The notes under the pieces: generated by a model
What the model was told of the DNA's origin: nothing
Databases searched by the model: none
The model's input: only the letters and a program-made list of their open reading frames with translations
Program-made: the position numbers and the translations under genes
Assembly: GCA_964521515.1 (NCBI GenBank)
Contig: CAZFRW010000001.1
Coordinates: 7,639 to 71,638, forward strand
Length of the DNA: 64,000 nt
Source: an uncultured Thermococci archaeon
Lineage (GTDB): Archaea; Methanobacteriota_B; Thermococci; Methanofastidiosales; Methanofastidiosaceae
Direction of reading: 5' to 3'
Shown: in pieces, positions 1-64,000 of the stretch
Layout of the letters: every line of letters begins with the position of its first letter
Numbering within the stretch: position 1 is the stretch's first letter

Positions 1-328
1 TTGTAAAATCAATAACCTGGTCTGGGAAAACAAGGTGTCCTGGGTGAATCTCTTCTCTTAATGAGCCTACGGCCGTTGTTGCCAGTATATGGGTACAACC
101 GATATTTTTTAATGCCAGTACATTCGCCCGGTAATTTACTCCTGACGGGTAAATCGAATGGTTCCTACCATGCCTTGCTAGGATTACCACATCCTTGCCC
201 TTTATTGTCCCTGTCATAAAAGAACTTGAAGGTTTCCCATACTTTGTCCTCATAACAATCTCTTCATAGTCTTTCAAGAGTTCTGGGTCGTCAAGCCCAC
301 TTCCACCTATAATGCCTATCTTTGTCAT
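1..328 (-). CDS. 5'-methylthioadenosine / purine nucleoside phosphorylase family, N-terminal part (gene runs off the window start)
   Basis: Own translation of the minus strand from ATG at 328-326 gives [90 protein letters not shown]. The IIGGSGL and RHG..H..P..VNYRAN motifs are typical of the MTAP/PNP family. It is not in the ORF track because it is edge-truncated. Confidence 0.75.
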
Positions 329-411
329 GTTATCACAAATTCTATACACTTTAATTATATAAAATTTCTTACAGCGAAAAATATTTAAGGTTTAATATAA
401 TCCTTTGCTCT

Positions 412-1434
412 ATGAAGAAAAAAGAACTATTAAGTAAGGAAATAGAACATATAGATATTAAAAGTTTTGACTCGACAGAGATAATTGACGCTTTTTCAAA
501 GATGGCCTTCCAGGCTAAAAATCTTGCAAGAGCCTCACATATACTTGAAAAGATGACTGAGGATAAGGACTGCTCAATAATCTTGTGTCTTGCCGGATCC
601 ATTTTTAGCGCAGGTCTAAAAAAAGTCGTATATGATATGGTAAAGCACAACATGGTCGATGCAATTGTTTCTACAGGTGCAATAATTGTCGACCAGGAGT
701 TCTTTGAAGCTCTAGGATTTAAGCACTACCAGGGGACACCTTTTATCGATGATGAAATCCTAAGAAAGCAGAGCATTGATAGGATTTATGACACATATAT
801 AGACGAAGATGATCTTAGGGTATGTGACATGACTATCGGAAAAATAGCAGATTCACTTGAGCCAAGACCATACTCTTCAAGAGAGTTTATCGTTGCAATG
901 GGAAAGTATCTTGATGAGCACGGAGCCAAAGTTAAAGACTCTATAGTGCTTGAGGCATACAAGAAGGGAGTTCCTATATTTGTTCCAGCATTTTCTGACT
1001 GCAGCGCCGGGTTTGGTCTTGTTTACCACCAGAACAATAGGGGAAACAAGCCCAAGGTTTCAATTGACAGCGCAAAGGATTTCTTTGAACTTACAAAGAT
1101 TAAGATGGCTTCAGAAGACACTGGCCTTTTCATGATAGGCGGAGGCGTTCCAAAAAACTTTGCTCAGGATGTACCAGTTGCAGCCGATGTGCTTGGGAAA
1201 GAGGTCAACATGCATAAATACGCAATCCAGATAACAGTAGCCGACGAGAGGGACGGGGCACTTTCAGGCTCTACTCTAAAGGAAGCACACTCATGGGGTA
1301 AGGTTGAAAGTGGCAGTGAACAGATGGTCTATGCAGAAGCTACAGTTGCCATGCCCTTGATAGTAAGCTATGCTTATCACAAAGGCGGCTGGAAGAAGAG
1401 AAAGGAAAACAGATACAACGATCTTCTAAAATAA
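412..1434 (+). CDS. dys: deoxyhypusine synthase
   Basis: 340-aa ORF of the usual size and domain order for DHS, with an NAD/spermidine-binding GG-rich core (LAGSIFSAGL, MIGGGVPKNF). Confidence 0.9.
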   Translation: MKKKELLSKEIEHIDIKSFDSTEIIDAFSKMAFQAKNLARASHILEKMTEDKDCSIILCLAGSIFSAGLKKVVYDMVKHNMVDAIVSTGAIIVDQEFFEALGFKHYQGTPFIDDEILRKQSIDRIYDTYIDEDDLRVCDMTIGKIADSLEPRPYSSREFIVAMGKYLDEHGAKVKDSIVLEAYKKGVPIFVPAFSDCSAGFGLVYHQNNRGNKPKVSIDSAKDFFELTKIKMASEDTGLFMIGGGVPKNFAQDVPVAADVLGKEVNMHKYAIQITVADERDGALSGSTLKEAHSWGKVESGSEQMVYAEATVAMPLIVSYAYHKGGWKKRKENRYNDLLK

Positions 1435-1509
1435 TCTTTTAATTTTTTATTAAAAAATTTTTTCTATTAATATGATAAATTAGAAAAGAGTTATTTTATA
1501 AAAAAATAT

Positions 1510-1929
1510 TTATTGTTTTTTCTGGATGATTTCGTCGGCCTGCATTTCTATATCGTTCATTCTAGCACTGATATTCTGGAGTGTTGCCTCGTTTTGGCCT
1601 AGGCTTTTTTCGACCTCTTTTAGGGTCTCATCAAGCTTTGAAATTGTCTCGTCAATACTCCTTTCCATTGTGACATCCCTTGCTAGGGTAGTTATCACAG
1701 TATTGACATCGGTGATAGTCCCTTTTACAAAGTTCCCAGCGCCTATTGGTATCAGGATTTCATTTCCTTTCTTTACGCCCTTTAGGCCTTCAAGTGTTAT
1801 CTTTGAAAGAGCAAGCTCGTTTCTATGGGAAGATAGCAATGACAGATTGTTTGAGAGTACTTTTGACTGCTCATTTAGGTAGTTTAGTTCAGAACTAAGC
1901 TTCCTTAAGGCTTCTTCCTCGCCTGCCAT
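1510..1929 (-). CDS. pfdA: prefoldin alpha subunit
   Basis: 139-aa coiled-coil-hairpin-coiled-coil protein. It sits at the end of the conserved archaeal L31e-aIF6-LX-PfdA gene string. Confidence 0.8.
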   Translation of the reverse strand: MAGEEEALRKLSSELNYLNEQSKVLSNNLSLLSSHRNELALSKITLEGLKGVKKGNEILIPIGAGNFVKGTITDVNTVITTLARDVTMERSIDETISKLDETLKEVEKSLGQNEATLQNISARMNDIEMQADEIIQKKQ

Positions 1930-2130
1930 TTACATATCCCCTTTTTTTTCTTCTATACTCTTTATTTCGATGTTTCTTCTTTTACATCCGTAAATTGATC
2001 CAAATTTGGCATAGATGTCCTCTAAAACATCCGTTTCCTTTGTGCCACTAAATTCTTTAACAAAATGTTTTGTGCTAGTTCTTAGTTTAATAATACCTTC
2101 AACTGTATAGGTTTTCATCATAAGATTCAC
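1930..2130 (-). CDS. rplX: 50S ribosomal protein LX (L18Ae/L20A family)
   Basis: 66 aa. YTVEGIIKL...HFVKEF...KETDVLEDIYAKFGS...KRRNIEIKSIEE matches the LX pattern (YRVKG..RL...HFTKEV...EDALEKVYSEIGS..KRNQIKI). It lies between aIF6 and pfdA as in many archaea. Confidence 0.7.
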   Translation of the reverse strand: MNLMMKTYTVEGIIKLRTSTKHFVKEFSGTKETDVLEDIYAKFGSIYGCKRRNIEIKSIEEKKGDM

Positions 2131-2131
2131 C

Positions 2132-2785
2132 TCATACGCCCATTATGTCTTCAACATAACTTAATTCAATACCTGTTGTTGTTTCTCCAACAACTGCCCC
2201 TTTATCATTTACTATAATACAGGCCCCAATATAGGAAACTCCCCTATTTAGAGTTGACATCCTTACATCGACCTTTAACAGGTCTTTTATAAGGGAAATG
2301 TCTTCTTCCTTTGCTTCTTTGTGGACAAGGCATCCCATGTTGTTTGTCCTTGCTACACTGCCAACATATTTGTGATTTCCTATGGAAGCGATAGTTGTTT
2401 CAACACCTAGTGCATCTTCAATTAGCTTCTGCTCGTCTGTCAATATTGGGCTTATTATCGCTCCTTTGTCATTTGAAAGGATAAGATTTCCAACTGCAGT
2501 TTCCTTAGTGTTTAGGATGCAGTTATTTATCCCCATATCCTCTATTAATTGAAGCTCTTCGTCCTCAATTACATAAGGAAGTATAATCCCATTATTGTTA
2601 CCTGCAATATAAATGCCCGCTAGATCAGTTGCGGCAATTGTGCTCATTATAAGTTCAGTTCCAAGAGCTTCCTTTATAATTCCGGCATGCTCCCCAACAT
2701 CTTCTCTTACGATAGTTACATTGTTATTAGTAAAACTGAATATACCAACAAACGGATTGCCACTGATCTTCAACTGTCTTATCAT
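2132..2785 (-). CDS. eif6: translation initiation factor 6 (aIF6)
   Basis: 217 aa with pentameric-repeat eIF6 architecture, including repeated GV..T segments. Conserved position after L31e. Confidence 0.9.
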   Translation of the reverse strand: MIRQLKISGNPFVGIFSFTNNNVTIVREDVGEHAGIIKEALGTELIMSTIAATDLAGIYIAGNNNGIILPYVIEDEELQLIEDMGINNCILNTKETAVGNLILSNDKGAIISPILTDEQKLIEDALGVETTIASIGNHKYVGSVARTNNMGCLVHKEAKEEDISLIKDLLKVDVRMSTLNRGVSYIGACIIVNDKGAVVGETTTGIELSYVEDIMGV

Positions 2786-2790
2786 TAACT

Positions 2791-3075
2791 TTACTCCGCA
2801 AGATAAGCAGTAACAACATCTCTCTTTTCTTCTTCCCCTTCTTCGCCCTTTACTATCTTAATTTTAATCTTTGAAGGAGAACTCTCAATGCCTTTTTCCC
2901 AGAGTTTCTCATTTAAGGATTTGTCAATCTTTACATTCTCACATTTTGAATGTTTAACAACAAACTCTCTCAAGGCTCTTGTTGCTCTTGCAGCTCTCTG
3001 TCCTTTTGGGGCTTCTTTAACTTTCCTTAAGGGTACCACATATAATCTCTCTTCATTATTGTCCAAAGTTCTCAC
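2791..3075 (-). CDS. rpl31e: 50S ribosomal protein L31e
   Basis: 94 aa. The RLYVVPLRK...KGQRAARATRALREFVVKH signature is typical of L31e. Confidence 0.85.
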   Translation of the reverse strand: MRTLDNNEERLYVVPLRKVKEAPKGQRAARATRALREFVVKHSKCENVKIDKSLNEKLWEKGIESSPSKIKIKIVKGEEGEEEKRDVVTAYLAE

Positions 3076-3077
3076 CT

Positions 3078-3233
3078 CTACTTCTTAAGAGAAGTTCTTC
3101 GCCAATTTCTTCTTTTTGGATGTGATCTAATTTTTAATTTAGTTTTGGCCCATACCCAAACAGGGACTCTTCTGTTTTGATTCATGGCCTTACCTAGTCT
3201 CTTCTTTTTTCCGAGTCCTTTGTTTCTCGACAT
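3078..3233 (-). CDS. rpl39e: 50S ribosomal protein L39e
   Basis: Own translation gives [51 protein letters not shown] (51 aa). It is below the ORF-track size cutoff and immediately upstream of L31e, as in other archaea. Confidence 0.8.
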
Positions 3234-3452
3234 GATAATCCTCCAATAATAGCGAGTTTATTAGGCTTTTAAATATCTATTTATATGTCTTTTGTTTACG
3301 ATTCAGACGATAAATATTCTGTTTAAAAAGCTTTCAATCAGAATAATGCCACTATTAAATTAACTCTAAAATAAGAATTTGTAAATATAAAAAATAAAAG
3401 GACTTTTCCTATAGTGATTAGAAATAACCTTTTACAAAAAAACTCTACTACT

Positions 3453-3616
3453 TAATATCTTCTTGGATTCTTCTTTTGGTAGCAATCCCTACAGTAAACA
3501 GGTCTTGTGCCATCTGGTTTAAATGGTACTTCAGTTTCCTGTCCACAAGCTGCACATGTTACTTTGTGCATTTCACGAGGTGGTCTGTTGTAGCCGCCTC
3601 GGTTTTCGCCATACAT
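3453..3616 (-). CDS. small zinc-ribbon protein (CxxC-x19-CxxC)
   Basis: Own translation gives MYGENRGGYNRPPREMHKVTCAACGQETEVPFKPDGTRPVYCRDCYQKKNPRRY (54 aa). It is not in the ORF track, and the 3476..3685 + ORF is its antisense. It has basic termini and a compact treble-clef-like core. Confidence 0.55.
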
Positions 3617-3872
3617 TTTTATTACTCCTTTATATATTTGACCCTTTTACAGGCCCTAAACATAGTATATGTAATTAGTTTATAAAGTTGTCGATTTTAG
3701 CTGATAGTTTTTATATCCAATTATCACTTTATTAAGATAATCTACAGTATTTTTTATATAATTAATACAAATTACGCGTTCTATTGCTACAAACATATAG
3801 AGTTATAATTTCCTAGTCTACATTTTATTACTTATTAAATTTTACAAAATATTTATATATTGGATTTAGAAA

Positions 3873-4481
3873 ATGCAAAATACAGATATAACTAGGGGTT
3901 CTATTTTGGAAGACATTACCAACTGTTTTAAGTGCGGGACAAAACTTCCCGAGGAATCTAACTACTGTTTCAAATGCGGCTTTAAAATAAAAGATTTTCA
4001 AATCGACAACATATTTTCTGACGACAATTCAAAAGATGATGCTCATTACTACGAAAAGGCATCAGAGAAGTTTTTTTTTGTAGGGCTTTCATTTTTCAAA
4101 AGTGGGGCATATCTAGAGGCCATTTCTAACTTTACAAAGGCAATTGAATTAAAAAATGATTTTGCTGAAGCCCACTACCACAGAGGTCAGGCATATATCA
4201 AAGAAAGCAAATACGATGACGCAATCAGTGACTTTACAAAAGCGATAGAAATTGATCCTACGTTTAAAGATGCATATTTCCAGCGCGGCAATACATTCTT
4301 TGAGCAGGGATCCAAAGAGAGGGCAAGAGAGGACTATGAAAAGATAATAGAGCTTGATATTGAAATATCCTCCCATATATTTGATAAATTACACAATTTC
4401 ATGGAGTCCTGGGTAAATAATATTACGAAGAACAATAAAACTAACCCTTCGATAGAAAATGATTTTGTAAATGACTCATAA
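3873..4481 (+). CDS. zinc-ribbon plus TPR-repeat protein
   Basis: N-terminal CFKCGTK...CFKCGFK zinc ribbon followed by three recognisable TPR units (AISNFTKAIELKNDFAEAHYHRGQAY... repeated). Confidence 0.6.
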   Translation: MQNTDITRGSILEDITNCFKCGTKLPEESNYCFKCGFKIKDFQIDNIFSDDNSKDDAHYYEKASEKFFFVGLSFFKSGAYLEAISNFTKAIELKNDFAEAHYHRGQAYIKESKYDDAISDFTKAIEIDPTFKDAYFQRGNTFFEQGSKERAREDYEKIIELDIEISSHIFDKLHNFMESWVNNITKNNKTNPSIENDFVNDS

Positions 4482-4484
4482 TTT

Positions 4485-5021
4485 TTAGATATTGTATCTT
4501 CTTATCTTTTCTATAGATTTTCTGCTTTTCTTTTTAGGGGAATCGGCCGGATACCCAACAGCTATAATAAGTGAAACTGATTTATTTCCCGGGATTTTTA
4601 AAATCTGCTTAACATTCTTTTCGTTAAAATAGCCTAAGATACATGTCCCAAGCTCTTCTTCTGTCGCCTTAAGGCAGAAGTGTGAGGATACAATTCCAGC
4701 GTCCATGAGACTATAATCTCTTCCTTGGGTAAATCTTCCAAGAAAGCTTGTCATAACTGGATTCTCATTTACTACAACAACAAGGGCGGGCGCGGCAAGT
4801 GTGAATTTGTTGAATGAAGCTACCGCGTCAAATGTCTCTTTTGCAATTTTCTCTTTCAGTTCTGGATCATCTACTACTATGAAACTCCATGGTTGGGCAT
4901 TTACTGCAGAAGGTGCAAGTCTTGAAGCTTCAAGACACCTCTCAATCTTTTCCCTTTCAACTGCTTTGTCAAGGTATTTCCTGCAGCTGTACCTTTTTTC
5001 GCAAAGTTCTAAAAAATCCAA
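4485..5021 (-). CDS. nitroreductase family protein
   Basis: CEKRYSCRKY...APSAVNAQPW motif near the N-terminus; 178 aa. Confidence 0.75.
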   Translation of the reverse strand: MDFLELCEKRYSCRKYLDKAVEREKIERCLEASRLAPSAVNAQPWSFIVVDDPELKEKIAKETFDAVASFNKFTLAAPALVVVVNENPVMTSFLGRFTQGRDYSLMDAGIVSSHFCLKATEEELGTCILGYFNEKNVKQILKIPGNKSVSLIIAVGYPADSPKKKSRKSIEKIRRYNI

Positions 5022-5660
5022 TTATTCACCTTTATGGAGTTTTCTGTATTCCACATACGAGTAAACAACAAGGTATGCAGATACGACTAGGATCGGCCCT
5101 ATCATAAGGAGAAATGCTATATCTTTGAAGAATACTCCAAAAAAGGCTATTATCCCCGAGGCTTTGAAAAGCGTTGAACCGAGTTTGTGGGTCTTTTCCC
5201 AGACACGATCATCACTTATTGTCCAAGGTGTTCTGATACCAATAAAGAAGTTGCTTTTTGTTTTTTCCAAAGCAACACCCATATAAAAAAATAGGGCCCC
5301 AAAAGCAGGGCTTAGCATCTGGGTCATATTGAATTTGTATCCAAGCCCAGCCAGTAAAGATAGAATAAATAGGTAAAAAAGGAATCCTATTGTAACTAAA
5401 ATTATCCCTCTATAATAATTATCAAAATCCTCTATATTTTTTCCTCTTGGGTCATACTTTGGGATAAATGTAAAGAGCACAAATAAGCCAAATGAGATGG
5501 TAGGCAGTAAAAATACTCCCCAGAATTTGTCCATGTATCCATCAATCTCGCCTTGGGCATTCCAGTGGGTGGGCATAATATCTGGTAGATATTGATAAGC
5601 AAACGCACCGATAATAAATGATAGAAATATAATCCCTAAAGAGATATCATTAGCTTTCAT
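5022..5660 (-). CDS. SdpI/YhfL-family (DUF1648) membrane protein
   Basis: 212 aa with four or five TM helices. The N-terminal LPDIMPTHWNAQGEIDGY motif resembles DUF1648/SdpI immunity-type proteins. Confidence 0.5.
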   Translation of the reverse strand: MKANDISLGIIFLSFIIGAFAYQYLPDIMPTHWNAQGEIDGYMDKFWGVFLLPTISFGLFVLFTFIPKYDPRGKNIEDFDNYYRGIILVTIGFLFYLFILSLLAGLGYKFNMTQMLSPAFGALFFYMGVALEKTKSNFFIGIRTPWTISDDRVWEKTHKLGSTLFKASGIIAFFGVFFKDIAFLLMIGPILVVSAYLVVYSYVEYRKLHKGE

Positions 5661-5696
5661 TGCCCCAAAGAGAATCCTCTAGTTTAAAAAGTTATT

Positions 5697-7478
5697 TTAT
5701 TTTTGCCATTTAATCTTGTCATATATTTTGTGAGATACAGTTGATACTTCTCTTTCAAACCCATCCGAGATTTTGAATTTATCTTCATCATCTCCAATGT
5801 CCTTTGCGATTCTATATGCTTTTAAGAGGTCAGATTTTGTAATAATCCCATAAATCTCTTTTGAGATTGGATCTAATACTATAACCCTCCCGCATTTTCT
5901 CTCGTCCATTATCCCCAAGATTTTGGGCACTGTATCATAAGGAAGGACATAGTTTGGGGGGGACATTGCGTCCCTGATCTTTAGGAATGGTATCTTTTTA
6001 CTATCTATGTTTTTGACTTTGTTATTAGAGATGATACCTAAAAGCTCCCCTTCTTCTATCACGGGAAACCCAAGTTTTTTGTATTTCTTAACATAGTCCC
6101 AAAATTTAGTAAGCGGCATGTTTGGGTCCATTGAAATTATCTCTTTGGACATTATATCCTTGGCCCGGACATCGTTTAAATCCTTAGAAAACGACTTTAC
6201 CGTTGATAGTTTTCTATCAAGCTTTATCGTGTCTATTGATGACCTTCCTAAGAAAATTATCGAAACCCCATAGCTTACCATGACTGAAAGCATTATGGCC
6301 GGTATAATTGAATAGTCTGAGGTCATCTCTGGGATCATGACTATGCATGTCAATGGAACTTTTGCAACGCTTGCAAAAAATGCCCCCATTCCAATAAGTG
6401 CATATGCTTCTGGATAGCTTACTACGTTTGGTGCAAGCTGAACAAAGATTAACCCCATGGCACCTCCAATCATTGATCCTAGATATAGGGATGGTGAAAA
6501 TAATCCACCTGAAGCGCCTGAACCCAATGTGAATGAAGTTGCAAGCATCTTTGCTACAAAAAGAAGTAATAATAGCGATAGTCCAATCTTTCCAGAAAGT
6601 GCCGCATTTATCCCTTCAAAGCCACCGCCTAAAACTCCATACCGAACAAATGAAAATCCAATTAAACCTGTTAAAAGTCCACCAATAGCTGGCTTATAAT
6701 AAAATGGAATCTTAGCCTTTTCAAAACTGTCTTCAATTAAGTAGAATACTTTAATGAATACATATGAGGCAACACCGGTCACTGCACCAAGCAGGATGTA
6801 AAATGGTACCTCTGCCGGATTAAAGGCAAAAGGTATTGCGTGTATCATCGCTTCTTGGCCTAAAACAGCCCTGGAAAAACTCACTGAGATTACGGAGGCA
6901 AGTGCAATCGGTATTACGCTTAGCGGAGAAAAATCAGCAAGAATCAATTCGAAACCAAATATTGCACCACCAAGCGGTGTATTAAACGCGGCAGAAAGAC
7001 CAGAGGATAATCCGCTTACAACAAGTATCCTTGTTTTTCTCTCGTCAAATTTAAAGAACTGGCCGAAAGCAGATCCGATAGAGGCCCCAATCTGGGCGAT
7101 AGGACCTTCCCTTCCTGCGCTCCCCCCGCTCCCGATAGTAATTGCAGAAACTATTGTCTTAAAGAATGCAACCCTTTTTCTGATAATGCTTCCCTTGGCG
7201 TTTATGGCATACATGACTTCTGGGATGCCATGGCCTTTTGATTCCTTGCAATATCTGTATATGATTGGCCCAACTATAAGCCCTCCTATGGCCGGTATTA
7301 AAATAATACTCAGGGCCTCAAAGAATCCTCTTTGGAAAATTGTTTCAAAGAAATATTTACTGTAGTCTATCATCTTGGCAAAGACTATAGCCCCTATAGC
7401 CCCAAATATACCTAAAATTATGGCTATAAAGTTAAGTTCTGCCCATTCTTTAAGATAATGTAAGTTTTTAATTTGCAC
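5697..7478 (-). CDS. ClC-type chloride channel/transporter with C-terminal CBS pair
   Basis: GSGGSAGREGP and GxFxP ClC selectivity motifs, about 10 TM segments, then two CBS domains. Confidence 0.85.
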   Translation of the reverse strand: MQIKNLHYLKEWAELNFIAIILGIFGAIGAIVFAKMIDYSKYFFETIFQRGFFEALSIILIPAIGGLIVGPIIYRYCKESKGHGIPEVMYAINAKGSIIRKRVAFFKTIVSAITIGSGGSAGREGPIAQIGASIGSAFGQFFKFDERKTRILVVSGLSSGLSAAFNTPLGGAIFGFELILADFSPLSVIPIALASVISVSFSRAVLGQEAMIHAIPFAFNPAEVPFYILLGAVTGVASYVFIKVFYLIEDSFEKAKIPFYYKPAIGGLLTGLIGFSFVRYGVLGGGFEGINAALSGKIGLSLLLLLFVAKMLATSFTLGSGASGGLFSPSLYLGSMIGGAMGLIFVQLAPNVVSYPEAYALIGMGAFFASVAKVPLTCIVMIPEMTSDYSIIPAIMLSVMVSYGVSIIFLGRSSIDTIKLDRKLSTVKSFSKDLNDVRAKDIMSKEIISMDPNMPLTKFWDYVKKYKKLGFPVIEEGELLGIISNNKVKNIDSKKIPFLKIRDAMSPPNYVLPYDTVPKILGIMDERKCGRVIVLDPISKEIYGIITKSDLLKAYRIAKDIGDDEDKFKISDGFEREVSTVSHKIYDKIKWQK

Positions 7479-7532
7479 TTATTATAGAAACCCAATTACC
7501 AATTTAAAGATTTACCTCTTCATACCAAAAAG

Positions 7533-7542
7533 CTTTAAAAAC
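7533..7542 (+). promoter_or_regulatory. TATA-box-like element (CTTTAAAAAC) upstream of rps19e
   Basis: AT-rich TTTAAAAA about 33-40 nt upstream of the S19e start, followed by the GAGAGG SD-like sequence. Confidence 0.25.
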
Positions 7543-7574
7543 ATAACAATAATGCTCTTTTAATACCAAGAGAG

Positions 7575-8033
7575 GTGAGTATTATTACAACAGTATATGA
7601 TGTTCCTGCTGATATGCTAATTGATGGTGTTAAGGAAGAGTTGAAAAACGACAAGAATTTGACACCACCCCAGTGGGCAACCTTTGTTAAGACCGGATCA
7701 TCAAGAGAGAAAGTTCCAGACCAGCAAGACTGGTGGTATATAAGAGCGGCAGCTATAATGAGAAAGGTTTACGTTTACGGACCAGTCGGCGTTGAGACAT
7801 TGAGAGTCGACTATGGTGGCAAAAAGAACAGAGGCGTAAAACCTGAGAAGTTTAGAAAATCATCTGGTGCAATTATTAGAAAGATATTTTCACAGCTTGA
7901 GAAAGGCGGATACATAACGAAAGCTGAGAAGGGAAGAATAATATCCTCCCAAGGAATGTCTCTTCTTGACAAAAAGGCTTTAGAGATTAAGTCCAAGATA
8001 GCAGTAGATATACCTGAACTTAATAAATATTAA
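7575..8033 (+). CDS. rps19e: 30S ribosomal protein S19e
   Basis: TTVYDVPADMLI... N-terminus typical of S19e. A GTG start is listed at 7575; an ATT at 7581, following the GAGAGGTGA SD-like sequence, would give M-ITTVYDVPAD instead. Confidence 0.85.
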   Translation: MSIITTVYDVPADMLIDGVKEELKNDKNLTPPQWATFVKTGSSREKVPDQQDWWYIRAAAIMRKVYVYGPVGVETLRVDYGGKKNRGVKPEKFRKSSGAIIRKIFSQLEKGGYITKAEKGRIISSQGMSLLDKKALEIKSKIAVDIPELNKY

Positions 8034-8045
8034 TAAAGTGATTTT

Positions 8046-8375
8046 TTGCCGGACGAAGCTGAAGCCATAAAGAAAAAGAAGTTAGAAGAACTTCAACAGC
8101 AAGCGTTAGCTGATGAAAAGGCTAGGCAGCAGAAGGTTGAATTTGAACTTCAGAAGCAGCAAATATTACGTGCACTTCTTTCCTCTGAAGCCAGAGAGAG
8201 GCTTACTAGGGTAAAGATGGCAAGAAAAGAAGAAGCCGAGCAGATAGAACTTTTATTGATTCAGCTTTACCAACAAGGAAAAATCACAAAGCAAGTTGAC
8301 GATGCGATGTTAAAACAGATCCTCGAAAAGGCCCTTATGAGCAACAAGAGGGAGTTTAAGATTCGAAGGATCTAG
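8046..8375 (+). CDS. PDCD5/TFAR19-like dsDNA-binding protein (MTH1615 family)
   Basis: TTG start. 109 aa, with the acidic/Q-rich helix KKKLEELQQQ and a conserved C-terminal helix. Commonly adjacent to S19e in archaea. Confidence 0.7.
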   Translation: MPDEAEAIKKKKLEELQQQALADEKARQQKVEFELQKQQILRALLSSEARERLTRVKMARKEEAEQIELLLIQLYQQGKITKQVDDAMLKQILEKALMSNKREFKIRRI

Positions 8376-8380
8376 TCGTT

Positions 8381-8989
8381 ATGGAAACGGCTGTCTTATT
8401 TTCTGGGGGGAAGGATTCCTCCCTTACTAATATTTTTCTAAAAAAAATACTTCCTTGTGAGATTACAAATTACACAATAACATTTGGTATAAACTCCAAC
8501 TGGAAGTATGCAGAAGAGACTGCAAAGGCACTTGAATTTCCCTTTAAACTTTATGAAATTGATAAAGAGCTGCTTGAGAAAACCGTCGATAGAATTGTGA
8601 GGGACGGATTTGCAAACGATGGCATTACATTTCTCCACAAATGGGTGATAGAGTCTTTCTTGGAAGATGTAAATGTTGACATGATCGCAGATGGAACTAG
8701 AAGGGACGACAGAAGCCCTAGATTAGAGCTTTCTGATATGAGGCGCATTGAAGATAAGTATGATGTGGCATACGTTGCGCCCCTTATGGGGATAAGCTAC
8801 AGGATATTAAAACCGATATGTCACGCCTTATTTATCATAGAGGAAGGGCCTACCGACCTTATTAAAAAAAGTGATTATGAGTCTGAGATAAAAGACTTAA
8901 TGAAACAAAGAGGCCTTTATCCTTATGATTTTTTCCCAAAACACTCCCAGAGCAGAGTAATAGGGTATAAAGACCGATACGCATTCTAG
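8381..8989 (+). CDS. PP-loop (N-type) ATP pyrophosphatase; possibly a diphthine-ammonia ligase (Dph6)-like or tRNA-thiolation enzyme
   Basis: Exact SGGKDS PP-loop at residues 8-13; 202 aa. It lies 5 nt after the PDCD5-like gene in a translation-related operon. Confidence 0.65.
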   Translation: METAVLFSGGKDSSLTNIFLKKILPCEITNYTITFGINSNWKYAEETAKALEFPFKLYEIDKELLEKTVDRIVRDGFANDGITFLHKWVIESFLEDVNVDMIADGTRRDDRSPRLELSDMRRIEDKYDVAYVAPLMGISYRILKPICHALFIIEEGPTDLIKKSDYESEIKDLMKQRGLYPYDFFPKHSQSRVIGYKDRYAF

Positions 8990-9149
8990 TGATTATTTTA
9001 ATTAAAACAATTGTTTTTTCTAAATCCTTTATCTTTTAATATTTTTAATGATAAACTATTTAATTAAATGTTACCTTTATTGTTTAACATTATTAACTAA
9101 AATGATTAACTATATCTTCTCATCAATTACCATAACTAGTGGTGATCAT

Positions 9150-9605
9150 ATGGCAATGTTCAATGAGACTTATGCGAAATTAAAGAATCAGACTGAACTT
9201 GAGATTCTAAAGACTATTAGAACAGCGCTCTATGAAGTTGGATATCCAGGTGGCAAGTATCTTGAAAAACTACAGATAATTTCTGCCATATACCAACTTT
9301 ACAGGGCAAAGGATTTGGTCAAAGAGATTAAAAATAAAAGTGATTACCAGTTTAGAGATCTTATTACCTCCATTTATGTTGATATAGATTCACTTTCCCG
9401 AGAGTTTGAATATACGAGAGACCACCCTTCAGTTGAAAGATGCGATATTGCAAGAGAAAAATTATTTGGTGTTCGGGATAAAATGGTGCAGCTATGTAAA
9501 AATCTCGGCGTAACAGATGGAGAGATTTCAAATATTCTAAGGGACTACACTCCAAGACCAAATGAAGATCTTACAAGTTACCGCAAGAACACAAATAGGA
9601 GATAA
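9150..9605 (+). CDS. hypothetical protein
   Basis: The ORF track starts at 9048. ATG 9150, preceded by GGTGA four nt upstream, is the more likely start (MAMFNETYAKL...). No recognisable family. Confidence 0.45.
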   Translation: MAMFNETYAKLKNQTELEILKTIRTALYEVGYPGGKYLEKLQIISAIYQLYRAKDLVKEIKNKSDYQFRDLITSIYVDIDSLSREFEYTRDHPSVERCDIAREKLFGVRDKMVQLCKNLGVTDGEISNILRDYTPRPNEDLTSYRKNTNRR

Positions 9606-9644
9606 TTTCTTTCCTGTTCTTTTTTATAATGATTTTTTAAAATA

Positions 9645-9885
9645 ATTGTTTGTCGCCCACCTAACTAACTCCGAAGCTCATCGTTCGGATATCCTCTCTT
9701 CCTTCGGTAACTCTCGTGGTGGGCTGAGCCCCATCATTGTAACCCCCGATTCATCTAAGCGATATGCCACATCACCGGGTGACCGTTGATAGGGTATTAC
9801 CCTTGTATTTGCTGTTTCACTCATAGAAGAAAGATTTCCTCTCATGAACCCCTCGCTACAAGGGATAAAAAATAAAATATATTTT
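9645..9885 (-). ncRNA. candidate structured non-coding RNA of unknown class (about 240 nt GC-rich island)
   Basis: A sharp GC-rich patch in an AT-rich intergenic region between convergent genes. It has several stems, including GCCCACC/GGUGGGC enclosing about 56 nt and an 11-bp imperfect hairpin. G.U wobbles in two stems would be A.C mismatches on the plus strand, so the minus strand is favoured. No tRNA T-loop is present. There is a partial resemblance to RNase P CR-IV (UAGAUGAAU), but no P4 pairing partner. Confidence 0.35.
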
Positions 9886-9896
9886 GGTATAAATAG

Positions 9897-10661
9897 TTAC
9901 CTATTGAACTTATGGCCACATTCTGGGCAGAAGTTAGACGAAGGCTGGACATTTTTTTTACATTTAGGGCAGTAAAAGTAGTCTTTATCCGAGGGTTTAA
10001 ATGGTGAGGCCTTTGACATTTCTCCCAGTCTTTTTGTCAAGAAGTATACTAGAATTATTAAGATCGGTAAGAATAGGAATGCCAATATAGTTTGAGTGAA
10101 TAGGACAAAATCGAATAGACCGTGTGAGAACGCAGCTATCGCAAGACCTTTATAGACTAGGCTATTATTCTTAGGTGAAGAAAATTTCGCCTTTCCTACG
10201 TAATACCCAACTATACCTGAAAATCCTGCGTGGCCTAAACAACCTGTTATTGCCCGCATGAGAATCAGCGAAGCGCCATACTGTGATATATATAAGAAAT
10301 TTTCAAAAGTTGCAAATCCTAAAGCTGCTACTACAGAATATAACATTGCATCGATTGGCTCATTAAATTCCTTTGACTTTAGGGCATATACCCTCATAGC
10401 CAAATATTTTGAGATTTCCTCAACAGGCCCTATTACAAAAAAAGCCCCCAAAAACAGTAAAAGAATCCCTGCTTCATCAATAGAGAATGGCATCAGCAGA
10501 CTATTTAGTATACCTGCTGGAATTGTTGAAATCATTCCTAGGATAAATGTTATTATAATCAGTTTTTTTGGCTCAGGTTCATATTTATCTTTTTTATAAA
10601 AATACCATACCCAGAATAGTCCTGGGGCAAGCGCAATAGCCAGAAGTGTTAGAGCGTCCAT
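9897..10661 (-). CDS. PrsW-family intramembrane metalloprotease with C-terminal zinc ribbon
   Basis: Multi-TM protein with the EExxK-like GPVEEISKYLA and FSHGLFD motifs of PrsW. C-terminal CPKCKK...CPECGH zinc ribbon. Confidence 0.65.
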   Translation of the reverse strand: MDALTLLAIALAPGLFWVWYFYKKDKYEPEPKKLIIITFILGMISTIPAGILNSLLMPFSIDEAGILLLFLGAFFVIGPVEEISKYLAMRVYALKSKEFNEPIDAMLYSVVAALGFATFENFLYISQYGASLILMRAITGCLGHAGFSGIVGYYVGKAKFSSPKNNSLVYKGLAIAAFSHGLFDFVLFTQTILAFLFLPILIILVYFLTKRLGEMSKASPFKPSDKDYFYCPKCKKNVQPSSNFCPECGHKFNR

Positions 10662-10823
10662 TTATTCACCTTTTATTGATTTTTTATTTATATCTTGTCT
10701 TATTAAATTATCTTAGATGAACTCTTAAAATACTTGATGTTTTATCATAAATCAAGCACTTAATCTATGAACAATAAAAAGTTATGTTTAAATAGATTTC
10801 TTATAAAAAAGAAAATAAAAATA

Positions 10824-11387
10824 TTATAGTTTAACAACGAAGGTATTGGCAATCTTGTCGTGTAATCCTTGTTTTTGTGAGTCAAATATTATCCATATGT
10901 ATGATATTTGGCCTAATATAGGTATTATCTTGATTAACCATCTTATAGCTCCAGGACCTATACCTATCGGCATTGCACCGTTCGTACCTACGACTTTAAG
11001 CTTCATAAGCTGTTTACCTATAGTTGCACCTTTCATACCATCAAAGTATATGTAGTATGCAAGAGATATCAATACGAGTATACCTGTCCCTATACCACCT
11101 AAATTGAAGCCAGATTCATATCCCATACCGTAACCGTATCCATAATTAGTTCCTAATCCTACTAGGCTTAATATCCATGAAATGACTCCGAATATTATGG
11201 TATCAATAATCCATGCGACAAATCTTGGCAAGAATCCAGCGTGCTCATGAGAAAGCCAGTTTCCAGGTGCGTATGTAGTAGCTTTTGTTTGTTGAGTAGC
11301 AGGTACAGTATCTAGAGTTGCTCCACAGTTCTCACAAAACTTTGCGCTCATTGGATTATCTTTTCCACATTTTCCGCAAAAAACCAT
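10824..11387 (-). CDS. RDD-family membrane protein with N-terminal zinc ribbon
   Basis: N-terminal CGKCGK...CENCGA, then FLPRFVAWIIDTIIF, which fits the RDD-domain consensus. Confidence 0.65.
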   Translation of the reverse strand: MVFCGKCGKDNPMSAKFCENCGATLDTVPATQQTKATTYAPGNWLSHEHAGFLPRFVAWIIDTIIFGVISWILSLVGLGTNYGYGYGMGYESGFNLGGIGTGILVLISLAYYIYFDGMKGATIGKQLMKLKVVGTNGAMPIGIGPGAIRWLIKIIPILGQISYIWIIFDSQKQGLHDKIANTFVVKL

Positions 11388-11473
11388 TTTATCACCATAT
11401 CTATTAGTAGCTCCTCTTTTAAAAGATTTTCTAATAGTCCTAAATATTTTCGCAATAAATTAAAATAAAAAGT

Positions 11474-12319
11474 TTAATTTAATTTATTATTATCGGGTCT
11501 TTCATTTGCAAACCAAACGACCCTCTGTGGAAATGGAACCTGAATACCTTCTTTTTCAAGTGTTGTCTTTATCTTCCCTAAAAGTTCCTTTTTTGTTGAG
11601 TACCACTGCGATACAGGTGCCCAAGCTTTAATTACAATATTAACAGAATTTTCTCCAAGGCTATCAACATAAACATCTGGTGTTGGTTTCTTTAAGATGA
11701 AGGGATGATCCTCAATCAAACTATCTATTATTTTTACTGCCTTTTCAGCATCATCGCTATACCTTATCCCAATTGTATACTCAATTCTTCTTGCGATATT
11801 AGCGCTTACATTAATTATATTGTTTGTGAATACCTTCTCATTTGGTATTCTTATGTATAGGCCGTCATAGTTCCTTAGTATTGTTGACATTACCCCTATG
11901 TCTTCAACAAACCCCCTCACGTTATCAATTTCGACTTGACTCCCTATTTTGATTGGTCTTTCAGCCATGATAAATAATCCCGATATAAGATTTCCAACTA
12001 TGCTCTGACTTGCAAAGCCTATGACTATACCTGTAACTCCCCCTGCCACTAGAAGTCCAGATGTATTGATCCCTAACAAAGGGAGTGCTAGAATTACAGC
12101 TATTATGATTATCCCATAATAACTTCCTTTAAGCAGGATACCAAGTCTATCTTTGTCAAATTTATCCCTTAGAGATCTTCTCAGAAACATAGAAAAGCCC
12201 TTTGCCAAGATTATAGCAAAAATAACCATTCCAACAGCAAAAATATAAGGGAAGATCTTGTCAGTTTCAATAATTCCAATAGTCTTTCCCAAAGTATGAA
12301 AAATTTCATCAAGATTCAA
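11474..12319 (-). CDS. small-conductance mechanosensitive channel (MscS family)
   Basis: Three N-terminal TM helices, then a conserved MscS beta-domain (GSQVEIDNVRGFVEDIGVMSTIL). Confidence 0.8.
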   Translation of the reverse strand: MNLDEIFHTLGKTIGIIETDKIFPYIFAVGMVIFAIILAKGFSMFLRRSLRDKFDKDRLGILLKGSYYGIIIIAVILALPLLGINTSGLLVAGGVTGIVIGFASQSIVGNLISGLFIMAERPIKIGSQVEIDNVRGFVEDIGVMSTILRNYDGLYIRIPNEKVFTNNIINVSANIARRIEYTIGIRYSDDAEKAVKIIDSLIEDHPFILKKPTPDVYVDSLGENSVNIVIKAWAPVSQWYSTKKELLGKIKTTLEKEGIQVPFPQRVVWFANERPDNNKLN

Positions 12320-13035
12320 AATCCTTCCTCCATGGTAAATTTCTTTTGTGAAACTGTTATCTTTGAAGGTTCAAATACTTCAAGAGCTTTCTTCATTCCC
12401 TTTTTAATCCCCGAATTAACAAATTCAGTTTCTGCAATTTTCTCACTTATTACCTTCATATTGGCTTTCATTGAAACAAGGGTCTCATCAAAAAAAACTT
12501 TCATTTCATGTGAATCAAAAACACTTTTTGTTATTTCAATCCAATCATCGGTAGTATTAATCAGCTTTAACTTCATCACACCATTAATTAAAGGATTCAC
12601 ATCAGTTGGCATTGACGTAAAAACAGGGCTTTTATGGTATTTGCATATAACGCCACTCCTTGGGTCCCCATACAATGTATATTTTTGTCTTGCAAGGGTA
12701 AAAACATCCAAAAGATCATAATTTTTATGTCCCGAGATAAAAACACCTATATCGACTGGAAAAGTAATATACACATTGTTTGTTCCCTTGGGCTCAACAA
12801 AGACAGATTTCTCAAATTCTATCAACAGGTATGGTGTCACTTGGTTACGAATTTTGTTAGTTTCAATCGGATTTATTATAATCCCGCAGTCTTTTGTCAA
12901 CAGTATTTTCTCCACGGAATCATTAAGAATAGTTCTTTCATAATGAAGATTATTACCATCCTTTTTTATTTGGAGGTGTACCCCATCTTTTGATATTCTA
13001 AGGGGATTTAGGGGAGATTTATAGTATCCGTACAT
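12316..13035 (-). CDS. conserved hypothetical protein
   Basis: 239 aa with no recognisable motif. Its stop overlaps the MscS start by 4 nt, so the two are probably co-transcribed. Confidence 0.5.
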   Translation of the reverse strand: MYGYYKSPLNPLRISKDGVHLQIKKDGNNLHYERTILNDSVEKILLTKDCGIIINPIETNKIRNQVTPYLLIEFEKSVFVEPKGTNNVYITFPVDIGVFISGHKNYDLLDVFTLARQKYTLYGDPRSGVICKYHKSPVFTSMPTDVNPLINGVMKLKLINTTDDWIEITKSVFDSHEMKVFFDETLVSMKANMKVISEKIAETEFVNSGIKKGMKKALEVFEPSKITVSQKKFTMEEGF

Positions 13036-13080
13036 GGCTATGGGATATTATATATTTACCTTTATGAGTTTTACGCCAAA

Positions 13081-14454
13081 TTAATTTTTTGTTTCTCTAA
13101 GATTTGCCAAAGTTGAAGGAATTAGCTCAGGCAATGCAGGATGTATATGCATCCCCTTAAATATCGTCTTAAAGTTCATATTGTTAGCCATTACATTGAT
13201 TACTTCTTGGATTAATATCGAAGCGTAAGGGCCAATTATATGAAATCCTAAAATCTTATTACTTTCTTTATCAACAATTGCTTTAGCAAATGTCTCTTCT
13301 TCAAGCATAGCAATACCCTTTGCGACACTATTGTACCTTGAATATCCCACCAGTATTTTGTGTTTCTTTTTTGCCTCGTTTTCAGTCATCCCAACAGAGG
13401 CTATTTCAGGGTATGAAAAAATTGCATGTGGTATGGCGTTGTACTCCATCGGAAGTCTCTTTCCATGGAGACTATTGTGCCACGCATATGCGGCTTCCTT
13501 GTTAGCAGAATGCCTGAACATATATTTACCTATGATATCCCCAAAGGCCCAGATGTTTTTCTTTGAAGTTTCTAGGTAATCATTAACTTTGATGAATCCT
13601 TTCTCATCTGTTTGGATACCTGTATTTTGAACTTTTAATAAATCAGAATTGGGCACTCTACCCCCTGCAACTAAAATCTTTTCTGCTGTCACTTCAATAC
13701 TTTTTTCTGATTCTTTTTTCTTTCCAATTAATGTGACATGATCTCCTGTTTGCGTGGCTTCAATAACTTCAGTGTTTGTGTATATCTTCATTCTCTTTGA
13801 CATTTCTTTCAAGAGTAACTCTGAAACTTCAGGCTCCTCATTTGCCACAAGCCTTACATTTCTTTGAATTATTGTTACTTCACTTCCCATTCCAGCCAGA
13901 AAATGTCCGAACTCACAAGCAATATACCCTCCGCCTAAGATGACCACACTTTTTGGAAGGTCATTTAATTCAAGAATGCTTTCATTTGTCAGATAATCTA
14001 TTTTATCAAGACCTTTCACATTCGGGATTAGAGGTCTTGCACCAGCAGCTATGAAAATTTTTTCTCCAAAAATCTTTTTCTTATTTACTTCCATTGTGTA
14101 GTCTTCTACAAAATACCCAGTTCCCTCGTAGAAATCAAGTTTTTTTGTCTGTTTTATTCCTTTTCGCATGTCATCTCTTTCTTCAGCAATAGAAGATCTC
14201 ATTCTTTCCATTATTTCTCTAAAACGAATCTTAGTTATATTAGCCTCCACACCGAGTTTTTTTGAATTTTCTATTTCTGCTACTCTGTCTGCAGGAAAAA
14301 TTAGTAATTTTGAGGGTATACATCCTAAATTCAAGCATGTCCCACCAAGAGGCCCCTTATCCACAACTGCCACTTTAAGTCCATTTGAAAGGGCGTCGCT
14401 TGCTACACCCATGCCGGCGCCTGAGCCGATAACTAAAACATCGTATTTTTTCAT
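13081..14454 (-). CDS. pyridine nucleotide-disulfide oxidoreductase, dihydrolipoyl dehydrogenase-like
   Basis: N-terminal FAD GxGxxG, redox-active GGTCLNLGCIPSK disulfide and a C-terminal dimerisation domain; 457 aa. Confidence 0.8.
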   Translation of the reverse strand: MKKYDVLVIGSGAGMGVASDALSNGLKVAVVDKGPLGGTCLNLGCIPSKLLIFPADRVAEIENSKKLGVEANITKIRFREIMERMRSSIAEERDDMRKGIKQTKKLDFYEGTGYFVEDYTMEVNKKKIFGEKIFIAAGARPLIPNVKGLDKIDYLTNESILELNDLPKSVVILGGGYIACEFGHFLAGMGSEVTIIQRNVRLVANEEPEVSELLLKEMSKRMKIYTNTEVIEATQTGDHVTLIGKKKESEKSIEVTAEKILVAGGRVPNSDLLKVQNTGIQTDEKGFIKVNDYLETSKKNIWAFGDIIGKYMFRHSANKEAAYAWHNSLHGKRLPMEYNAIPHAIFSYPEIASVGMTENEAKKKHKILVGYSRYNSVAKGIAMLEEETFAKAIVDKESNKILGFHIIGPYASILIQEVINVMANNMNFKTIFKGMHIHPALPELIPSTLANLRETKN

Positions 14455-14622
14455 TATTCCACCTTTTTACATATCGAATTTAAGGACTAATTTATAATCT
14501 TGTATTTGGTTTAACTATATAATAAACTTTTGTTTTACCTTGCTTGAGCCTTAAAATATTTAAATTAAAAAATATAAATTAATGCATACATCAGTTATAT
14601 TTTATCTTGATAAAGGGATGTA

Positions 14623-15114
14623 ATGATTAAAATAGTGGATAGTTACTGCCCTGGCATCATCGGGAGAATAACTGAGCTTCATGCAGATTACTATTCCAAA
14701 AATTGGGGATTCGGGCTTTATTTTGAGTCAAAAGTTGCAACTGAGCTTTCCGAATTTTTAGGTAGATTTGATAAAAATAGAGATGGAATCTGGACAGTAC
14801 AGGTAAATGATAAAATTGTGGGATCTATAATCATTGATGGAATTGACTCAGATGGTGAAGGGGCAAGACTTAGGTGGTTCATACTTGATTCTAATTTCCA
14901 AGGCAGAGGGATAGGCAATTTAATGATGGAAAAAGCGATTCATTTCTGCAATGAAAAAGAGTATCGAAAGGTATACCTTTGGACATTTGCAGGGCTTGAC
15001 GCAGCAAGGCGCCTCTATGAGAAATACGGATTTAAGTTGTGCAAGGAATGCGAGAATAATCAATGGGGGGAAACAGTAAGCGAGCAGATGTTTGAACTAC
15101 TACTGGAAAAATAA
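14623..15114 (+). CDS. GNAT-family N-acetyltransferase
   Basis: 163 aa with the Q/RGRGIG acetyl-CoA-binding motif (FQGRGIGNLMM). Confidence 0.7.
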   Translation: MIKIVDSYCPGIIGRITELHADYYSKNWGFGLYFESKVATELSEFLGRFDKNRDGIWTVQVNDKIVGSIIIDGIDSDGEGARLRWFILDSNFQGRGIGNLMMEKAIHFCNEKEYRKVYLWTFAGLDAARRLYEKYGFKLCKECENNQWGETVSEQMFELLLEK

Positions 15115-15200
15115 ATTAATTGCGAATTTAGGCCATTTGTTAAAATTCTTGAATTAACTTTTTGAGTAAAACATTTAAGTAAAACTAACAAATAAGAATT

Positions 15201-16109
15201 GTGATATATATGAAAAATAAATTATTTTTCTCTGGAATATTAATATTTGTCTTGATTGTTGCAACTACCGGTTGCATAGGTCAGGGTTCTGAAAAAAAAA
15301 TTGTTATCGGTACAATGCCTTACAATGAGGAATACATTCTTGGGCACATGATATCTTTGTTATTAGAAGACGCCGGCTACCAAACTGAAGTTAAAGAAGG
15401 ACTTGGTGGCACACTCATAAACTACGAAGCGCTAAAGCGTGGGCAGATTCATGTATTTGTCGGGTACACTGGTGCTTTTTATAATACTGTTTTAAAACTA
15501 CCCGCATTAGATAACTGGGATCCCAATGTAGTCTACACTGAAGTAGAAAATGGATTAAGGGACAAGGAAGGGATATCAGTTGTTTCTAAACTTGGATTTA
15601 AGAACAACTATGCAATCTCTGTTCCAAGGATTTGGGCCCAAGAGAAGAATCTTACAAAAGTTAGTGAACTTGCACCGTATGCACCATTAATGGTACTTGG
15701 AACTGACATCGAGTATCCAACTGCTCCAGATGGACTACCGACATTTGAAAAGGCTTATGGATTCAAATTTAAAGATGTTAAATCAATGGAACCAACACTT
15801 GTATATGAAGCCATAAAAAATAATCTAGTTGATGTGATTACAGGTTACACAACTGACAAGAGAGGGGAACTCTTTGATCTAGTCGTTCTAGAGGATGACA
15901 AAGGCGGGCTTTTACCATACGATGCAATTATCATAACAACTAACTCATTTGCTAAAGACGAAGACGTAATTAAAGTTCTAAAAAAACTTGAGGGAAAGAT
16001 TGATGACAAAGCAATGGCAGATATGAATTATCAATATGACATCGAGAAGAAAGAATCAAGGGACATCGCTAGGGCGTTTTTAATCTCCCAAGGATTAATT
16101 AAAAATTAA
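15201..16109 (+). CDS. glycine betaine/choline-type ABC transporter substrate-binding lipoprotein (OpuAC/ProX-like)
   Basis: Signal peptide plus TGCIGQG lipobox-like cysteine. About 300 aa, of periplasmic-binding-protein size, followed by the ATPase and two permeases. Confidence 0.75.
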   Translation: MIYMKNKLFFSGILIFVLIVATTGCIGQGSEKKIVIGTMPYNEEYILGHMISLLLEDAGYQTEVKEGLGGTLINYEALKRGQIHVFVGYTGAFYNTVLKLPALDNWDPNVVYTEVENGLRDKEGISVVSKLGFKNNYAISVPRIWAQEKNLTKVSELAPYAPLMVLGTDIEYPTAPDGLPTFEKAYGFKFKDVKSMEPTLVYEAIKNNLVDVITGYTTDKRGELFDLVVLEDDKGGLLPYDAIIITTNSFAKDEDVIKVLKKLEGKIDDKAMADMNYQYDIEKKESRDIARAFLISQGLIKN

Positions 16110-16127
16110 TTAATTATTTATTTTTTT

Positions 16128-17270
16128 ATTGGAGAGGGTAAAACGAATAAATTCCTGTCAGGTGAGTGCTTAGAATCATTAAGATTTGAACATGTAACCA
16201 AAGTATACAAAGAATCAAAAGCCATAGAAGATCTTTCATTTGAGATATGCAAGGGTGAACTTTTCGTAATATTGGGCTCCAGCGGCTCTGGCAAGACAAC
16301 AACTTTGAGATTAATCAATAGGTTAATCGATCCAGATGAAGGGACAGTTTATCTCAATGGAAACGACACTAAAACTATGGATCCAGTCAAGCTTAGAAGA
16401 AAAATAGGATACGTAATACAGCAGATTGGTCTTTTCCCACATATGACGGTCAAAGAAAATATTGGTCTGATACCCAATTTAGAAAAATGGAAGGAAGAGG
16501 ATATTTCAAACAGGATTGATGAGCTTCTTACTCTAGTTGCACTGCCACCTGATCTATTCAGATCTCGTTACCCAAACCAATTAAGCGGAGGCCAGCAACA
16601 GAGGATTGGGCTTGCAAGAGCTCTTGTTATGGATCCACCTTTATTACTCATGGACGAACCTTTTGGTGCTCTTGACCCTCTTTTAAGAATGCAACTTCAA
16701 AATGAATTTCTTTCAATAAAAAGAAAGTTGGACAAAACAATTGTTTTTGTTACCCATGATATAGAAGAAAGTTTCATTTTAGCCGATAGGATTGGGGTCA
16801 TGCACGGCGGGAAAATGCTCCAGATTGGAACACCTTCTGAATTATTATTTGAACCTGCAAACGACATAGTTTCAAAAATAATTGGGGCTGAAAATAAATT
16901 CAAGGCCATCAAATTTCTTCTGGCAAAAGATGTAATGATACCTCTTGATAAGAATTGTGTCATTGAATCAGATATTTCATGTAAAGAAGCCATTAGTAAG
17001 ATGATTTCAGACAAAATAGAATCATATATAATAAAAAAATCAAACTCAGATATAGCCCAAATATCATTAATTGATTTATTGAATGAGAAGGATCAGGAGA
17101 AATCTATACTTGATCTCGGAACTAGGGTAAATGTAGTTGTGCCTAGCGATACACTTTCATCAGTAATATCTCTATTAAAATTATCAAATGATTCTATGGT
17201 AGTTGTTATTGAACATGGCAAGGTATTGGGTGTTGTAAGAATAAATTCAGTTTTAATGAACTTAGTTTAG
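16128..17270 (+). CDS. osmoprotectant ABC transporter ATP-binding protein with tandem CBS domains (OpuAA/ProV-like); start codon uncertain
   Basis: Walker A GSSGSGKTT, the LSGGQQQR signature and Walker B LLLMDEPF, with a C-terminal CBS pair. The ABC beta-strand LRFEHVTKVYKESKAIEDLSFEI lies upstream of the first canonical start (TTG 16272). The frame is open from 16110 with no ATG/GTG/TTG. The 16128 boundary is a provisional in-frame ATT. Confidence 0.7.
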   Translation: MGEGKTNKFLSGECLESLRFEHVTKVYKESKAIEDLSFEICKGELFVILGSSGSGKTTTLRLINRLIDPDEGTVYLNGNDTKTMDPVKLRRKIGYVIQQIGLFPHMTVKENIGLIPNLEKWKEEDISNRIDELLTLVALPPDLFRSRYPNQLSGGQQQRIGLARALVMDPPLLLMDEPFGALDPLLRMQLQNEFLSIKRKLDKTIVFVTHDIEESFILADRIGVMHGGKMLQIGTPSELLFEPANDIVSKIIGAENKFKAIKFLLAKDVMIPLDKNCVIESDISCKEAISKMISDKIESYIIKKSNSDIAQISLIDLLNEKDQEKSILDLGTRVNVVVPSDTLSSVISLLKLSNDSMVVVIEHGKVLGVVRINSVLMNLV

Positions 17271-17278
17271 GGGATATC

Positions 17279-17923
17279 TTGACTAATATAATAGATACTA
17301 TAATATCTGTTTGGATTACACATCAAATTACTCTTAGGACCATCCAGCACCTTTACATGTTTTCTATTGCCTTGATCATATCGATTTTGATAGGTGTCGC
17401 ATTAGCAATTTTAGTTTACAGCAATCCTAAACTTGCAAATGTCTGGTTTAATGTATTAAATGTAATAGAGACTATCCCTGAGTTAGCGCTATTCATTTTT
17501 CTCCTGCCCATCCTAGGCCTTGGAGAGAAGCCTACCATAGCAGCATGTGTCTTGTATTCGATACTTCCGATTATGAGAAATTCCTATACTGGATTGGCGT
17601 ATGTTAGCAATGAATATGTTGAAATTGCAAAAGCAATCGGTCTTACAAAAAATGAGATTCTATTAAAAATAAGACTGCCAATGGCCTTACCCCTGATAAG
17701 TAGTGGGATTAGGGTGGCTGTTGTGTACATAATGGGCATTGTCACATTAGGGGGTCTAATCGCCGCAGGAGGTCTAGGAGTCCCTTTACAAGCAGGGATA
17801 TATAGATACGATATCCCGGCCATAATTATTGCGGCCCTTTGGGTGGGCACACTTGGAGTTATATTTGACTTTATAGCATGGATTATAGAAAATAGATTAG
17901 CCCGGAGGTTCAATCCTTGGTAG
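17279..17923 (+). CDS. ABC transporter permease (OpuAB/ProW-like)
   Basis: Six-TM binding-protein-dependent transport permease with an EAA-like loop (EIAKAIGLTKNEILLKIRLPMALP). Confidence 0.75.
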   Translation: MTNIIDTIISVWITHQITLRTIQHLYMFSIALIISILIGVALAILVYSNPKLANVWFNVLNVIETIPELALFIFLLPILGLGEKPTIAACVLYSILPIMRNSYTGLAYVSNEYVEIAKAIGLTKNEILLKIRLPMALPLISSGIRVAVVYIMGIVTLGGLIAAGGLGVPLQAGIYRYDIPAIIIAALWVGTLGVIFDFIAWIIENRLARRFNPW

Positions 17924-18528
17924 CCATACTCCCTCTTTTGGACGCTATTCTACAACATCTTACTTTGGTCTTTACATCATTAGCTATAGGGATATGCCTA
18001 GCAACGCCTCTCGCTATTCTTTCCGTTTTTTATAAACGTGTTTCTTATCTTGTCTTAACTACAATAAATATGGCTCAGAGTATACCAAGTTTTGCACTCG
18101 TTGCAATAATCGTTCCTTTAGTTGGGATAGGATTCCTACCAGGTATAGTTGCTATTGTTTTGGGTTCAATTGTGCCCATTGTAAAGAATATGTATGTGGG
18201 GCTTGCGAAAACTGATGCTGAACTTATTGATACAGGAAAAGGTATGGGATTGACAGACTTTCAGGTAGTAAGATATGTGAGACTCCCTCTGGCATATCCT
18301 GCTATATTCGCAGGATTAAAATTTTCTGCCATAATTGCGAACGGCATAGCGGTTTTAACAGCAATTATTGGAAGCGGGGGGCTGGGGAGGATAATCTTTG
18401 AAGGTTTAGCAAGTTTTAACATAAATAAAACTTTGAGCGGAGCAATACCTGCGATCCTGATAGCTTTATCTTTAGATATAATATTCTCAATGGCAGAAAA
18501 AAAATTAAAATCAAAATCAGTTTACTGA
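17917..18528 (+). CDS. ABC transporter permease (second subunit)
   Basis: Paralogous permease with an EAA-like loop (DTGKGMGLTDFQVVRYVRLPLAYP). Its start overlaps the end of the previous gene. Confidence 0.75.
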   Translation: MVAILPLLDAILQHLTLVFTSLAIGICLATPLAILSVFYKRVSYLVLTTINMAQSIPSFALVAIIVPLVGIGFLPGIVAIVLGSIVPIVKNMYVGLAKTDAELIDTGKGMGLTDFQVVRYVRLPLAYPAIFAGLKFSAIIANGIAVLTAIIGSGGLGRIIFEGLASFNINKTLSGAIPAILIALSLDIIFSMAEKKLKSKSVY

Positions 18529-19521
18529 CTATTTGTAAGATCCTAAAGTTTTCATATAGTTTGCTCGCTCATAAGCTGAAGGCTCTAAAACATTTTCTTG
18601 GGACATAAGGCCTTGTACGGATCTTATTGATTTATAGTCATTTTTAGAAAGCCATTCTGTAACTTCTGACAAAACTTTTTCGATGTGGTCAATGCCATTT
18701 TTTATCAAGGCAGATGTCATCATTGAAACTTTTGCTCCAGCCATACTTGATTTTATGACATCAGATCCTGTGTGCACCCCACCCGTGATTGCAATGTCGG
18801 GCTTTACTTTTCCGTACATTATTGCAGCCCATCTCAATCTTAGTCTTAACTCATCACTCGTACTTAAAACAAGATTTCTTTTTATTTCAAGATTCTCAAT
18901 ATCAATATCTGGCTGATAGAATCTATTGAATATGACAAATGCATCAGCACCGGCTTTTTCTATATTTTTTAGTACATTTGGTGTTGAAGTGAAATAAGGG
19001 CTTAGCTTAACTGCCAGTGGGATCCTAATCTTTTGTTTGACACTTTTAACGAGATTATAATAGTTTTCTTCAATCTTTTCTGAATTTATTGAAATATCAG
19101 TTGGGATATAATAAATGTTTAACTCCAGCCCATCTGCACCAGCCTGTTCAATCTTTTGTGCATACTTTATCCAACCCCCGTCTGAAACTCCATTTAAGCT
19201 TCCTATAATTGGGATTTCTGAATCTGCCTTAACTTCTTTTACAAGTTCTATATATTCGTCTGGGGCAAACTTAAATTCTTTTATCTCTGGAAAATATGTG
19301 AGGGCTTCTGCATAACTTTCTGTTCCCTGAAGTAAAAATGTATTTAGGTCCTCCTGTTCAATCTCTAGCTGCTCTTCAAATAGAGAGTGTAAAACGACTG
19401 CACCGGCACCTGATTTCTCGGCTTTTTTGATATTCTTTGGATCTTCCCATAGGTATGAGGACGAAGCCACTATAGGATTCTTTAGTCTAAGTCCCATGTA
19501 GCTTGTTGAAAGATCAATCAT
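18529..19521 (-). CDS. dihydroorotate dehydrogenase-like (PyrD family) TIM-barrel flavoprotein, non-canonical active site
   Basis: LKNPIVASSS...GAGAVVLHSL N-terminus and ITGGVHTGSDVIKSSMAGA FMN-binding C-terminal motifs of the PyrD/DPD family. The catalytic N-x-(C/S)-CPN loop is replaced by NIYYIPT. The likely start is ATG 19521, overlapping the PFOR stop as ATGA; the track lists 19575. Confidence 0.65.
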   Translation of the reverse strand: MIDLSTSYMGLRLKNPIVASSSYLWEDPKNIKKAEKSGAGAVVLHSLFEEQLEIEQEDLNTFLLQGTESYAEALTYFPEIKEFKFAPDEYIELVKEVKADSEIPIIGSLNGVSDGGWIKYAQKIEQAGADGLELNIYYIPTDISINSEKIEENYYNLVKSVKQKIRIPLAVKLSPYFTSTPNVLKNIEKAGADAFVIFNRFYQPDIDIENLEIKRNLVLSTSDELRLRLRWAAIMYGKVKPDIAITGGVHTGSDVIKSSMAGAKVSMMTSALIKNGIDHIEKVLSEVTEWLSKNDYKSIRSVQGLMSQENVLEPSAYERANYMKTLGSYK

Positions 19522-22500
19522 TTTTCCTCCTCTTTTGGCTGTGGCATCTCCGACCAATATTTGTAGAAGTTCCATCTTTTTATAACTTGTTTTTGTGACT
19601 CATCTAGGAGTTTCTTTGCCATGTCAGGCTTGCTCCTTAACAGTATCTTGAATCTAGTTTCGTTATAGATAAATTTATCGAGGGTTATGGAAGGCTTGCC
19701 TGAGTCTAACTGAAGAGGATTTTTACCTTCCTTTTCTAGATTTGGATTATACCTCATTAGTGGCCAGTAACCAGAAAGAACTGCAGCTTTCTGTTGCTCA
19801 GGGCCATGAATAAGGTCATATCCCTGATTGATACAGTGTGCATAAGCAATAATAATAGAAGTCCCCTCGTATGCTTCCGCTTCTAGGAAGGCTTTAACTG
19901 TTTGAGCATTATTTGCTCCGAAAGCAACTCTTGCCACATATACATTTCCATAAATCATCGCCATCATGGCAAGATCCTTCTTTGGTGTTGGTTTTCCACC
20001 CATAGCAAATTTTGCCACTGCACCAAGAGGTGTGGCCTTTGACATCTGGCCTCCTGTATTAGAATACACTTCTGTGTCAAGTACAAGAATGTTGACATTC
20101 TTTCCGAGGGCAAGAACATGATCAAGACCACCATACCCTATATCGTATGCCCACCCATCTCCTCCTAAAATCCAGACGCTTTTTTTAACTAGAGAATCTG
20201 ATAAACTCAATAAATTCTTTGCTTCAGGTTTGTTTATGGACTTAAGCTTGGCCTTCAATAGTTTTACCATCTCTCGCTGCTTTTTTATTCCGGCTTCAGT
20301 ATCTTGATTTGTATTTTTTAATTCGTATACAAGGTCTTTTCCCAAATCATCGGTAAGTTTTTCAATTAGTTCCATTGCATGTTCCTTTTGCTTATCTAGG
20401 GCCAACCTCATACCGAGACCGAACTCTGCAGTATCTTCAAAAAGAGAGTTGGACCATGTTGGGCCACGGCCATCTTTATTTTTGGTGTAAGGAGTTGTTG
20501 GGAGATTTCCCCCATAAATTGATGAGCATCCTGTAGCATTGGCTATTACAGCCCTATCCCCAAACAATTGGGTCATTAGCTTTACATAAGGTGTTTGACC
20601 GCAACCTGAGCAAGCACCTGAAAACTCAAACAGAGGCTCTAAAAGCTGAATATCCTTTACAGTTGTGACATTTAATTTCTCACGGTCAACGTATGGAAGC
20701 GATTCAAAGAAATTCCAATTTTCCTTTTCCCTCTCAAGTATGGGGTCTTTAGCCTCCATGTTTATAGCCTTTAATTTGGGGTCCTGTTTGTTTTTCGCAG
20801 GGCATGTTTCATGGCAGAGTTTGCATCCAGTACAGTCTTCTGGCGAAGCCTGAACAGTGTAAATATAATCCTTAAACTGTGAAAACTTTGCTTCAACGTG
20901 TTTAAATGAAGCGGGTGCATTCTTTAATGCATCTTTTGGGTAAACTTTAGCTCTGATAACTGCATGTGGGCAGATAAAGGCGCATTTACCGCATTGTATA
21001 CAAGTTTCAGGGTCCCACACAGGTACGTCAAGTGAGATATTCCTCTTTTCCCACTTAGTTGTCCCAGTTGGATATGTCCCATCGTGAGGGAATGCGCTTA
21101 CCGGAAGTTCATCTCCCTTCCCGATAATCATTTTAGGTATAGCATTCTTGACATATTCAGAGGCTTCTTTTGGTATAGATGATTTTAAATCAAAACTGCC
21201 TGTGGCCTTTTCAGGTACCTTCACTTCATAGAGATTTCCAATGGCCTTATCAATTGCCTCATAATTCATCTTTAATATTTTTTCTCCTTTTCGGCCGTAT
21301 GTTTTTTCTGTAAACTTTTTAATTGATTTAATTGCATCTTCTTTGGGAATGACATTACTCAATGCAAAAAAACATGTCTGCATTATTGTATTGATTCTAA
21401 CCCCAAGACCTACATTCTTTGCGATATCATAAGCATCAATTGTATAAAATTTAATTTTCTTATCAATTATTTCCTGTTGGACATTTCTGGGAAGCTGATC
21501 CCACACCTCTCCCTTAGGATAAGGGCTATTCAAAAGGAATATTGAATTTTTTTCAGCAACACTCAGCATGTCATATTTATCCAAGAATGAACATTGATGA
21601 CAAGCCACAAAGTTTGCCTTATCGATTAGATATGGGGATCTTATAGGATCTGGCCCAAATCGTAAATATGAAATTGTTAGCGATCCAGCCTTTTTTGAGT
21701 CGTAATAAAAGAAGCCTTGGGCATAGTTGTCTGTTTCCTCACCAATTATTTTTATTGAACTCTTGTTTGCACTGACTGTACCGTCAGCACCTAAGCCGAA
21801 GAATACCGCCCTAGTTCTGTTTTCTGGCTCAACAAAAAAGTTTGGATCATAATCTAGACTTTGATGTGTTACATCATCATTGATTCCGACAGTAAATCTG
21901 TTCTTGGGTGCACTCTTTTTTAGTTCATCAAACACAGCCTTTGCCATTGAAGGTTTAAATTCCTTTGAGGAAAGTCCGTAAATGCCTCCAATTATCTTTG
22001 GCATCTTTTCCATTTTTAACAAACCATTTGAGAATGCCGAAGCTATGGCAGTTGTAACATCAAGGTAAAGAGGCTCGCCCAAAGCACCTGGCTCTTTAGT
22101 CCTATCCAGAACTGCAATACTTTTTACAGATAGGGGCAGTGATGAAATGAAATGTTTCAAAGAAAAGGGCCTGAAAAGTCTTACTTTTAGGACCCCTACC
22201 TTCTCACCTTTCTTGTTGAGATAGTTGACAGTTTCTTCTACAGTCTCAGCACCGCTTCCCATGATAACAATAATTCTTTCTGCATCCGGCGCCCCTTCAT
22301 ACTGGAAGAGTTTGTATTGTCTACCAGTAATTTTTGCAAATTTGTCCATTGCTTCCTGGACTAAATCTGGGCAGGCATTATAATAAGGATTAATTGTCTC
22401 TCTTGCTTGGAAAAATGTATCGGGATTATGTGATGTTCCTCTTATTATTGGATTATCGGGTGACAAGGCTCTTGCACGATGTGCCCTTACTAAATCTTCA

Positions 22501-23087
22501 TCTATCATCTCTTTTAAATCTTCAAGTGTTAAACGTTCGACTTTAGAAGTTTCAGCGGATGTCCTAAACCCATCAAAGAAGTGTAAAAATGGAACTCTTG
22601 ATTTTAATGTTGCGGCTTGGGCAATAAGGGCAGTGTCCATTACTTCTTGAACTGAGTTTGAAGCTAGAAGTGCAAATCCAGTTGAACGTACTGACATTAC
22701 ATCTCCATGATCACAAAATATAGATAGAGCATGTGTTGCAATAGTCCTGGCACTAACATGAAAAACAGTAGAAGTAAGCTCCCCTGCTATTTTAAACATA
22801 TTGGGGATCATTAAAAGAAGTCCTTGGGATGCTGTAAATGTAGTAGTAAGTGCACCTCTCTGTAATGAGCCGTGAACAGTACCAGATGCCCCCCCTTCAC
22901 TTTGCATCTCCGTTACATTAGGGACTGTACCCCATATATTGGGCTCTCCTTCAGATGCCCACTGGTCAGATAATTCACCCATTGTGGAGGAAGGTGTAAT
23001 GGGGTATATTGATATAACTTCATTAACGTGATAAGCTGTATATGCGGCAGCTTCATTTCCGTCAATAGTAACTATAGGCCTTTTCAT
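19518..23087 (-). CDS. por: pyruvate:ferredoxin (flavodoxin) oxidoreductase, single-polypeptide NifJ/PorA type
   Basis: 1189 aa with domains I, VI, II and III in order. It has two 4Fe-4S ferredoxin motifs (CIQCGKCAFICP, CTGCKLCHETCP) and the TPP-binding GDG motif (GGDGWAYDIGYGG). Confidence 0.9.
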   Translation of the reverse strand: MKRPIVTIDGNEAAAYTAYHVNEVISIYPITPSSTMGELSDQWASEGEPNIWGTVPNVTEMQSEGGASGTVHGSLQRGALTTTFTASQGLLLMIPNMFKIAGELTSTVFHVSARTIATHALSIFCDHGDVMSVRSTGFALLASNSVQEVMDTALIAQAATLKSRVPFLHFFDGFRTSAETSKVERLTLEDLKEMIDEDLVRAHRARALSPDNPIIRGTSHNPDTFFQARETINPYYNACPDLVQEAMDKFAKITGRQYKLFQYEGAPDAERIIVIMGSGAETVEETVNYLNKKGEKVGVLKVRLFRPFSLKHFISSLPLSVKSIAVLDRTKEPGALGEPLYLDVTTAIASAFSNGLLKMEKMPKIIGGIYGLSSKEFKPSMAKAVFDELKKSAPKNRFTVGINDDVTHQSLDYDPNFFVEPENRTRAVFFGLGADGTVSANKSSIKIIGEETDNYAQGFFYYDSKKAGSLTISYLRFGPDPIRSPYLIDKANFVACHQCSFLDKYDMLSVAEKNSIFLLNSPYPKGEVWDQLPRNVQQEIIDKKIKFYTIDAYDIAKNVGLGVRINTIMQTCFFALSNVIPKEDAIKSIKKFTEKTYGRKGEKILKMNYEAIDKAIGNLYEVKVPEKATGSFDLKSSIPKEASEYVKNAIPKMIIGKGDELPVSAFPHDGTYPTGTTKWEKRNISLDVPVWDPETCIQCGKCAFICPHAVIRAKVYPKDALKNAPASFKHVEAKFSQFKDYIYTVQASPEDCTGCKLCHETCPAKNKQDPKLKAINMEAKDPILEREKENWNFFESLPYVDREKLNVTTVKDIQLLEPLFEFSGACSGCGQTPYVKLMTQLFGDRAVIANATGCSSIYGGNLPTTPYTKNKDGRGPTWSNSLFEDTAEFGLGMRLALDKQKEHAMELIEKLTDDLGKDLVYELKNTNQDTEAGIKKQREMVKLLKAKLKSINKPEAKNLLSLSDSLVKKSVWILGGDGWAYDIGYGGLDHVLALGKNVNILVLDTEVYSNTGGQMSKATPLGAVAKFAMGGKPTPKKDLAMMAMIYGNVYVARVAFGANNAQTVKAFLEAEAYEGTSIIIAYAHCINQGYDLIHGPEQQKAAVLSGYWPLMRYNPNLEKEGKNPLQLDSGKPSITLDKFIYNETRFKILLRSKPDMAKKLLDESQKQVIKRWNFYKYWSEMPQPKEEEK

Positions 23088-23200
23088 AATAATTTCACCA
23101 TTAACGTATTAGTCTGTATTTGGAAATAAAAAAATTAAAATATAAGGTTATCCCATAAGGTCCTTTTTAAGAAAATGAGAGTAATATACAAAATAATTCA

Positions 23201-23710
23201 TTACCATTTGTTGAATCTAATTCTTTCCTGTTTGAATCTAAATGCTGGTTTTGGTATCTCTACAGGGTATCCCATTATTACTATTGAAAGAGGTATAATC
23301 CTCTCAGGAATTCCAAGTAAATTTCTAAATCCACTTACCCTATCCTCAAGTGGGTATATTCCAGACCAAACAGCCCCTAAACCAAGGGCGTGTGCCGCAA
23401 GTAAGATATTCTGAGTCGCAGCAGAGCAGTCCTGAACCCAAAATCCTGGATATTTCTCCAAACTTGGGTCTCCGCAAATGACTATAGCGGTAGATGCTTC
23501 CTTTGCCATTGGTGCATAGAGACTTATATTAGGAACCTCTTCAAGGATCTTTTTATCATTGATTACCACAAAATGCCATGGTTGCTGATTTCCCGCAGAG
23601 GGTGCACTCATGGCCGCTTCTAATATCCTATCAATCATTTCTTTAGGTATGTCCTTATCAGTAAATTTTCTTACACTTCTTCTTGTAAGAATTGCATCAA
23701 GCGTTTCCAT
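23201..23710 (-). CDS. nitroreductase family protein
   Basis: RRSVRKF...APSAGNQQPWHF motif; 169 aa. Confidence 0.75.
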   Translation of the reverse strand: METLDAILTRRSVRKFTDKDIPKEMIDRILEAAMSAPSAGNQQPWHFVVINDKKILEEVPNISLYAPMAKEASTAIVICGDPSLEKYPGFWVQDCSAATQNILLAAHALGLGAVWSGIYPLEDRVSGFRNLLGIPERIIPLSIVIMGYPVEIPKPAFRFKQERIRFNKW

Positions 23711-23812
23711 TTTATTTCCTCCGTTAATATTACCAAATCTAAACTTATAAATCTAATCTAAAAACCGAAACTATTATAAAACTCACTATAATCAATAAGT
23801 CTAGGTAGATTT

Positions 23813-24106
23813 ATGAGTTCGATTAGGGTTATAGTTCTTGATGTTTTAAAACCCCATAAGCCAATACTCCCGGATTTTGCAAATAAGCTAGCTGAAATCC
23901 CAGGGATTATAGGTGTCAACATTTCTGTTGTTGAGATAGACCAAAAAACTGAAACAGTGAAGCTTTCAATACAAGGGGATTCAATCGATTATGAACTATT
24001 AAAAGAGGAGATAGAAAAGCTTGGTGGTACTGTCCACAGTATAGATAAAGTTGCCGCAGGTAAAAGGATTATACCTGAAGTTGAAACTTTACAGGACAGA
24101 TCTTAA
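23813..24106 (+). CDS. small conserved hypothetical protein (possibly DUF211-like)
   Basis: 97-aa alpha/beta protein with no diagnostic motif. Convergent with SRP19. Confidence 0.4.
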   Translation: MSSIRVIVLDVLKPHKPILPDFANKLAEIPGIIGVNISVVEIDQKTETVKLSIQGDSIDYELLKEEIEKLGGTVHSIDKVAAGKRIIPEVETLQDRS

Positions 24107-24393
24107 GTCCCGCCTCTGTTTTTTCTTATCTCTTTTGATATTTTTTTAAGTATCTCATTTTTTGAGAACTTCTTTTCAACTAAAAATCTCCCAAGATTTC
24201 GGTCGTCTCTTCCCTGCTCTTTTGGATATTTTGAGTTCTTCTCAATTTGGTGATTTATCCCAATCAACTCCAGAGCTTTTTTGATTTCATCGAATTTTGG
24301 GTGATCTAATGCCAAATTTTTTGGAATTTTTCTCCCGTCTTTCTTTGAAAGATTTTTATCAAGATAAGATGGCCATATAACATAATCCTTCAA
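24103..24393 (-). CDS. srp19: signal recognition particle protein SRP19
   Basis: The pattern VIWPSYLDK..SKKDGRKIPKNLA...P...EI.KALELIG matches archaeal SRP19 (IWPSY.DK.S...GRK.P..LA). Confidence 0.8.
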   Translation of the reverse strand: MKDYVIWPSYLDKNLSKKDGRKIPKNLALDHPKFDEIKKALELIGINHQIEKNSKYPKEQGRDDRNLGRFLVEKKFSKNEILKKISKEIRKNRGGT

Positions 24394-24455
24394 AATAATC
24401 CCCCTAAGCTTTTAAATAATCTTTTGACAGAATATAAAAGTGTATTGGTGATTTT

Positions 24456-24818
24456 ATGCATGAACTTTCACTTGCCGATGGTATGCTAAAGACAGTATTA
24501 GAGGCAGCTCAAAAAGAAAAGGCCAAAAAAATTAAGTCAATTAAGCTAGAGATGGGTGAGATTCTTCTAGTGAATGCTGAGCAGCTTACCTTTTGTTTTG
24601 ATATAATCTCAAAAGGAACAATCGCAGAAAACGCCAAACTAGATATTACTTTCCTAAAACCAAGAGTCCACTGCAACAAGTGCAACAAGGAATTCAATAT
24701 TACTTCAGATAAAGATTTTCCCATACTTTATATTACATGTGAATGCGGCTCAAATGATGTCACAATACTCTCTGGTAGGGAGTTTAACATTAAGTCTATA
24801 AAAATTGAAGAGGATTAA
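24456..24818 (+). CDS. hypA: hydrogenase nickel-insertion/maturation factor HypA
   Basis: MHELSLADGML N-terminus, and a C-terminal zinc site CNKCNK...CECGS, as in HypA/HybF. Confidence 0.75.
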   Translation: MHELSLADGMLKTVLEAAQKEKAKKIKSIKLEMGEILLVNAEQLTFCFDIISKGTIAENAKLDITFLKPRVHCNKCNKEFNITSDKDFPILYITCECGSNDVTILSGREFNIKSIKIEED

Positions 24819-25981
24819 TTTTTAGAAAGAAACTTCTCTATTCTGTCGCACGCTTCATTAATCTTATCTTTTTTAAGAGGATACGCAAGTCTAACAAATT
24901 CATCAGAGTAGGGGCCAAATGCAGATCCAGGTACTGTTACTACCTTTTCTTGATTCAACAATTTTTCAGAAAACTCTTCTGACTTCATTTTTGTTTGTGA
25001 TATGTTCATAAATAGATAGAATGCACCTTCAGGTTTTATTGAACTTACCCCGTTCATCTCTTCAATCCTTTTCAAAAGTAGATCCCTTCTATCTTTGAAT
25101 TCATCCCGCATATGATTAACAAAATCCTGAGATCCTTTTAGGGCCTCTAAGGCGCCAAACTGGGCAAATGTATTGTTACATACAGGTCCATACATGTGAA
25201 GTTTTAACATCCTGTCGAATAATACTTTATCTTTTGAGGACAAGTATCCAACTCGCCATCCGGTCATAGAGTAAGTTTTGGAAAAGGAGTTAACTGTTAT
25301 AGTGTTCTCTTCCATGCCGTTAAGTGATGCAATGCTTACATGTTTTTTGTTATCATAGATAAGACTCTCATAAACTTCATCAGATATTACTTTTAGATTA
25401 TATTCTATGATTATGTCAGAAATCTTTTCCAAGTCATTTTTTTTCATTACCGCGCCAGTTGGATTTGAAGGGGAATTAAGTATCAATAGTTCTGTGTTTT
25501 CAGTTATTTTTTCTTCTAGAAGGTCAGGATTTAATATAAAGTTTTCATCTTGTTTGCATTCGACCTCTATAGGATTTCCACCAGAAAGTATAACTGTTGG
25601 GACATAGGCAACAAATGCAGGCGATGGAACAATAACGTCATTTCCAGTTTTGATTGAAGATTGAATTGCAAGTGATAAAGCTTCTCCGCCCCCAACAGTG
25701 ACCATGATTTCATTTTCGGATACATCAATACTGTTTTGTTTTTTCATTTTTTCAGAAATGGCCTGTCTCAATTCTAAGATCCCAGAATTTGGGGAGTAGT
25801 AAGTCTTTCCCTCTTTTAAGGCTTTAATTGAAGCTTCAACGATGTTTTGGGGCGTAGCAAAATCTGGCTCTCCTATCCCCAGGCTTATTATGCCTTCCAT
25901 ATTTTGTGCAAGGTCAAATAATTTTCTTATACCTGATTTTGGGATTTTATCTAGTGATGATGATATAGAATATTCTGACAT
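24815..25981 (-). CDS. class I/II pyridoxal-phosphate-dependent aminotransferase (aspartate aminotransferase-like)
   Basis: 388 aa. SFSKTYSMTGWRVGY contains the PLP lysine region, and a GEPDF-type N-terminal motif is present. Confidence 0.8.
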   Translation of the reverse strand: MSEYSISSSLDKIPKSGIRKLFDLAQNMEGIISLGIGEPDFATPQNIVEASIKALKEGKTYYSPNSGILELRQAISEKMKKQNSIDVSENEIMVTVGGGEALSLAIQSSIKTGNDVIVPSPAFVAYVPTVILSGGNPIEVECKQDENFILNPDLLEEKITENTELLILNSPSNPTGAVMKKNDLEKISDIIIEYNLKVISDEVYESLIYDNKKHVSIASLNGMEENTITVNSFSKTYSMTGWRVGYLSSKDKVLFDRMLKLHMYGPVCNNTFAQFGALEALKGSQDFVNHMRDEFKDRRDLLLKRIEEMNGVSSIKPEGAFYLFMNISQTKMKSEEFSEKLLNQEKVVTVPGSAFGPYSDEFVRLAYPLKKDKINEACDRIEKFLSKN

Positions 25982-25992
25982 AGGCTCTTCCT

Positions 25993-27357
25993 CTAAAAAT
26001 CAAAAAGTGTTTTTTGTTGATTCTTTTCCTCTTTATCTTTTTGATTTTCTGTTTCTTTAGGGAGTTCCTTTTCTTTCTCAGATTCTACTTTTTTATTAGT
26101 TTTTATAGGAACTGCCTCAATTTTCTCCTTTTTTTCTGGCCCCTTTAAAAGCTCTTCTCTTGCCAATTCTATTTTTCTATAATTTTTCTCATCAATAAAC
26201 TTTATTTCTTCCATGTCAAATTCAAAAAAGTTTGATATAAGGGCCCCTTTTCTTGGATTTAGAAATAATGCCGATATCATTGGTAGATAAGATCTTGCAA
26301 CTTTTTTAGAGCAATGGCATTTTCCCCCAATTTTCTCTAGGATTATCTTGTTTGTTTCTCTCATTTTTTTGGAGGATCCTAAGACTTGAAAATATTTTGG
26401 CGGGGAAAACGGGATGTATCTTGACTCAGTTACCCCGGCTACAGAAACTCCGCCGGTCATAAGGTCTGATGCATACTTCCACATAGAATAGTTTCTAGTA
26501 TTAAATGCTCTTTTCAAATAAATATCTGCCTTTGAGAGAAGTCTCATAGCCTCAAGCAGATTTTTTCCTTTGTATGCCTTGGGAGTATTTTCATCAATCC
26601 AGAGAAGAAGCTCATCTGGTTTTTTATCAACATCAAAAAAGTCTTTTCTAACATCAATCGAGTTTGACATGTAAAGTTTTGATAGAGCCTCAAATATGGA
26701 TGTCTCTGTGTCTCTCGTACCAACTAACTTTTCATCACCTTTTAATAATTTTATACCTAAAGAGTCAAGATCATTAATTGCTGCACGCATATCGCCTGTT
26801 GACTGTTCAGCTATCTTCATCAGAGTTTCATCTTCTACCTGAATTCCTTCGGCGACCGATATCTCTTTTAATCTAGCAAAGACAGTCCTTGATTGAAGTC
26901 GTTTGAATTGGACAAGCTTGCAGTTGTCCCTTATAGATTGAGATACTTCCCAGTAGCTGTTTGCGGTAAGAATGATTGGATTTTGTGTATCCTTTATTAT
27001 CTCTAGTAATGCTTTTGATCCTCCAAAATCTTCCTTTCCATGAATATTATCGGCCTCGTCTAGTAAGATTATTTTCTTGTAACCAAAAAGAGTCTTTGAA
27101 GAAGCAGCATTGCCAACTATTCTGTTTAGTGCAGCTTGATCTCTTTTATCACTAGCATTTAGCTCTATTAAGTCGTATCCAAGCTCTTTTGACAATACCT
27201 TTACCATCGTTGTCTTACCACTACCAGGGGGGCCATAAATTAGTAGTGCCTTCTTTTCAGTACCCCAAGTATTTATCCATGCTAGAATATCCTTTACAAG
27301 TGCCTGTTGACCTTTTATCTCAGAAAAATTTTTTGGGGAGTATTTCTCAACAAGCAT
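25993..27357 (-). CDS. rfcL: replication factor C large subunit
   Basis: LVEKYSPKNFSEIKG...LLIYGPPGSGKTT AAA+ N-terminus, DEAD-like LLDEADN and a Lys/Glu-rich C-terminal tail. The ORF extends to 27447, but the M of MLVEKYSPK (27357) is the more typical start. Confidence 0.8.
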   Translation of the reverse strand: MLVEKYSPKNFSEIKGQQALVKDILAWINTWGTEKKALLIYGPPGSGKTTMVKVLSKELGYDLIELNASDKRDQAALNRIVGNAASSKTLFGYKKIILLDEADNIHGKEDFGGSKALLEIIKDTQNPIILTANSYWEVSQSIRDNCKLVQFKRLQSRTVFARLKEISVAEGIQVEDETLMKIAEQSTGDMRAAINDLDSLGIKLLKGDEKLVGTRDTETSIFEALSKLYMSNSIDVRKDFFDVDKKPDELLLWIDENTPKAYKGKNLLEAMRLLSKADIYLKRAFNTRNYSMWKYASDLMTGGVSVAGVTESRYIPFSPPKYFQVLGSSKKMRETNKIILEKIGGKCHCSKKVARSYLPMISALFLNPRKGALISNFFEFDMEEIKFIDEKNYRKIELAREELLKGPEKKEKIEAVPIKTNKKVESEKEKELPKETENQKDKEEKNQQKTLFDF

Positions 27358-27364
27358 GTTATCT

Positions 27365-28312
27365 TTATCCTGTGGAAAGATTGGCGAGAAGGTATTCAAG
27401 CTGAATAAATTCATTTGCTCCCTGTACAAGCCTGAAATCCGCTTCACCTATCATATCGACAATTCTAACTTTTTCTTTGTCAGAAACTTCTAAATTGAAT
27501 GTCTCTCTATGCATCTGCATTATTATATCTTCACCTGACAATCCTTGTTCTAAAAGAAGCATCTGAAGTATTTTTCTTGATGAGATGAAATCACCAGATA
27601 GGGCGACCTTCATCATATTTTTTATTTCTTCAGGTTTTGCCCTTGAAGAAACTTGGTACACTAAACTTTCTGTTATTGAATCCCCTATGCCTGATGAAGA
27701 TTGAAGGGCATTTATTGCCTTTCTCATATCTCCTTCAGAAACATATGCAATCGCATTAAGTCCGTCTTCCTTAAGGTCAATACTTTCTGCTTTGGCTATC
27801 TTCCTAATCATAATTTTTACAGCATCAGTTGATAATGGGCCGAACCTGAACACTGCACATCTAGACTGTATTGGATCAATTATCCTTGAGGAATAATTAC
27901 ATGAGAGAATGAATCTACACGTCGAAGTATAGACCTCCATAGTTCTCCTCAAAGCATTCTGAGCATCTGATGTAAGCGCATCAGACTCATCTAGAAATAT
28001 TATCTTGAAATCTCCGCCTATTGGTTTAGTTCTTGCAAAGTCCTTAATTTTTTCTCTCACAACATTTATACCTCTCTCATCTGAGGCATTTGTTTCTTGA
28101 AAATTCTGCTTCCAATATTCACCAAAAATCTCCTTTGCAAGAGCTATGGCGGCTGTAGTCTTTCCAACCCCAGGAGGGCCAGCAAATAACAAATGTGGCA
28201 TCGATTTCTTATCAACATAATATTTAAGTCTTCTAATTATAGGGTCTCTTCCAACTATATCGTCAAGCTTTTGAGGCCTGTACTTCTCCGTCCAGGGTTT
28301 TTCAAACTCCAT
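27365..28312 (-). CDS. rfcS: replication factor C small subunit
   Basis: PWTEKYRPQKLDDIVG...LLFAGPPGVGKTT and DESDALT Walker B; 315 aa with no intein. Confidence 0.9.
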   Translation of the reverse strand: MEFEKPWTEKYRPQKLDDIVGRDPIIRRLKYYVDKKSMPHLLFAGPPGVGKTTAAIALAKEIFGEYWKQNFQETNASDERGINVVREKIKDFARTKPIGGDFKIIFLDESDALTSDAQNALRRTMEVYTSTCRFILSCNYSSRIIDPIQSRCAVFRFGPLSTDAVKIMIRKIAKAESIDLKEDGLNAIAYVSEGDMRKAINALQSSSGIGDSITESLVYQVSSRAKPEEIKNMMKVALSGDFISSRKILQMLLLEQGLSGEDIIMQMHRETFNLEVSDKEKVRIVDMIGEADFRLVQGANEFIQLEYLLANLSTG

Positions 28313-28355
28313 CGAATCACAACCAATTATTTTAATTACCTAAAATATTTAAGTC

Positions 28356-29045
28356 TTATTGGATATTTCTAATAAGTTCTCCTATATCTGAGTTGGATTT
28401 ATACTCTTTTAAAAGTGTCTTAATAAAATCTTCTTGAAAATCAAATAATTCCTTTATTCTTTCTCTAACAAGGCAGTCAGACAGAAAGCACATCGATAAA
28501 AAAGAAGTTACATTTTTTGGGGTATTTGAAAAATGAGCCTTTTCAAAGTCGATTATGACATTTTTTCTACCGCAAATAATATGCTTTCCCCCTTGGATCT
28601 GTCTATGATTTATCCCTACCTTATCAAGAGCATTGCACTGCCTTGAGATATCAAAGATGTCTTCTCTACCGAACTTTCTCTCGATTAATAGATCTCCTTC
28701 TATATACTCCATTATGATGTAATTGTCATCATACCCATATACCTTTGGTCCGACGCCTTGTTCATTAGCCTTAATTAAATAATAAGCTTCTTTCTTAAGA
28801 GAACCTTTCCTTTCAGAGTCCGATCTTTCGATTTTGAGCGCTACCTTTCTTTTTTTGTAATTTCCCAAAAAAACAATTGAGGTATTGCCTTTTCCTATAG
28901 CCCTCTCGCACCCAATATCAACTTTACCAAAAGAGTAGATATTATCGACACCTTTTTCAAAAAGAGATTCTTTCAGTAAAGATGCCCTTTCAGTTGAGAA
29001 AGAAGGATAATCTATATACCTTATGTCACTTAAGGTAGTTTCCAT
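28356..29045 (-). CDS. atypical protein-kinase-like fold protein (RIO/Bud32/Kdo-kinase-like) with a degenerate catalytic loop
   Basis: Glycine-rich loop IGKGNTSIVFLG and VAIK-like lysine (KVALKIER). The catalytic-loop region reads INHRQIQGGKH and the metal-binding triplet is DFE (IIDFEKA), instead of HxD...N and DFG. Separated by 1 nt from the dCMP deaminase gene. Confidence 0.5.
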   Translation of the reverse strand: METTLSDIRYIDYPSFSTERASLLKESLFEKGVDNIYSFGKVDIGCERAIGKGNTSIVFLGNYKKRKVALKIERSDSERKGSLKKEAYYLIKANEQGVGPKVYGYDDNYIIMEYIEGDLLIERKFGREDIFDISRQCNALDKVGINHRQIQGGKHIICGRKNVIIDFEKAHFSNTPKNVTSFLSMCFLSDCLVRERIKELFDFQEDFIKTLLKEYKSNSDIGELIRNIQ

Positions 29046-29534
29046 TTAATCAGTCAAGAGCAATTTTTTTACCCTGACCCCAGCGTCTCTTATCATGCTC
29101 ATTTTTATTTCATTGTCAAGGTCATAATCTCTTCCATAAACTATTTCTTTTACGCCTGCATTTATGAGGATTTTTGTGCAGGACATGCAGGGAAAATGCG
29201 TCGAATAAACAGTTGAATTTTCAGTCGACACTCCATGTATTGCAGCTTGAATTATCGTATTCTGTTCTGCATGAACTCCTCTACATAGATGAGATTTTTC
29301 GAGAGAACCAAGTGTTTGCCTAAGGCATGTTTCTTCCGAGCAGTGTGGGAGACTTCGTGGGGCACCATTATAACCAGTAGATATGATATAGCCTTCCTTA
29401 ACTAATACTGCACCTACTTGCTGTTTTATACATGTTGATCTTTTCTTAACTAATTCTGCAATACTCATAAAATATGTATCTATGTCCATCCTTGTCATAA
29501 AAATCACTCTATTATTTAAAAAATTCTTTAACAA
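29046..29534 (-). CDS. dCMP deaminase (ComEB/cytidine-deoxycytidylate deaminase family)
   Basis: Zinc-binding HAEQNTI and PCMSCTKILINAG motifs; 162 aa. Confidence 0.8.
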   Translation of the reverse strand: MLKNFLNNRVIFMTRMDIDTYFMSIAELVKKRSTCIKQQVGAVLVKEGYIISTGYNGAPRSLPHCSEETCLRQTLGSLEKSHLCRGVHAEQNTIIQAAIHGVSTENSTVYSTHFPCMSCTKILINAGVKEIVYGRDYDLDNEIKMSMIRDAGVRVKKLLLTD

Positions 29535-30231
29535 TTATTCTTCTTTGATCAATATTTTTTCCCTCAAATAGTTTGTAACAACCACAAGAAGATTTGCCTT
29601 CTGTGCATATACCTTCACTGATGCACTTTGGGCCTGATGTCTCAAACAACGCAGGCGAAACTTCAAGGACTTGATATAGCATTTCCCAGGCCATATCCCT
29701 AATCTCCCACTGTGCTCTGTTGCAACACCTGAGATTAAAGAAATGTAGAAGCTCTCTGGCATTCATTGTCATGACGAGATTTGTCTTTATAGCATTTGGG
29801 AGTACAAATCTAGCATCTTCAGGAGTTATCCCTAGTTCGATTAGTTTCTTATAAATTTCGGCACTATTATTAATACTTTCATTGAATATCTCATCTGCAT
29901 TTTTATTCTTTTTAATCGAAGGGGGAGTGACAAATGGAGCATCCTCCATCTTTACATATCTCTGGCTCTGCTGAGTAAAGGATGCTATTCTATGCCTTAC
30001 TAGTTGATGAGAGCATGCCCTAGATATCCCCTCTATAGAAAAAGTAAAATTTGCATGTTCTATAACTGAATAGTGGCCATATCCAACAACCCTTTGAATT
30101 CTCTTTTTTGCATTATCTGAGTCTATTTCATTCAACATATCAGAAGGGACTCCTTCTTTCATCGACGTAAGAGCTGCAACAGCACACACTTTTTCAGGGT
30201 TTCTGGTATGCTCTAAAAGAACAACTTTCAT
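29512..30231 (-). CDS. thyX: FAD-dependent thymidylate synthase ThyX
   Basis: ThyX RHRxxxxxxxS motif present (QLVRHRIASFTQQSQRY). Confidence 0.85.
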   Translation of the reverse strand: MKVVLLEHTRNPEKVCAVAALTSMKEGVPSDMLNEIDSDNAKKRIQRVVGYGHYSVIEHANFTFSIEGISRACSHQLVRHRIASFTQQSQRYVKMEDAPFVTPPSIKKNKNADEIFNESINNSAEIYKKLIELGITPEDARFVLPNAIKTNLVMTMNARELLHFFNLRCCNRAQWEIRDMAWEMLYQVLEVSPALFETSGPKCISEGICTEGKSSCGCYKLFEGKNIDQRRIIVKEFFK

Positions 30232-30320
30232 TATACCAAATTAGCCCAAATATTATATAAGATTAATCATTTATAATTGGATATAAATAATACAAATTGT
30301 TTGATAGTACAATGGTAATT

Positions 30321-30333
30321 ATTGATTATCAAT
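30321..30333. promoter_or_regulatory. palindrome ATTGAT-T-ATCAAT (half-site repeated at 30465-30477, ATTGATTATCAG)
   Basis: Read directly, in the 270-bp AT-rich region upstream of the 30503 ORF and surface-protein gene. Confidence 0.25.
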
Positions 30334-30502
30334 ACTTTCCTAGTATTTAAATAATAACATCAATAATTTGAAAGGTATTAAGGCCTTTTTGTTTATATTT
30401 TGTAATGATTTTGGAACATTGTTATATATTATCGATATCGAAAAGCTTATAAACTGGTAACTGTATATTGATTATCAGCTACTAAAGGATAGGTGAAGCA
30501 TT

Positions 30503-30766
30503 ATGAAAATAGTTGAAAGAGGAATTGAAAGGCATATAGATAGGCCCTACACAGTTAGGATACTTGTCGAAAACCTAAATCTTGGCACAATCAGTCCAGG
30601 AACAATTCCAGGGTCTGTAAACGTAAAAACTTACGACTCAGAGCTTGGGACATACCTGGAGCTTTCCGGTGACACAAGGGACGTTATAGAGTGCGAGACA
30701 AGAATAGTAGAGATGGACAATACTATTAAGGTAAAAGACGTAAGAAAAGTATTTTCAGAGATTTAA
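30503..30766 (+). CDS. hypothetical small protein
   Basis: 87 aa with no motif. It precedes the surface-protein gene on the same strand. Confidence 0.4.
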   Translation: MKIVERGIERHIDRPYTVRILVENLNLGTISPGTIPGSVNVKTYDSELGTYLELSGDTRDVIECETRIVEMDNTIKVKDVRKVFSEI

Positions 30767-30800
30767 TTTTTTATTTTAATTAATAAATCTTGGGAGAAAA

Positions 30801-32435
30801 ATGTTAGGAAGATACTCAAGGATTGCCATCTTATCAATATTCATATTGGTAATCATGATGCCATCTACTTGGGGTGCTACTAACAAGAATTTTCTCCTTA
30901 ACATTTCTAGCCCAAATGGGGCTCCAATTCCCGATGCAGAAATTAGGATGTCATTACAATCAGATACAAATTACCAAAGATCAGCAACTTCAAATTCAAG
31001 GGGGGAAGTGCTTTTTGAAAATATAGCGGAAGGAAGCTATACAATCACTATATCAAAAAGTGGATTTGCCACCATTATAGAAAATGTAGATATTACTTCA
31101 ATTGACTCAAAGACATTTTATCTAAGACACACTGGATTTAAAATAATTTCAGGAAATGTCTACAAAGATTCAAACAGTAACAATATATTTGAAACTGGCG
31201 AGCTCGGTATATCTAACGTAACTGTGAAAGTGACAAACATAACTACAAACGAAACATTTTCAATCAACACTGATGAAAATGGACAATTTAGAATTGAAGT
31301 TCCTGATGCACAAAACTATACTATTAAAGTTTCTTATTTAACATCAGAATATGAGTTACCTAACTCTGTAACTCCAATAGATACTGTTGATTATTCAATT
31401 AATATCCCTTTAACCATAAAAGGAGAGATTTATGGGAAATTAACAACAGACGATGGCAAACCATTATTTGGTATACAGGTTCTTCTCAAAGGGACAACCG
31501 TATCTTATACCCCAACAGATCTTGGTGGTTTCTTTAAATTTTCAGTCAAACCAGGAACTTATTTCTTAGAAGTCGAATTTATGGATTACGAGAAGTATAC
31601 CTCTGAAACTTTTGATCTGGGAGAAGAAGATCAAAAAGAATTTACAATTGTTCTCTCAAAACAAAAAGGTACTTTTACTTATGAAATAAAGACTGAGGAC
31701 GGAAAAGCTTTATCTGAAGTTGAAGCAGAAATAATAAAGACTGGAAGCGGAGTATTAGTTGAAAAGATTACTAAGGCAAATGGTGCAATACAACTCGTAC
31801 CTGGAGTCTATACACTAAAGGCAGATGCAAAAGGGTATAATCCTTCTGAAGTGGATTTTGAGATTACTAAAAATGGAATATCAAAGGCCCTCAAACTAAA
31901 ACAAGCTAATGGTTCACTAAAAGTTTCATTAAAAGATTCAAAAGGCGGCCCTATAAGCGGAGTTTCTATCTTGGTCGACGGAGTCCAAAAAGGAAACTCA
32001 GACAATTCTGGTACAATAGTAATATCTGAACTTCCGCCAAAAGATTATCAAGTTGTTGCCTCTTCAACATTGTACGGAAAGGTAACTCAGATCGTAAAAG
32101 TTGAAGGCGAAACAGAAAAAGAAATTAATTTAGTATTAGAATCAAATATTTTAATTCAAGCATTGCCTATAATAATAATTGCCATATTTTTCATTATAAT
32201 TGCTTTATTAAAGAAGAATATGAAACACATTGGCCTTCCAAAAATATCATCTGAAAAGCCGCCTGAAACCTTGTCAGTGCAAGAAGCCCCAACTCAGGTA
32301 TATCCCCAAGAAGCTGAGTCAAGGGAGCAATTTACCGAACCGAAACCGATGCCAATCAAAAAATCAAAGCTTAAGACAAAAAAACCACTAAAAGGACTTC
32401 CTAAAAAACCTTCAAAGGATAAAATAAATCCATAA
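30801..32435 (+). CDS. cell-surface protein with repeated beta-sandwich (carboxypeptidase-regulatory/PEGA-like) domains and C-terminal membrane anchor
   Basis: N-terminal signal/TM. It has at least five repeats of an about 80-aa module, each with G.Y.ITISKSGF/G.Y.LKADAKGY-type strands. A C-terminal TM (IIIIAIFFIIIALL) is followed by a Lys/Pro-rich tail. Confidence 0.6.
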   Translation: MLGRYSRIAILSIFILVIMMPSTWGATNKNFLLNISSPNGAPIPDAEIRMSLQSDTNYQRSATSNSRGEVLFENIAEGSYTITISKSGFATIIENVDITSIDSKTFYLRHTGFKIISGNVYKDSNSNNIFETGELGISNVTVKVTNITTNETFSINTDENGQFRIEVPDAQNYTIKVSYLTSEYELPNSVTPIDTVDYSINIPLTIKGEIYGKLTTDDGKPLFGIQVLLKGTTVSYTPTDLGGFFKFSVKPGTYFLEVEFMDYEKYTSETFDLGEEDQKEFTIVLSKQKGTFTYEIKTEDGKALSEVEAEIIKTGSGVLVEKITKANGAIQLVPGVYTLKADAKGYNPSEVDFEITKNGISKALKLKQANGSLKVSLKDSKGGPISGVSILVDGVQKGNSDNSGTIVISELPPKDYQVVASSTLYGKVTQIVKVEGETEKEINLVLESNILIQALPIIIIAIFFIIIALLKKNMKHIGLPKISSEKPPETLSVQEAPTQVYPQEAESREQFTEPKPMPIKKSKLKTKKPLKGLPKKPSKDKINP

Positions 32436-32469
32436 GCTTTTTTAGTTTATACTTCTAATCTTATTCTAT

Positions 32470-33864
32470 ATGAAGAAAAAAGTTGTTATTATTGGTGCAG
32501 GACCCGCAGGTCTTTTTTCTGCTTACAAACTTTCTGAAACTGATAAATTTGATATCATTGTCCTAGATAAGGGAAGGGATGTTGATAGTAGGAAGTGTCC
32601 ACTCGAACTTACAGGCGAGTGTGATAATTGTAACCCTTGCAATGTGTTATACGGGGCTGGTGGTTCAGGTTGTCTTTCAGACGGAATACTAAATCTAAGG
32701 CCTGATATAGGGGGGGATCTAGAAGAACTTACTGGAAAAGCAGACAAAGCCATAAAATTAGTGGAAGAAGTAGATTCAATTTTTTTGAAACATGGGGCGC
32801 CAGAAAAACTTTTCATTGGCGAAACAGAAATGATCGAAGATTTACAAAGAAAAGCCGAGGCCTCAGGGATTAAGTTTATACAGATACCTCAAAGACACAT
32901 AGGAAGCGACTACACGCCCGTAGTAATAAACTCTATGAAAAAATATCTTGAGAAAAAAAGGGTAAAATTTGTCTTATTGGCAGATGTCATAAAAATAGAA
33001 AATAAAAAATATGGATATGATACTACATATATTCAAAAAAAGGCTTCTCATAAAATAGAGTCTGATTATGTCATTGCGGCACCTGGTAGAGCCGGTTCTA
33101 GTTTTTTAATGTCACAAATTAAGGAACTGGGCATCAAGACGGAGAATCAACCTATTGATATTGGAGTAAGAGTCGAAGTACCAAAAGTTGTAATGAAACC
33201 AGTAATTGAGGTTAATAGAGATCCAAAGTTTCATATCTATTCCAAGACTTATGATGATTTTGTAAGGACCTTTTGTACAAATCATGAAGGATATGTCATG
33301 AAGGAGCAGTATGATGGATATGTTGGCGTAAATGGCCACTCCATGAGGGATATTAAATCTCCAAACAGTAACTTTGCTTTTCTTTCAAAGGTTACACTCA
33401 CATCGCCTGTAGAGGATACAACTTCATATGGGATATCTATTGCAAAAATTGCCACACTTCTTGGCGGGGGTAAACCTCTTATCCAGAGATTTGGGGACTT
33501 AAGGAGGGGAAGAAGGTCAACACCTGAAAGAATTAGAAGAAGCAATATAAAACCAACACTTCTCTCGGCTACCCCAGGAGATATAGCCATGGCATTACCC
33601 TATAGGATAGTTACAAATTTAATCGAATCACTTGAAAGGCTTGATAATGTACTCCCCGGCGTGGGAAGCGATTCAACACTTCTATATGCTCCAGAGATTA
33701 AATTCTACGGAATAAGGGTAAAAGTAGACGTATCAATGGAAACTAATTTATCAAATCTTTTCGTCGCGGGTGATGGAGTTGGGCTTTCTAGAGATATAGT
33801 AAATTCTGCAGCCACAGGTATTCTTGCAGCAGAGGGGATATTGAAGAAGGAGAGTGTATCTTGA
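32470..33864 (+). CDS. FAD-dependent oxidoreductase (COG2509-like uncharacterised FAD dehydrogenase)
   Basis: N-terminal VVIIGAGPAGLFSA dinucleotide fold and a second GxGxxG near the C-terminus (FVAGDGVGLS). Confidence 0.65.
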   Translation: MKKKVVIIGAGPAGLFSAYKLSETDKFDIIVLDKGRDVDSRKCPLELTGECDNCNPCNVLYGAGGSGCLSDGILNLRPDIGGDLEELTGKADKAIKLVEEVDSIFLKHGAPEKLFIGETEMIEDLQRKAEASGIKFIQIPQRHIGSDYTPVVINSMKKYLEKKRVKFVLLADVIKIENKKYGYDTTYIQKKASHKIESDYVIAAPGRAGSSFLMSQIKELGIKTENQPIDIGVRVEVPKVVMKPVIEVNRDPKFHIYSKTYDDFVRTFCTNHEGYVMKEQYDGYVGVNGHSMRDIKSPNSNFAFLSKVTLTSPVEDTTSYGISIAKIATLLGGGKPLIQRFGDLRRGRRSTPERIRRSNIKPTLLSATPGDIAMALPYRIVTNLIESLERLDNVLPGVGSDSTLLYAPEIKFYGIRVKVDVSMETNLSNLFVAGDGVGLSRDIVNSAATGILAAEGILKKESVS

Positions 33865-34661
33865 AAGAAATCCAATACGTATTTATGGATATTGACGGTG
33901 TCCTTTACAAGGGTCGTTACCCCATTAACGGGGCAAGAGAATTCATTGATTATTTAATTGAAGAAGAAATAAAATTTATTTGTGTAACTAACAATTCTGC
34001 CAAAACTCCGAAAGACTATTCAAAAAGATTGAAAAGTATGAAAATAAATATTGGAGAAAATGAAATAATAAATTCAGGGATTGCGACAGTAGAATTTCTA
34101 AAAGATACGTTTCTCAAAGAAAAGGATAATCTAAGTGCATATATAGTTGGTGGTGAAGGTTTAGTATCTCTAATAGAAGATTCTGGTATAAGAATTGATG
34201 ATAAAGATCCAGATCTAGTGATAGTGGGATGGGATACCAATTTCACTTATGAAAAAATGAAGAAGGCATCGCTTGCTATTCAAAAAGGTGCAATATATAT
34301 AGGTACTAATCCCGATATAACGTATCCCTCGGATGAAGGTATACTCCCAGGGTGTGGTGCAATTTTGGCTTCAATAACAACTGCAAGTGGTGTTGAACCC
34401 ATAATAATTGGAAAACCTAGATCTTTAATAATGGAAATTGCAGCCAAAAAGATTTCAGCAAAAAAGGAAAAAAGCTTGATGATTGGGGATAGAATTGACA
34501 CAGATATTTTGGCAGGAAGAAACTTTGGTGTTCAAACGGCACTTGTATTGAGTGGGGTTGTGGATAAATTAGAAGTATCAAAATCCCATATAAAGCCCGA
34601 TTATGTCTTTGAAGATATGATGGATTTATATATTAATTTAAAAAAATCTAGAAAGGTGTAA
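33861..34661 (+). CDS. HAD-superfamily hydrolase, subfamily IIA (NagD-like)
   Basis: Motif I FMDIDGVL, motif II VTNNS, and GDRIDTDILAG motifs III/IV. Confidence 0.7.
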   Translation: MKEIQYVFMDIDGVLYKGRYPINGAREFIDYLIEEEIKFICVTNNSAKTPKDYSKRLKSMKINIGENEIINSGIATVEFLKDTFLKEKDNLSAYIVGGEGLVSLIEDSGIRIDDKDPDLVIVGWDTNFTYEKMKKASLAIQKGAIYIGTNPDITYPSDEGILPGCGAILASITTASGVEPIIIGKPRSLIMEIAAKKISAKKEKSLMIGDRIDTDILAGRNFGVQTALVLSGVVDKLEVSKSHIKPDYVFEDMMDLYINLKKSRKV

Positions 34662-34663
34662 AA

Positions 34664-35155
34664 ATGAAAGGCAATAAAATATTAGTTTTGTGTTTGATTC
34701 TGATTTTTTTATTACCGCTTTGTCTTAACACGTCTCTTGATAATTGGAATACAGGTATAAAAGTTGCAAATCTGCGTTTAGCAAAAGGAATAGAATATTA
34801 TAACATCTCTTCAAACGCCTATTCAATTCAGGACATGGACAATGTTACCATTTATGCCGATAAAGCAATATTGGAATTTTCAACAGCCATAATAGCTCTT
34901 GAAAATGCAATGGGCGAAGCCCAGAAATCAAATAAGGCTTGGTTAGCCACATATACGAATTATTACCTAAAAAAAGTCCAAGCACTAAAAAATGCAGCAG
35001 TTGAGATAAAAATCTTGAAAGAGTATTATATAAATGGGCAGGAAGACGGAATCATCCAATCAATGAATAATATAAAACAGTATGAAGATGAATTTAAGAT
35101 GTATGACCTCAAGATGGAGGACATAAAAAGAGATCACATAACAGAGTTCCAGTAA
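34664..35155 (+). CDS. hypothetical secreted/membrane-anchored helical protein
   Basis: N-terminal hydrophobic segment followed by a predicted helical domain. No family recognised. Confidence 0.45.
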   Translation: MKGNKILVLCLILIFLLPLCLNTSLDNWNTGIKVANLRLAKGIEYYNISSNAYSIQDMDNVTIYADKAILEFSTAIIALENAMGEAQKSNKAWLATYTNYYLKKVQALKNAAVEIKILKEYYINGQEDGIIQSMNNIKQYEDEFKMYDLKMEDIKRDHITEFQ

Positions 35156-35704
35156 CTATTCTCTTTTCTTTTCAATTAATTCTCCCGGATAAGTAAAATA
35201 TGGCCCTCCAAGATGATTAATGAACTTTACCTTTTCAATATTGATGCAATCATTGTAGAACTCCTTTTCTATTTCACAATGGACTACCTCTCCAATAAAG
35301 AGATAGTGGTCACCACACAAAAATGAGTCAATGACTCTACACTCAAGAAAAGCAAAGCACTCTTTGATTGAAGGAGAAGAGATCTTTTTACCTTTAACTT
35401 CTTTAAGATTATATTTCTTATATTTATCAACATTCCTACCACTCTCAGAACCACAAAGTATAGCCTTGTCTAAAAGGTCAATTGAGGGAATGTTGACTGT
35501 AAATTCTTTAGAATTACCAATCAAAATATGGGACAGTTTCTTTGTTGAAAGGGATATTGAAATAAGTGGGGGTGAATGAGAAACAGGGCTTGTCCAAGCT
35601 GCAGTAACGATATTAGACTTCCCTTGGTACTTCGACGTGATTAAAACAAGAGGCCCAGGATTTAGTAACCGGAGGCCTTTTAGATTTTCTATTTTGATTT
35701 TCAT
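35156..35704 (-). CDS. flavin reductase-like FMN-binding domain protein
   Basis: LLNPGPLVLITSKYQGKSNIVTAAWTSPVSHSPPLISISL fits the flavin-reductase-like split-barrel pattern. Confidence 0.65.
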   Translation of the reverse strand: MKIKIENLKGLRLLNPGPLVLITSKYQGKSNIVTAAWTSPVSHSPPLISISLSTKKLSHILIGNSKEFTVNIPSIDLLDKAILCGSESGRNVDKYKKYNLKEVKGKKISSPSIKECFAFLECRVIDSFLCGDHYLFIGEVVHCEIEKEFYNDCINIEKVKFINHLGGPYFTYPGELIEKKRE

Positions 35705-36195
35705 TCTATCCTGTATCCTATTTTTTCTAAAAGATCTCTTCGTTCTTTCTTTTCATATTTGTCTTCAATCTTCTCAGCAAAATTTCCATCAACAACTCCC
35801 ATAACAGAATTTCCTAGATTTGTTTTTGCTACAATTACTTGGAAGGGATTTTCGCTGGCTCCATATACAGCGCAAACAGACGGATGGGTTTTTATATTAT
35901 TTAAGACATTAATAGGAAAAGCACCTCGCATCATTATTACAAATATATGTCCAGCACCTATCTTCAAAGCGGCATTGGCAGCAAGATCTTTTAGGTGCTC
36001 ATCGTTTCCTGCAACTCTTGTAAGTTTAGGCTTGGCTTCGTTCATTGCAATACCAATCTTAATGCCTGCAACACAGGTCAGAAGAGTTCTTGCAAGATCA
36101 TCTACAGTGTATATAGAAAAGTTTCCTTGCCCAACTATAAACTCAACACCATCGTCTTTCTTTATGTCAATAACATTCATTTCCATAATACCCAC
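35701..36195 (-). CDS. conserved hypothetical protein (possibly DUF355/adenosine-specific-kinase family)
   Basis: 164-aa alpha/beta protein whose stop overlaps the start of the flavin reductase-like gene. The family assignment is from memory of general features only. Confidence 0.45.
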   Translation of the reverse strand: MGIMEMNVIDIKKDDGVEFIVGQGNFSIYTVDDLARTLLTCVAGIKIGIAMNEAKPKLTRVAGNDEHLKDLAANAALKIGAGHIFVIMMRGAFPINVLNNIKTHPSVCAVYGASENPFQVIVAKTNLGNSVMGVVDGNFAEKIEDKYEKKERRDLLEKIGYRIE

Positions 36196-36221
36196 CTTTT
36201 CAAGTTTTTAGATATTAATTT

Positions 36222-36932
36222 CTAATCTATACATCTATTGAGTGCCTCGAAAGCAAGCACCATATCCTTCTCATCAACGACAAATATGGTGTCCATAAAA
36301 CAGCTCATAGTTTCAATAACGTTTATCCCAACAGAGGAAAGATTTGAGGATAAATAGGAAACCACCCCCGGAGTATCTCCAATGTCTTCTGGGCTCTTAA
36401 CAGATATTTCAACTAGGTTCTTTGATACTCTCAATACATTTTCTTTACCTATAAGTGCGGTGACTTCCTCAAGGTAATCTTCAAGCAATATTAGGGTTAT
36501 GCCCTGGGAGCCTTGGATAATATTTATCAGATAGCCTTCAGAAAGTGTCTTCTTTAGAATAGGCTCAAGTTTCAAGAAAACATGCCATCCTGGTTTTAAT
36601 GTTACAGTAGCAACCTTTGTCTTTATGTTGATTCTGCTCTTCTTTAGAATCAGCTTTATTTTCTTCTCAAGAAAATGTTTTTCTTTCTGTAATTCTTCAG
36701 CATATCTCCTAGATGCTATAAGCACAGCAACCATGTTATCTATTTTGTATTCGTCCATTATCATTCTTGAAAGAGCAGAATAATTGATTATCCCATATTT
36801 AAGACAGTCCATTATAGATGGGTGTGCGCCTATATATTCCCTGACTATTCCAGCTATGCTTTTTTTGTCTGACACAGGTAGTATTTGTATGATACTATAT
36901 TTAAATGTTCTGAATGCATTAAAGATTGACAA
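36222..36932 (-). CDS. ACT-domain-containing protein
   Basis: The C-terminal roughly 90 aa have an ACT-like beta-alpha-beta-beta-alpha-beta pattern (VSYLSSNLSSVGINVIETMS...IFVVDE). Confidence 0.45.
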   Translation of the reverse strand: MSIFNAFRTFKYSIIQILPVSDKKSIAGIVREYIGAHPSIMDCLKYGIINYSALSRMIMDEYKIDNMVAVLIASRRYAEELQKEKHFLEKKIKLILKKSRINIKTKVATVTLKPGWHVFLKLEPILKKTLSEGYLINIIQGSQGITLILLEDYLEEVTALIGKENVLRVSKNLVEISVKSPEDIGDTPGVVSYLSSNLSSVGINVIETMSCFMDTIFVVDEKDMVLAFEALNRCID

Positions 36933-36984
36933 ATTATGCCAAAATACTTAAATCATGTTTATTATACCTATTTTAGATGTTTTT

Positions 36985-37332
36985 ATGTCAATAAAAAATC
37001 CAAAGACGCTTAGAGAAAAGACAAGATACGTTAGCTTTAAAATAGAAGGGGGGAAAGACTTTAAAAGAGAAGACCTAGTTAAAGCTATCTGGAATTCAGC
37101 CATTGATTTTTTAGGAGAGTTTGGCGCTTCTGAAATAGGTCTTTGGGTTAAGGAGTATAATGAGAGTAATAAATATGGCATAATAGAAAGTAATATAAAA
37201 TCATTACACAAAGCTATATTTATACTATCACTTACTAAATCTGTAGGTAAAGAAAAAGTTAATATACTGCCTCTTTGTGTATCAGGGACTATAAAGGGGT
37301 TAGAAAAAAATATTAAGTCTAATGTTAATTAG
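36985..37332 (+). CDS. rnp2: RNase P protein component 2 (Pop5/Rnp2)
   Basis: KTLREKTRYVSFKIEG matches the Pop5 N-terminal signature (TLR.K.RYI.F). It is the first gene of the exosome superoperon, directly before psmA. The ORF could start at 36955. Confidence 0.65.
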   Translation: MSIKNPKTLREKTRYVSFKIEGGKDFKREDLVKAIWNSAIDFLGEFGASEIGLWVKEYNESNKYGIIESNIKSLHKAIFILSLTKSVGKEKVNILPLCVSGTIKGLEKNIKSNVN

Positions 37333-37349
37333 TTTATGGAGGTATATAA

Positions 37350-38108
37350 ATGGCATTTGTTCCACCCGCATCTGGATATGACCGGGCAATCACCGTTTTT
37401 AGTCCAGATGGAAGTTTGTATCAGGTTCAATACGCTGGCGAGGCAGTAAGAAGGGGTGCCACCGCTATAGGTATTAAATGTAACGATGGCGTTGTTCTAT
37501 GTGTTGACAAGAGAATCCCTTCAAGGCTCGTTGAACCGGAATCATTTGAGAAGATATTTCAAATAGATGATCATCTAGCAGCAGCGACCTCAGGAATCAT
37601 AGCAGATGCAAGGATACTTGTCGATAGGGCAAGAATTGAAGCACAGATTCATACATTAAGCTATGATGAAAAGATGTCTGTTATGATGCTTGCAAAGAAG
37701 ATTGGAGACTTAAAGCAGATGCACACACAATATGGCGGATTAAGGCCATTTGGTGCTTCTTTAATTCTTGCAGGTATTAATTCAGAAGGACCTCAAATAT
37801 TTGTTACTGAGCCTTCAGGAGCTTACCTTGAGTGGAAAGCAACAGCCATAGGCGCTGGAAGATCCGTCGCAATGGAGATATTCGAAAAAGAATATTCGCC
37901 TGAAATATCAATTGAACACGCAATAATACTTGCTTTAAGGGCCCTTAAAAAATCAATAGAGGGAGACCTAAGCAAGAGTAATGTTGAAATGGCTGTAATA
38001 AGTATGGAAGATAAGAGATTTAAGAAAATGGATGAAGAAACATTGAATCTCTATATCGAGAAAGTTAAAGCGATTAAGGAAGAAGAGAAAAAGGAGGATA
38101 AGGAGTAG
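37350..38108 (+). CDS. psmA: proteasome alpha subunit
   Basis: [21 protein letters not shown]-terminus is universal for proteasome alpha; 252 aa. Confidence 0.9.
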
Positions 38109-38113
38109 ATTGT

Positions 38114-38806
38114 TTGATATCTCTAGATGATGCAGTTACTGCAAAATTAAAGTACCAAGGGGAACATTTTGAGATTTTAGTCGATCCCAAAAAGGCCCAA
38201 GAATTTAAGGGTGGAAATGAAGCAGATGATTTTCTAGCCACGAATTTTATTTTTAAAGACGCCAACAAGGGAGATAAAGCATCTCCAGAGTCTCTTAAAA
38301 AAGCATTTGGTACGGATAACGTTAATGAGATTTCAAAGATTATTCTTAAGAAAGGAGAAATACACCTTACCACTGAGCAGAGAAGGACACTCATGGAAAA
38401 TAAAAGAGCCCAGATTATTTCTTATATATCAAGACATGCAATAAATCCTCAGACAGGCCACCCACATCCACCACAAAGAATAGAAAATGCCTTAGAAGAG
38501 GCGAGAGTTACTATAGACATGTACAAAAGAACTGAAGATCAAATTAAACAGATAATTCATGTATTAGCCCCAATAATACCCATTAAGATTGAAAACAGGA
38601 GAATTGTCGTTAAAGTGCCTGCAGAGCATGCACCTAAAACAATGGGATTTGCAAAAAATCTTGGTACTATTATTAAAGAGGAATGGGGAAGAGATGGCTC
38701 TTGGATGTTTGTAATTGAAATACCAGCTGGATTACAAGATGACCTTTTCAATAAGTTGAACAGCGCCACAAAAGGAAACGTTGAAACAAAGATAATGGAT
38801 AAATGA
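38114..38806 (+). CDS. SBDS-family ribosome maturation protein
   Basis: TTG start. AKLKYQGEHFEILVDPKKAQEFK matches the SBDS FYSH-domain signature. Confidence 0.85.
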   Translation: MISLDDAVTAKLKYQGEHFEILVDPKKAQEFKGGNEADDFLATNFIFKDANKGDKASPESLKKAFGTDNVNEISKIILKKGEIHLTTEQRRTLMENKRAQIISYISRHAINPQTGHPHPPQRIENALEEARVTIDMYKRTEDQIKQIIHVLAPIIPIKIENRRIVVKVPAEHAPKTMGFAKNLGTIIKEEWGRDGSWMFVIEIPAGLQDDLFNKLNSATKGNVETKIMDK

Positions 38807-38822
38807 TACGGAGAAGATAACA

Positions 38823-39503
38823 TTGGAATTTTTAGTTAAGGATAGATCGATTGTCACGCCAGGTATGGCTATTGCAAAAGGGCCTTTCAGATATGAATAT
38901 GGAGTTGATAAATTCGAGGATACTATTATATCCTCTGTTTTAGGAATTGTCTATATCGAAAATGAGAGTGTTAAGGTAGTTCCATTAGAAGGTAAATATA
39001 TGCCTAAGAGGGGCGATGATGTAATTGGAACAGTTGTAAGTATAAATCCTTTAAGTTGGGATTTAGATATAAATGCCCCTTACTTAGCCAATCTTCATGT
39101 TCAGGATGCTTTGAGATATGTCAAGGACACTTCAAACCTTGAAAGAATCTTCAAAGTAGGCGATGTAATTTATGCAAATATTAGAGATGTCGGGGAATCT
39201 TCAGATATTGTTTTACAGTCAAAGGAAAGACCTTATGGTAAAATGAAATGGGGAAGAGTTGTAAATATTCATGCCACAAGAGTGCCCCGAGTAATTGGTA
39301 AAAAAGGATCTATGATTAAGTTATTGAAACAAATGACCAAATGCGAGATTATGGTTGGTCAGAACGGAAACATATGGATTAAGGGCGAGAGACAAATGGA
39401 AGATATTGTCGAGAGAGCCATTTTAAAAATTGATAAAGAAGCTCATATACCAGGGCTAACAGATAGAATAAAAAAAATACTTGAAACTGAATTATCAAGA
39501 TAA
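38823..39503 (+). CDS. rrp4: exosome complex RNA-binding subunit Rrp4 (S1 + KH)
   Basis: TTG start. It has an S1 domain (GDDVIGTVVSI) and a C-terminal KH domain with GKKGSMIK. Position after SBDS in the superoperon. Confidence 0.85.
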   Translation: MEFLVKDRSIVTPGMAIAKGPFRYEYGVDKFEDTIISSVLGIVYIENESVKVVPLEGKYMPKRGDDVIGTVVSINPLSWDLDINAPYLANLHVQDALRYVKDTSNLERIFKVGDVIYANIRDVGESSDIVLQSKERPYGKMKWGRVVNIHATRVPRVIGKKGSMIKLLKQMTKCEIMVGQNGNIWIKGERQMEDIVERAILKIDKEAHIPGLTDRIKKILETELSR

Positions 39504-39509
39504 TATTAG

Positions 39510-40247
39510 GTGTTATATATGGAGAAAGACATAAAGTTCTTTACTAATGGCAAGAGAATTGATGGAAGAGCCACAGATGAATTGAGAAACATAAAGATAG
39601 AAGTCGGAGTTTTTAAAAGAGCCGATGGCTCATCTTACATTGAATGGGGCGGAAATAAGATCTATTGTGCTGTCTATGGCCCAAGAGAAGCTTATCCGAG
39701 ATTTCTTCAAAAATCAGACCGGGCTATATTAAAGTGTAGATACAACATGGCTTCGTTCGCAGTTGAAGAGAGAAAAAGACCCGGCCCAAGCAGAAGGGGG
39801 GTAGAAATAGGCAAAGTAACACAAGGTGCATTAGAGCCTGCTTTGTTGTTAGAGAATTTCCCAAAATGTATGGTTGAGGTAAATATTGAGGTTATCCAAG
39901 CAGACGCTGGAACAAGATGTGCAGGAATAACGGCTGCATCTGTAGCACTTGCTAATGCAGGAATACCTATGAAAGAGTTGGTACCTGCATGTGCCGCTGG
40001 AAAAGTTGACGATAAGATTGTATTGGATCTCTGTAAAGAAGAGGATAACTACGGTCAAGCAGATTTACCATTGGCACTTCTCCCAAGAAGAAACGAGTTC
40101 AGTCTTTTACAGATGGACGGAGACCTATCCGAAGAGCAGCTTGAAGAAGCTTTAGACCTCGGTAGGAAAGGATGTCTTCAAGTATATGAAATTCAAAAAG
40201 AAGCACTAAAGAAAAAATACACAACGGAGGATGTGGCAAATGAGTAG
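39510..40247 (+). CDS. rrp41: exosome complex exonuclease Rrp41 (RNase PH-like, catalytic)
   Basis: RNase PH fold: [17 protein letters not shown]...[14 protein letters not shown]. Confidence 0.85.
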
Positions 40248-41040
40248 TGTTCTTTCGGATATTAAGAAAGATTATATGATAAGCCTCTTGAAGAACGGTA
40301 AACGTGAGGATGGGAGAGGCCTTAACGAAATGAGGGATCTAAAGATCGAACTTGGAGTTGCAAATAAAGCTGAAGGTTCATGTTTTGTCCAGATTGGAGA
40401 AACAAAGGTAATTGCTGGAGTAAAGTGTGAAACTGGAGCACCATTTCCTGACACTCCTAATCAAGGAGTTTTTACAACTAATGCAGAATTAATCCCAATG
40501 GCATCGCCTGATTTTGAAGCAGGCCCACCAAGGGAAGATTCAATTGAACTCGCAAGAATAGTTGATAGAGGAATCAGGGAATCAGGCGCCATTGATTTTC
40601 AAAAACTAGTGATTACGGAAGGTGAACTTGTCCGAGTCTTGTTTGTTGATATTCACATAATGGATTACAATGGAAACCTATTTGACACAGCAGGAATAGC
40701 AGCAATAGGAGCTCTTTACAATACTAAAATGCCAGTATTGGATGAAGAAGGAAAGAAAACAGAAGAACTAATGCCGCTACCTATGAAAAAAATCCCTATA
40801 CCCTGCACTTATGCGAAAATAGCTGATTCAATTTTATATGACCCTTCAATGGAAGAGGAAAGTGTAATGGATTCAAGAATTACTGCTACAACTGAAGACA
40901 ATGGAAGAATAGCCGCAATGCAGAAAGGAGATGTAGGAAGCTTTAAAAAAGAGGAGATTTTAGACATCGTCAGACGATCAAAGGTAAGGGGCGACGAAGT
41001 TAGATCCCTTTTAAAAGAAAAATTCTCTGAAATGAGGTGA
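40231..41040 (+). CDS. rrp42: exosome complex subunit Rrp42 (RNase PH-like, non-catalytic)
   Basis: Second RNase PH paralogue ([18 protein letters not shown]...[14 protein letters not shown]). Overlaps rrp41 by 17 nt. Confidence 0.8.
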
Positions 41041-41300
41041 TTTTCATGACAGTTTCAAATAAATCAAGCAGCGCAGGAAGATTTGGGCCAAGATACGGTA
41101 GAAAAATTAGAGTTAAGATTTCTAATATTGAAGCCCAATCAAAACAAAAACATAAGTGTCCACAGTGCGGAAGAAAATCTGTTAAAAGAATAAACACCGC
41201 AATATGGCAATGCTCAAAGTGTGAGACTACATTTGCCGGAGGCACATATCTTCCAGATACGCCTGTAGGAAGGGTTTCACAGAAAGCATCTGTAAAGTAG
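41037..41300 (+). CDS. rpl37ae: 50S ribosomal protein L37Ae
   Basis: [12 protein letters not shown]...CPQCG...[13 protein letters not shown] zinc-ribbon L37Ae signature. Confidence 0.85.
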
Positions 41301-41302
41301 GA

Positions 41303-41443
41303 AGTGAATAATTGTATAAATGTATTGAATGTAAAAGAGTACTCACCCCTACTGAACTTGATGATATAAGAGGAATCAAGTGCCCTTACTGTGGTAACAG
41401 AATATTCATCAAGATGAGGCCTGAATTGGCAAAGACAGTGCAA
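41303..41443 (+). CDS. rpoP: DNA-directed RNA polymerase subunit P (Rpo12/RpoP)
   Basis: Own translation with a TTG start gives (M)[45 protein letters not shown] (46 aa), a CxxC...CxxC zinc ribbon. It is below the ORF-track cutoff and in the canonical position after L37Ae. Confidence 0.65.
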
Positions 41444-41453
41444 GCACGTTAAT

Positions 41454-41966
41454 ATGATGCTTATCTCAACTTCTAGAAGGCCATCAACAAGGACTAGGTC
41501 CTTTGTTAAAGAGCTACTAGGAGTTATTCCTCTTTCTTTTCAAGTTACAAGAGGTAAAAAACCCATTGAAGAGTTAAAGGATATTGCTGTTCTTAAAGGC
41601 TGCAGAAGATTAATGATAGTTGAATCAAAGGATGGAAATCCTTCTGCACTCTCTTTTATGCACATTGACAAGAAAGACTGGAAATGGTTAGGAGTTATGG
41701 ATATTACTGTATCCCTCCGAAGGGAAATGAAAATAACTCATAAACTCGATTCATTTGACGACGATTTACCTTTATTTATAAAAGGTGAAAAGGGTGAATC
41801 TTTTGATTTTGTTAAAGAGATGTTCTTTGGTATGGATTATGATGGGGGTGTAGAAGCTCCTATTCTTTTATGGAACGGTGAATTTATCAACTTCTTAAGA
41901 GATGACGTTTCTAGTATTCCAATTGGCCCCAAAATTAATGTATTGAAATGGAAGCGTTTAATCTGA
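41454..41966 (+). CDS. Brix-domain ribosome biogenesis protein (Imp4-like)
   Basis: 170 aa with an N-terminal ISTSRRPSTRTRSFVKEL Brix signature. Canonical last gene of the superoperon. Confidence 0.75.
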   Translation: MMLISTSRRPSTRTRSFVKELLGVIPLSFQVTRGKKPIEELKDIAVLKGCRRLMIVESKDGNPSALSFMHIDKKDWKWLGVMDITVSLRREMKITHKLDSFDDDLPLFIKGEKGESFDFVKEMFFGMDYDGGVEAPILLWNGEFINFLRDDVSSIPIGPKINVLKWKRLI

Positions 41967-42370
41967 TGACAGTAACTAAGAATAAATCTAGAGGTGTCCG
42001 TGCCGAATATGAAGTTAAGAAATTTCTTCTTGAGAATGGTTATTTTGTCTTTAGCAAAAGAGTGAGCCAGAGCGGTCCGGATATAATAGCAATAAAAGGT
42101 GAAAAGACAATAGTAATGGAAATTAAAAACACTAAGCTTTCAAGCATCAAAATCAAAAACTCACAGATTAAATCTCTTTTAGACACAGCTACCGAAATAT
42201 CTAATAAAACGGTTCTTTATCCAAAAACAATATTAGGGGTAAAGTTTTCTTCAAAAGAGACCGGATGGACCTTTATTTCAATTGAAAATCAAATTTATGG
42301 GGACAAAATTATAAGAAAACAGCAGGAAAATCTATTAGAATTAAGCAAAGGCTTAAAAAGTTTTATTTAA
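41948..42370 (+). CDS. hjc: Holliday junction resolvase Hjc-family nuclease
   Basis: RGVRAEYEVKKFLLENGYFVFSKRVSQSGPDIIAIKGEKTIVMEIKNT fits the Hjc E...D...E-x-K restriction-endonuclease-like core. Confidence 0.7.
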   Translation: MEAFNLMTVTKNKSRGVRAEYEVKKFLLENGYFVFSKRVSQSGPDIIAIKGEKTIVMEIKNTKLSSIKIKNSQIKSLLDTATEISNKTVLYPKTILGVKFSSKETGWTFISIENQIYGDKIIRKQQENLLELSKGLKSFI

Positions 42371-42394
42371 CAATTAGAGAAAAGAGAGGGTCAG

Positions 42395-42706
42395 ATGCAA
42401 GGAGAATCAAATACATTTTATTCAAAAGGATCTAAAAAATTCAAACAAAAAATCTATTCTAAAAAAACCAAAAAATTAAACATGGGAAGAGTTTCAGATT
42501 TCAAATGGGATTTAAACCAAGTATTAAATAAACTACCTGAAGATAAAGCAGGTCTTATTCGGGGGCCATTGTACGCAAAAGCTTCAAAGATAGGTTTTGA
42601 TGAGGCTAAACAGTTCTTAAAGGATAAGGAAGATGAAGGATTAATCGATAAGGACACTGCATTAGATATTCTTCGTGTATTATCTAAATACTCAAAATTT
42701 AGATAG
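42395..42706 (+). CDS. hypothetical Lys-rich protein
   Basis: 103 aa with a GAGAGGG SD-like sequence upstream. No family recognised. Confidence 0.4.
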   Translation: MQGESNTFYSKGSKKFKQKIYSKKTKKLNMGRVSDFKWDLNQVLNKLPEDKAGLIRGPLYAKASKIGFDEAKQFLKDKEDEGLIDKDTALDILRVLSKYSKFR

Positions 42707-42827
42707 TCTTTTCTTTAATAATTTAATCCATTCAATTATCAAATTTCTTGACAATTTTAAGGTAATAAATTTATATTCTGTTCTGTTATTAAATTAGAAG
42801 ATATTAGATATAGGGCTTGCTGATAAG

Positions 42828-43304
42828 ATGGTATACAATCCAAAAACTGATTACTATGAAATGATTGGAGGTATAACCCCATCGTCTAGCATAAGAGATA
42901 TTAAAAAAGCTTACAGGAAAAAAGCTTTAGAGTACCACCCCGATAAAAATCCCGGGAGAGAAGAATCAGCAAAAAATAAATTTCTTGAGCTAAAAGATAT
43001 TTATGAAATCCTTATAGATAAAGAAAAAAAGTCAAAATATGATAGTGATAGAGAGAAATTTTTATCTATTAAAAAAACTGTTAATTATGAAGGGCGTCCA
43101 GGTTGGAACTATACAACTAATCTTAATCTTGACTCTACAAGTCTGGACCCTATCCCAAGAACATTTGTCAAGAGCAGGCCTTATGCAGTTTACGATTACG
43201 CAAAAAGTTCAAATCAGGTCCTTATTAGAATCATTATTTACTCATTCATGTTTATAATGGTTTTAGTGACTATATACATGCTAAGTTTTATCAGGCAACT
43301 ATAA
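42828..43304 (+). CDS. J-domain (DnaJ-like) protein with C-terminal transmembrane anchor
   Basis: DYYEMIGGITPSSSIRDIKKAYRKKALEYHPDKNP is a canonical J-domain with the HPD motif. The C-terminus has a hydrophobic helix (IIIYSFMFIMVLVTIYML). Confidence 0.7.
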   Translation: MVYNPKTDYYEMIGGITPSSSIRDIKKAYRKKALEYHPDKNPGREESAKNKFLELKDIYEILIDKEKKSKYDSDREKFLSIKKTVNYEGRPGWNYTTNLNLDSTSLDPIPRTFVKSRPYAVYDYAKSSNQVLIRIIIYSFMFIMVLVTIYMLSFIRQL

Positions 43305-44148
43305 GGGCCTTCTTTTCGATATACTTTTCGACCATCTTCGCGCTCAACAGGGGAAGTTTTAAGCTTATTAGTGTTTTTTCTGCTGCAATTCTCTTCAAGA
43401 TTTCACTTGCTTTTGGATCAGTGGATATCCTTTCAAGATTAGAAAAAAATTCTGGGGAATTCAATTTAGAAAGGGCCGTAGCAATGTCTTCTTCTTTAAA
43501 TCTTCCCTTCTTTGGTATTATATCCTCTACAAGTTTGTCGAGTGATTTCATATCAAACTTCTCAGACATGTAGTCATAGATTTTGTTATTGAAAGATTCT
43601 CTTATTGATAAGAGAAGCATAGCTATGTCAAAATCTTCTGTGAGTTCTTCAACTTCCATTCTCTTGACACACTTCCAGCCTTTGTAGTTACCGAGAAAAT
43701 GGACCATCTCCTTACCCGAAACAACTTTGCTCCCTTTGTCTTCAATAGGATTCTGTCCAAGATAATTATCAAGGACAGCAGGTGTAAGTCTTTCAATCCC
43801 TAATTTTTCTAAGACCATTTCTGTAAGTATACCCTTTGCAATATCTTTTGCTTCTTTTATGTCTGCAATTTCTGATAATTTTTTCGTAGTCTTGGGAGAT
43901 TTTGCCTTGTAAAGTGCACCAGAAATAGTTTTTTCATCTTTTATTATCGAGTCAACTATTTCCTGAATAAAATTTAGATTAAATCCTTGGCCTAAATACT
44001 CAAAGATCTTTTCATTAAATGATTCTCTTATCGAGAGTAATAATCGTGCAATATCAAGTTTCTCTTTCTCATCAAGGGGATCAAAACCTTTGTAACATTT
44101 CCATCCCTTGTAGTTACCGATAAACTCAACTTTTTCTGGCATGGCCAT
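43291..44148 (-). CDS. hypothetical protein with internal tandem duplication of a roughly 140-aa module
   Basis: Two copies of a module containing GNYKGWKC(Y/V)K...D(I/F)..(A/I)..LLLSIRESFN(E/N)KI(F/Y)(E/D)Y. The repeat is also visible at the DNA level (cttgtagttaccga occurs twice). Confidence 0.55.
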   Translation of the reverse strand: MAMPEKVEFIGNYKGWKCYKGFDPLDEKEKLDIARLLLSIRESFNEKIFEYLGQGFNLNFIQEIVDSIIKDEKTISGALYKAKSPKTTKKLSEIADIKEAKDIAKGILTEMVLEKLGIERLTPAVLDNYLGQNPIEDKGSKVVSGKEMVHFLGNYKGWKCVKRMEVEELTEDFDIAMLLLSIRESFNNKIYDYMSEKFDMKSLDKLVEDIIPKKGRFKEEDIATALSKLNSPEFFSNLERISTDPKASEILKRIAAEKTLISLKLPLLSAKMVEKYIEKKALIVA

Positions 44149-44259
44149 TGTATCACCTATCTTATATCGTGCTCTAGATACTTAAAAGTGTTTACTGGAT
44201 AAATTATTAATATTAACAACAAATATAAAAACTAACTAATTATCAGAATAAATGATAAG

Positions 44260-45171
44260 ATGAGGATAGCTTTCATAGGGTCCGGAGCGATAGGTAGTCT
44301 TTTTGGAGGACTTCTTAAAAAAGGTGGTGCAGATGTTTTACTCATTGGAAGGCAAAATCATGTAGAGGCCATAAGAAAAAATGGACTTTTTATTTCCGGT
44401 ATTGATGAATTTAATATTAGAATAGATGCTTCTTCCAATCCACTCGATGCAAAAGGATCAGATATTTTTGTTATTACAACTAAGGCATATGACACAAGAA
44501 AAGCACTTCTTGACATTATGCCGATTTTGAATGAAAATGCTGTAGTGATGTCTCTCCAAAACGGTGCGGGAAATATTGAAGAGATTTCTAGATTAGTTAA
44601 AAAACAAAATATCGTTGGGGCGGTAACAAGCATGGGGGCATTCCTTGAAAAGCCAGGTAAAGTACAGTTTAGAGGAAAAGGAAATACTATTATTGGTGCA
44701 CTATCAAAAGAGAACAAGAATGCTAAAGAAATAGTCAATATATTTAACGGTGCAGGAATTAAAGCCCAGTTTACAAATGACATAAAGAGCGAGATATGGT
44801 CAAAAGTAATTATTAACACGGCAATCAATGCTCTTGCTTCAATTTTTGATGCTGAAAATGGAATTCTTTTAGATGAAAATCTTATTGAAATTGTAAAAGA
44901 GATAACAATAGAAGGGAAGACAATTCTCCAAAAAGATGGGGTAAATATTCCTGAGGACATTTTTGAAAAGACAGTCGATGTCATAAAAAACACCTCTAAT
45001 AACATTAATTCAACGCTCTCAGATCTTAGAAAAGGGAATAGAACCGAGATTGACTATATATCTGGTAAGGTCATTGAACTTGGAGATAAATTATCCTTGT
45101 CAGTGCCTTATAATAAGGCACTTTTGAATATGATAAAATTTAAGGAAAATCAATTAATACAAAAATCCTAA
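44260..45171 (+). CDS. panE: 2-dehydropantoate 2-reductase (ketopantoate reductase, ApbA/PanE family)
   Basis: MRIAFIGSGAIGSLFGG Rossmann N-terminus and 303-aa length typical of PanE/ApbA. Confidence 0.8.
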   Translation: MRIAFIGSGAIGSLFGGLLKKGGADVLLIGRQNHVEAIRKNGLFISGIDEFNIRIDASSNPLDAKGSDIFVITTKAYDTRKALLDIMPILNENAVVMSLQNGAGNIEEISRLVKKQNIVGAVTSMGAFLEKPGKVQFRGKGNTIIGALSKENKNAKEIVNIFNGAGIKAQFTNDIKSEIWSKVIINTAINALASIFDAENGILLDENLIEIVKEITIEGKTILQKDGVNIPEDIFEKTVDVIKNTSNNINSTLSDLRKGNRTEIDYISGKVIELGDKLSLSVPYNKALLNMIKFKENQLIQKS

Positions 45172-45340
45172 TAACATATATAAATATTAGATTTTAATTA
45201 ATGTTGTGAACACTTTATCGGAAATATTTGGATTTGTAGTTTAATTCAAATTATTCGATATTTAAAACTCGGCCTTAATATCCGAATTTTAAATAATTTA
45301 ATAAATCAATAGAAAAGTATTTTAATATTCATGAAATAAA

Positions 45341-46402
45341 ATGTTAATAGGTGCTTTGATGGAAGATGACGTGTCCCTCATAATGTCGAAATTGATGGAA
45401 AAGGGTTATACGGAAGCTCAAATAAAAGAGAAAATAAGAATAAAAAAAGAATCCTTAATGTACGATATAACAACAAAAGGAATCCTTTCTATGATTGCTT
45501 CCGAGGAAGGAATAGTCCTGCCCGGCAAGGAAGATATCAAGATCGATTTGCTGAAAGAGGGAATGAAAGACGTTAATGTAGTTGGTCGGGTTTCAAGAAA
45601 GTATGCCCCAAAGGAATTTATACGAGATGACGGGTCCCGGGGCGTAGTCTTAAATTTGGTGATTTCGGATAAGACTGGAGAAATTGCAGTAGTATTCTGG
45701 GATGAGAACGCTGTTAAGTCTTATGAGATCTTAAACAGAGGGGACATCATAAAGATAATTTCTGGGCAGGTCAAAGGTGGAATGAAAGGTCCCCAGCTCC
45801 ATATTACTTCAAAAAGTAAGATAATTATTAATCCAGAGGGTTTTGATGAATCTTCTTTACCAGATAATTCTAGCTTCAAATCCCTAAAATATCAAAGAGC
45901 TATGTTGTCAGAATTAAACCCTGGCGACAAGTTTAAAGAAATTAGGGGCACAATAGCCAAACTATACTCTGTATTTTTTTACGATGGATGCCCCAAATGT
46001 TTTAAAAAAATGGATGCCACCCAGAAAGGATTCTGTAAGAACTGTAAACTTGAAGTATATCCTCTAAAAGTCATCATATTAGACCTCGGTATAGATGATT
46101 CAACAGGATACATCAGAGCTTCATTTTTCAAAGACAAGGCTGAGAAAGTTCTAGGTGCAAGTGCTGATCAAATTTACCAAGGCGTAAAAAGTTATCTTGA
46201 GAAAGGATTTAATTTGAAAAATTCGGGCGAAGCATATTTATCTGACAATCACTACAGTTTGTTGGGGAAAGAAGTATTAATCACAGGAAACGTTTTAGAA
46301 AGCGAGTATGTTGGAAGCGTATTTCAGGTCCACAATATATCTGATATTGATGTAGAAGAAGAGATCGAGAGGGTATTAGAGGTTATAGGAAAGGAGATGT
46401 AA
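45341..46402 (+). CDS. replication protein A large subunit (RPA41-like; OB folds plus zinc finger)
   Basis: Two OB-fold regions and a C4 zinc finger (CPKCFKK...CKNCK), as in archaeal RPA/RPA70-like ssDNA-binding proteins. Confidence 0.75.
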   Translation: MLIGALMEDDVSLIMSKLMEKGYTEAQIKEKIRIKKESLMYDITTKGILSMIASEEGIVLPGKEDIKIDLLKEGMKDVNVVGRVSRKYAPKEFIRDDGSRGVVLNLVISDKTGEIAVVFWDENAVKSYEILNRGDIIKIISGQVKGGMKGPQLHITSKSKIIINPEGFDESSLPDNSSFKSLKYQRAMLSELNPGDKFKEIRGTIAKLYSVFFYDGCPKCFKKMDATQKGFCKNCKLEVYPLKVIILDLGIDDSTGYIRASFFKDKAEKVLGASADQIYQGVKSYLEKGFNLKNSGEAYLSDNHYSLLGKEVLITGNVLESEYVGSVFQVHNISDIDVEEEIERVLEVIGKEM

Positions 46403-46713
46403 TGAAACAATCTTTCTCTATTGAAAAGGACATACGCGAAATCAAAGGTGACGAAACATTAGTTTCTTTTATAGGTGTAGTAGTATCTATTGATCCATCA
46501 ACATATATGCTGATAATTGATGATGGGACAGGAGCATTAAGCGTTTCATCAGATTCACTTTACAATGTGGAAAAGATTTTAAGGATTGTAGGAAGCCCCT
46601 ACAAAGAAGGTGGGCAGATAATCGTGAACTCTGAAATAATTCAGGATTTCACTGATTTTAATTTTGATCTCTTTAGAAAAGTTCAACAAATTGAGAAGGA
46701 GGTCTATCAATGA
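46402..46713 (+). CDS. RPA small subunit (RPA14-like OB-fold protein)
   Basis: 103-aa single-OB-fold-sized protein. Its start overlaps the RPA41 stop (ATGA-like). Gene order matches the Thermococcales-type RPA41-RPA14-RPA32 operon. Confidence 0.5.
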   Translation: MKQSFSIEKDIREIKGDETLVSFIGVVVSIDPSTYMLIIDDGTGALSVSSDSLYNVEKILRIVGSPYKEGGQIIVNSEIIQDFTDFNFDLFRKVQQIEKEVYQ

Positions 46714-47477
46714 AAAAGAGGATGCCCTCTTCTAGGCTTTCTTTAGATGAGATCCAAAAAGGGTATTTTGTAAAACCTGAAGGTGATTTTGCAACTAATT
46801 ATATAATCACTCAAGACGGATTAAAAGTATACAGGCTTAAAGGAGTCGCAACTGTAATGGCTGACCCTAGACTATCTGAGGACGGTACTTATGGCTCTGT
46901 TTTTCTCGACGATGGTACACAGAGCATAGTTGCCCTTGCATTTAGAGAGAATACCAAACTTCTAATTCCAATTAAGAAAGGAGACCTTGTCCAGTTCATG
47001 GCAAAGCTCAGTGAGTGGCAGGGTAAAAAGCAACTTAGTCTTGAAGTATTATCCTTAGTTTCTCCGAATATGTTGACTCTTCACAGAGCTGAATCTGTCC
47101 TTACCTTAATCAGACAGAAAAAATACTTTAAGATTGCGAAGAAAATCTATGAAGAAGAAAATAATGTTAGAAAGGCAATGGATCGTGCTAAAAAAGAAGG
47201 GATTAACCCTGATTTAATAGACGCTATTGAGGAACTTAACTATCTTATCGAGAATACAGAAGAAAACCGTATCTTTGACTCTGACACAGCGATTGAATCG
47301 AGAGTCATGGAGGCCATGGAAAAGCTTGATGAAGGAGATGGAGTAGTCCTTGATCTCATACTCTACGAGCTGAAAGATGACTATCTAGCAGAAGACATAG
47401 ATAACGCCGTACGAGAACTTTTGTCAAGAGGCGACCTTTATGAACCTAGGGTAAATTACTTTAAGAAGGCCATTTGA
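46710..47477 (+). CDS. RPA middle subunit (RPA32-like: OB fold plus C-terminal winged helix)
   Basis: 255 aa with a central OB-like region and a C-terminal helical/winged-helix-like domain. Third gene of the RPA operon. Confidence 0.55.
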   Translation: MKKRMPSSRLSLDEIQKGYFVKPEGDFATNYIITQDGLKVYRLKGVATVMADPRLSEDGTYGSVFLDDGTQSIVALAFRENTKLLIPIKKGDLVQFMAKLSEWQGKKQLSLEVLSLVSPNMLTLHRAESVLTLIRQKKYFKIAKKIYEEENNVRKAMDRAKKEGINPDLIDAIEELNYLIENTEENRIFDSDTAIESRVMEAMEKLDEGDGVVLDLILYELKDDYLAEDIDNAVRELLSRGDLYEPRVNYFKKAI

Positions 47478-47487
47478 GGGAGGATTT

Positions 47488-48033
47488 ATTATTAGGAGAT
47501 ACCAGATTGGTGTCATTGGCTCTGCAAGTGGCATCATAGGAAATGATTTAAAACTTGTTGCAAAAGAACTTGGAGAGGCCATCGCAAAAAATAATCAAAT
47601 ACTTTTTTCTGGGGCTTGTCCAGGACTTCCATTGGAAGCTACAATAGGTGCAAAAGAAGTTGGGGGAACAACAGTTGGAATATCTCCTGCAATAAATTTT
47701 AAAGAGCATGTTGAAGACTATAAATACCCATCCGATATATTTGATTCTATCATCTTTACAGGTTCTGGTTACAAAGGAAGAAATGTAACTCTTGTTAGAA
47801 GTTGTGATGCAGTTATTTCAGTTCAGGGAATGATGGGCACTTTAAATGAGCTTACAATAGCGTATGATGAAAAGAAGATTGTTGGATTGTTATTGGGAAC
47901 TGGTGGAGCATCCGATATTTTTTTAGATGTGCTGAAGAAAATGGGTAAGTCAAATGAGAATATTTTATCTTCAGATGACCCTTATTTATTAGTTGAAAAA
48001 ATAATAGATAGTTTAAACATTCTTTCTCAATAA
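47488..48033 (+). CDS. SLOG/TIGR00725-family Rossmann-fold protein (LOG/DprA-like); non-canonical start
   Basis: The conserved N-terminus YQIGVIGSASG...ILFSGACPGLPLEATIGAKEVGGTTVGISP is in a frame open from 47455, with no ATG/GTG/TTG before TTG 47632. GAGGGAGGA at 47476-84 is followed by ATT ATT (47488-93), so 47488 is a provisional ATT start. Confidence 0.6.
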   Translation: MIRRYQIGVIGSASGIIGNDLKLVAKELGEAIAKNNQILFSGACPGLPLEATIGAKEVGGTTVGISPAINFKEHVEDYKYPSDIFDSIIFTGSGYKGRNVTLVRSCDAVISVQGMMGTLNELTIAYDEKKIVGLLLGTGGASDIFLDVLKKMGKSNENILSSDDPYLLVEKIIDSLNILSQ

Positions 48034-48825
48034 TAATTTTTCTAAATACTCTTTTTTGAGCTCCATACCAAACATATCACCTTCTCTATGGTAGTCAGAA
48101 CCTGCAGTGGGGATAAGTGAGTATTTTTCTGCAAGTTTTAGGTATTGTGCCTCTTCTTCTTTGGTGTGTTTGGAGTAATATACTTCAAGCCCTCCTAGGC
48201 CAATATCAGATAGGTAAGCTATGAAGTTTTCAAGATCTTCTTTTTCTAAAAATGTATACTTTGGATGGGCCAACACCGGAACTCCTTTGTACTTTTTAAT
48301 CAATTCAATTGCCTTTCTTATATCAGGCCTTTCCTTTGGAACATAACAAGGTTTGTCGTTTCCAATATATTTTTCAAAAGCTTCAGGGAAAGTAGAAACA
48401 TAACCTTTTTTCACCATGAGGTCTGCGATATGTGGTCTTCCGATGTTTCCTTCCGCACTTGCTTTTAGCTCTTCCATGGTGATTTCAAATCCAAGATCTC
48501 CTAATTTCTTAAGCATTTTATGATTTCTTTCTTCCCTTGAATTTTTTAGTTTATTTATAAAGCTCTGAAATTTTAAATCTGTGTAATCTATGAAATAACC
48601 TAGCATGTGAATCTGCTTTTCATGTTTTGCACTTATCTCAAGAGCAGGGATTAATCTTATTCCTTTTTCATTTGCAGCCTTCATACCTTCGGGTATTCCA
48701 TCAATCGTGTCGTGATCTGCAATAGCTATTGTATCTAATCCATTCTCTTTAGCTTTAGCTATTATTTCTGTGGGGGAGAGAAGACCATCTGAGGCTGTGG
48801 TGTGAACGTGTAAATCTACTTTCAT
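48013..48825 (-). CDS. PHP-domain metal-dependent phosphoesterase
   Basis: MKVDLHVHTTASDG...AIADHDT PHP motifs I and II; 270 aa. Confidence 0.75.
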   Translation of the reverse strand: MKVDLHVHTTASDGLLSPTEIIAKAKENGLDTIAIADHDTIDGIPEGMKAANEKGIRLIPALEISAKHEKQIHMLGYFIDYTDLKFQSFINKLKNSREERNHKMLKKLGDLGFEITMEELKASAEGNIGRPHIADLMVKKGYVSTFPEAFEKYIGNDKPCYVPKERPDIRKAIELIKKYKGVPVLAHPKYTFLEKEDLENFIAYLSDIGLGGLEVYYSKHTKEEEAQYLKLAEKYSLIPTAGSDYHREGDMFGMELKKEYLEKLLLRKNV

Positions 48826-48909
48826 TGAAAATAAGAAATTTAATTAATTTATATGAGTTTCTGATTTATTAAAATAATAAAAACTTATTTAACAGAAAGT
48901 GAAAATAAT

Positions 48910-50148
48910 GTGTTAAGAGGGGATCAAATTAATTATATTTTAGCTCTGATAACAATTATTATTGGATTTATACTTGGAGTAACTATAATTAAATACCTGA
49001 CAGTACATCAGAGTAAGATTAGAATATATTTTCTGTTGCTATTTTCTGAACTTATTATTTTTGTTTCTCTCATCTATTTTAATCGAGATGAATTTGGAAT
49101 TGTCTTAACTTTGAGCTTTCTATTATCGGTCCTAGTTGGATATAATTTTATGACTTATATGGTGCTATCTATTAAAGATAAGAGACATATCCCTAAACTT
49201 ACTAGGAAAAAAGGGGATTTAGGGAAGGGCCATACTGCTATTATTTATTTTACTCATGGTGAGCCTGAAGATTATGATCCAATAGGTTGGATAAATCAGT
49301 TCAGGGAGTTTGATGAGCAGAAGATTAAATTTATACCATTTTTAATTAGACCAATATTTCTCTATATGTTAAGAAAAAAATATATTCATGTTGGTACAAG
49401 CCAACATAAAAAAATGCACACAAAGATGATGCAATCTCTTGAAAAAAGATTTAGAAATGAAGGAGATTCAACAACTAAATTTTATCTTTCATTTCTTGAA
49501 GATGAACCAAGGCCGGGCGCGGCAGTTATCAATGCTTTAAATGGAGGAGCAAGCAGAATAATTGTAAGTGAAGTATTTCTTACTATTTCTAATCATACTG
49601 TTGAAGGCGAAAAATTAGTTAAGAAACTCAATTTTGAGGACTACGGAGTTTCAATTTTATTTACTGGCCCCTTGTGGAATTCAAAAATATTACAAAGTAT
49701 GTTTGTTGAAAGGGTAAACAAACATCTAGGCAAAACTGATAAGAAAAAAGTTGGTGTTTTGCTTGTTGGTCATGGGCAACCTAAAGAATGGGACATTGAA
49801 TGGCCGACTGAAACAGAACAGGAGATAAAATTTAGAAAAGATGTCTTAGAATTATTTGTTAAAGATGGTTACGATCGAAAGAATCTTGATCTTGCTTGGA
49901 TGGAGTTTAGAGAGCCATGTACCTCAGAGGCCATTAAAAAATTATTAGAAAACAAAGTAGAAAAGATTTTTTATTTTTCAGCTGCAATAAGTGCAAATAG
50001 TATCCACAGCATGTGTGATGTGCCTAAACTTATTTCTAAGTGTGAAATACCTAATAATATCGATGTTATAAATCTTGAAGCTTGGAATGATGATCCTTTA
50101 GTAATTGAAGCAATTAAGGAGAAGATTGATAGAGTTAGGTTTGATTAA
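48910..50148 (+). CDS. membrane-anchored long-form class II chelatase-like protein (CbiX/CbiK/HemH-like double domain)
   Basis: Three N-terminal TM helices are followed by about 310 aa with two half-domains. Each half opens with a hydrophobic strand plus HG-x-P (TAIIYFTHGEP and VGVLLVGHGQP). The C-terminal LEAWNDDPLVIEAIKEKI resembles the ferrochelatase/CbiX tail. Confidence 0.5.
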   Translation: MLRGDQINYILALITIIIGFILGVTIIKYLTVHQSKIRIYFLLLFSELIIFVSLIYFNRDEFGIVLTLSFLLSVLVGYNFMTYMVLSIKDKRHIPKLTRKKGDLGKGHTAIIYFTHGEPEDYDPIGWINQFREFDEQKIKFIPFLIRPIFLYMLRKKYIHVGTSQHKKMHTKMMQSLEKRFRNEGDSTTKFYLSFLEDEPRPGAAVINALNGGASRIIVSEVFLTISNHTVEGEKLVKKLNFEDYGVSILFTGPLWNSKILQSMFVERVNKHLGKTDKKKVGVLLVGHGQPKEWDIEWPTETEQEIKFRKDVLELFVKDGYDRKNLDLAWMEFREPCTSEAIKKLLENKVEKIFYFSAAISANSIHSMCDVPKLISKCEIPNNIDVINLEAWNDDPLVIEAIKEKIDRVRFD

Positions 50149-50228
50149 TAATTTTAATAAATAATTTCTATTTATATAAGTGGATTATAGTCGAAACTCT
50201 TTTATGTATATTAAATATTAATTCAGAT

Positions 50229-50639
50229 ATGAAAACAAGGATGTTTGTTATTGCCGATACTTCATCACTAACACCCCAAACTGTTATTAACTATATTGTA
50301 AGTCTCGGAAAGACCTTGAACATTAAAGATACTTGTTATGGCATCATGGTTGAAGGAGATGATGATGTTGTTGAGAATGTCACACTGAAGGTCAGGGAAA
50401 AATTTGATGCGGATATATTCTCAAAACATCGAGCTTACCCAATAGGCGATGAAAGAAGATGCAGAGCCACAAGAGGTGGAGGAGCAAGGCCTGGCTATTA
50501 TTTCTTACTAGAAGAATATAAATTATTACCTCTAATTTCTAATGTTTTAAAAGAAGGAAGATTTAAAACTCTAGATAAAAAGAAGAAAAAACCTGTTGAT
50601 GTAGATTTACTGAAGAAAGCGATTAAAGAGATGGTGTAA
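50229..50639 (+). CDS. small Cys/Gly-rich protein, candidate methanogenesis-marker (Mmp5/Mmp6-type) protein
   Basis: 136 aa with a Gly-rich RCRATRGGGARPGYY segment. Placed by position in a cluster resembling the mmp3-6-5-15-17-7 arrangement. Family not verifiable by eye. Confidence 0.35.
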   Translation: MKTRMFVIADTSSLTPQTVINYIVSLGKTLNIKDTCYGIMVEGDDDVVENVTLKVREKFDADIFSKHRAYPIGDERRCRATRGGGARPGYYFLLEEYKLLPLISNVLKEGRFKTLDKKKKKPVDVDLLKKAIKEMV

Positions 50640-50641
50640 AT

Positions 50642-51076
50642 ATGAAAGTTTTCATTTATCCTCCAAACAGCATGATATTACAAGACTTAGTTGAAAGATT
50701 TGGGCATACCCCACTTGCCCTTGCAAAAGAGATAGAAAGAAGAGTAAATGATCCAGAGCTTGACTCTCCTCCTATGAATATAACTGAAATTGATGTAAAA
50801 GTAGGGTTAAAGTATGCTGCAATAGAAGTTCCATCAGGCGTCAGAGGCAGACTTGCAATGTTTGGGCCTTTAATCGATGAGGCAGAAGCAGCAATAATTG
50901 TAAATAACTTTCCATCTACATTTGGGTGTATGGCATGTGCTAGGACTAACGAACTTACTATTTATTTGATCAAACAAAAGAAAGTTCCAACATTAGAACT
51001 TGATTATCCAACAAATGAAGAAGAAGTGGAAGACTTTATTGGGAGAATTAAGAGTTTCTTGGAGGGGTTAAAATGA
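50642..51076 (+). CDS. small CxxC protein, candidate methanogenesis-marker (Mmp5/Mmp6-type) protein
   Basis: 144 aa with GCMAC cysteine pair. Starts 3 nt after the previous gene and overlaps the next by 4 nt, so it is tightly coupled. Confidence 0.35.
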
Positions 51077-52290
51077 TTAAGATAGCTCAACTTTCATGTG
51101 GTAATGATTACAGCGGTATCCAGAAAGAAATTGAAAAAGCTGCAGAAACAGTCGGCGCTAAAATAGTCTTTCCCGATGTTGACATTGATTTTGATGATGC
51201 TATAAAAGATTTTGGTTTCGATCCAGTAAGTCCTGGATTAAAACTAATGGTTGCAAGGGCAAAAGCGTTGGCAGATAAAACATTTGAAGCAGATGCTGTA
51301 TTAATAGCTACATGTTTTAGATGTGCGGAAGGCGCTTTAATAAGAAATGAGCTAAGAAGATATATTCAGAAGCACACGAAACTTCCAGTAGTCATGTATT
51401 CATTCACTGAAAATACAAAAGCAAGCGTTCTTTTAATAAGAATGGAAGCATTAGTTACAATCGTACAAAGAAAGGATCTATTGGCTCGTGAAAGACAAGT
51501 TGGAATCACAATGGGGCTTGACTCTGGATCAGCTACAACAAAGGCAGTTATAATGCAGGATAATCAAATTGTATCCAAGTTCTGGCATCCAACTTCAGGA
51601 GTACTTGAGTCAGCTGAGAAAGCAGTAAATGAAGCACTTAAGCTTGCTAAGATGGACTTTAAAGATATAGAGGCAATTGGAACAACAGGGTACGGCCGAT
51701 ACATTCTGGGAGAACATTACAAAGCGAAGCTTGTCCAGGAAGAAGTAACTGTAAACTCTAAAGGAGCGGCTTTTCTTGCTAACAGACAGAAAGGAGAAGC
51801 CACAATTCTTGATATCGGGGGGATGGACAACAAAGCAGTAACAATCAAGGACGGTATACCTGATAGTTTTACAATGGGTGGAATATGTGCCGGCGCATCA
51901 GGAAGATTCTTAGAGACTGCCGCAAAGAGGCTTGGTGTCGAAATAGCTGAATTTGGAGAGCTTGCAGCAAGGGGTGACCTTCACAAAGTTCCAATGAACA
52001 GCTACTGCACAGTTTTTGGTATCCAAGGACTAGTTTCTACTTTAGCTGAAGGGCACAGCAAAGAAGATGTAGCCGCAGCGGCTTGCAGAAGTGTTGCTGA
52101 ACAAATTTATCAGCAGCAACTTCAAGAAATTGATGTAAGATACCCAGTTATTCAGGTGGGCGGTACATCACTTTTGAAAGGCTTAGTGAGGGCAATTGGA
52201 GATATCTTAAATACCGAGCCTTTAGTTCCTCCAAACTCACAGTATATAGGTGCGGTGGGTGGAGCCTTACTCTCCTCAGGATTTATCTAA
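51073..52290 (+). CDS. BadF/BadG/BcrA/BcrD (HgdC-like) ATPase, CoA-substrate-specific-enzyme-activase type; candidate Mmp15
   Basis: The C-terminal roughly 260 aa have the ASKHA-fold motifs of HgdC-type activases ([17 protein letters not shown]...[12 protein letters not shown]...IQVGGTS). The N-terminal roughly 140-aa extra domain has a CFRC pair. Confidence 0.65.
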
Positions 52291-52303
52291 AGGTGACCGA
52301 ATA

Positions 52304-52846
52304 ATGGAAATAATAGTTGAAGGGCTACCAGCACAAGAATCTGATGGTTATGTCGCTCTGATAAACGATATAATGAGAGAGTTTGAGATACGAAGAAGCA
52401 TCGAAAAAGTATACTTCTATGGTGATACTGAAAATTTTGTTTTTATTACTTCAATCAGAATAAAAAAAGTTCTTGAACCTCTAAGGATAGAAGATGTGGC
52501 CATATATAATCAAGAAAAAGAAATCCTATCGGTAGAGGATGAGTTTTACGTTCCAAAGATATTATCCCTATTATGGTCCATTTCAAAAGAAGGGATTGAA
52601 CAAGCCGAACGAACTGAAATTAAGTTACCTGCTGATCTATTTGCTAAAATAAAATCTGAAGTTGTCTACTACCCTACGGAAGATTTGAAAAAAAACGTCC
52701 AAGAAGCAATCAACAGGGTTTTACCCGAGGCCGCAAGAATCAAATATATCCTTTCTGCAGAAAAAACTATTACAGTAGCATCAAGTGAGAACGCATTATC
52801 TGAAGAAAGTAAAAAGCTTGCTCAAAAGTTTCATGAGAGGGACTAG
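52304..52846 (+). CDS. hypothetical protein, candidate Mmp17-type
   Basis: About 180 aa from ATG 52304, preceded by GGTGA. The track ORF starts at 52250, inside the previous gene. Assignment is positional only. Confidence 0.35.
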   Translation: MEIIVEGLPAQESDGYVALINDIMREFEIRRSIEKVYFYGDTENFVFITSIRIKKVLEPLRIEDVAIYNQEKEILSVEDEFYVPKILSLLWSISKEGIEQAERTEIKLPADLFAKIKSEVVYYPTEDLKKNVQEAINRVLPEAARIKYILSAEKTITVASSENALSEESKKLAQKFHERD

Positions 52847-52856
52847 GTGAGAATCA

Positions 52857-53774
52857 ATGTTTAAGATGGCATTGTTTGAAGGTGGGCTCCACAGGGCAGA
52901 TGAGCTAGAAGACCTTGTAGATGACCTTGGAGGATTTCTAATTCAAAAGAATGTGACTCAAATTGATATTACACTCATTATAGCTGTGCCTGGTGAAGAT
53001 TATGAGCTCGTAGTAAAAAAAGCAAAGGAACTAAGAGGAAAGATTGTAGAAGTTCCACTTGCAGGCTCAGAAATCACAATTGTTGCACCATCTCTTGGTA
53101 AGCACCATCTACCCCATCCCGTGTGCGATATCTCAGAGTACATCCGAAGGAATGGTGCTGTAACAAACGTCATGGGGCTTGCAAGAGGGGTGGGCCAGAG
53201 GATAAATCAGATAACTGCGACAGAGAAAGGCATGATTGAAGAAGCTGACGTGGCCGTCTACTCTTTGGGAAACTTCAGCAGGTGTCTTAGAAAAAAGACC
53301 CATCTTTACACAGATATTGACATCCCCGTAGTTGTTCTTGGGGGCCCTCAAAAGTTTAATATCGAAGGACTTGAATATTACGTGGGTGGTATTGGCAGAA
53401 GAAGCCAAAGATTGAGACAGAAATTTGATCTTGATATATTTGATATAATGGTCGGTGAAATATCAAAGGCAGTTGAAAAAAGAAGGAGAGAAGTCGAGGA
53501 GGATCCTTTGATACTAGAGCCAATATACCTTAAAAAAATTCTTGAAGAAAACGTAGAAGGTATAGATAAGATTATTTCTCCAATCCCCATAGTACTCAAT
53601 GTAGATGGTGTTAAGGTAAAAATGCCACTTAATCAGTTCAAGGAAAAGATAAAAAATATTGAATTTGACGGCAGGAAGATTGATGAATACTGTAATATGT
53701 ATCAATCGCCCTATACTGGATTTACAATTCTTAAGATATTTACAAAATCCTATTTTGATTCTCTAAAAAAATAA
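52857..53774 (+). CDS. McrC-like protein, candidate Mmp7
   Basis: SLGKHHLPHPVCDISEY and IPVVVLGGPQK resemble, from memory, the McrC motifs RHITKPVCEIT and VVHLGG. 305 aa. Last gene of the cluster. Confidence 0.5.
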   Translation: MFKMALFEGGLHRADELEDLVDDLGGFLIQKNVTQIDITLIIAVPGEDYELVVKKAKELRGKIVEVPLAGSEITIVAPSLGKHHLPHPVCDISEYIRRNGAVTNVMGLARGVGQRINQITATEKGMIEEADVAVYSLGNFSRCLRKKTHLYTDIDIPVVVLGGPQKFNIEGLEYYVGGIGRRSQRLRQKFDLDIFDIMVGEISKAVEKRRREVEEDPLILEPIYLKKILEENVEGIDKIISPIPIVLNVDGVKVKMPLNQFKEKIKNIEFDGRKIDEYCNMYQSPYTGFTILKIFTKSYFDSLKK

Positions 53775-53781
53775 TCTAATC

Positions 53782-55170
53782 TTAATTCCATTTTTTCTTA
53801 AGATAGTAAAAATAACTAACAATTAAAGGAGTTCCAAACCCCCCATATGCAAAAAGATTCATTACTCTTGAAGGGAATAATCCTACTATGCCCTCAAAGA
53901 CCATCATTAATACAAAAATAGCTAACGATAAAAAAACAAATCTTTTATCAGGAACAAATAAAACCTTTAAGCTTTTCACTATTAAGGCCATCCCTATTAT
54001 ACATGATACCATAGTTGCAAAGGCCGCACCATTGATTTCATATTTTGGTATTAGTAGATAATTTAATATCACGTTTATTGTGGCTATCAGAACTGTTATT
54101 TTCATTGGGGTCCATTGTTTTCCCATTGCTTGAAGAGAAGTTGAGGCGATATAGAATATGGAATAGAATAGCATGGCAATTGCGAGAAGTTTTAATACCC
54201 ATCCTCCTTCTTGGACCCCAAATAGGAAATATATTATCGGATTTGAAAACGCAAAAAGTGAGAGTGCAACTGGGAGAGTAACATTAAAGGAGGCTTTAAG
54301 TGAGACTAGAATACTTTTAATTCCTTCTTTTTCTATTGATTTTAATTTTGATAACTCAGGTAGCAATACCGCAGAAAGCGCGATTGCAAATGATGGAATA
54401 ATACCTGCCGTGGGAGAAGCCATCCCATAAATCCCAACTGTCTTGGGCCCAAAGAAGTGGGCTAGAAAATAAATATCGGCATTAAATAGGAGGACAAGGC
54501 TCAAAGAGAATATTGAAACTGGAACTGCAAATACAAAAATTTTTTTAAATTCCTGAACATTCTCACTTTTTAATTTTAGTTTAACACCACTCTTTAAAAC
54601 TAACAAAAACGAGACAATTATTCCTACAATATACCCCCCTACAAGGGATGCAGATGCACCTGAAACTCTAAATACATATGAAAGAGGAATGGAAAGTAAA
54701 AAGTATGACAAGGAAAGGGCAAATATGGAAATTGCCATGTAATTTACTTTTTTGATACCAAGTAAGATACCAGTAAAAACAGAAAATAAAACACCCAAAG
54801 GTATTACTAGAATAATTATCTTAAGCGGGGCATCAATACCCGCTCTTATATCTGGGGAGTAAAAATTCATCATAATAGGGGATAAAACAAAGAGAAAAAT
54901 AAATAAAATAATCCCTATAGGCACAAAAAACAGTGAAGATGAAATTTTCTCATGTTTTTTTTCAGAATCAAAAATCGACGTGAACCTCGATACGGAAGGA
55001 GCTATGCCAAATGATGAAAGAACAAGTATCAGTGACTGAAAAGGCATAATTGCCGAAAGAAGGCCATACTCAGTAAGGAGAAGGATATTGGCAGTGAAAA
55101 GGGTGAAGAGATAATTTGCAACTCTAGAAAATGTATTTGCAATGAGAAGCATCAAGGATTTCTTAATCAT
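53782..55170 (-). CDS. polysaccharide/oligosaccharide flippase (MOP superfamily, Wzx/MATE-like)
   Basis: 462 aa with about 12-14 TM helices and the typical lipid-linked-oligosaccharide flippase topology. Confidence 0.7.
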   Translation of the reverse strand: MIKKSLMLLIANTFSRVANYLFTLFTANILLLTEYGLLSAIMPFQSLILVLSSFGIAPSVSRFTSIFDSEKKHEKISSSLFFVPIGIILFIFLFVLSPIMMNFYSPDIRAGIDAPLKIIILVIPLGVLFSVFTGILLGIKKVNYMAISIFALSLSYFLLSIPLSYVFRVSGASASLVGGYIVGIIVSFLLVLKSGVKLKLKSENVQEFKKIFVFAVPVSIFSLSLVLLFNADIYFLAHFFGPKTVGIYGMASPTAGIIPSFAIALSAVLLPELSKLKSIEKEGIKSILVSLKASFNVTLPVALSLFAFSNPIIYFLFGVQEGGWVLKLLAIAMLFYSIFYIASTSLQAMGKQWTPMKITVLIATINVILNYLLIPKYEINGAAFATMVSCIIGMALIVKSLKVLFVPDKRFVFLSLAIFVLMMVFEGIVGLFPSRVMNLFAYGGFGTPLIVSYFYYLKKKWN

Positions 55171-55209
55171 ATAATTGATGACTAAAGCTCTGTCTTTTAT
55201 TTCTTTTGT

Positions 55210-56175
55210 TTAGTCTTTCAATTTCTCTGCAAGCTTTATGATGTTTGTCCTTCCTTTTTCTTCCTTTTCTATTAACTTTCTCTTGAGGAGTTTATCTAAG
55301 ACTCTTGACAGAGTTGGCTTTGAAAAGAATGTGGTCTGCTCAAATAGTTTAGCCTGAGTCATTGATCCTCCGTTATCCGATATTATCTTCAGGATCCTTG
55401 ATTCCCTTGGGTCTAAAACATTCAAGGCAACGTCTATCTTACTGTGGCCTCTCTTTCTTGTAAGCAGGAGGATTGCAATTAATCCAAAGAAGATAATGGC
55501 GATTGACATTAGGATAAACAATGCGGGATTAGTCTGTGGTTCTTCTGTTGTAGGAGTTACATCCTTAATTTGCCTTAAGATTGCGTATTTTTCGTCATAA
55601 CTGGCATTGAAAATAAGTTTTTCTCCTTCTTTTACCTCTTCCTTGTACCAAACAACTGAAACTTTATTGTCCAAAGATTCAAATCTTGAAGGAGATGGCA
55701 GAAATTCTGATAGTACAGGAATTCCCTTCTCAAAGTTAAATGCCATCTTTAGATATCTTAGTTCACAAGGGGCCTCAAAAGGAAAACTTAACCTATAAGA
55801 ATCATTTTTTGTAATTAGGTCATTAGCATCGTACTCTATTTTAACAAGGATTTTCTCTCCCAGATTAATGCCTTTGTTGAAATAAAACTTGACAAATGTT
55901 TCACTACCTATCGGTGAAAAAGAAGACTCGAGAACATTACCTGCTTCATCAACTATCTTTAAATTGTTCACCTTGCCTGGAACGTAAAGTGAAAATCCAT
56001 TGAAATCTGGCAATCCTAGGTTTAGAAATATCATTCTAATAGTGACGTGTTCAGATTTTTCATATACATCAACGTCTATTGTGCATCCCATGCAGGCAAA
56101 ATCTTCCTGGGCTTGTATGGGAATTTGAGACGATATACCCATTATAATGAGTAAAATAATAATTAATTTTTTCAT
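55210..56175 (-). CDS. single-pass membrane protein with extracytoplasmic domain and cytoplasmic winged-helix DNA-binding domain
   Basis: Signal peptide, an about 200-aa beta-rich extracellular part, a TM helix (FILMSIAIIFFGLIAILLL), then a C-terminal MarR/ArsR-like wHTH (SRILKIISDNGGSMTQAKLFEQTTFSKPTLSRVLDKLLKRKLIEKEEKGR). Confidence 0.55.
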   Translation of the reverse strand: MKKLIIILLIIMGISSQIPIQAQEDFACMGCTIDVDVYEKSEHVTIRMIFLNLGLPDFNGFSLYVPGKVNNLKIVDEAGNVLESSFSPIGSETFVKFYFNKGINLGEKILVKIEYDANDLITKNDSYRLSFPFEAPCELRYLKMAFNFEKGIPVLSEFLPSPSRFESLDNKVSVVWYKEEVKEGEKLIFNASYDEKYAILRQIKDVTPTTEEPQTNPALFILMSIAIIFFGLIAILLLTRKRGHSKIDVALNVLDPRESRILKIISDNGGSMTQAKLFEQTTFFSKPTLSRVLDKLLKRKLIEKEEKGRTNIIKLAEKLKD

Positions 56176-56286
56176 TTAGTCACCATTACCAATGCCGGGC
56201 ATATATTACAATAAATAGGGGATTATTTAAGATTTTTCCCAACAAAAAGAAAAGCCTTTTAAATTTTTGGGTATTTTTTCATAAAG

Positions 56287-56571
56287 ATGGCAATTTATAT
56301 ACTCAAATGGGTTGTAGGCATACTTGTGCTGACCGTGGGTATATTATTCGGCTTATCTATAGCCCTTAATGCCAAATCCACAGATGTGTTCCTGATGTCT
56401 GGCGCCACAATGATTGCCATATCTTTTATGATTGTCGGAGCCAATATATTCTTCATGGGGACATCAGATATGAAAAAGAAGAGAGAAACAAAGAAGAATA
56501 AGCAGCTTTTGACAAAGGCCGAATTTCTTTCATCAAAAGAGAGGATAGACTCATACAGGAACATCAGATGA
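56287..56571 (+). CDS. small two-TM membrane protein
   Basis: 94 aa with two hydrophobic helices and a basic tail. Confidence 0.35.
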   Translation: MAIYILKWVVGILVLTVGILFGLSIALNAKSTDVFLMSGATMIAISFMIVGANIFFMGTSDMKKKRETKKNKQLLTKAEFLSSKERIDSYRNIR

Positions 56572-57403
56572 GTTCAATCCCATAAATCTCTTCTATTAGG
56601 TATCTGTGTATATGATCAATATCTTCCTTTGAGAAAACTCCCTTTTCAAATAGTTTTTTAGTTGTTTTAGGAACTGTTTTAGGGCCAACAACAGCACCTG
56701 GCCTTTCGTTATCATCAATATAATCAGTTTCCATCAAAAATCGTTTGCCTTCCTCGCAAGCTTTCATGATATTTTTCTCCCTTGCAATAATTGAAGGATA
56801 AATCCCAATCTTCTCACAAATAGAAACCATCGGAGGTGAAAAATGCTTAATAGTCTTTCCTGGATCCCCATATTTTTTTACCATCTCTCCCAATTCAATA
56901 AACTTATTTTCATCAAATGTTTCAGTGTGGAGCTGCACCGGGCATTTCAATCTCTTTGAAACTTTTAGAACTTCAATTAGAAACTCATTTGAGATATCTA
57001 TAATCTCTTTTTCTACATCGTAATGTGGCCTTCCTACTTCCCCTATGCCAAAAGCGAATCCTTCAGAAATTCTTTTTTCAATCTCATTTAGAGCTTCCAA
57101 AGCTATCTCAAATGCTTTTTCTTTTCCAAAGTCCATTATAATATGGTGAAATTCTGCTGGGTGAAGTCCAATTATGGGATATGATTTTGCATCAGTTTCT
57201 CTGTTTATTTTGTTTGAAAGCTCAATTACATAATCATAGGCTTTCCCAAAATCTTTACCAGTTTTTATTTGGACATTAGAGTCATAAGCAGTTTTATAGA
57301 CAAGCATAAAGTGTGTGCCGCCTGCAGAAGAAAATTCTCTAACTGCATCAAGTCCTATCCCCTTGGTGGGGTCAATATGCATATGATTGTCAGTTATGAA
57401 CAT
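56564..57403 (-). CDS. TatD-family metal-dependent hydrolase
   Basis: TatD motif series TDNHMHID, GIGEVGRPH, VQLHTE, IKHFS and METDY. Confidence 0.75.
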   Translation of the reverse strand: MFITDNHMHIDPTKGIGLDAVREFSSAGGTHFMLVYKTAYDSNVQIKTGKDFGKAYDYVIELSNKINRETDAKSYPIIGLHPAEFHHIIMDFGKEKAFEIALEALNEIEKRISEGFAFGIGEVGRPHYDVEKEIIDISNEFLIEVLKVSKRLKCPVQLHTETFDENKFIELGEMVKKYGDPGKTIKHFSPPMVSICEKIGIYPSIIAREKNIMKACEEGKRFLMETDYIDDNERPGAVVGPKTVPKTTKKLFEKGVFSKEDIDHIHRYLIEEIYGIELI

Positions 57404-57449
57404 TAATATAATTTGGATGGACTATTATTAATAGTTTTGCAATCGAACT

Positions 57450-57803
57450 CTAAACAGGAAACAATATCTTGTCTTCAATCCTGATACTATTCTTCTTGAT
57501 TGAGTCAATTGGCATTTCTATAAAGTATTTAGCCTTGCCATTATGGCCGGTATGGAATGAAAAAGATTTTACATTTTCTTTTATATCAATAACTTCAAAT
57601 TTAGAGTTAAGCCACACGACATCAATTGAGAAAAAAACAAACATCATGGTTATTGCAGCTTTTCTTTCTCTGTCAAGAACAAAAATATATGCCTCGTTTG
57701 CTTCCGATATATTTTTTCTAAACATTAGCCCTCTTGATAGTTCAAAAAAATTTCTTTGATATGTCAGTTTATTAAAAATTCTTGAGAGATTATGGGCAGT
57801 CAT
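57450..57803 (-). CDS. DUF192-family protein
   Basis: ELSRGLMFRKNISEANEAYIF fits the DUF192 G(L/M)M.R...GMLF-type core; 117 aa. Confidence 0.5.
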   Translation of the reverse strand: MTAHNLSRIFNKLTYQRNFFELSRGLMFRKNISEANEAYIFVLDRERKAAITMMFVFFSIDVVWLNSKFEVIDIKENVKSFSFHTGHNGKAKYFIEMPIDSIKKNSIRIEDKILFPV

Positions 57804-57865
57804 TATACCGACTACTCGAGTTATAATTAAAAAATTATCTTAAATTCACAGAAAGATTTATATAT

Positions 57866-57895
57866 AGTAACACGTTGTTATGTAATAGTGTTACT
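57866..57895. promoter_or_regulatory. perfect 8-bp inverted repeat AGTAACAC-N14-GTGTTACT in the divergent intergenic region
   Basis: Read directly from the sequence. It lies between the divergently transcribed DUF192 and THUMP genes. Confidence 0.3.
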
Positions 57896-57912
57896 GGCAT
57901 ATAGTATTCTTC

Positions 57913-57938
57913 CATATAGAGTTTTTACACTCTATGTG
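57913..57938. promoter_or_regulatory. 10-bp inverted repeat CATATAGAGT-N6-ACTCTATGTG (one G.T position)
   Basis: Read directly. It is the second hairpin-capable element in the same 200-bp divergent promoter region. Confidence 0.3.
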
Positions 57939-58003
57939 GAATATTTTACCTAATTTTTTAGAAATACATATAACTTTTTAAATCAATAATAATTCCTTTC
58001 TTT

Positions 58004-58531
58004 ATGGAACAAATGAAAGAATATCTTCTTGTGACTACCCCCACAGCTAGGCAGTTTGATGGGATCTGGGAAGTAGAATGGGCGTTGGAAGGAGAGATAT
58101 TCGAGATTAAAAAAACGAAGTTCAAGGGAGTTCTCTTAGTTAAGTGCAAGAATGCCAGAAAAGCTGCCGAGACGCTTAGGGATTACGAGACAAGCGCCAT
58201 TCACAGAGTACTACCTTTTGATAGGTATGTCAATACAGACACTAATCTTATAACAGTTGAAGCAACTGATGTTGCGTTACCTAAAATTTTTAAAAGTGAC
58301 ACATTTGCCGTAAGATGTAAAAAAAGAGGTAAGGCAAACTTCAAGTCCCAGGACCTCGAAAGAGAAATCGGTGCAAAAATCGTTGAAGCAACAGGCGCAA
58401 AAGTAAATCTTGAAGACCCCGATATAAAGGTCATTATTCAAGTAATTGATAAAAAAACAGGAATTTCTGTTTTGAAAAGAGAAGAGATTATTAGAAAAGA
58501 TGTTCTTGAAGAAGATGCAGATTCATTCTAA
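58004..58531 (+). CDS. THUMP-domain RNA-binding protein
   Basis: 175 aa with the ferredoxin-like plus THUMP fold pattern (AVRCKKRGKANFKSQDLEREIGAKI). Confidence 0.6.
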   Translation: MEQMKEYLLVTTPTARQFDGIWEVEWALEGEIFEIKKTKFKGVLLVKCKNARKAAETLRDYETSAIHRVLPFDRYVNTDTNLITVEATDVALPKIFKSDTFAVRCKKRGKANFKSQDLEREIGAKIVEATGAKVNLEDPDIKVIIQVIDKKTGISVLKREEIIRKDVLEEDADSF

Positions 58532-58815
58532 ATCAAGTTCTTTTTTAATCCTTTAACATCTTTTTTGATATTTTTTATGGCTTCAAGAAGCGCATCTTTT
58601 GGTGATATTGTTCCGTCAGTATTAATTATGAACATTGGCCTTTTTCTATCTAGAAGAGGATGGTCTATTCTGTAAGCCGCCACCTTCACCTTTTCATTTT
58701 TTAATAAGGCCTCCCTTAATACATTACAAAGTGTATGATCCTCACCAATAATCCTAAATTCCATGAAACTTCCTTCATTTTTAATTACTTGTATATCCAA
58801 ATTAACCACCTGCAT
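58528..58815 (-). CDS. rpoL: DNA-directed RNA polymerase subunit L (Rpo11)
   Basis: EDHTLCNVLREAL matches the EDHTLGN signature of Rpb11/RpoL; 95 aa. Confidence 0.8.
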   Translation of the reverse strand: MQVVNLDIQVIKNEGSFMEFRIIGEDHTLCNVLREALLKNEKVKVAAYRIDHPLLDRKRPMFIINTDGTISPKDALLEAIKNIKKDVKGLKKNLI

Positions 58816-59392
58816 ACTCTCTTAGATATGAAAGAGCATCATCATAGCTTATATTTAAAGATACCGTTTCTGTATCATTAAATATCTTTTCGTCTATCCC
58901 TACGCTCAAAAGCTCCGAGGATAAAACATCATGTTCAATTGCAACTCTTACAATGATTTCTGTCACCGGCTTCGATACACCTTCTAAGTCTCCCAATAGG
59001 TAAGATATCTCCCCTGCAACTTTGGCAGCAACTGAAACGTGTGCAGAAGAAACTACATTTTCTTTTTCGACTTCAAACGAGTAACCTTTGTCACTTAGAA
59101 CTGCCTTTAGAAGTTTTACAGGAACAGTTACGCCGGCAATTTTAGAGATGCTGTCAAGATTGTATGAGAATATCCCTTTTTCTTCCTTGATTTCCTTTTC
59201 TTTTACCTCTTCTAAGAAACTTTTAATTGAATAGACTAAATCCCCCATACTACCGGGATTAAAAACTTTGACCTTTAAGGTATCATCAGATACATTAAAA
59301 GATATATCTTCAAATTTAGAAAGAAAACGGGCAATTTCTACTTTTTGATTGCCCTTGATTTTAAAACTTAAAACTCTTGTTTTTCTCTTCAT
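58802..59392 (-). CDS. conserved archaeal protein of the Csl4-RpoL operon (DUF54-type position)
   Basis: 196 aa, between csl4 and rpoL as in the second exosome-associated operon. No motif recognised. Confidence 0.45.
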   Translation of the reverse strand: MKRKTRVLSFKIKGNQKVEIARFLSKFEDISFNVSDDTLKVKVFNPGSMGDLVYSIKSFLEEVKEKEIKEEKGIFSYNLDSISKIAGVTVPVKLLKAVLSDKGYSFEVEKENVVSSAHVSVAAKVAGEISYLLGDLEGVSKPVTEIIVRVAIEHDVLSSELLSVGIDEKIFNDTETVSLNISYDDALSYLREYAGG

Positions 59393-59396
59393 CTTA

Positions 59397-59993
59397 TCAT
59401 AATTTAGCTTTCAAATAATCGTTTGCTGTCTTTCTTGTTTCCTTTGAACCGCAGTAGTTGCATTCAAGATTTCCATCAAGATTTCCATCCTTATTTTCAA
59501 GAGTTTTCTTGCAAACGCCACAAATAGCTCTGATTACTCCAAGACCATCTTCCGCAGTTGAAAGTCTTATTGAATCGCCCTGTGTATCTACAACTCTAGC
59601 TCTAACAACATCTCCATTTCTAAATTCTGTAGAGATAGTTTTTACATACTTTTTGTCAGTCTGCGAAACATATATCCTAGCTTTTGTGTTGGCTGAAAGC
59701 TTTTTGTCTGCGTATCCCTCTAATGCCAGAAGATCCACATAAACCATCTGTGGCTTGACGGATACTATCTCTCCGTAGACAATATCCCCCTCTTTTAGCT
59801 GAGGTAAAACATTTGTTTTTGAAATAACGCTTGCACTTCTTCTTGACATGTCAAGGTCTAAATCTCCTACCAGGGTAGCATATATCTTCCCATTCTCTTC
59901 ATATGCCCCGTCTCCTGGCAAATATTCTTCAGCAACACCTATGTAGTCACCTGGTATAACAAACTCTCTTTTAGTCTCTCCATTTGCTTCCAT
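59397..59993 (-). CDS. csl4: exosome complex RNA-binding subunit Csl4 (S1 domain plus C-terminal zinc ribbon)
   Basis: S1 domain (GDIVYGEIVSV) and a C-terminal CGVCKK...CNYCGS zinc ribbon. Confidence 0.75.
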   Translation of the reverse strand: MEANGETKREFVIPGDYIGVAEEYLPGDGAYEENGKIYATLVGDLDLDMSRRSASVISKTNVLPQLKEGDIVYGEIVSVKPQMVYVDLLALEGYADKKLSANTKARIYVSQTDKKYVKTISTEFRNGDVVRARVVDTQGDSIRLSTAEDGLGVIRAICGVCKKTLENKDGNLDGNLECNYCGSKETRKTANDYLKAKL

Positions 59994-60633
59994 TATAACA
60001 CCTCATGAATCTATAAAGTTCAACTTCAATCAGTACTTTTCTTTTCTTATGTACTTGAAACATCGCTTTTATTGGAAAATTGAAACTCTCTTTTTCAACT
60101 AGTTCAAAACTCTTCTCCAAAGCAACATTTCTGATGAAATCATAGTTCCCTTTCTTATGCAAGGAATACACAACATTTCCTATTTCAAAAGCCTTTTTCA
60201 AAAAATTGGTGTCCATATTCCTCTTTTTTGTACCAAAAGGCGGATTTTGAATAATAGTGTCCCCTCGCAGGAGGACGTCTAAAACGTCACCATCCTTAAT
60301 CTCGTATTCTCCTAAGATTTGATTACTTTTTAAAGTTAATGTTTTTAAATTATCGTTTAAAATCTCTATAGCCCTTTTATCTTTCTCTACAAAGTATACT
60401 TTTTTAGCTCCTAGTAGGAGAGAAGCTATCCCAAGTCTTCCAGTACCGGCTCCAAGATCAATTATGGTCTTCCCTTCTACATCTCCTCGGTGGTATGCAA
60501 ATAATACTATTTCGGCAGCAATATCCCCTGGTGTAGTGTACTGTTCCTCAAACATTTTGGGGTCTTCCATCTCTTTTAGATTAGAAAGAAATATTTCAAG
60601 CTGTTTTTTTCTCACAAAAATTAAAAATATCAA
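59971..60633 (-). CDS. N6-adenine-specific RNA methyltransferase (METTL5/RsmD-like, NPPFG motif)
   Basis: SAM motif I IIDLGAGTGRLG and catalytic IQNPPFG. Canonical partner of csl4 in the second exosome operon. Confidence 0.8.
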   Translation of the reverse strand: MIFLIFVRKKQLEIFLSNLKEMEDPKMFEEQYTTPGDIAAEIVLFAYHRGDVEGKTIIDLGAGTGRLGIASLLLGAKKVYFVEKDKRAIEILNDNLKTLTLKSNQILGEYEIKDGDVLDVLLRGDTIIQNPPFGTKKRNMDTNFLKKAFEIGNVVYSLHKKGNYDFIRNVALEKSFELVEKESFNFPIKAMFQVHKKRKVLIEVELYRFMRCYNGSKWRD

Positions 60634-61139
60634 AGGTATAAAAAGCCTACCTTTGATTGAAGAAATTGTTTTACTCCTTTATTTCTCATTATTATTTCCA
60701 TCAGTATGCCGAGTATAATAATTTCAGCAAACGCCTTCGCCAATATGGTGTATACAACAGGTAATGGAAGTCCGTATGGGATTTTTAATACTACAAGAGT
60801 TAGATATGTTAAAAAGGCTTCAGGCAGGTACCCAAAAAAGACCGCTATACCAGGTCTTGTCTTTTTGGACAGAATAGCAACAAAAATTCCTGTTAAGGCT
60901 TTAAATGGAGGAACGAAAAAATTCCCAAAAGTAACGCCCGGCCATATGCCGACTATAAATCCTGTAATACCTCCAAATATTGGGCCTAGTAATATAGCAG
61001 ATAAAACTGTACCTATGTGGGACAGATCAAGATAAACATTTGGCACCGGCGTTGGAATAAGTAGTATTGTTCCAAATAGAATCCCTATAGCTGCAAAAAT
61101 TGCTGTGAAGGCGATATTCTTTGAACTTTTTGCTTTCAG
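60630..61139 (-). CDS. bioY: biotin transporter BioY (ECF S-component); non-canonical start
   Basis: FAAIGILFGTILLIPTPVPNVYLDLSHIGTVLSAILLGPIFGG matches the BioY N-terminal pattern (IP...PVP.TLQ...V.L.G.LLGP..G). This helix lies upstream of the first canonical start (GTG 61046). The frame is open to 61160 with only ATT (61157) or CTG (61139) as candidate starts. Confidence 0.6.
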   Translation of the reverse strand: MKAKSSKNIAFTAIFAAIGILFGTILLIPTPVPNVYLDLSHIGTVLSAILLGPIFGGITGFIVGIWPGVTFGNFFVPPFKALTGIFVAILSKKTRPGIAVFFGYLPEAFLTYLTLVVLKIPYGLPLPVVYTILAKAFAEIIILGILMEIIMRNKGVKQFLQSKVGFLYL

Positions 61140-61205
61140 TGAATCACCAAAAAAAATTAATTAAGAGCATATATAAATATTTGGGTAGATACTTAAAAAT
61201 GGGTA

Positions 61206-62903
61206 TTACATCTCTTCCGGTGCTTTAATACCAAGAAGCCCCAAAGCATTATTCAGCACTGTCTTTGTAGCCTTAACAAGGGATGCCCTGAACTCTTTGT
61301 TTGTTTCAGCATTTAAGACATGGCATTCATGATAAAACTCGTTGAAGCATTTGGCAACATCATACACATAATTAGAGACAAAATCTGGTCTATACTCAAC
61401 TGATGCCCTCTGAACTACTTCTGGAAATTCTGAAAGCATAAACAATAACTTGTACTCCTTTTCGTTAAGGTCTTCTATTAAAAATTCAGGAGTTAAGTTT
61501 CCTATTTTATTTAGAATACTTGAGGCTCTAGCGTGTGCGTACTGTATATATGGGGCAGTGTCACCTTCAAAGTCCAAAGCTTTCTTCCAGTTGAAGATGA
61601 TCCTTTTGTTATTGTCCTTCATCATGCTGTATTTCAATGCACCCATAGTAACAATTTCAGATATACTTCCAGCATTTGATATATTTCTTTCTCTGACTTG
61701 ATTCAAGGCCTCTTTTTTCACAACATCCTTTAGTTCTGAATACAGGACAACATTTCCTTCCCTAGAGGACATCTTACCCTCTTCAAGCATGACAAGCTCA
61801 TATGAGAGATGATAACATTTTTTTGCCTGACTAAATCCCATAAGCTCTAATGTTTTGAAAAGTTGTTTGAAGTAGAATTTCTGCTCACTTCCAACAACAT
61901 ATAATGAAAGATCAATCTTAAAATCCTGAAATTTTCTCTCTGCAAGTGCAAGGTCTTTTGTTGAGTAAAGAGCTGTGCCATCGCTTCTTAAGATAACAAA
62001 TTCATCAAGTCCATAATCCTTAAGGTCAACTATAACAGCCCCTTCCTTAGTTTTTGCAATTCCTTTATCAAAAAGTTCACGTGCTATCTTGGTGCCTTCT
62101 TCCTTCACTTCACTCTCATATAAGAAAATATCAAAGTTAACTCCAAGTTCTTGGTAAATTCTATTAAACTCTTCAAGGCTCCACTCTCTTGTTGTCCTCC
62201 AGACTTCCATGGTCTTTTTGTCTCCTTCATAGAGATTCTTTAAGACGATCTTGTATTCTTCTTGATACTCTTCAGATTCTTTGAGTTTGTTGTCTGCTTC
62301 AGAGTAGATTTTCCCTAGAAAGTCTCCTTTATTTTGATCGGGGATAACGCCATCATAGAACTTCATATACCCCCATAAGCATTTAGCGACATGGGCTCCA
62401 ACATCGCCTATGTAATTGGCCCTTACAGTTTCATACCCGGAAAACTCCATTATATTGGCAAGAGCATCTCCAAGACAGACATTTCTAAGATGCCCTATAT
62501 GAAATGATTTGTGGGTGTTGGGTTGTGAATACTCAACCATTACCTTCTCTTTCTTTTTCTCACCTTTTCCGTATAAGCTATCTTCTCGGAGTATAATGCC
62601 CACAGTTTGTTTTGAGAAATATTTTCTATCGAAGAAGAAGTTTATATACCCTCCAGAAGTTTCTGCTCTTTCTACACCTTCTGGCAGGACAATATTTTCT
62701 GCAATATCCTTTGCAATCTGGATAGGATTTTTCTTTAGTTTTTTGGCAAGCTCAAAAGATAGAGGAGTTGCAATATCGCCTAGTTTAAAATCAGGCGGTC
62801 TTGAGAAAACTATCTCGACATCTAAAGTATTTTCTAAATTAATTGTTTTTCTTATTGAGTTTTCCAACTCATTCTTTAAATTTTTGAGCAATATTGTCCC
62901 CAC
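61206..62903 (-). CDS. argS: arginyl-tRNA synthetase
   Basis: Class I HIGH motif (PNTHKSFHIGHLRN), anticodon-binding C-terminal domain; 565 aa. Confidence 0.9.
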   Translation of the reverse strand: MGTILLKNLKNELENSIRKTINLENTLDVEIVFSRPPDFKLGDIATPLSFELAKKLKKNPIQIAKDIAENIVLPEGVERAETSGGYINFFFDRKYFSKQTVGIILREDSLYGKGEKKKEKVMVEYSQPNTHKSFHIGHLRNVCLGDALANIMEFSGYETVRANYIGDVGAHVAKCLWGYMKFYDGVIPDQNKGDFLGKIYSEADNKLKESEEYQEEYKIVLKNLYEGDKKTMEVWRTTREWSLEEFNRIYQELGVNFDIFLYESEVKEEGTKIARELFDKGIAKTKEGAVIVDLKDYGLDEFVILRSDGTALYSTKDLALAERKFQDFKIDLSLYVVGSEQKFYFKQLFKTLELMGFSQAKKCYHLSYELVMLEEGKMSSREGNVVLYSELKDVVKKEALNQVRERNISNAGSISEIVTMGALKYSMMKDNNKRIIFNWKKALDFEGDTAPYIQYAHARASSILNKIGNLTPEFLIEDLNEKEYKLLFMLSEFPEVVQRASVEYRPDFVSNYVYDVAKCFNEFYHECHVLNAETNKEFRASLVKATKTVLNNALGLLGIKAPEEM

Positions 62904-62945
62904 AGCAAAACTAAGTAAAATCTTTTTATCGTTTTTGGTTAATAA

Positions 62946-63521
62946 TTAAAAATTTAAGAAGATCTTTGAGGTGGCTTCTTCGGCTCCTGTCTTAACGTTT
63001 AGGAATGGTATATTTCCGTCATTTAGAAAATAAAATATTACAATTGCGTTTATTATCAAAAGAGCCACAACGAGAAGAATGAAAAACAGTTTTTGCTTTG
63101 ACATCCCACTTCTTTTTGGCGTTTCTCTTCTCCTAAGCGTCTTACCCCTTTCAACCATTGGACTCATGGGTGGCATGTCTCTAAGTTGAGGGGAATCTTC
63201 TTGTAGGAACTCACCTTTCATCCTTTCCGGGATTTCTTCATCTGTTATCCCTTGTTTTTCAAAACTTTCTTCAACAGGGGACACTGTCTCACTCTTCTGC
63301 TCAATATCTACCTCTTCAATAAAGACATCCTTGTTTTCATCTTTTCTAAATATCTCAGCAGGCCTCCCAAGCCTTACATGTGCGATGTTTAGAACCTTGC
63401 CACAGTTTGGACATGGCTGTTCTTCAATACACGTGAAATGAAAGGTCATGTTACAGTAACTGCAGTAACACATCTCAAGATTATCCTTTATTCTTTTGCT
63501 GCAAATGCCACAAGTTTCCAT
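62946..63521 (-). CDS. membrane-anchored zinc-finger protein
   Basis: N-terminal Cys cluster CGIC...CYCSYC...HFTC...CPNCG (RING/PHD-like), then an acidic/Pro-Met-rich linker and a C-terminal TM helix (FFILLVVALLIINAIVIFYFL). Confidence 0.5.
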   Translation of the reverse strand: METCGICSKRIKDNLEMCYCSYCNMTFHFTCIEEQPCPNCGKVLNIAHVRLGRPAEIFRKDENKDVFIEEVDIEQKSETVSPVEESFEKQGITDEEIPERMKGEFLQEDSPQLRDMPPMSPMVERGKTLRRRETPKRSGMSKQKLFFILLVVALLIINAIVIFYFLNDGNIPFLNVKTGAEEATSKIFLNF

Positions 63522-63632
63522 AATTATTATTTATTTTTTAAATATAAAAAGTTTAGCGTATACTTTTCATTATCTTTTGAAAATTAACCATAAATCATTT
63601 ATATCGAGAAAAATTAAATTATATCAGATAAG

Positions 63633-64000
63633 ATGAAAGCAAAAGAACCTTTAGATGATTTGACTGTTAATGATTTGAAAAAAAGAGCTAACAAAATTAG
63701 AAAACATATAATTGAAATGATTTATTCTGCCAAGTCTGGCCATCCTGGTGGCTCTCTTTCTTCGGCAGACATTGTAACATCACTATATTTCCATATAATG
63801 AATCATGATCCTAAAAATCCTTCATGGCTTGGGAGAGATAGATTCATTTTAAGTAAGGGACATGCATGCCCTTCCTTATATGCAGCTCTAGCCGAATCGG
63901 GTTATTTTGATGTAGGTGAGCTTAAAAATCTTAGAAAGCCTGAATGCTTGCTTCAGGGTCATCCCTGCACAAAGACTCCGGGGATAGAGATATCTACAGG
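63633..64000 (+). CDS. transketolase, N-terminal (TPP-binding) subunit, 5' part (runs off window end)
   Basis: SGHPGGSLSSADIVTSLYF and GHACPSLYAALAESGYF are canonical transketolase N-terminal motifs. Confidence 0.85.
   Translation, partial: MKAKEPLDDLTVNDLKKRANKIRKHIIEMIYSAKSGHPGGSLSSADIVTSLYFHIMNHDPKNPSWLGRDRFILSKGHACPSLYAALAESGYFDVGELKNLRKPECLLQGHPCTKTPGIEIST

Follow-up and report, generated by a model that had tools for sequence, protein, structure and literature searches.

A probable three-hairpin box H/ACA guide RNA of the Pab40/HgcG type in a Candidatus Methanofastidiosum genome

Background

Box H/ACA guide sRNAs with three consecutive motifs are known from the Thermococcales as Pab40/HgcG, Pho40 and Pf7 (Rfam RF00064), in which every upper stem carries a K-turn or K-loop and the last hairpin is followed by a terminal ACA. 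The Pab40 transcript of Pyrococcus abyssi is 234 nt long, and its motifs 1 and 3 have experimentally validated targets, U2588 (Ec2496 in E. coli numbering; the Pab35/RluB,C,E correspondence gives an offset of +92 for P. abyssi in domain V) and U2016 (helix 69, Ec1915 per the literature). Motif 2 of Pab40 itself targets U1932. [quoted passage not shown] In Haloferax volcanii and its relatives the HP2 hairpin, described as a homologue of Pf7 stem III, has been proposed to act on both Ec1915 and Ec1917 via alternative pairings, while HP1, described as a homologue of stem II, is predicted to guide Ec2586. At this last position H. marismortui has a pseudouridine, and the homologous motifs are predicted to target it.

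The same guide principle, directed at the same conserved helix 69 targets, is used by the eukaryotic H/ACA snoRNAs snR191 of yeast and U19 of humans. These have a two-hairpin hinge-tail layout (H box and ACA) without a K-turn, and their box-to-target distance is 16 nt. Eukaryotic H/ACA snoRNAs work with Nhp2 in place of L7Ae, the protein that binds the K-turns common to archaeal H/ACA and C/D sRNAs. In GTDB the Methanofastidiosum lineage is placed in the class Thermococci, beside the Thermococcales, which carry Pab40. A literature search found no paper linking Methanofastidios* with ACA and pseudouridylation. Below we describe a locus of this lineage that very probably encodes a three-hairpin box H/ACA guide sRNA, the counterpart of Pab40/HgcG, Pf7 and Afu-4.

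The locus and its match to HgcG

Within the window, the whole 64-kb stretch of DNA that was analyzed, a GC-rich, structured, non-coding element of about 220 nt lies on the minus strand at approximately 9866-9648. GC content is 0.52-0.54 across 9650-9799 (100-nt windows) versus 0.28-0.33 in the intergenic flanks, and the block sits between convergent 3' ends, those of a plus-strand ORF ending at 9605 and of a minus-strand gene of the PrsW family ending at 9897. A first-pass annotation, made from the sequence by eye, had described just such a GC-rich block between convergent genes in AT-rich surroundings, and the GC windows and ORF positions bear it out. The gene limits proposed here (9648..9866, minus strand) follow the sharp edges of the block that is conserved in the alignment of relatives, together with the HgcG match. 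The placement of the 5' end is further supported by the Pab40 transcript, which likewise begins at the first position of motif 1. A TATA-box-like element, TATTTATA, occupies 9888..9895 on the minus strand, directly 3' of the PrsW stop codon, with its center about 26 nt upstream of the proposed RNA 5' end. It is unchanged in all relatives while the spacer between box and RNA is variable, and its position makes it a candidate promoter.

A search with Rfam covariance models identified HgcG (RF00064) as the sole family matching the window at E<=0.05, and on the minus strand only. The match runs from 9916 to 9646 and covers model positions 1-276 of 276, with 45.5 bits and E=2.9e-9 for the whole window, or E=2.3e-11 when the 501-nt region was searched by itself. 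No Rfam family reached its gathering score; that of HgcG is 77, above the 45.5 bits obtained here, and the match is nonetheless full-length and highly significant by E-value. HgcG was likewise the single match at four related loci (41-49 bits, E from 1e-8 to 1e-10). The element is therefore best read as a known kind of RNA, previously unannotated at this locus, and not as a new class. The Rfam threshold for HgcG overlooks the Methanofastidiosum lineage, and the present sequences could be used to broaden the model.

Architecture of the three hairpins

Both the minimum-free-energy (MFE) fold and the RNAalifold consensus contain three consecutive hairpins with large internal loops, each with a lower stem of 7-8 bp, an internal-loop pocket, an upper stem of 5-6 bp and an invariant GA...NNNGA K-turn motif. 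The minimum free energy itself lies within the range of chance (z = -1.95 for the minus strand, -1.55 for the plus strand); thermodynamics alone being unremarkable, the case for a non-chance structure comes from the covariance-model match, conservation and covariation. All coordinates that follow refer to the minus strand.

Hairpin 1 (9800..9864), delimited by the fold, compensatory changes, invariant guide and K-turn columns and 23S complementarity, has a lower stem of 8 bp (9864-9857 / 9807-9800) that contains CCCUUGUA/UACAAGGG. Its pocket, with 6-8 nt per strand, is formed by the 5' guide GCGAGG (9856-9851) and the 3' guide GCAAA (9812-9808), below an upper stem of 5-6 bp (9849-9844 / 9820-9814) and a K-turn composed of GA at 9843-9842 and UAUGA at 9825-9821. 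An internal box AUA follows at 9795..9797, 15 nt from the target-adjacent guide base. Hairpin 2 (9729..9794) has a lower stem of 7 bp (9794-9788 / 9735-9729), pocket strands AACGGUCA (8 nt, 9787-9780) and GGUUACAAU (9 nt, 9744-9736) on its 5' and 3' sides, an upper stem of 6 bp (9779-9774 / 9750-9745) and a K-turn with GA at 9773-9772 and AGAUGA at 9756-9751; the box after it, UCA at 9725..9727 in the alignment, departs from the ANA consensus. Hairpin 3 (9655..9724), taken from the fold, has stems and guides that are invariant in all relatives: a lower stem of 7 bp, GCCCACC/GGUGGGC (9724-9718 / 9661-9655), a 10-nt 5' guide ACGAGAGUUA (9717-9708), an upper stem of 6 bp, CCGAAG/CUUCGG (9707-9702 / 9676-9671), and a 9-nt 3' guide (A)GUUAGUUA (9670-9662). 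It is capped by a K-turn or K-loop of ambiguous register (GA at 9701-9700, GAUGA at 9682-9678) and is followed, one base past the lower stem, by a terminal ACA at 9651..9653 that aligns to the ACA of the HgcG model.

Several of these stems had been noticed in the first-pass annotation. Its pairing of CCCUUGUA with UACAAGGG makes up the lower stem of hairpin 1, and hairpin 3 has its GCCCACC/GGUGGGC as lower stem and its CCGAAG/CUUCGG as upper stem; both folds recover all of these. What it gave as an 11-bp bulged hairpin is the upper portion of hairpin 1, for which a K-turn is the better reading. A proposed mini-hairpin GGGU-AAU-ACCC was rejected, as hairpins 1 and 2 use those bases in their lower stems; it competes with these two longer stems, and that of hairpin 2 shows compensatory changes.

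Archaeal H/ACA motifs have been described by a lower helix H1 of at least 7 bp, an internal loop of 5-11 nt per strand and an upper helix H2 of at least 5 bp, with an ANA box (usually ACA) directly 3' of H1 and 14-15 nt from the targeted U (Muller 2008). In this class H2 is capped by a K-turn or K-loop with tandem G.A pairs, to which L7Ae binds. All three hairpins have the H1, loop and H2 values of this descriptor, and a K-turn or K-loop, a putative L7Ae site by its sequence, caps the upper stem of each; the strings are canonical for a K-turn in hairpins 1 and 2 (GA on the n-strand, a 3-nt bulge followed by GA on the b-strand). The terminal ACA after hairpin 3 is invariant in 6/6 variants. After hairpin 1 the window and most relatives have AUA, the variant L014 has ACA and the L008 group has AUG, and the box after hairpin 2 is UCA in five of the six variants, including the window, and ACA, hence ANA, in L014 only. 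Counted from the alignment, the box-to-target distance is 15 nt for hairpin 1. For hairpin 3 it is 16 nt or 14 nt, depending on whether U1915 or U1917 is addressed, and for hairpin 2 it is 17 nt (U2586) or 16 nt (helix 69).

The likeness to the Thermococcales RNAs extends from the number, order and overall length of the motifs to the K-turns or K-loops, the terminal ACA and the guides. The 5' guide of Pab40 motif 1, GCGAGG, is identical to that of the element, and motif 3 guides are of the GUUA type in both. In the Infernal alignment to the HgcG model, GCGAGG and GCAAA of hairpin 1 fall on GcGAgG and GCGAc, and hairpin 3 has GAGUUA opposite GGUUAG and AGUUA opposite UGUUA. Compared with Pab40, the element has AU-richer stems and, in place of ACA, the internal boxes AUA and UCA. 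Its motif 3 pocket has 2-nt insertions on both strands; through them GUUA occurs twice in the 3' guide, and the 5' guide is longer, suiting a helix 69 strand with CUCUC. Its motif 2 is a simple K-turn hairpin, whereas the P. abyssi conformation has an extra stem-loop. As in the Thermococcales, the three hairpins are adjacent, unlike haloarchaeal HP1 and HP2. The likeness to the three hairpins of Afu-4 is drawn from the literature and not from sequence. The genomic context differs from that in P. abyssi, and synteny with Pyrococcus was rejected: the neighboring DUF7411 gene lies at 257 kb in P. abyssi, not near Pab40 at 382 kb. The locus extends the three-motif guide of Pab40, Pf7 and Afu-4 to an AT-rich methanogen genus beyond the organisms in the description of the family; the mechanism and the family are already well known, and the finding, which opens no new question, is of modest interest.

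Conservation and covariation among related loci

The comparison covers six distinct, closely related Methanofastidiosum sequence variants; two further lookups of relatives yielded no additional variants. The RNA is 90-96% identical between variants, versus 49-54% identity at third codon positions of the adjacent PrsW gene, which are saturated. Variable columns are absent from the guides (0/42, these columns having been picked after the alignment had been viewed) and from the K-turns (0/20), and number 18/92 in stems and 22/63 elsewhere. Across the variants, 97.1% of cells are paired, versus 32-57% in slid controls, and double compensatory changes occur at 5 stem pairs, a number matched by none of 500 shuffles. 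In hairpin 1 a lower-stem G-C has become A-U and an upper-stem C-G has become U-A; hairpin 2 has three compensatory pairs across its two stems, and hairpin 3, being constant in all variants, offers no covariation. These patterns show that selection acts on both the structure and the loop sequences of the element. An alignment and consensus fold of related regions had been suggested at the outset as a check on an unannotated structured non-coding RNA, and such an RNA is what the conservation, the covariation and the covariance-model match together support.

Predicted targets of hairpins 1 and 3

From its sequence, the element most likely guides the formation of pseudouridine at specific uridines of 23S rRNA. 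Going by what is established for archaeal H/ACA RNPs, the element would be transcribed from its own TATA-box promoter, and each hairpin would bind L7Ae at its K-turn and seat Cbf5-Nop10-Gar1 on its lower stem and 3' box. Both strands of the internal loop would then pair with rRNA flanking a uridine, which would be offered to Cbf5 and isomerized to pseudouridine. Complementarity was tested on the 23S rRNAs of other archaea rather than on the organism's own; no rRNA was found in the sequence extended beyond both ends of the window. On these heterologous rRNAs, hairpins 1 and 3 each have bipartite complementarity flanking an unpaired U-N. A rigid target scan with fixed pocket borders missed the sites, which emerge under a Pab40-like register in which one purine-purine position closes the pocket at its top.

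Pocket 1 is complementary to the region around Ec2496 in 9/9 archaeal 23S rRNAs, a panel partly selected by a pattern derived from pocket 1 itself. In the Pab40-like register it forms 4-5 + 5 bp on the two sides of the U that corresponds to Ec2496. Each of five archaeal rRNA sets has this as its single qualifying site, and shuffled guides reach its score anywhere in 1-5 of 500 trials. Halorussus, an independent control, pairs over 4+5 bp at the site. The predicted target of hairpin 1 is the U at Ec2496 in helix 89, which corresponds to Psi2588 of P. abyssi, and Ec2491-2502 of the organism's rRNA is expected to read (U/C)UUGC-U-A-CCUCG. The string predicted from pocket 1, TTTGCTACCTCGATGTCGG, was found at 112 loci in genome contigs, useful archaeal 23S sequences among them and none named Methanofastidiosum.

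Pocket 3 pairs over 4+8 bp at U1915 of helix 69, which is its top-ranked site in archaeal 23S rRNAs whose helix 3' strand has CUCUC. Hairpin 3 is predicted to address U1915 via GUUA/UAAC and GAGAGUUA/U(R)ACUCUC, and the loop and 3' strand of helix 69 are expected to read UAACUAU(R)ACUCUC. The complementarity at Ec2496 and Ec1915 is in the same register as the consensus of the HgcG model, and the two predicted targets coincide with the validated ones of Pab40. A metagenome scan for a helix 69 able to pair with all 10 nt of the 5' guide (with G at Ec1925) yielded four eukaryotic LSU fragments and nothing else, so that full 10-bp pairing was seen in no archaeal sequence of that collection.

A second register of hairpin 3, UAGUUA/UAACUA with GAGAGU/ACUCUC, could reach U1917. 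It raises the tentative and rather unlikely idea of a dual-register guide, in which one pocket would present U1915 or U1917 and so install both of the universally conserved pseudouridines of helix 69. The basis for it is the duplicated GUUA-GUUA of the 3' guide, created by 2-nt insertions relative to Pab40, and the U1917 register has the canonical box distance of 14 nt. Pab40 has been reported unable to install both pseudouridines in vitro, while the alternative pairings proposed for haloarchaeal HP2 parallel the two registers of hairpin 3. If the dual register is true then, with internal boxes that have drifted to UCA or AUG, it would further imply that archaeal H/ACA RNAs with several hairpins can do without ANA at their internal motifs. 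Taken together, the predictions place pseudouridines at helices 69 and 89 of the organism's ribosome, and possibly also beside the peptidyl-transferase center.

Hairpin 2 and the possibility of partial function

The target of hairpin 2 is uncertain: it may be U2586, helix 69 again, or the motif may be largely closed and possibly inactive. The candidate at U2586, which parallels the target of haloarchaeal HP1, pairs over 6 bp with the 5' guide and by only four G.U pairs with the 3' guide; on this reading Ec2581-2593 is predicted to be GGGUUUAGACCGU. The helix 69 candidate pairs over 5+5 bp and is broken by substitutions in two lineages. For a closed pocket we considered a target of the form AUUGUAA-UN-ACCGUU and rejected it, having found no conserved rRNA site.

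The element might then be a partly functional H/ACA-derived RNA, in which hairpins 1 and 3 guide modification and hairpin 2 is a structural remnant or has some other role, for instance in assembly or stability, a reading that we consider possible but doubtful. RNAalifold closes the pocket of hairpin 2 by C86-G123, U85.G124, G84.U125 and G83.U126, and in two lineages a wobble in this pocket has become a Watson-Crick pair; the two substitutions fit intramolecular pairing as well as they fit pairing with rRNA. The UCA box in 5/6 variants and a box-to-target distance of 16-17 nt, where the archaeal rule gives 14-15 nt, point in the same direction, and motif 2 of Pab40 is itself described in the literature as poorly behaved, with two conformations and low activity. 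Against a loss of guiding, the K-turn of hairpin 2 is invariant, as are its 5' strand AACGGUCA and its 3' core UACAAU, an argument for a sequence-specific role, and ACGGUC is complementary over 6 bp to the GACCGU beside U2586.

Other classes of RNA, passive elements and the 55-residue reading frame

Short strings reminiscent of RNase P CR-IV and of SRP helix 8, and AUGAUG motifs that look like C boxes, had led the first-pass annotation to suggest a divergent RNase P or SRP RNA, two adjacent small RNAs, or a new RNA. That the element belongs to any such class, whether RNase P, SRP, a pair of C/D sRNAs or a wholly new structured RNA, now seems very improbable. The Rfam scan which that annotation had proposed returned HgcG and no RNase P, SRP or C/D family, either at E<=0.05 in the 64-kb window or at E<=10 in the 501-nt region. 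In place of two small RNAs there is one with three hairpins, whose pockets and ACA box fit the H/ACA type. The AUGAUG motifs were a good lead, but they are the GA strands of K-turns and not C boxes: the GAUGA strings occupy K-turn positions within hairpins, without terminal C/D box pairing, and no layout with a D box (CUGA) partner was seen on reading the sequence by eye. Archaeal C/D box sRNAs share the L7Ae-binding K-turn, with the strand RUGAUGA, and direct 2'-O-methylation with fibrillarin and Nop5; their terminal C/D and internal C'/D' boxes form a layout absent from the element. A tRNA or tmRNA was rejected as well, with none detected by ARAGORN within the window, in agreement with the earlier view that this is no tRNA. 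The earlier choice of the minus strand also stands, given the G.U pairs in the stems and Rfam matches confined to that strand. On the earlier argument that a match to a known family would make the RNA known rather than novel, the significant full-length match to HgcG/Pab40 and the H/ACA hallmarks largely remove its novelty, although the score is below the curated threshold.

Equally improbable is a passive intergenic element, a bidirectional terminator or GC-rich spacer without any function in trans. The position between convergent 3' ends would suit it, and the hairpins could terminate or stabilize mRNAs. However, a conserved TATA-like box precedes the element, the covariance-model match is specific, and the loops stay constant as the stems change in compensated pairs, a pattern opposite to the needs of a plain hairpin terminator.

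The notion that the GC richness is that of coding sequence, for a functional product of the 55-residue ORF at 9678..9845 on the same strand as the RNA, is effectively refuted already. A gene is called at the same position in most related contigs of public assemblies, yet the L135/L136/L137 lineage has an in-frame TAA, and the 35 variable columns are split 11/14/10 over codon positions 1/2/3, with no codon-position bias, all but 3 of them altering the amino acid. The called product has no Pfam hit on record, and conservation tracks the guides, K-turns and paired stems rather than the reading frame. A 55-residue protein was thus rejected on its stop codon in one lineage and on its evolution as non-coding sequence, and the first-pass statement that no ORF explains the block was right in substance, though it passed over a spurious ORF at 9845..9678. 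The consequence is a correction of public annotation: the bogus 55-residue gene in Methanofastidiosum assemblies sits on what is very probably an H/ACA guide RNA gene.

Family assignment

A GC-rich block between convergent genes, reported by the first-pass annotation, is present with the GC contrast and flanking stop codons as described. Between about 9650 and 9799 its GC content reaches 0.52-0.54, compared with 0.28-0.33 in the AT-rich spacers alongside, and it is bordered by the stops of an ORF without a Pfam family (9048-9605, plus strand) and of a PrsW-family protease gene (9897-10661, minus strand). Rfam gathering thresholds return no matches in the 64-kb window. At E≤0.05 the sole match there is HgcG (RF00064, "Pab40"), a three-motif sRNA of the archaeal H/ACA class; the match (9916..9646, minus strand) spans model positions 1-276 of 276 with 45.5 bits and E=2.9e-9, or E=2.3e-11 when a 501-nt region is searched alone. 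Although this score lies below the curators' criteria (gathering score 77), the match is far from chance, and in four related loci the orthologous region likewise matches HgcG alone, at 41-49 bits. The minus-strand placement made by eye was correct, as was the exclusion of a tRNA (ARAGORN finds none). The RNase P, SRP and C/D candidates fall away, with no such Rfam family even at E≤10 in the 501-nt region, and the proposal of a new RNA gives way to a known family matched over its full model. The element is very probably the Methanofastidiosum counterpart of Pab40 (P. abyssi), Pf7 (P. furiosus) and Afu-4 (A. fulgidus), a new family member and no new RNA.

Like these RNAs it has three motifs, identically ordered, and its motifs 1 and 3 have the same predicted targets as theirs. 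In contrast to the Pyrococcus RNA, it scores below the Rfam threshold, has degenerate internal boxes, carries 2-nt insertions on both pocket 3 strands, has a simpler motif 2 fold and lies in a genomic context not common to both. In the GTDB the Methanofastidiosales adjoin the Thermococcales, so an HgcG-type RNA is expected in Methanofastidiosum; a search of one literature library found no publication tying H/ACA RNAs to this lineage.

Hairpin anatomy

On the minus strand the predicted fold is a row of three hairpins, each of which contains a large internal loop (the pocket). Folding energy alone is unremarkable, with z-scores of -1.95 (minus strand) and -1.55 (plus strand); other evidence carries the case for function. 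Hairpin 1 (9864-9800, minus strand as for all that follow) has the lower stem CCCUUGUA/UACAAGGG, pocket strands GCGAGG(GG) and (ACA)GCAAA, an upper stem of UUCAU/GUGAA plus G-C, and a canonical K-turn with GA 9843-9842 opposite UAU-GA 9825-9821. Hairpin 2 (9794-9729) combines the lower stem CCCUAUC/GAUGGGG, pocket strands AACGGUCA and GGUUACAAU, the upper stem CCCGGU/AUCGGG and a K-turn with GA 9773-9772 opposite GAU-GA 9755-9751, inside AGAUGA 9756-9751. In hairpin 3 (9724-9655), GCCCACC/GGUGGGC and CCGAAG/CUUCGG form the lower and upper stems, ACGAGAGUUA and (A)GUUAGUUA the pocket strands, and GA and GAUGA a K-turn or K-loop; the terminal ACA box (9653-9651) follows after one G. These values agree with the archaeal H/ACA descriptor of Muller et al. 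(2008, PMC2377435), which asks for a lower stem (H1) of 7 bp or more, 5-11 nt per loop strand, an upper stem (H2) of 5 bp or more, a K-turn or K-loop, and an ANA on the 3' side. The internal boxes, AUA after hairpin 1 and UCA after hairpin 2, are weaker.

Conservation and covariation

Relatives were found through homologues of PrsW and DUF7411, which gave 20 syntenic Methanofastidiosum contigs. The interval between PrsW and the unknown gene (151-185 aa) is readable in 19 of them, the contig L002 stopping about 80 nt beyond the PrsW stop, and all 19 hold the same element, as six distinct RNA sequences. These variants are 90-96% identical, while PrsW third codon positions show 49-54% identity between Methanofastidiosum genomes. 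The conserved block starts 1-2 nt ahead of hairpin 1 and ends just past the ACA. Upstream of it the sole invariant stretch is TATTTATA (9895-9888), a putative TATA-box promoter of the RNA, centred about 26 nt before the block, a spacing as for an archaeal TATA box.

Variable columns number 0/42 in the guide core, 0/20 in the K-turns, 18/92 in stems and 22/63 in the remainder, a contrast between guide and rest that is somewhat inflated because guide columns were chosen after viewing the alignment. The three-hairpin structure pairs 97.1% of cells, and five pairs in the lower and upper stems of hairpins 1 and 2 show double compensatory changes; each value was reached in 0/500 shuffles, and slid-partner controls gave 32-57% pairing. 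Hairpin 3 is invariant and so has no covariation support. RNAalifold independently recovered every lower stem as well as the upper stem of hairpin 2 and that of hairpin 3; for the top of hairpin 1 it drew one uninterrupted bulged stem whose register lacks the K-turn.

Predicted rRNA targets

Pab35 targets positions 2549, 2672 and 2697, the RluE, RluC and RluB sites. We take these sites to be Ec2457, Ec2580 and Ec2605 in E. coli 23S rRNA numbering (Ec), so P. abyssi domain V numbering equals E. coli numbering +92. By this offset U2588 of P. abyssi 23S rRNA, the target of Pab40 motif 1, is Ec2496, and position 2678, which Muller et al. predict for the Pf7 and Afu-4 versions of the problematic motif 2, is Ec2586. 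The motif 3 target, U2016 in helix 69, is equivalent to H. marismortui Psi1956, that is Ec1915.

Complementarity was computed on heterologous rRNAs, namely a Halorussus operon (PLSDB replicon) and archaeal 23S genes from a genome scan. Under the Pab40 model's register, which leaves one purine-purine position closing the top of pocket 1, GCAAA pairs with (U/C)UUGC and CGAGG with CCUCG around U-A Ec2496-2497 in 9/9 archaeal 23S sequences, eight of them picked by a pattern containing the target site; the independent member, Halorussus, gives 4+5 bp. Within each of five rRNA sets, Ec2496 alone offers 4+4 or more contiguous pairs; of 500 trials with shuffled guides, 1-5 reached its score at any position.

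Pocket 3 offers 4+8 bp at helix 69. GUUA pairs with UAAC (Ec1911-1914), GAGAGUUA pairs with U(G)ACUCUC (Ec1917-1924), and U1915 and N1916 stay free between them. The site ranks first for this pocket in archaea with a CUCUC helix 69 3' strand and is the recurrent one in other archaea. A second register read from the sequence, UAGUUA/UAACUA (1911-1916) with GAGAGU/ACUCUC, would present U1917 at the canonical 14 nt from the ACA, against 16 nt in the U1915 register; Grosjean et al. suggested such a double role for the homologue of Pf7 stem III in haloarchaea.

For pocket 2, ACGGUC/GACCGU gives 6 bp at the candidate U2586, where the 3' strand adds only four G.U pairs, and helix 69 offers an alternative 5+5 bp. 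Two lineage-specific substitutions in this pocket (G to A and U to C) would disrupt pairing with helix 69 and strengthen that with U2586; they equally strengthen intramolecular pocket closure. Hairpin 2 may address U2586, address helix 69 or hold a self-closed pocket, and we favor none of the three.

The analysis establishes the hairpin architecture, the pattern of selection, the model match and the pairing with rRNAs of other archaea; expression, protein binding and modification are predicted by analogy with the H/ACA family. The RNA would be transcribed from its own promoter and bound by L7Ae on each K-turn, with Cbf5, Nop10 and Gar1 docking at the lower stem and 3' box; pocket strands and 23S rRNA would then form two short helices, and the unpaired U would be isomerized to pseudouridine. 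The practical value lies in annotation and in the predicted rRNA modification sites.

Gene calls and neighborhood

Gene callers place a 55-residue gene on the same strand, entirely within the RNA (window 9678-9845, minus), in six database contigs (L001:4817-4984, L004:4818-4985, L008:4817-4984, L014:1671-1838, L144:4237-4404 and L145:3730-3897). In one lineage a stop codon interrupts the frame. Variable columns number 35 and fall 11/14/10 over codon positions, and all but three of them alter the amino acid. The ORF is spurious, and its consistent call in public Methanofastidiosum assemblies is a systematic mis-annotation.

The archaeal gene neighborhood includes ribosomal protein S19e, a PDCD5-like dsDNA-binding protein, DUF7411 and DUF432. 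Public entries identical or nearly identical to its proteins are assigned to Candidatus Methanofastidiosum. The first three, with DUF7411 PP-loop ATPase-like, form a tight cluster (window 7575-8989, plus strand; L135:4187-5609) retained in every Methanofastidiosum contig examined, whereas the P. abyssi DUF7411 homologue has a different context. Downstream of DUF7411, the 9048-9605 gene encodes 185 aa as an ORF in the window and 151-167 aa in relatives, so translation probably begins at an internal start codon; the protein seems confined to the Methanofastidiosum lineage. In one contig (L012:1-3593, compared with L008:220-3837) the block directly upstream of PrsW (Pyr_redox, DUF432, MscS, RDD) is inverted relative to other contigs, with an identical PrsW protein, through either rearrangement or mis-assembly. 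In another, the RDD-domain gene that lies upstream of PrsW (L010:3267-3837) is truncated and called as 115 aa plus an opposite-strand 80-aa ORF, apparently through a frameshift or as a pseudogene within one population.

Observations from the rRNA searches

A complete 16S-23S-5S rRNA operon lies on a Halorussus vallis replicon filed as "plasmid unnamed1" (557 kb; L016, NZ_CP100001.1 496500-503600), and the PLSDB gene table has no entry at the operon. The helix 69 variant ACUCUCGUAAGG, with G at the Ec1925 equivalent, is carried by four metagenomic fragments of eukaryotic LSU rRNA (L129-L132) and by no archaeal contig of that collection. The 23S string UUUGCUACCUCGAUGUCGG is common to Patescibacteria/CPR genomes and dozens of MAGs titled "uncultured Pseudomonadales bacterium" (L018, L020, L028, L123, L126 and many others, two isolates being HK-STAS-PATE-15 and HK-STAS-PATE-16); these record titles may be taxonomically mislabeled.

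Follow-up and report, generated by a model that had tools for sequence, protein, structure and literature searches.

Pyruvate:ferredoxin/flavodoxin oxidoreductase (PFOR) is central to anaerobic and microoxic carbon metabolism and is usually drawn as delivering its electrons to free ferredoxin or flavodoxin. Dedicated acceptors are also known. In the NifJ-NifF system, a nifJ-type PFOR passes electrons to a dedicated FMN flavodoxin, and the PNO of Euglena and Cryptosporidium is a PFOR-flavoprotein fusion.

A different flavoprotein gene has been found next to PFOR in many bacteria. Barba et al. 2013 (BMC Syst Biol 7:99) described a clade, 'X2', that adjoins PFOR in 69 bacterial species and that was reported from Bacteria only; in 13 of the 69 species a preT-like gene adjoins PFOR as well (PMC4016543). 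In Synechocystis, the pair is sll0741/sll0744, where a 'dihydroorotate dehydrogenase (fumarate)' gene belongs to the nifJ transcription unit and the operon is induced as cells pass into microoxic conditions (PMC11368403). The Chloroflexus pair is Caur_2080/2081; Caur_2081 lies beside porA and is listed with two further DHOD-annotated genes, Caur_3923 and Caur_2338 (PMC3150298). In Propionibacterium, a DHOD-like gene shares both its transcript and its regulation with PFOR, and the PreT-like gene is co-transcribed with the two (PMC7650540). A literature search for functional studies of this protein family gave context observations and hypotheses only.

Here we describe such a pair in Candidatus Methanofastidiosum, within a 64-kb window (the whole stretch of DNA that was analysed). 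The first gene (19518..23087, minus strand) encodes a single-chain (nifJ-type) PFOR of 1189 aa, which gives an end-to-end equivalog match to TIGR02176 (1842.5 bits against a cutoff of 911, residues 6-1179) and carries the complete Pfam set of POR_N, PFOR_II, POR, EKR, two Fer4 and TPP_enzyme_C. As befits a nifJ-type PFOR, its translation shows GGDGWAYDIG and the cluster motifs CIQCGKCAFICP and CTGCKLCHETCP, which are the two CxxCxxCxxxCP motifs of a ferredoxin-like domain at aa 688-765 (20793..21026, minus strand; delimited by Pfam Fer4 family matches). The best solved relatives are the Moorella (6cin, 1385 bits) and D. africanus (1b0p, 1288 bits) enzymes.

The second gene (18529..19521, minus strand) encodes a PyrD-fold FMN TIM-barrel protein of 330 aa plus stop, hereafter the partner. 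It matches the NCBIfam model NF005741, 'dihydroorotate dehydrogenase-like protein', with 452.5 bits (cutoff 303) over residues 1-329 of 330, and Pfam DHO_dh (PF01180) with 60 bits; the nearest homologues are Methanofastidiosum proteins of the same name, at 94% identity. NF005741 (PRK07565) matches clade X2 of the DHODase/DHPDase superfamily, and we take the two to be the same on the basis of their descriptions rather than of a comparison with X2 sequences. The window protein shares with X2/NF005741 its length, its motifs and its position immediately after the PFOR gene, and differs in residing in a methanogen-related archaeon and in overlapping PFOR by 4 nt where a gap of about 60 nt is typical. 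The pair is an archaeal copy of a widespread, already published two-gene module. The initial annotation had called it a non-standard pairing, a view that does not stand, since the module is widespread, was published in 2013 as X2 (PMC4016543) and has its own model, NF005741.

The partner ATG (19521-19519) shares bases with the PFOR TGA (19520-19518) as ATGA, giving the 4-nt overlap that had been noted initially, and a GGAGG (19530-19526) lies four bases 5' of this ATG. Read directly from the minus strand, the junction of GGAGG, 4-nt spacer and ATGA (19518..19530) runs ...AGAGGAGGAAAAATGATTG... A longer ORF of 348 aa, from an ATG at 19575, is also possible for the partner; however, homologues measure about 330 aa and their alignments begin at residue 1, which makes 19521 the real start. 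The 4-nt overlap with a purine-rich stretch before it recurs at all four Methanofastidiosum loci (L001-L004) and at several bacterial loci. Taken by itself, a 4-nt ATGA overlap is common in operons. Upstream of PFOR, an AT-rich spacer of 113 nt (23088..23200, minus strand) shows by eye a TATA-like TTATATTTTA (23145-23136) and a GGTG (23099-23096), and probably supplies the two-gene operon with its promoter and ribosome-binding site. A bicistronic operon is the best explanation for the arrangement of the PFOR and partner genes.

The association holds well outside the window. In all 79 informative genome loci, and in 66 of 71 informative metagenome loci recovered with a divergent query, the partner gene has PFOR immediately upstream in the same orientation; one further metagenome locus has only a PFOR remnant. 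Adjacency in about 97% of 150 informative loci, across many phyla, is therefore not due to chance, and these counts uphold the initial suggestion that the flavoprotein is specifically tied to PFOR. The gap between the two genes has a median of 60 nt in the genome loci, 16 of which show overlapping or abutting genes. The pair is spread over more than 10 phyla, widely in Bacteria and in the window archaeon. No PFOR adjoins four family members for which more than 2 kb of sequence lies upstream; among the exceptions, one gene follows an acetyl-CoA-synthetase(ADP-forming)/GNAT protein (L135) and another lies beside a peroxiredoxin (L139). When ORFs within 3-4 kb were clustered in 80 loci, no third conserved neighbour emerged, the largest cluster covering 5 loci. 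Of 1690 representative clusters, the top 150 include no PFOR-partner fusion; the extensions seen in their longer proteins are unrelated or uncharacterised. With E. coli PreT as the tblastn query (E<=1e-8), 6 of 160 loci showed a PreT-like gene no more than 6 kb away; in three of them (L081, L085, L157) it lies directly before PFOR, and the other 154 have none nearby. The 64-kb window itself gave no tblastn match to PreT at E<=1e-3, and its Pfam-scanned large ORFs include no GltD-type protein.

The partner keeps the residues that align with the FMN-binding core of DHODA; the initial annotation had likewise noted FMN-binding motifs. In L. lactis DHODA numbering, K172 corresponds to K164, N135 to N127 and N199 to N193, the last equivalence coming from phmmer against DHODB and hhalign against PreA, while hhalign to DHODA put N199 on Asn197. 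The glycine-rich phosphate loops T246-G-G248 (TGGV) and T269-S270 (TSA) are retained, and we infer that the partner binds FMN. Foldseek matched the AF2 monomer model (pTM 0.81) best to the FMN domain of DPD (E=1e-14), followed by DHODA/B with a TM of about 0.65, and the best PDB sequence match was L. lactis DHODB PyrD (1ep1_A, E=7e-9); the PDB sequence search returned no solved structure of the partner family itself. The protein has no Fe-S domain, no NAD(P) domain and no second redox domain. The family is acidic like ferredoxins and flavodoxins, with a median pI of 5.1.

The catalytic loop, by contrast with DHODH, is remodelled. Where DHODH has E-L-N-L-S-C-P-N-V, the partner reads E133-L-N-I-Y-Y-I-P-T141 (19099..19125, minus strand; placed by hhalign to DHODA and PreA), a loop two residues shorter than in DHODA. 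In the profile alignment to L. lactis DHODA (1dor_A), ELN135-I-Y-Y-I-P faces ELN127-L-S-C130-P-N132, so that the catalytic Cys130 falls opposite a gap; in the alignment to E. coli PreA the catalytic cysteine is replaced by Y138. The partner contains no cysteine at all. The replacement of the Cys/Ser loop by NIYYIPT, first read from the letters alone, is thus confirmed. Among 142 diverse representatives of the family, E133 is invariant, N135 is present in 135, and position 138 is variable. Position 137 holds Tyr in 114 of them and Phe in 13, too often for Y137 to be a strict catalytic acid.

Other pyrimidine contacts have changed too. The equivalent of DHODA Lys43 is H45, a position occupied by P, H, R or Y across the family; that of Asn67 is P78, which is invariant in the family; and that of Asn132 is Y138, which is variable. 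Judged from these alignments, the catalytic base for dihydroorotate/uracil is gone from the partner, as are most of the pyrimidine-contacting residues. The family has conserved motifs of its own. Directly after H45 comes the motif S46-L-F-E-E-Q51 (19369..19386, minus strand), identified by conservation counts. The signature F198-N-R-F-Y-Q-P-D-I-D207 (18901..18930, minus strand) includes N199, equivalent by the DHODB and PreA alignments to the DHODA Asn193 that contacts FMN and substrate, and R200, which is family-specific; across 197 close and 142 diverse members, the residues of FNRFYQPDxD show little or no variation. A family-specific C-terminal tail at aa 314-330 (18532..18582, minus strand), defined by conservation and the PreA alignment, has R319 in 140 and Y322 in 131 of the 142 representatives; it takes the position at which PreA has its 2x[4Fe-4S] domain. 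All of these signatures, SLFEEQ, ELNxY, FNRFYQPDxD and the C-terminal R..Y, occur in the window protein and are conserved in both sets of members. Strongly conserved polar residues of the active-site loops are N110, N135, K172, N199, R200, Q203, D205 and D207.

The family-specific conserved motifs coincide with the segments that AF2 left unplaced, namely 47-84, which holds SLFEEQ, 218-225 and 321-330 (pLDDT <50 in the last). This coincidence would fit segments that become ordered on a partner or ligand.

Comparison with known enzymes places the partner outside each of them. Against the canonical PyrD models it scored 94 bits for a cutoff of 270 (TIGR01037), 90 for 269 (NF005574) and 78 for 330 (NF041011), with class 2 models at <=30 bits, and it lacks both the catalytic Cys/Ser loop and the Lys43, Asn67 and Asn132 equivalents of PyrD classes 1A, 1B and 2. 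For PreA it scored 70 bits against a cutoff of 335, and it lacks the 2x[4Fe-4S] domain. A tRNA-dihydrouridine synthase is likewise rejected: there is no match to PF01207, PF01180 being the only family matched at E<=0.01, and no cysteine. The initial annotation had judged a DHODH unlikely; with scores far below the PyrD and PreA cutoffs, and the base and three pyrimidine contacts absent, such an assignment is now very unlikely. Neither an intact active site of a known family, Dus included, nor an adjacency unique to this genome was seen.

E. coli PreA/PreT and mammalian DPD come closest in structure, through the FMN domain of DPD; hhalign to PreA gives a probability of 98.6%, and in a minority of loci a PreT-like gene accompanies the pair. 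As in those enzymes, [4Fe-4S] clusters would supply the FMN TIM barrel of the partner with electrons. The partner differs in that the PreA conserved Lys aligns to the variable H45, in that its neighbour is PFOR and not PreT, and in that the alignment runs to about residue 312 and stops where the 2x[4Fe-4S] domain of PreA begins. L. lactis DHODB (PyrD-PyrK, class 1B) offers the precedent of a PyrD barrel in which electrons move between FMN and an Fe-S cluster on a separately encoded protein; unlike DHODB, the window protein is without the catalytic Cys, the equivalents of Asn67 and Asn132 and a PyrK, and scores far below the PyrD cutoffs. NifJ-NifF and PNO would share the logic of a nifJ-type PFOR feeding a dedicated FMN-containing acceptor, but their acceptors have unrelated folds, flavodoxin-like (FNR-like in PNO), whereas the candidate acceptor of the window is a TIM barrel with a substrate-type pocket.

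We propose, with about even confidence, that the partner is an FMN subunit that exchanges electrons with the two-cluster ferredoxin domain of PFOR and acts on a substrate other than a pyrimidine. The partner would bind FMN and dock on the PFOR ferredoxin-like domain with its two [4Fe-4S] clusters, which we propose as both docking site and point of electron exit. As pyruvate is oxidised, electrons would travel one at a time along the PFOR cluster chain to the partner FMN. There are parallels in PreA/DPD, whose FMN domain receives electrons from a 2x[4Fe-4S] domain of the same enzyme, and in DHODB, where electrons move between PyrD and the cluster of PyrK. Having taken up two electrons, the flavin would pass them to a small substrate that is not a pyrimidine and is probably anionic, and that the conserved R200, R319, Y137 and Y322 may help to bind or protonate; in the reverse direction, electrons could be fed to pyruvate synthesis. 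In minority lineages, an adjoining PreT/GltD-like protein might add an NAD(P)H link. The architecture argues for the subunit model, since the partner ends where the PreA 2x[4Fe-4S] domain starts and PFOR supplies such a domain. PFOR residues 677-768 do match the 2x[4Fe-4S] part of the PreA model (E=1e-6), a match that is generic to these domains. The acidity of the family, the motifs in segments that AF2 left unplaced and the joint transcription seen in Synechocystis (PMC11368403) and Propionibacterium (PMC7650540) lend further support; the four family members with no PFOR alongside and the lack of fusions among the top 150 representatives weigh against the model. More tentatively, and with somewhat less than even confidence, X2/NF005741 may be a true stoichiometric FMN subunit of a large PFOR subclass, which would then consist of two-subunit pyruvate:X oxidoreductases. 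If so, many PFORs of Cyanobacteria, Chloroflexota, Acidobacteriota, Bacteroidota and the window archaeon would not be simple pyruvate:ferredoxin enzymes, and a TIM-barrel flavin would turn one-electron cluster output into two-electron reduction of an acceptor, bypassing free ferredoxin.

Other explanations share parts of this evidence. Versions of a three-component, DPD-like system were put forward by Barba et al. 2013 (PMC4016543) and in the Propionibacterium study (PMC7650540): the partner would work with a PreT/GltD-like NAD(P)H-FAD-[4Fe-4S] protein encoded elsewhere and PFOR would join the two, forming a pyruvate:NAD(P)+ link or a bifurcating complex. The domain content of the partner, that of PreA minus its Fe-S domain, agrees with this idea, as do the preT-like genes beside PFOR in 13 of 69 published species (PMC4016543) and 6 of our 160 loci and the co-transcription of all three genes in Propionibacterium (PMC7650540). 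However, what is conserved is the two-gene core, and with 154 of 160 loci and the 64-kb window devoid of a nearby PreT-like gene we regard a general three-component system as unlikely. The partner could instead be a metabolic neighbour only, placed beside PFOR for co-regulation alone, making no contact with it and acting with its own electron partners on a metabolite of pyruvate or acetyl-CoA, such as a 2-hydroxy or unsaturated acid. The conserved R200, R319, Y137 and Y322 would suit a carboxylate substrate, the family member found after the acetyl-CoA-synthetase(ADP-forming)/GNAT protein (L135) lies in a fitting context, and fusions were not seen among the top 150 representatives. Set against this, a protein with neither a second redox domain nor an NAD(P) domain needs some electron partner, and a near-exceptionless order and strand with very short or overlapping junctions in more than 10 phyla, and no third gene conserved alongside, is more typical of subunits than of pathway neighbours, so that we give this explanation a low probability.

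Loss of the classical catalytic base and of a conserved K43 equivalent could also point to an accessory, non-catalytic barrel that protects, stabilises or regulates PFOR, for example against oxygen; it may have lost substrate turnover, or its only task may be that of an electron sink or safety valve. Aerobes and microaerophiles are frequent among the hosts (Cyanobacteria, Chloroflexia, Acidobacteriota, Armatimonadota), the Synechocystis operon responds to microoxic conditions (PMC11368403), and one family member (L139) neighbours a peroxiredoxin; yet the module is found equally in strict anaerobes (Methanofastidiosum, Anaerolineae, Caldisericia), and the conserved polar residues of the active-site loops argue for a real ligand site. 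An accessory role thus seems quite improbable. That the partner is a genuine, divergent DHODH (PyrD) drawing on PFOR clusters instead of PyrK is hardly credible: the Pfam DHO_dh match and PyrD fold, the 'dihydroorotate dehydrogenase (fumarate)' label given by several sources and the lack of another PyrD in the 64-kb window speak for it, but scores of 78-94 bits against PyrD equivalog cutoffs of 269-330, an absent catalytic Cys/Ser and the lost K43, N67 and N132 equivalents do not, and in Chloroflexus the PFOR-adjacent Caur_2081 appears to be an extra copy, listed as it is with Caur_3923 and Caur_2338 (PMC3150298).

A partner kept behind PFOR in more than 10 phyla, apparently including Synechocystis and Chloroflexus, would mean an unrecognised acceptor, branch point or control element at this enzyme. 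The gene is routinely labelled pyrD or 'dihydroorotate dehydrogenase (fumarate)' in error, and reconstructions of pyrimidine metabolism are distorted as a result. What the window adds of its own is an example from Archaea and a sharper account of which residues were lost and which gained.

As to its origin, the archaeal pair groups by sequence with bacterial pairs. Bacterial PFORs with a partner gene share 57-66% identity with the window PFOR, compared with 53.6% for E. coli YdbK, whose gene has none, and these identities fit acquisition of the pair from Bacteria. A recent horizontal transfer is rejected on composition, the GC3 of both genes (0.30-0.32) being equal to that of the neighbouring archaeal genes. 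In a mirror-tree comparison, PFOR and partner correlate with r=0.85, a value that any two genes of the same genomes would also give.

On the minus strand of the window, the PFOR gene (19518-23087; 1189 aa by ORF call and translation) is followed by the partner gene, whose ORF ends at 18529. Direct reading of the junction gives AGAGGAGGAAAAATGATTG, where the partner ATG (19521-19519) overlaps the PFOR TGA (19520-19518) and a GGAGG lies four bases before the ATG, confirming the ORF pair with an ATGA stop/start overlap described in the initial annotation. In a mechanical ORF list, the longest partner ORF begins at an in-frame ATG at 19575 (348 aa, 58-nt overlap with PFOR), and at least one public gene call, P0001 (99% identical to the partner), starts at the equivalent position (348 aa). 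Since nearly all partner homologues are about 330 aa long and align from residue 1, we place the start at 19521 (330 aa); on these alignments, the 19575 start used in P0001 is probably a mis-call.

The window PFOR scores 1842.5 bits against TIGR02176 (cutoff 911), contains the full set of Pfam PFOR domains and shows, in translation, both ferredoxin-type Cys motifs and the TPP motif; its top solved relatives are those of Moorella (6cin) and D. africanus (1b0p). Judged by its sequence, it is a complete nifJ-type PFOR. Its identity is 57-66% to 56 bacterial PFORs with a partner gene and 53.6% to the partnerless E. coli YdbK, values that put the archaeal pair among the bacterial ones. The nearest partner homologues (75-94% identity) are found in Candidatus Methanofastidiosum MAGs, the genes near the pair are typically archaeal (deoxyhypusine synthase, an RFC-type AAA+ protein, an RPA-like protein, HypA and DUF211), and the GC3 of the pair equals that of its neighbours.

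The partner matches DHO_dh alone in Pfam (60 bits) and the NCBIfam family NF005741, 'dihydroorotate dehydrogenase-like protein', with 452.5 bits (cutoff 303); the true PyrD and PreA models score 78-94 bits, all far below their cutoffs of 269-335. A PDB sequence search found no solved structure for the family, the best match of the partner being the PyrD subunit of L. lactis DHODB (E=7e-9). With 84 family sequences as input, AlphaFold2 gave a model (pTM 0.81, mean pLDDT 78.7) whose top Foldseek matches are the pig DPD FMN domain (E ~1e-14) and DHODA/B (TM ~0.65); the low-confidence segments of the model (47-84, 218-225 and 321-330) coincide with several family-specific elements. The family profile was then aligned to L. 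lactis DHODA (sequence verified as 1dor_A) and to E. coli PreA, with probabilities of 98.1% and 98.6%, respectively. Kept in the partner are DHODA Lys164 (K172), Asn127 (N135), the TGG and T/S phosphate loops, and Asn193 (N199), the last on the basis of the DHODB and PreA alignments, as the DHODA alignment puts N199 on Asn197. The catalytic Cys130 falls in a gap against DHODA, and Y138 aligns with the Cys of PreA; Lys43 is replaced by H45 (P/H/R/Y among the family), Asn67 by P78 (an invariant Pro in the family) and Asn132 by Y138 (variable in the family). The partner of the window contains no cysteines at all. By alignment and model, it is a PyrD/PreA-fold barrel that retains the FMN-binding core but has lost the pyrimidine-handling residues. 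The family has its own conserved motifs, S46-L-F-E-E-Q, N110-G, G-G-W117, E133-L-N-x-Y137 and F198-N-R-F-Y-Q-P-D-x-D207, and a C-terminal tail bearing R319 and Y322. Three divergent representatives, P0250 (500 aa), P0195 (419 aa) and P0241 (416 aa), have 70-170 additional N-terminal residues with no relation to PFOR.

We scanned one genome per species and collected 80 loci with partner relatives (49-94% identity). A nifJ-type PFOR lies directly upstream on the same strand in 79 of them, and the remaining locus has just 132 nt of upstream DNA. The bacterial hosts include members of Chloroflexota, Acidobacteriota, Cyanobacteria, Bacteroidota/Ignavibacteria, Calditrichota, Armatimonadota, Alphaproteobacteria, Fibrobacteres and Caldisericia, the archaeal one being Methanofastidiosum, with the ATGA overlap present in all four of its loci. 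PFOR stop and partner start are a median of 60 nt apart, 16 of the loci overlapping or abutting, and clustering of all other ORFs around the pair in the 80 loci revealed no third conserved gene. In an independent sample of 80 metagenome loci, whose query alignment was led by a divergent family member, PFOR sequence is upstream in 67, nine have too little upstream DNA to judge, and four lack PFOR despite more than 2 kb of upstream DNA. The 67 include locus L113 with a mere remnant: the first part of its ORF at 2188-3342 (+) matches PFOR residues 7-47 at 61% identity and passes directly into the DHOD-like protein, as though a deletion had taken nearly the whole PFOR gene. Placement of the partner gene behind the PFOR gene is nearly obligatory. 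PFOR and partner distances correlate over loci (r=0.85, n=59), a result that phylogeny common to the host genomes could equally give.

The initial annotation regarded this pairing as unusual, a view that neither these counts nor the literature sustain. Barba et al. (2013; PMC4016543) named an uncharacterised clade of the DHODase/DHPDase superfamily tree X2, which we equate with NF005741 from matching descriptions; they reported it next to PFOR in 69 bacterial species, 13 of which also have an adjacent preT-like gene, and speculated that a complex might act on a dihydropyrimidine- or hydantoin-like compound. Other putative members, placed in the family by annotation and gene context, are Synechocystis sll0744, annotated 'dihydroorotate dehydrogenase (fumarate)' and in one transcription unit with nifJ (sll0741) and sll0743 (PMC11368403); Chloroflexus Caur_2081, annotated 'dihydroorotate oxidase' and adjoining porA (Caur_2080), with two further DHOD-annotated genes elsewhere in that genome (PMC3150298); and the DHOD-like gene of Propionibacterium, which together with a GltD-like gene flanks PFOR, co-transcribed and co-regulated, and for which a bifurcating complex was postulated (PMC7650540). 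The pair of the window is an archaeal member of this known, widespread PFOR-linked family. Our literature search turned up no study of the partner protein's function or structure.

With neither a redox nor a nucleotide domain in its own sequence, the barrel would need an electron partner. In its relatives PreA/DPD and DHODB, electrons pass between FMN and Fe-S clusters; the 2x[4Fe-4S] domain of PreA starts, in the profile alignment, where the partner sequence stops, so that the partner resembles PreA minus its two-cluster domain. PFOR has a domain of this kind where its electron path ends. The simplest interpretation, to which we give about an even chance, is that the partner docks on this PFOR domain, that single electrons from PFOR would enter its FMN, and that it may reduce a substrate other than a pyrimidine, probably an anionic one. 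A divergent true DHODH is highly improbable: the model scores and the four lost residues bear out the initial annotation, which held that the PyrD-like protein is not a DHODH.

A three-component system with a PreT-like protein is unlikely. A PreT/GltD-like gene occurs within 6 kb in six of the 160 loci (L081 238-1611, L085 155-1516, L157 917-2041, L033, L047 and L021), preceding PFOR in three, and these loci are the three-gene variant of Barba et al. (2013) and Propionibacterium; the genes are 32-34% identical to E. coli PreT, mostly along its full length, the match in L021 being confined to a 150-residue fragment at the locus end. The 64-kb window contains none. We consider it just as doubtful that the partner is a purely metabolic neighbour exchanging no electrons with PFOR, and a protective or regulatory accessory less probable still. 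In the four PFOR-less loci the neighbours are a LysR regulator, a DegV protein, a peroxiredoxin (L139 1561-2217, +) and an ADP-forming acetyl-CoA synthetase fused to a GNAT domain (L135 691-3417, +), presumably a Pat-like protein acetyltransferase architecture; the last two precede the family member and could hint at its function or be coincidence.

Elsewhere in the window, 48910-52290 (+) holds the genes of a CbiX/ferrochelatase-like protein (412 aa) and of a BcrAD/BadFG-type ATPase (405 aa), with no apparent tie to the pair. An OpuA-type glycine-betaine ABC transporter (OpuAC binding protein, ATPase and two permeases; 15201-18528, +) is convergent with the pair, and since its last stop, ending at 18528, abuts the partner stop (18529-18531), no intergenic spacer separates them. 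Beyond this opposite-strand operon, about 4 kb from the pair and on its strand, lies a class-I pyridine-nucleotide-disulfide oxidoreductase (13081-14454, -; 457 aa; Pyr_redox_2 and dimerisation domain), which is not PreT-like. Directly upstream of PFOR on the same strand is a nitroreductase-family (FMN) protein (23201-23710, -; 169 aa), separated from it by an AT-rich spacer of 113 nt with a TATA-like element.

Follow-up and report, generated by a model that had tools for sequence, protein, structure and literature searches.

In the uncultured methanogen Methanofastidiosum, the gene that closes the RPA41-RPA14-RPA32 transcription unit in the 64-kb stretch of DNA analysed here (the window) probably encodes a full-length SLOG protein of 180 residues, whose translation would be led by a Shine-Dalgarno (SD) element, start at the near-cognate codon AUU 47491 and give a weak output. 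We put the probability of this reading, which rests on comparative sequence analysis, at about 0.7.

Results

The reading frame behind the RPA genes lacks a canonical start codon

A putative BRE/TATA-like promoter element (AGAAAAGTATTTTAATATTC, 45311-45330, plus strand), recognised from the sequence, is nearly invariant upstream of RPA41 in the window and 13 related loci. It is followed on the plus strand by an RPA41-like gene for the large subunit of replication factor A (45359-46402; NCBIfam PRK08402, E 3.7e-85; Pfam OB fold and Rep_fac-A_C), with ATG 45359 as conserved start and ATG 45341 being specific to the window, an RPA14-like gene (46402-46713; Pfam Rep_fac-A_3, 24.4 bits vs a cut-off of 23.5), which overlaps the RPA41 stop by 1 nt, and an RPA32-like gene (46710-47477; OB fold and weak RPA_C matches), which overlaps RPA14 by 4 nt. 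The C-terminal tail of RPA32, which ends with YEPRVNYFKKAI directly before the stop, hardly varies among most relatives; L006 and L008-L010 show a few substitutions. A convergent PHP-domain gene on the minus strand (48013-48825; Pfam PHP, E 8e-14) is kept in all related loci; its 3' end overlaps that of the SLOG gene (47491-48033, plus strand, 180 aa plus stop) by 21 nt and marks the end of the transcription unit. SLOG is likely the last gene of this unit, co-transcribed with RPA41-RPA14-RPA32.

The SLOG reading frame opens at 47455, directly after TAA 47452-47454, and the RPA32 stop TGA occupies 47475-47477. ATG, GTG and TTG are absent from the in-frame codons 47455-47631, the first being TTG at 47632-47634 (plus strand), which public gene callers take as start, resulting in 133-aa products. 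An SD-like sequence, GAGGGAGGA (47476-47484, plus strand), begins within the RPA32 stop codon and is followed by ATT ATT at 47488-47493, the first ATT (47488-47490) lying 10 nt and the second (47491-47493) 13 nt behind the RPA32 stop. The original prediction had described exactly this junction, i.e. no in-frame ATG, GTG or TTG ahead of a conserved N-terminal strand, an SD-like sequence shortly before ATT ATT and a gap of about 10 nt after the RPA operon. A start-free run of 47 codons is not rare in this genome (P ~0.15), and the missing start goes beyond chance because it is conserved in 17 of 17 related loci. ATA makes up 43% of the Ile codons within the window. Around the SLOG start neither a conserved occluding hairpin nor another conserved RNA structure was found (RNAalifold, -3.9 kcal/mol, 0 compensatory pairs), and an Rfam scan of the entire window gave no family at threshold, hence no 16S gene from which the anti-SD could be read.

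An ATT or ATC codon is conserved across the genus

We compared the junction in 17 related Methanofastidiosum loci, comprising 12 GTDB species representatives, three metagenome contigs and two NCBI MAGs. All 17 share a common layout, with the RPA32 stop being followed by a G-rich spacer of 12-15 nt and then by ATT or ATC. At the position of 47491 the window has ATT, as do 11 related loci, while the other six have ATC and neither ATA nor ATG occurs, although ATA is present at codon 6 in 11 of 12 loci. Probably no more than one or two ancestral events lie behind each of ATT and ATC. A canonical start is absent in all 17 loci, with a GTG at codon 8 in L004 as the sole exception. In L006 and L102 an in-frame stop is located only two codons ahead of the ATT/ATC codon, leaving just GTT-ATA-ATT or TTT-ATC before the conserved RRYQ. 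Indels of 1, 2, 3 and 6 nt are confined to the spacer, none occurring downstream of the ATT/ATC codon, which is the boundary between spacer and coding sequence. Every related locus carries a G-rich or GGAGG/GGTGA-type element 4-10 nt upstream of this codon, which in six loci reads AGGGGG, without a GGAGG or GGTGA core. The neighbouring genes have canonical starts in the same loci (RPA14, ATG in 13/13; PHP gene, 13/13; RPA32, ATG in 12 and TTG in two).

Outside the genus the family N-terminus reads MKYQIGVIGS.., and of 76 homologous loci 74 begin at a canonical codon, most commonly an ATG four codons ahead of the IGV motif. A start at the ATT/ATC codon would therefore restore the normal family N-terminus, the one from 47491 being one residue longer than the usual MKYQIGV. 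The alignment proposed earlier as a check also shows that homologues do not begin after TTG 47632. As conservation of ATT/ATC would equally be expected of an internal Ile codon, the start argument rests on the fact that no upstream start is possible. Initiation at an ATT, as predicted, is the only consistent reading; of the two candidate ATTs the second is conserved as ATT/ATC, whereas the first varies in 13 of 17 loci.

Codons upstream of TTG 47632 are under purifying selection

The dN/dS ratio (Nei-Gojobori; pS about 0.6) is 0.097 for codons 2-47 vs 0.105 for the remainder of the SLOG gene, and in codons 2-5 all changes are synonymous or R/K only. Purifying selection acts on the 46 codons from 47491 to TTG 47632 as strongly as on the remaining gene, which argues that the N-terminal strand is both conserved and translated, as originally proposed. 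The PF18306 match begins at residue 16 of the 47455 translation (Y of YQIGVIGSASG), corresponding to profile position 2, which puts the N-terminus of the homologous region ~45 codons ahead of TTG 47632. In the AF2 model of the protein (pLDDT 96.5) a strand (5-10), a helix (18-33) and a strand (37-41) all precede TTG 47632; the 133-aa product lacks β1, the Gly-rich loop, α1 and β2 and, judging from the model, would not fold. Upstream of TTG 47632 the gene also encodes YQIGVIGSASGIIGNDLK, a tryptic peptide predicted from the sequence.

The public proteins P0005-P0010 have 133 aa and are 97-100% identical, and P0016-P0023 and others also start at or after TTG 47632. The called starts vary among species (MGAKE, LPFEAT, MIAKNN..), and TTG 47632 lacks conservation as a start. 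Public Methanofastidiosum records thus mis-annotate the SLOG gene almost without exception, having truncated or inconsistent starts, where comparative analysis fixes a single start codon. In this lineage, gene callers limited to ATG, GTG and TTG cut genuine proteins short by their N-terminal strands.

Alternative explanations for the missing start

Initiation might occur at another near-cognate codon, either at the first ATT, 3 nt after GGAGGA, or at the codon 6 ATT at 47506. NCBI annotation of the sister MAGs points in this direction, the -1 ATT being chosen in L101, the codon-6 ATA in L102 and apparently the codon-8 ATT for P0013. Moreover, codon 6 (ATT in the window, ATA elsewhere) is located 6 nt after the AGGAGA of two Arg codons, and this AGG AGA pair provides an SD-like GGAG in the window as well as in roughly half of the loci. 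In 13 of the 17 loci, however, AGT, TTT, ATA or TCT stands at the position of 47488, where L007, L008 and L101 have ATT, suggesting that the first ATT is probably part of the spacer and not the start. Likewise, the AGR AGR pair is AGA AAA, AAA AGA or AGA AGA in several species, so that the SD is lost while the protein still has R/K, and distant homologues have the equivalent residues after their ATG (MKYQ..). We consider a start at either of these codons rather unlikely for the gene as a whole; since the window has ATT at both 47488 and 47491, and L007, L008 and L101 share the ATT at the -1 position, the exact codon in an individual genome is ambiguous.

The gene could also be a decaying pseudogene or yield only the 133-aa product from TTG 47632, as might be read from the missing canonical start and from the many public proteins called there or later. 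This is very improbable: the 46 upstream codons and the remaining gene have the same dN/dS of ~0.10, which contradicts it, the 17 diverged loci show neither frameshifts nor stops in the gene, the called starts are unconserved, and in the model the shortened protein would be without its central strand and phosphate-binding loop. Alternatively, SLOG might be an extension of RPA32 produced by stop-codon read-through or programmed frameshifting at the ATT-TGA junction, given the tiny gap between the genes, a SLOG frame that, in the window, runs past the RPA32 stop without interruption, and two loci (L008 and L011) having both genes in one frame with a single stop between them. The distance from stop to ATT/ATC, however, is 12, 13, 14 or 15 nt depending on the species, the two genes keep no constant frame relation, two in-frame stops are present in L006, the spacer codons are unconserved as protein and the junction shows no conserved RNA structure. 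On account of the variable spacer and frame and the intervening in-frame stops we rejected such a fusion, to which we give hardly any weight. Finally, an assembly or sequencing error could be suspected as the window is a single sequence, whose ECF S-component gene has CTG where relatives have TTG or ATG, but 17 independent assemblies from different projects have the same ATT/ATC codon and no canonical start, refuting this idea, whose probability is close to nil. Initiation at AUU 47491 is the reading we retain.

The protein belongs to SLOG cluster 4

The predicted assignment as a SLOG-type, TIGR00725-related Rossmann protein is borne out by a match to PF18306 (SLOG cluster4, LDcluster4) with 127.5 bits vs a cut-off of 26.3 (E 4.2e-37, profile positions 2-147 of 151). 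TIGR00725, an NCBIfam hypothetical equivalog, for which a literature search found no papers, matches with 80.4 bits (E 9.4e-23, profile 2-158 of 159), which falls short of the curated cut-off (106.9), so that the protein counts as a relative and not a member of this equivalog group. The Pfam and fold analysis suggested to separate LOG, DprA and SLOG favours SLOG cluster 4, with PF03641 (LOG/'lysine decarboxylase-like') scoring 19.3 bits, i.e. below the gathering cut-off of 27, and the DprA/Smf family PF02481 (DNA_processg_A HMM) giving no match at E <= 0.01 in the Pfam scan.

The best sequence-profile matches are TM1055 (PDB 1RCU) and the molybdenum-cofactor (Moco) carrier/binding proteins MCP (2IZ5) and MoBP (6Y01), single-domain proteins of equal size, with E values from 1e-20 to 4.5e-17 (6Y01, 1.1e-20; 2IZ5, 2e-17). 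They also gave the best Foldseek matches, having TM scores of 0.73-0.81 by query length and 0.82-0.88 by target length at only 28-31% identity. The LOG cytokinin riboside 5'-monophosphate phosphoribohydrolases share superfamily and fold with SLOG (query-normalised TM 0.68-0.78) and have GxxGTxxE, R97 and E120 at the places of the catalytic motifs. The LOG motif PGGxGTxxE, as given in one report (PMC8989509), reads QGMMGTLNE in SLOG, with P and the second G missing, whereas G113, G116, T117 and E120 are invariant in the SLOG family alignment, as is R97. The invariant R97 and E120 would be compatible with phosphoribohydrolase catalysis. DprA/Smf structures have the Rossmann core of the SLOG superfamily in common with our protein, but are the poorest fold matches (query-normalised TM 0.64-0.70, 16-18% identity), and the extra DprA domains are missing. 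Sequence and model thus place the protein closest to TM1055 and the molybdenum-cofactor carriers, with LOG further away and DprA excluded. Membership in a defence system, as known for anti-phage SLOG effectors such as Thoeris ThsA, was rejected, as the protein is single-domain and the PADLOC models gave only a marginal PsyrA match (E 0.003, 14.7 bits).

Adjacency to RPA genes is confined to Methanofastidiosum

The order RPA41-RPA14-RPA32-SLOG is found in 17 of 17 related loci, all of which extend far enough upstream. As the entire 8-kb neighbourhood is kept across the genus, the adjacency of RPA and SLOG carries little information. We extended the comparison to 80 more distant SLOG cluster-4 loci and searched 5 kb around each with the three RPA proteins by tblastn, which gave no RPA gene (0/80). 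When the genes directly beside SLOG were scanned at ~65 of the distant loci, the 25 commonest Pfam families did not include an RPA family. The RPA-SLOG synteny was thus seen in every Methanofastidiosum locus and in none of the distant ones, i.e. among the loci compared it is confined to this genus. The neighbours at the distant loci include beta-CASP/MBL nuclease (24/65), OMP-decarboxylase-like (8/65), MgtC (15/64) and PRTase (4/64) genes, and in the closest outgroups the SLOG gene is flanked by pyrF-like and pyrE genes; genes for Moco biosynthesis or Moco enzymes are not among the frequent neighbours. These contexts point to nucleotide/RNA metabolism rather than to Moco enzymes.

A functional partnership with RPA, with SLOG acting as a hand-off factor for ssDNA or nucleotides whatever its start codon, would explain the adjacency, and the invariant gene order in the genus, the likely co-transcription and the presence of ssDNA-binding DprA in the SLOG superfamily speak for it. 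We nevertheless regard such a role as unlikely, given the conservation of the neighbourhood as a whole, the lack of RPA genes near the 80 distant loci, where pyrF-like/pyrE, beta-CASP nuclease and MgtC genes are found instead, and the lack of a DprA Pfam match. In addition, gene overlaps typify subunits of complexes (PMC10666635), and the SLOG gene is without the overlap coupling of the RPA genes; its separate position, own SD and weak start speak against a fourth subunit made in stoichiometric amounts. The specific idea of a DprA-like ssDNA hand-off to RPA finds no support in view of the missing DprA match, the poorer DprA folds and the distant loci, and the consequence for RPA biology is little.

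Possible near-cognate starts elsewhere in the window

In three of about 75 ORFs in the window homology extends upstream of the first canonical start. One is the SLOG gene, with its genus-wide AUU/AUC. In the gene of an OpuA-type ABC ATPase, ACG is the one near-cognate codon that is conserved and follows a conserved SD, and the ECF S-component gene has CUG where relatives have UUG or AUG. Ten further ORFs with at least 13 start-free leading codons emerged from the window-wide survey, and all their Pfam matches begin after the canonical start. Methanofastidiosum might tolerate or exploit near-cognate initiation at SD-led operon genes far more than usual prokaryotes, although we regard this as doubtful. 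If true, start-codon discrimination would be relaxed or tunable, e.g. via aIF1 or initiator tRNA, and the SLOG AUU, instead of simply attenuating, would switch expression in a sensor-like, fidelity-dependent manner. A literature search on Methanofastidiosa start codons returned nothing evidently relevant by title or abstract.

Discussion

We propose that AUU 47491, or AUC in some sister species, is read by initiator Met-tRNA, presumably giving an N-terminal Met. The SD element, running from within the RPA32 stop codon to 6-7 nt before AUU, would position a small subunit that is either newly recruited or has just terminated on RPA32. In archaea aIF1 discriminates against non-canonical starts (PMC6237735); as proofreading of this type would disfavour AUU and AUC, SLOG output should be a small fraction of the AUG level. 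A low-abundance protein, which probably handles a nucleotide or phospho-ligand, could thereby be expressed from the same mRNA as the abundant RPA complex, and the weak start may serve attenuation and may have been selected to lower expression. Few natural archaeal cases are known, and the SLOG junction provides a well-bounded natural AUU/AUC start kept across an archaeal genus, making the SLOG mRNA usable as a substrate for studying aIF1-dependent start-codon discrimination.

Conserved AUU start codons are known from the bacterial genes infC and pcnB, and the conserved AUU described here is a new example of an already known phenomenon. In Enterococcus faecalis the rare ATT start of ebpA attenuates EbpA expression (PMC4447247). 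Like these three, SLOG is an SD-led gene whose near-cognate AUU is kept by orthologues; for ebpA the weak codon was shown to limit protein output. Unlike them, SLOG has an archaeal host, where discrimination is exerted by aIF1 and not IF3 (PMC6237735), and AUC alternates with AUU at its start. SLOG also differs from infC in having no evident link to the initiation machinery, so that infC-style autoregulation is not expected. A further parallel is the Asgard archaeal tubulin gene atubA, for which an ATT start was inferred (PMC13394414): in this MAG gene, too, the deposited protein is without the first β-strand, and with an upstream ATT, plausibly spaced from an RBS, both the fold and the family N-terminus are complete again. 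In contrast to atubA, which stems from one genome, the SLOG codon could be followed through 17 related loci, with selection analysis and the limits set by in-frame stops.

The SLOG gene and its junction with the RPA genes

The SLOG reading frame (+ strand) is opened at 47455 by TAA 47452-47454 and closed by TAA 48031-48033, with TTG 47632, 59 codons from 47455, being the first in-frame ATG, GTG or TTG. The preceding genes are RPA41-, RPA14- and RPA32-like. The last of these ends with TGA 47475-47477 (+), which the Shine-Dalgarno (SD)-like sequence GAGGGAGGA (47476-47484, +; within the string TGAGGGAGGA) overlaps, followed by TTT ATT ATT, with ATT codons at 47488 and 47491. All these elements were found where the original prediction had placed them. 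The translated frame matches Pfam SLOG cluster 4 (PF18306, E 4.2e-37), with profile position 2 falling on the first residue of YQIGVIGSASG, some 45 codons 5' of TTG 47632.

The nearest database proteins come from Candidatus Methanofastidiosum. Public calls starting at the TTG comprise 133 aa and are 97-100% identical; those from other species have 127-162 aa, a small number of NCBI calls reach 171-179 aa, and the JGI, ENA and Logan calls are shortened to 127-162 aa. NCBI records of sister MAGs carry non-canonical starts at three different codons (numbered from 47491): ATT at the -1 codon, one codon ahead of the conserved one, in MAG locus L101 (301-303), ATA at codon 6 in MAG locus L102 (301-303), both read from the retrieved DNA, and the codon-8 position in the database protein P0013, probably ATT as judged from locus L010. 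The NCBI pipeline thus assigns non-canonical starts to this gene and places them inconsistently.

Conservation of the predicted start

We compared 17 related Methanofastidiosum loci, 12 with start region from a scan of species-representative genomes, three from a metagenome scan and two from NCBI. All have the same junction order, i.e. RPA32 tail (as a rule ..YEPRVNYFKKAI, some species carrying a few substitutions), stop codon, a G-rich spacer of 12-15 nt, one variable codon and an ATH codon (ATT in 11, ATC in six), followed by AGR AGR TAY CAR ATA GGN GTN ATH GGN. No in-frame canonical start was found at the junction in any of the 17 loci, the lone GTG being codon 8 of L004. ATA never occupies the start position, yet it accounts for 43% of the Ile codons of the window and is found at codon 6 in 11 of 12 cases. 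Indels (1, 2, 3 and 6 nt) are restricted to the spacer and absent 3' of ATH. The ratio dN/dS (Nei-Gojobori, 12 sequences, pS ~0.6) is 0.097 over codons 2-47 against 0.105 further 3', indicating that the region 5' of the TTG is translated and constrained like the rest of the gene. Neighbouring genes in the same loci start canonically (RPA14 and PHP with ATG in 13/13 each, RPA32 with ATG in 12 and TTG in two), as do 74 of 76 homologous loci outside Methanofastidiosum, most commonly with an ATG that precedes the IGV motif by four codons (MKYKI/MKYQI). Homologues therefore do not begin after TTG 47632, confirming that the N-terminal strand is conserved, and translation from ATH would give back the ordinary family N-terminus plus one extra residue.

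These data support the proposed ATT initiation and assign it to one codon of the ATT pair, 47491, to which the conserved ATH corresponds in the alignment. At 47488 the loci vary (AGT, TTT, ATA or TCT in 13/17; ATT in L007, L008 and L101). Two of them, L006 and L102, have an in-frame stop two codons 5' of ATH, so that initiation there must fall within GTT-ATA-ATT or TTT-ATC. Individual genomes are unlikely to use the -1 codon or codon 6 instead: neither codon is conserved, and the SD-like AGGAGA ahead of codon 6 is not conserved either, whereas the R/K-R/K-Y-Q residues are. A 133-aa product starting at the TTG would lack β1, the Gly-rich loop, α1 and β2 and is contradicted by the selection data; the SLOG fold was predicted with a pLDDT of 96.5. 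An RPA32-SLOG fusion by frameshifting or read-through is excluded, as spacer length and frame vary and stops intervene, and 17 independent assemblies exclude a sequencing error as source of the missing start. No conserved RNA structure was found around the SLOG start.

Protein family

Pfam places the SLOG gene product in SLOG cluster 4, a known, uncharacterised family. Of the SLOG/DprA-like assignment made originally the SLOG part holds, while the Pfam search gave no match to DprA and LOG (PF03641) scored under the gathering threshold; the NCBIfam equivalog TIGR00725 reached 80.4 bits, under its cut-off of 106.9. A family profile matched 6Y01, a Moco-binding protein of cyanobacteria, at E 1e-20, the Moco carrier protein of Chlamydomonas (2IZ5) at 2e-17 and TM1055 of Thermotoga (1RCU) at 4.5e-17, with LOG enzymes at 1e-7 to 1e-4. 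Query-normalised Foldseek TM values agree with this order (0.73-0.81 for 1RCU/6Y01/2IZ5, 0.68-0.78 for LOGs, 0.64-0.70 for DprA). The LOG motif PGGxGTxxE is altered to QGMMGTLNE; the invariant R97 and E120 are kept. The protein probably binds, and may hydrolyse, a phosphorylated nucleotide-like ligand.

Expression and relation to RPA

The RPA operon is preceded by a BRE/TATA-like element, AGAAAAGTATTTTAATATTC (45311-45330), that is near-invariant in relatives, and the conserved RPA41 start is ATG 45359 behind AGGTG (45349-45353). ATG 45341, chosen by mechanical ORF calling, was rejected since relatives have ACG, AAG, TCG, AGA, TTT or AAA there; in L006-L008 an in-frame TAA follows one codon after this position. 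No comparable element was seen before the SLOG gene, and from this and the 13-nt gap to RPA32 it is natural to infer that SLOG is co-transcribed with the RPA genes. The SD beginning in the RPA32 stop would position a small subunit, whether freshly recruited or coming straight from RPA32 termination, so that AUU 47491 lies close to the P site, where initiator tRNA would pair with two of three bases. AIF1 disfavours such near-cognate initiation complexes (PMC6237735), so a low SLOG yield would be expected. ATT has not once been replaced by ATG despite divergence that saturates synonymous sites, which fits, but does not prove, a weak start under selection; for ebpA, experiments have demonstrated a weak-start effect of its ATT (PMC4447247).

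The functional link to RPA suggested originally, with a possible ssDNA hand-off, is not supported. The order ketopantoate-reductase-like gene, RPA41, RPA14, RPA32, SLOG and convergent PHP is identical in every Methanofastidiosum locus, rendering the adjacency uninformative within the genus, and tblastn with the three RPA proteins detected no RPA genes near 80 more distant SLOG cluster-4 loci (38-55% identity). Immediate neighbours there include a β-CASP/MBL nuclease (24/65), an OMP-decarboxylase-like gene (8/65), MgtC (15/64) and a phosphoribosyltransferase (4/64), and the two closest outgroup proteins have pyrE (TIGR00336 at 143 bits, exceeding the cut-off) on one side and a pyrF-like gene on the other. 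The commonest setting outside Methanofastidiosum (metagenome loci L021-L097) has the nuclease, aCPSF1/Cas14-like by NCBIfam at scores under the cut-offs, directly 5' and MgtC 3'. RPA41/RPA14 and RPA14/RPA32 overlap by 1 nt (46400-46402) and 4 nt (46710-46713), and -1/-4 nt overlaps are typical of termination-reinitiation coupling and complex subunits, coupling being almost abolished by gaps of ~20 nt (PMC10666635). Within the unit only SLOG stands apart by a positive gap, and this gap, its own SD and the weak start argue against the protein being a stoichiometric RPA partner.

Other genes without a canonical start

Conserved homology likewise precedes the first canonical start in the gene of an OpuA/ProV-type ABC ATPase (16110-17270, +): no ATG, GTG or TTG stands in frame ahead of its Walker A motif, TTG at codon 54 is the earliest, and the ABC_tran profile begins at residue 40. 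At 16131-16137 lies a conserved SD-like GGAGAGG, and 5 nt further on ACG 16143, the sole near-cognate codon common to the four sequences compared (window, L098, L099 and L100), at which the gene possibly initiates. The window has TTA 16170, TTA 16179 and GTA 16194 where relatives have TTG, TTG and GTG, and in two sister MAGs the start called by NCBI is ATT, but at a different position in each. In an ECF S-component gene (60630-61160, -) the Pfam match begins 26 codons 5' of the first canonical start. CTG 61139-61137 (-), 4 nt past GGTGA, falls precisely on the aligned start (M/L) of the database proteins P0121, P0122 and P0126 (86-93% identical) and may be either a genome-specific start or a single-base error. 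No further case was found among ten more window candidates surveyed. Three start-less genes in ~75 window ORFs exceed the usual rate, which motivates the idea of lineage-wide near-cognate initiation in Methanofastidiosum, although we consider this unlikely.

The distant metagenome SLOG cluster-4 homologues L089 (match 335-850) and L095 also lack a canonical start. The start of L089 reads IKPTPHTHLKFK.. against MKP.. or VKP.. in close relatives, suggesting that another lineage has an ATH start of independent origin. Separately, a 285-aa hypothetical protein (43291-44148, -) is an internal tandem duplication, residues ~1-140 and 142-282 cross-aligning with ~40% identity (tblastn, relatives).

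Bacteria offer well-known cases of near-cognate AUU starts. Recent work infers an AUU start for a tubulin gene of Asgard archaea (PMC13394414), and in Haloferax ribosome profiling ~30% of the alternative initiation sites were near-cognate, but were set aside (PMC7261190). The SLOG start is a new, unusually well-bounded and genus-wide archaeal example, with a mechanism that is not of a new kind.
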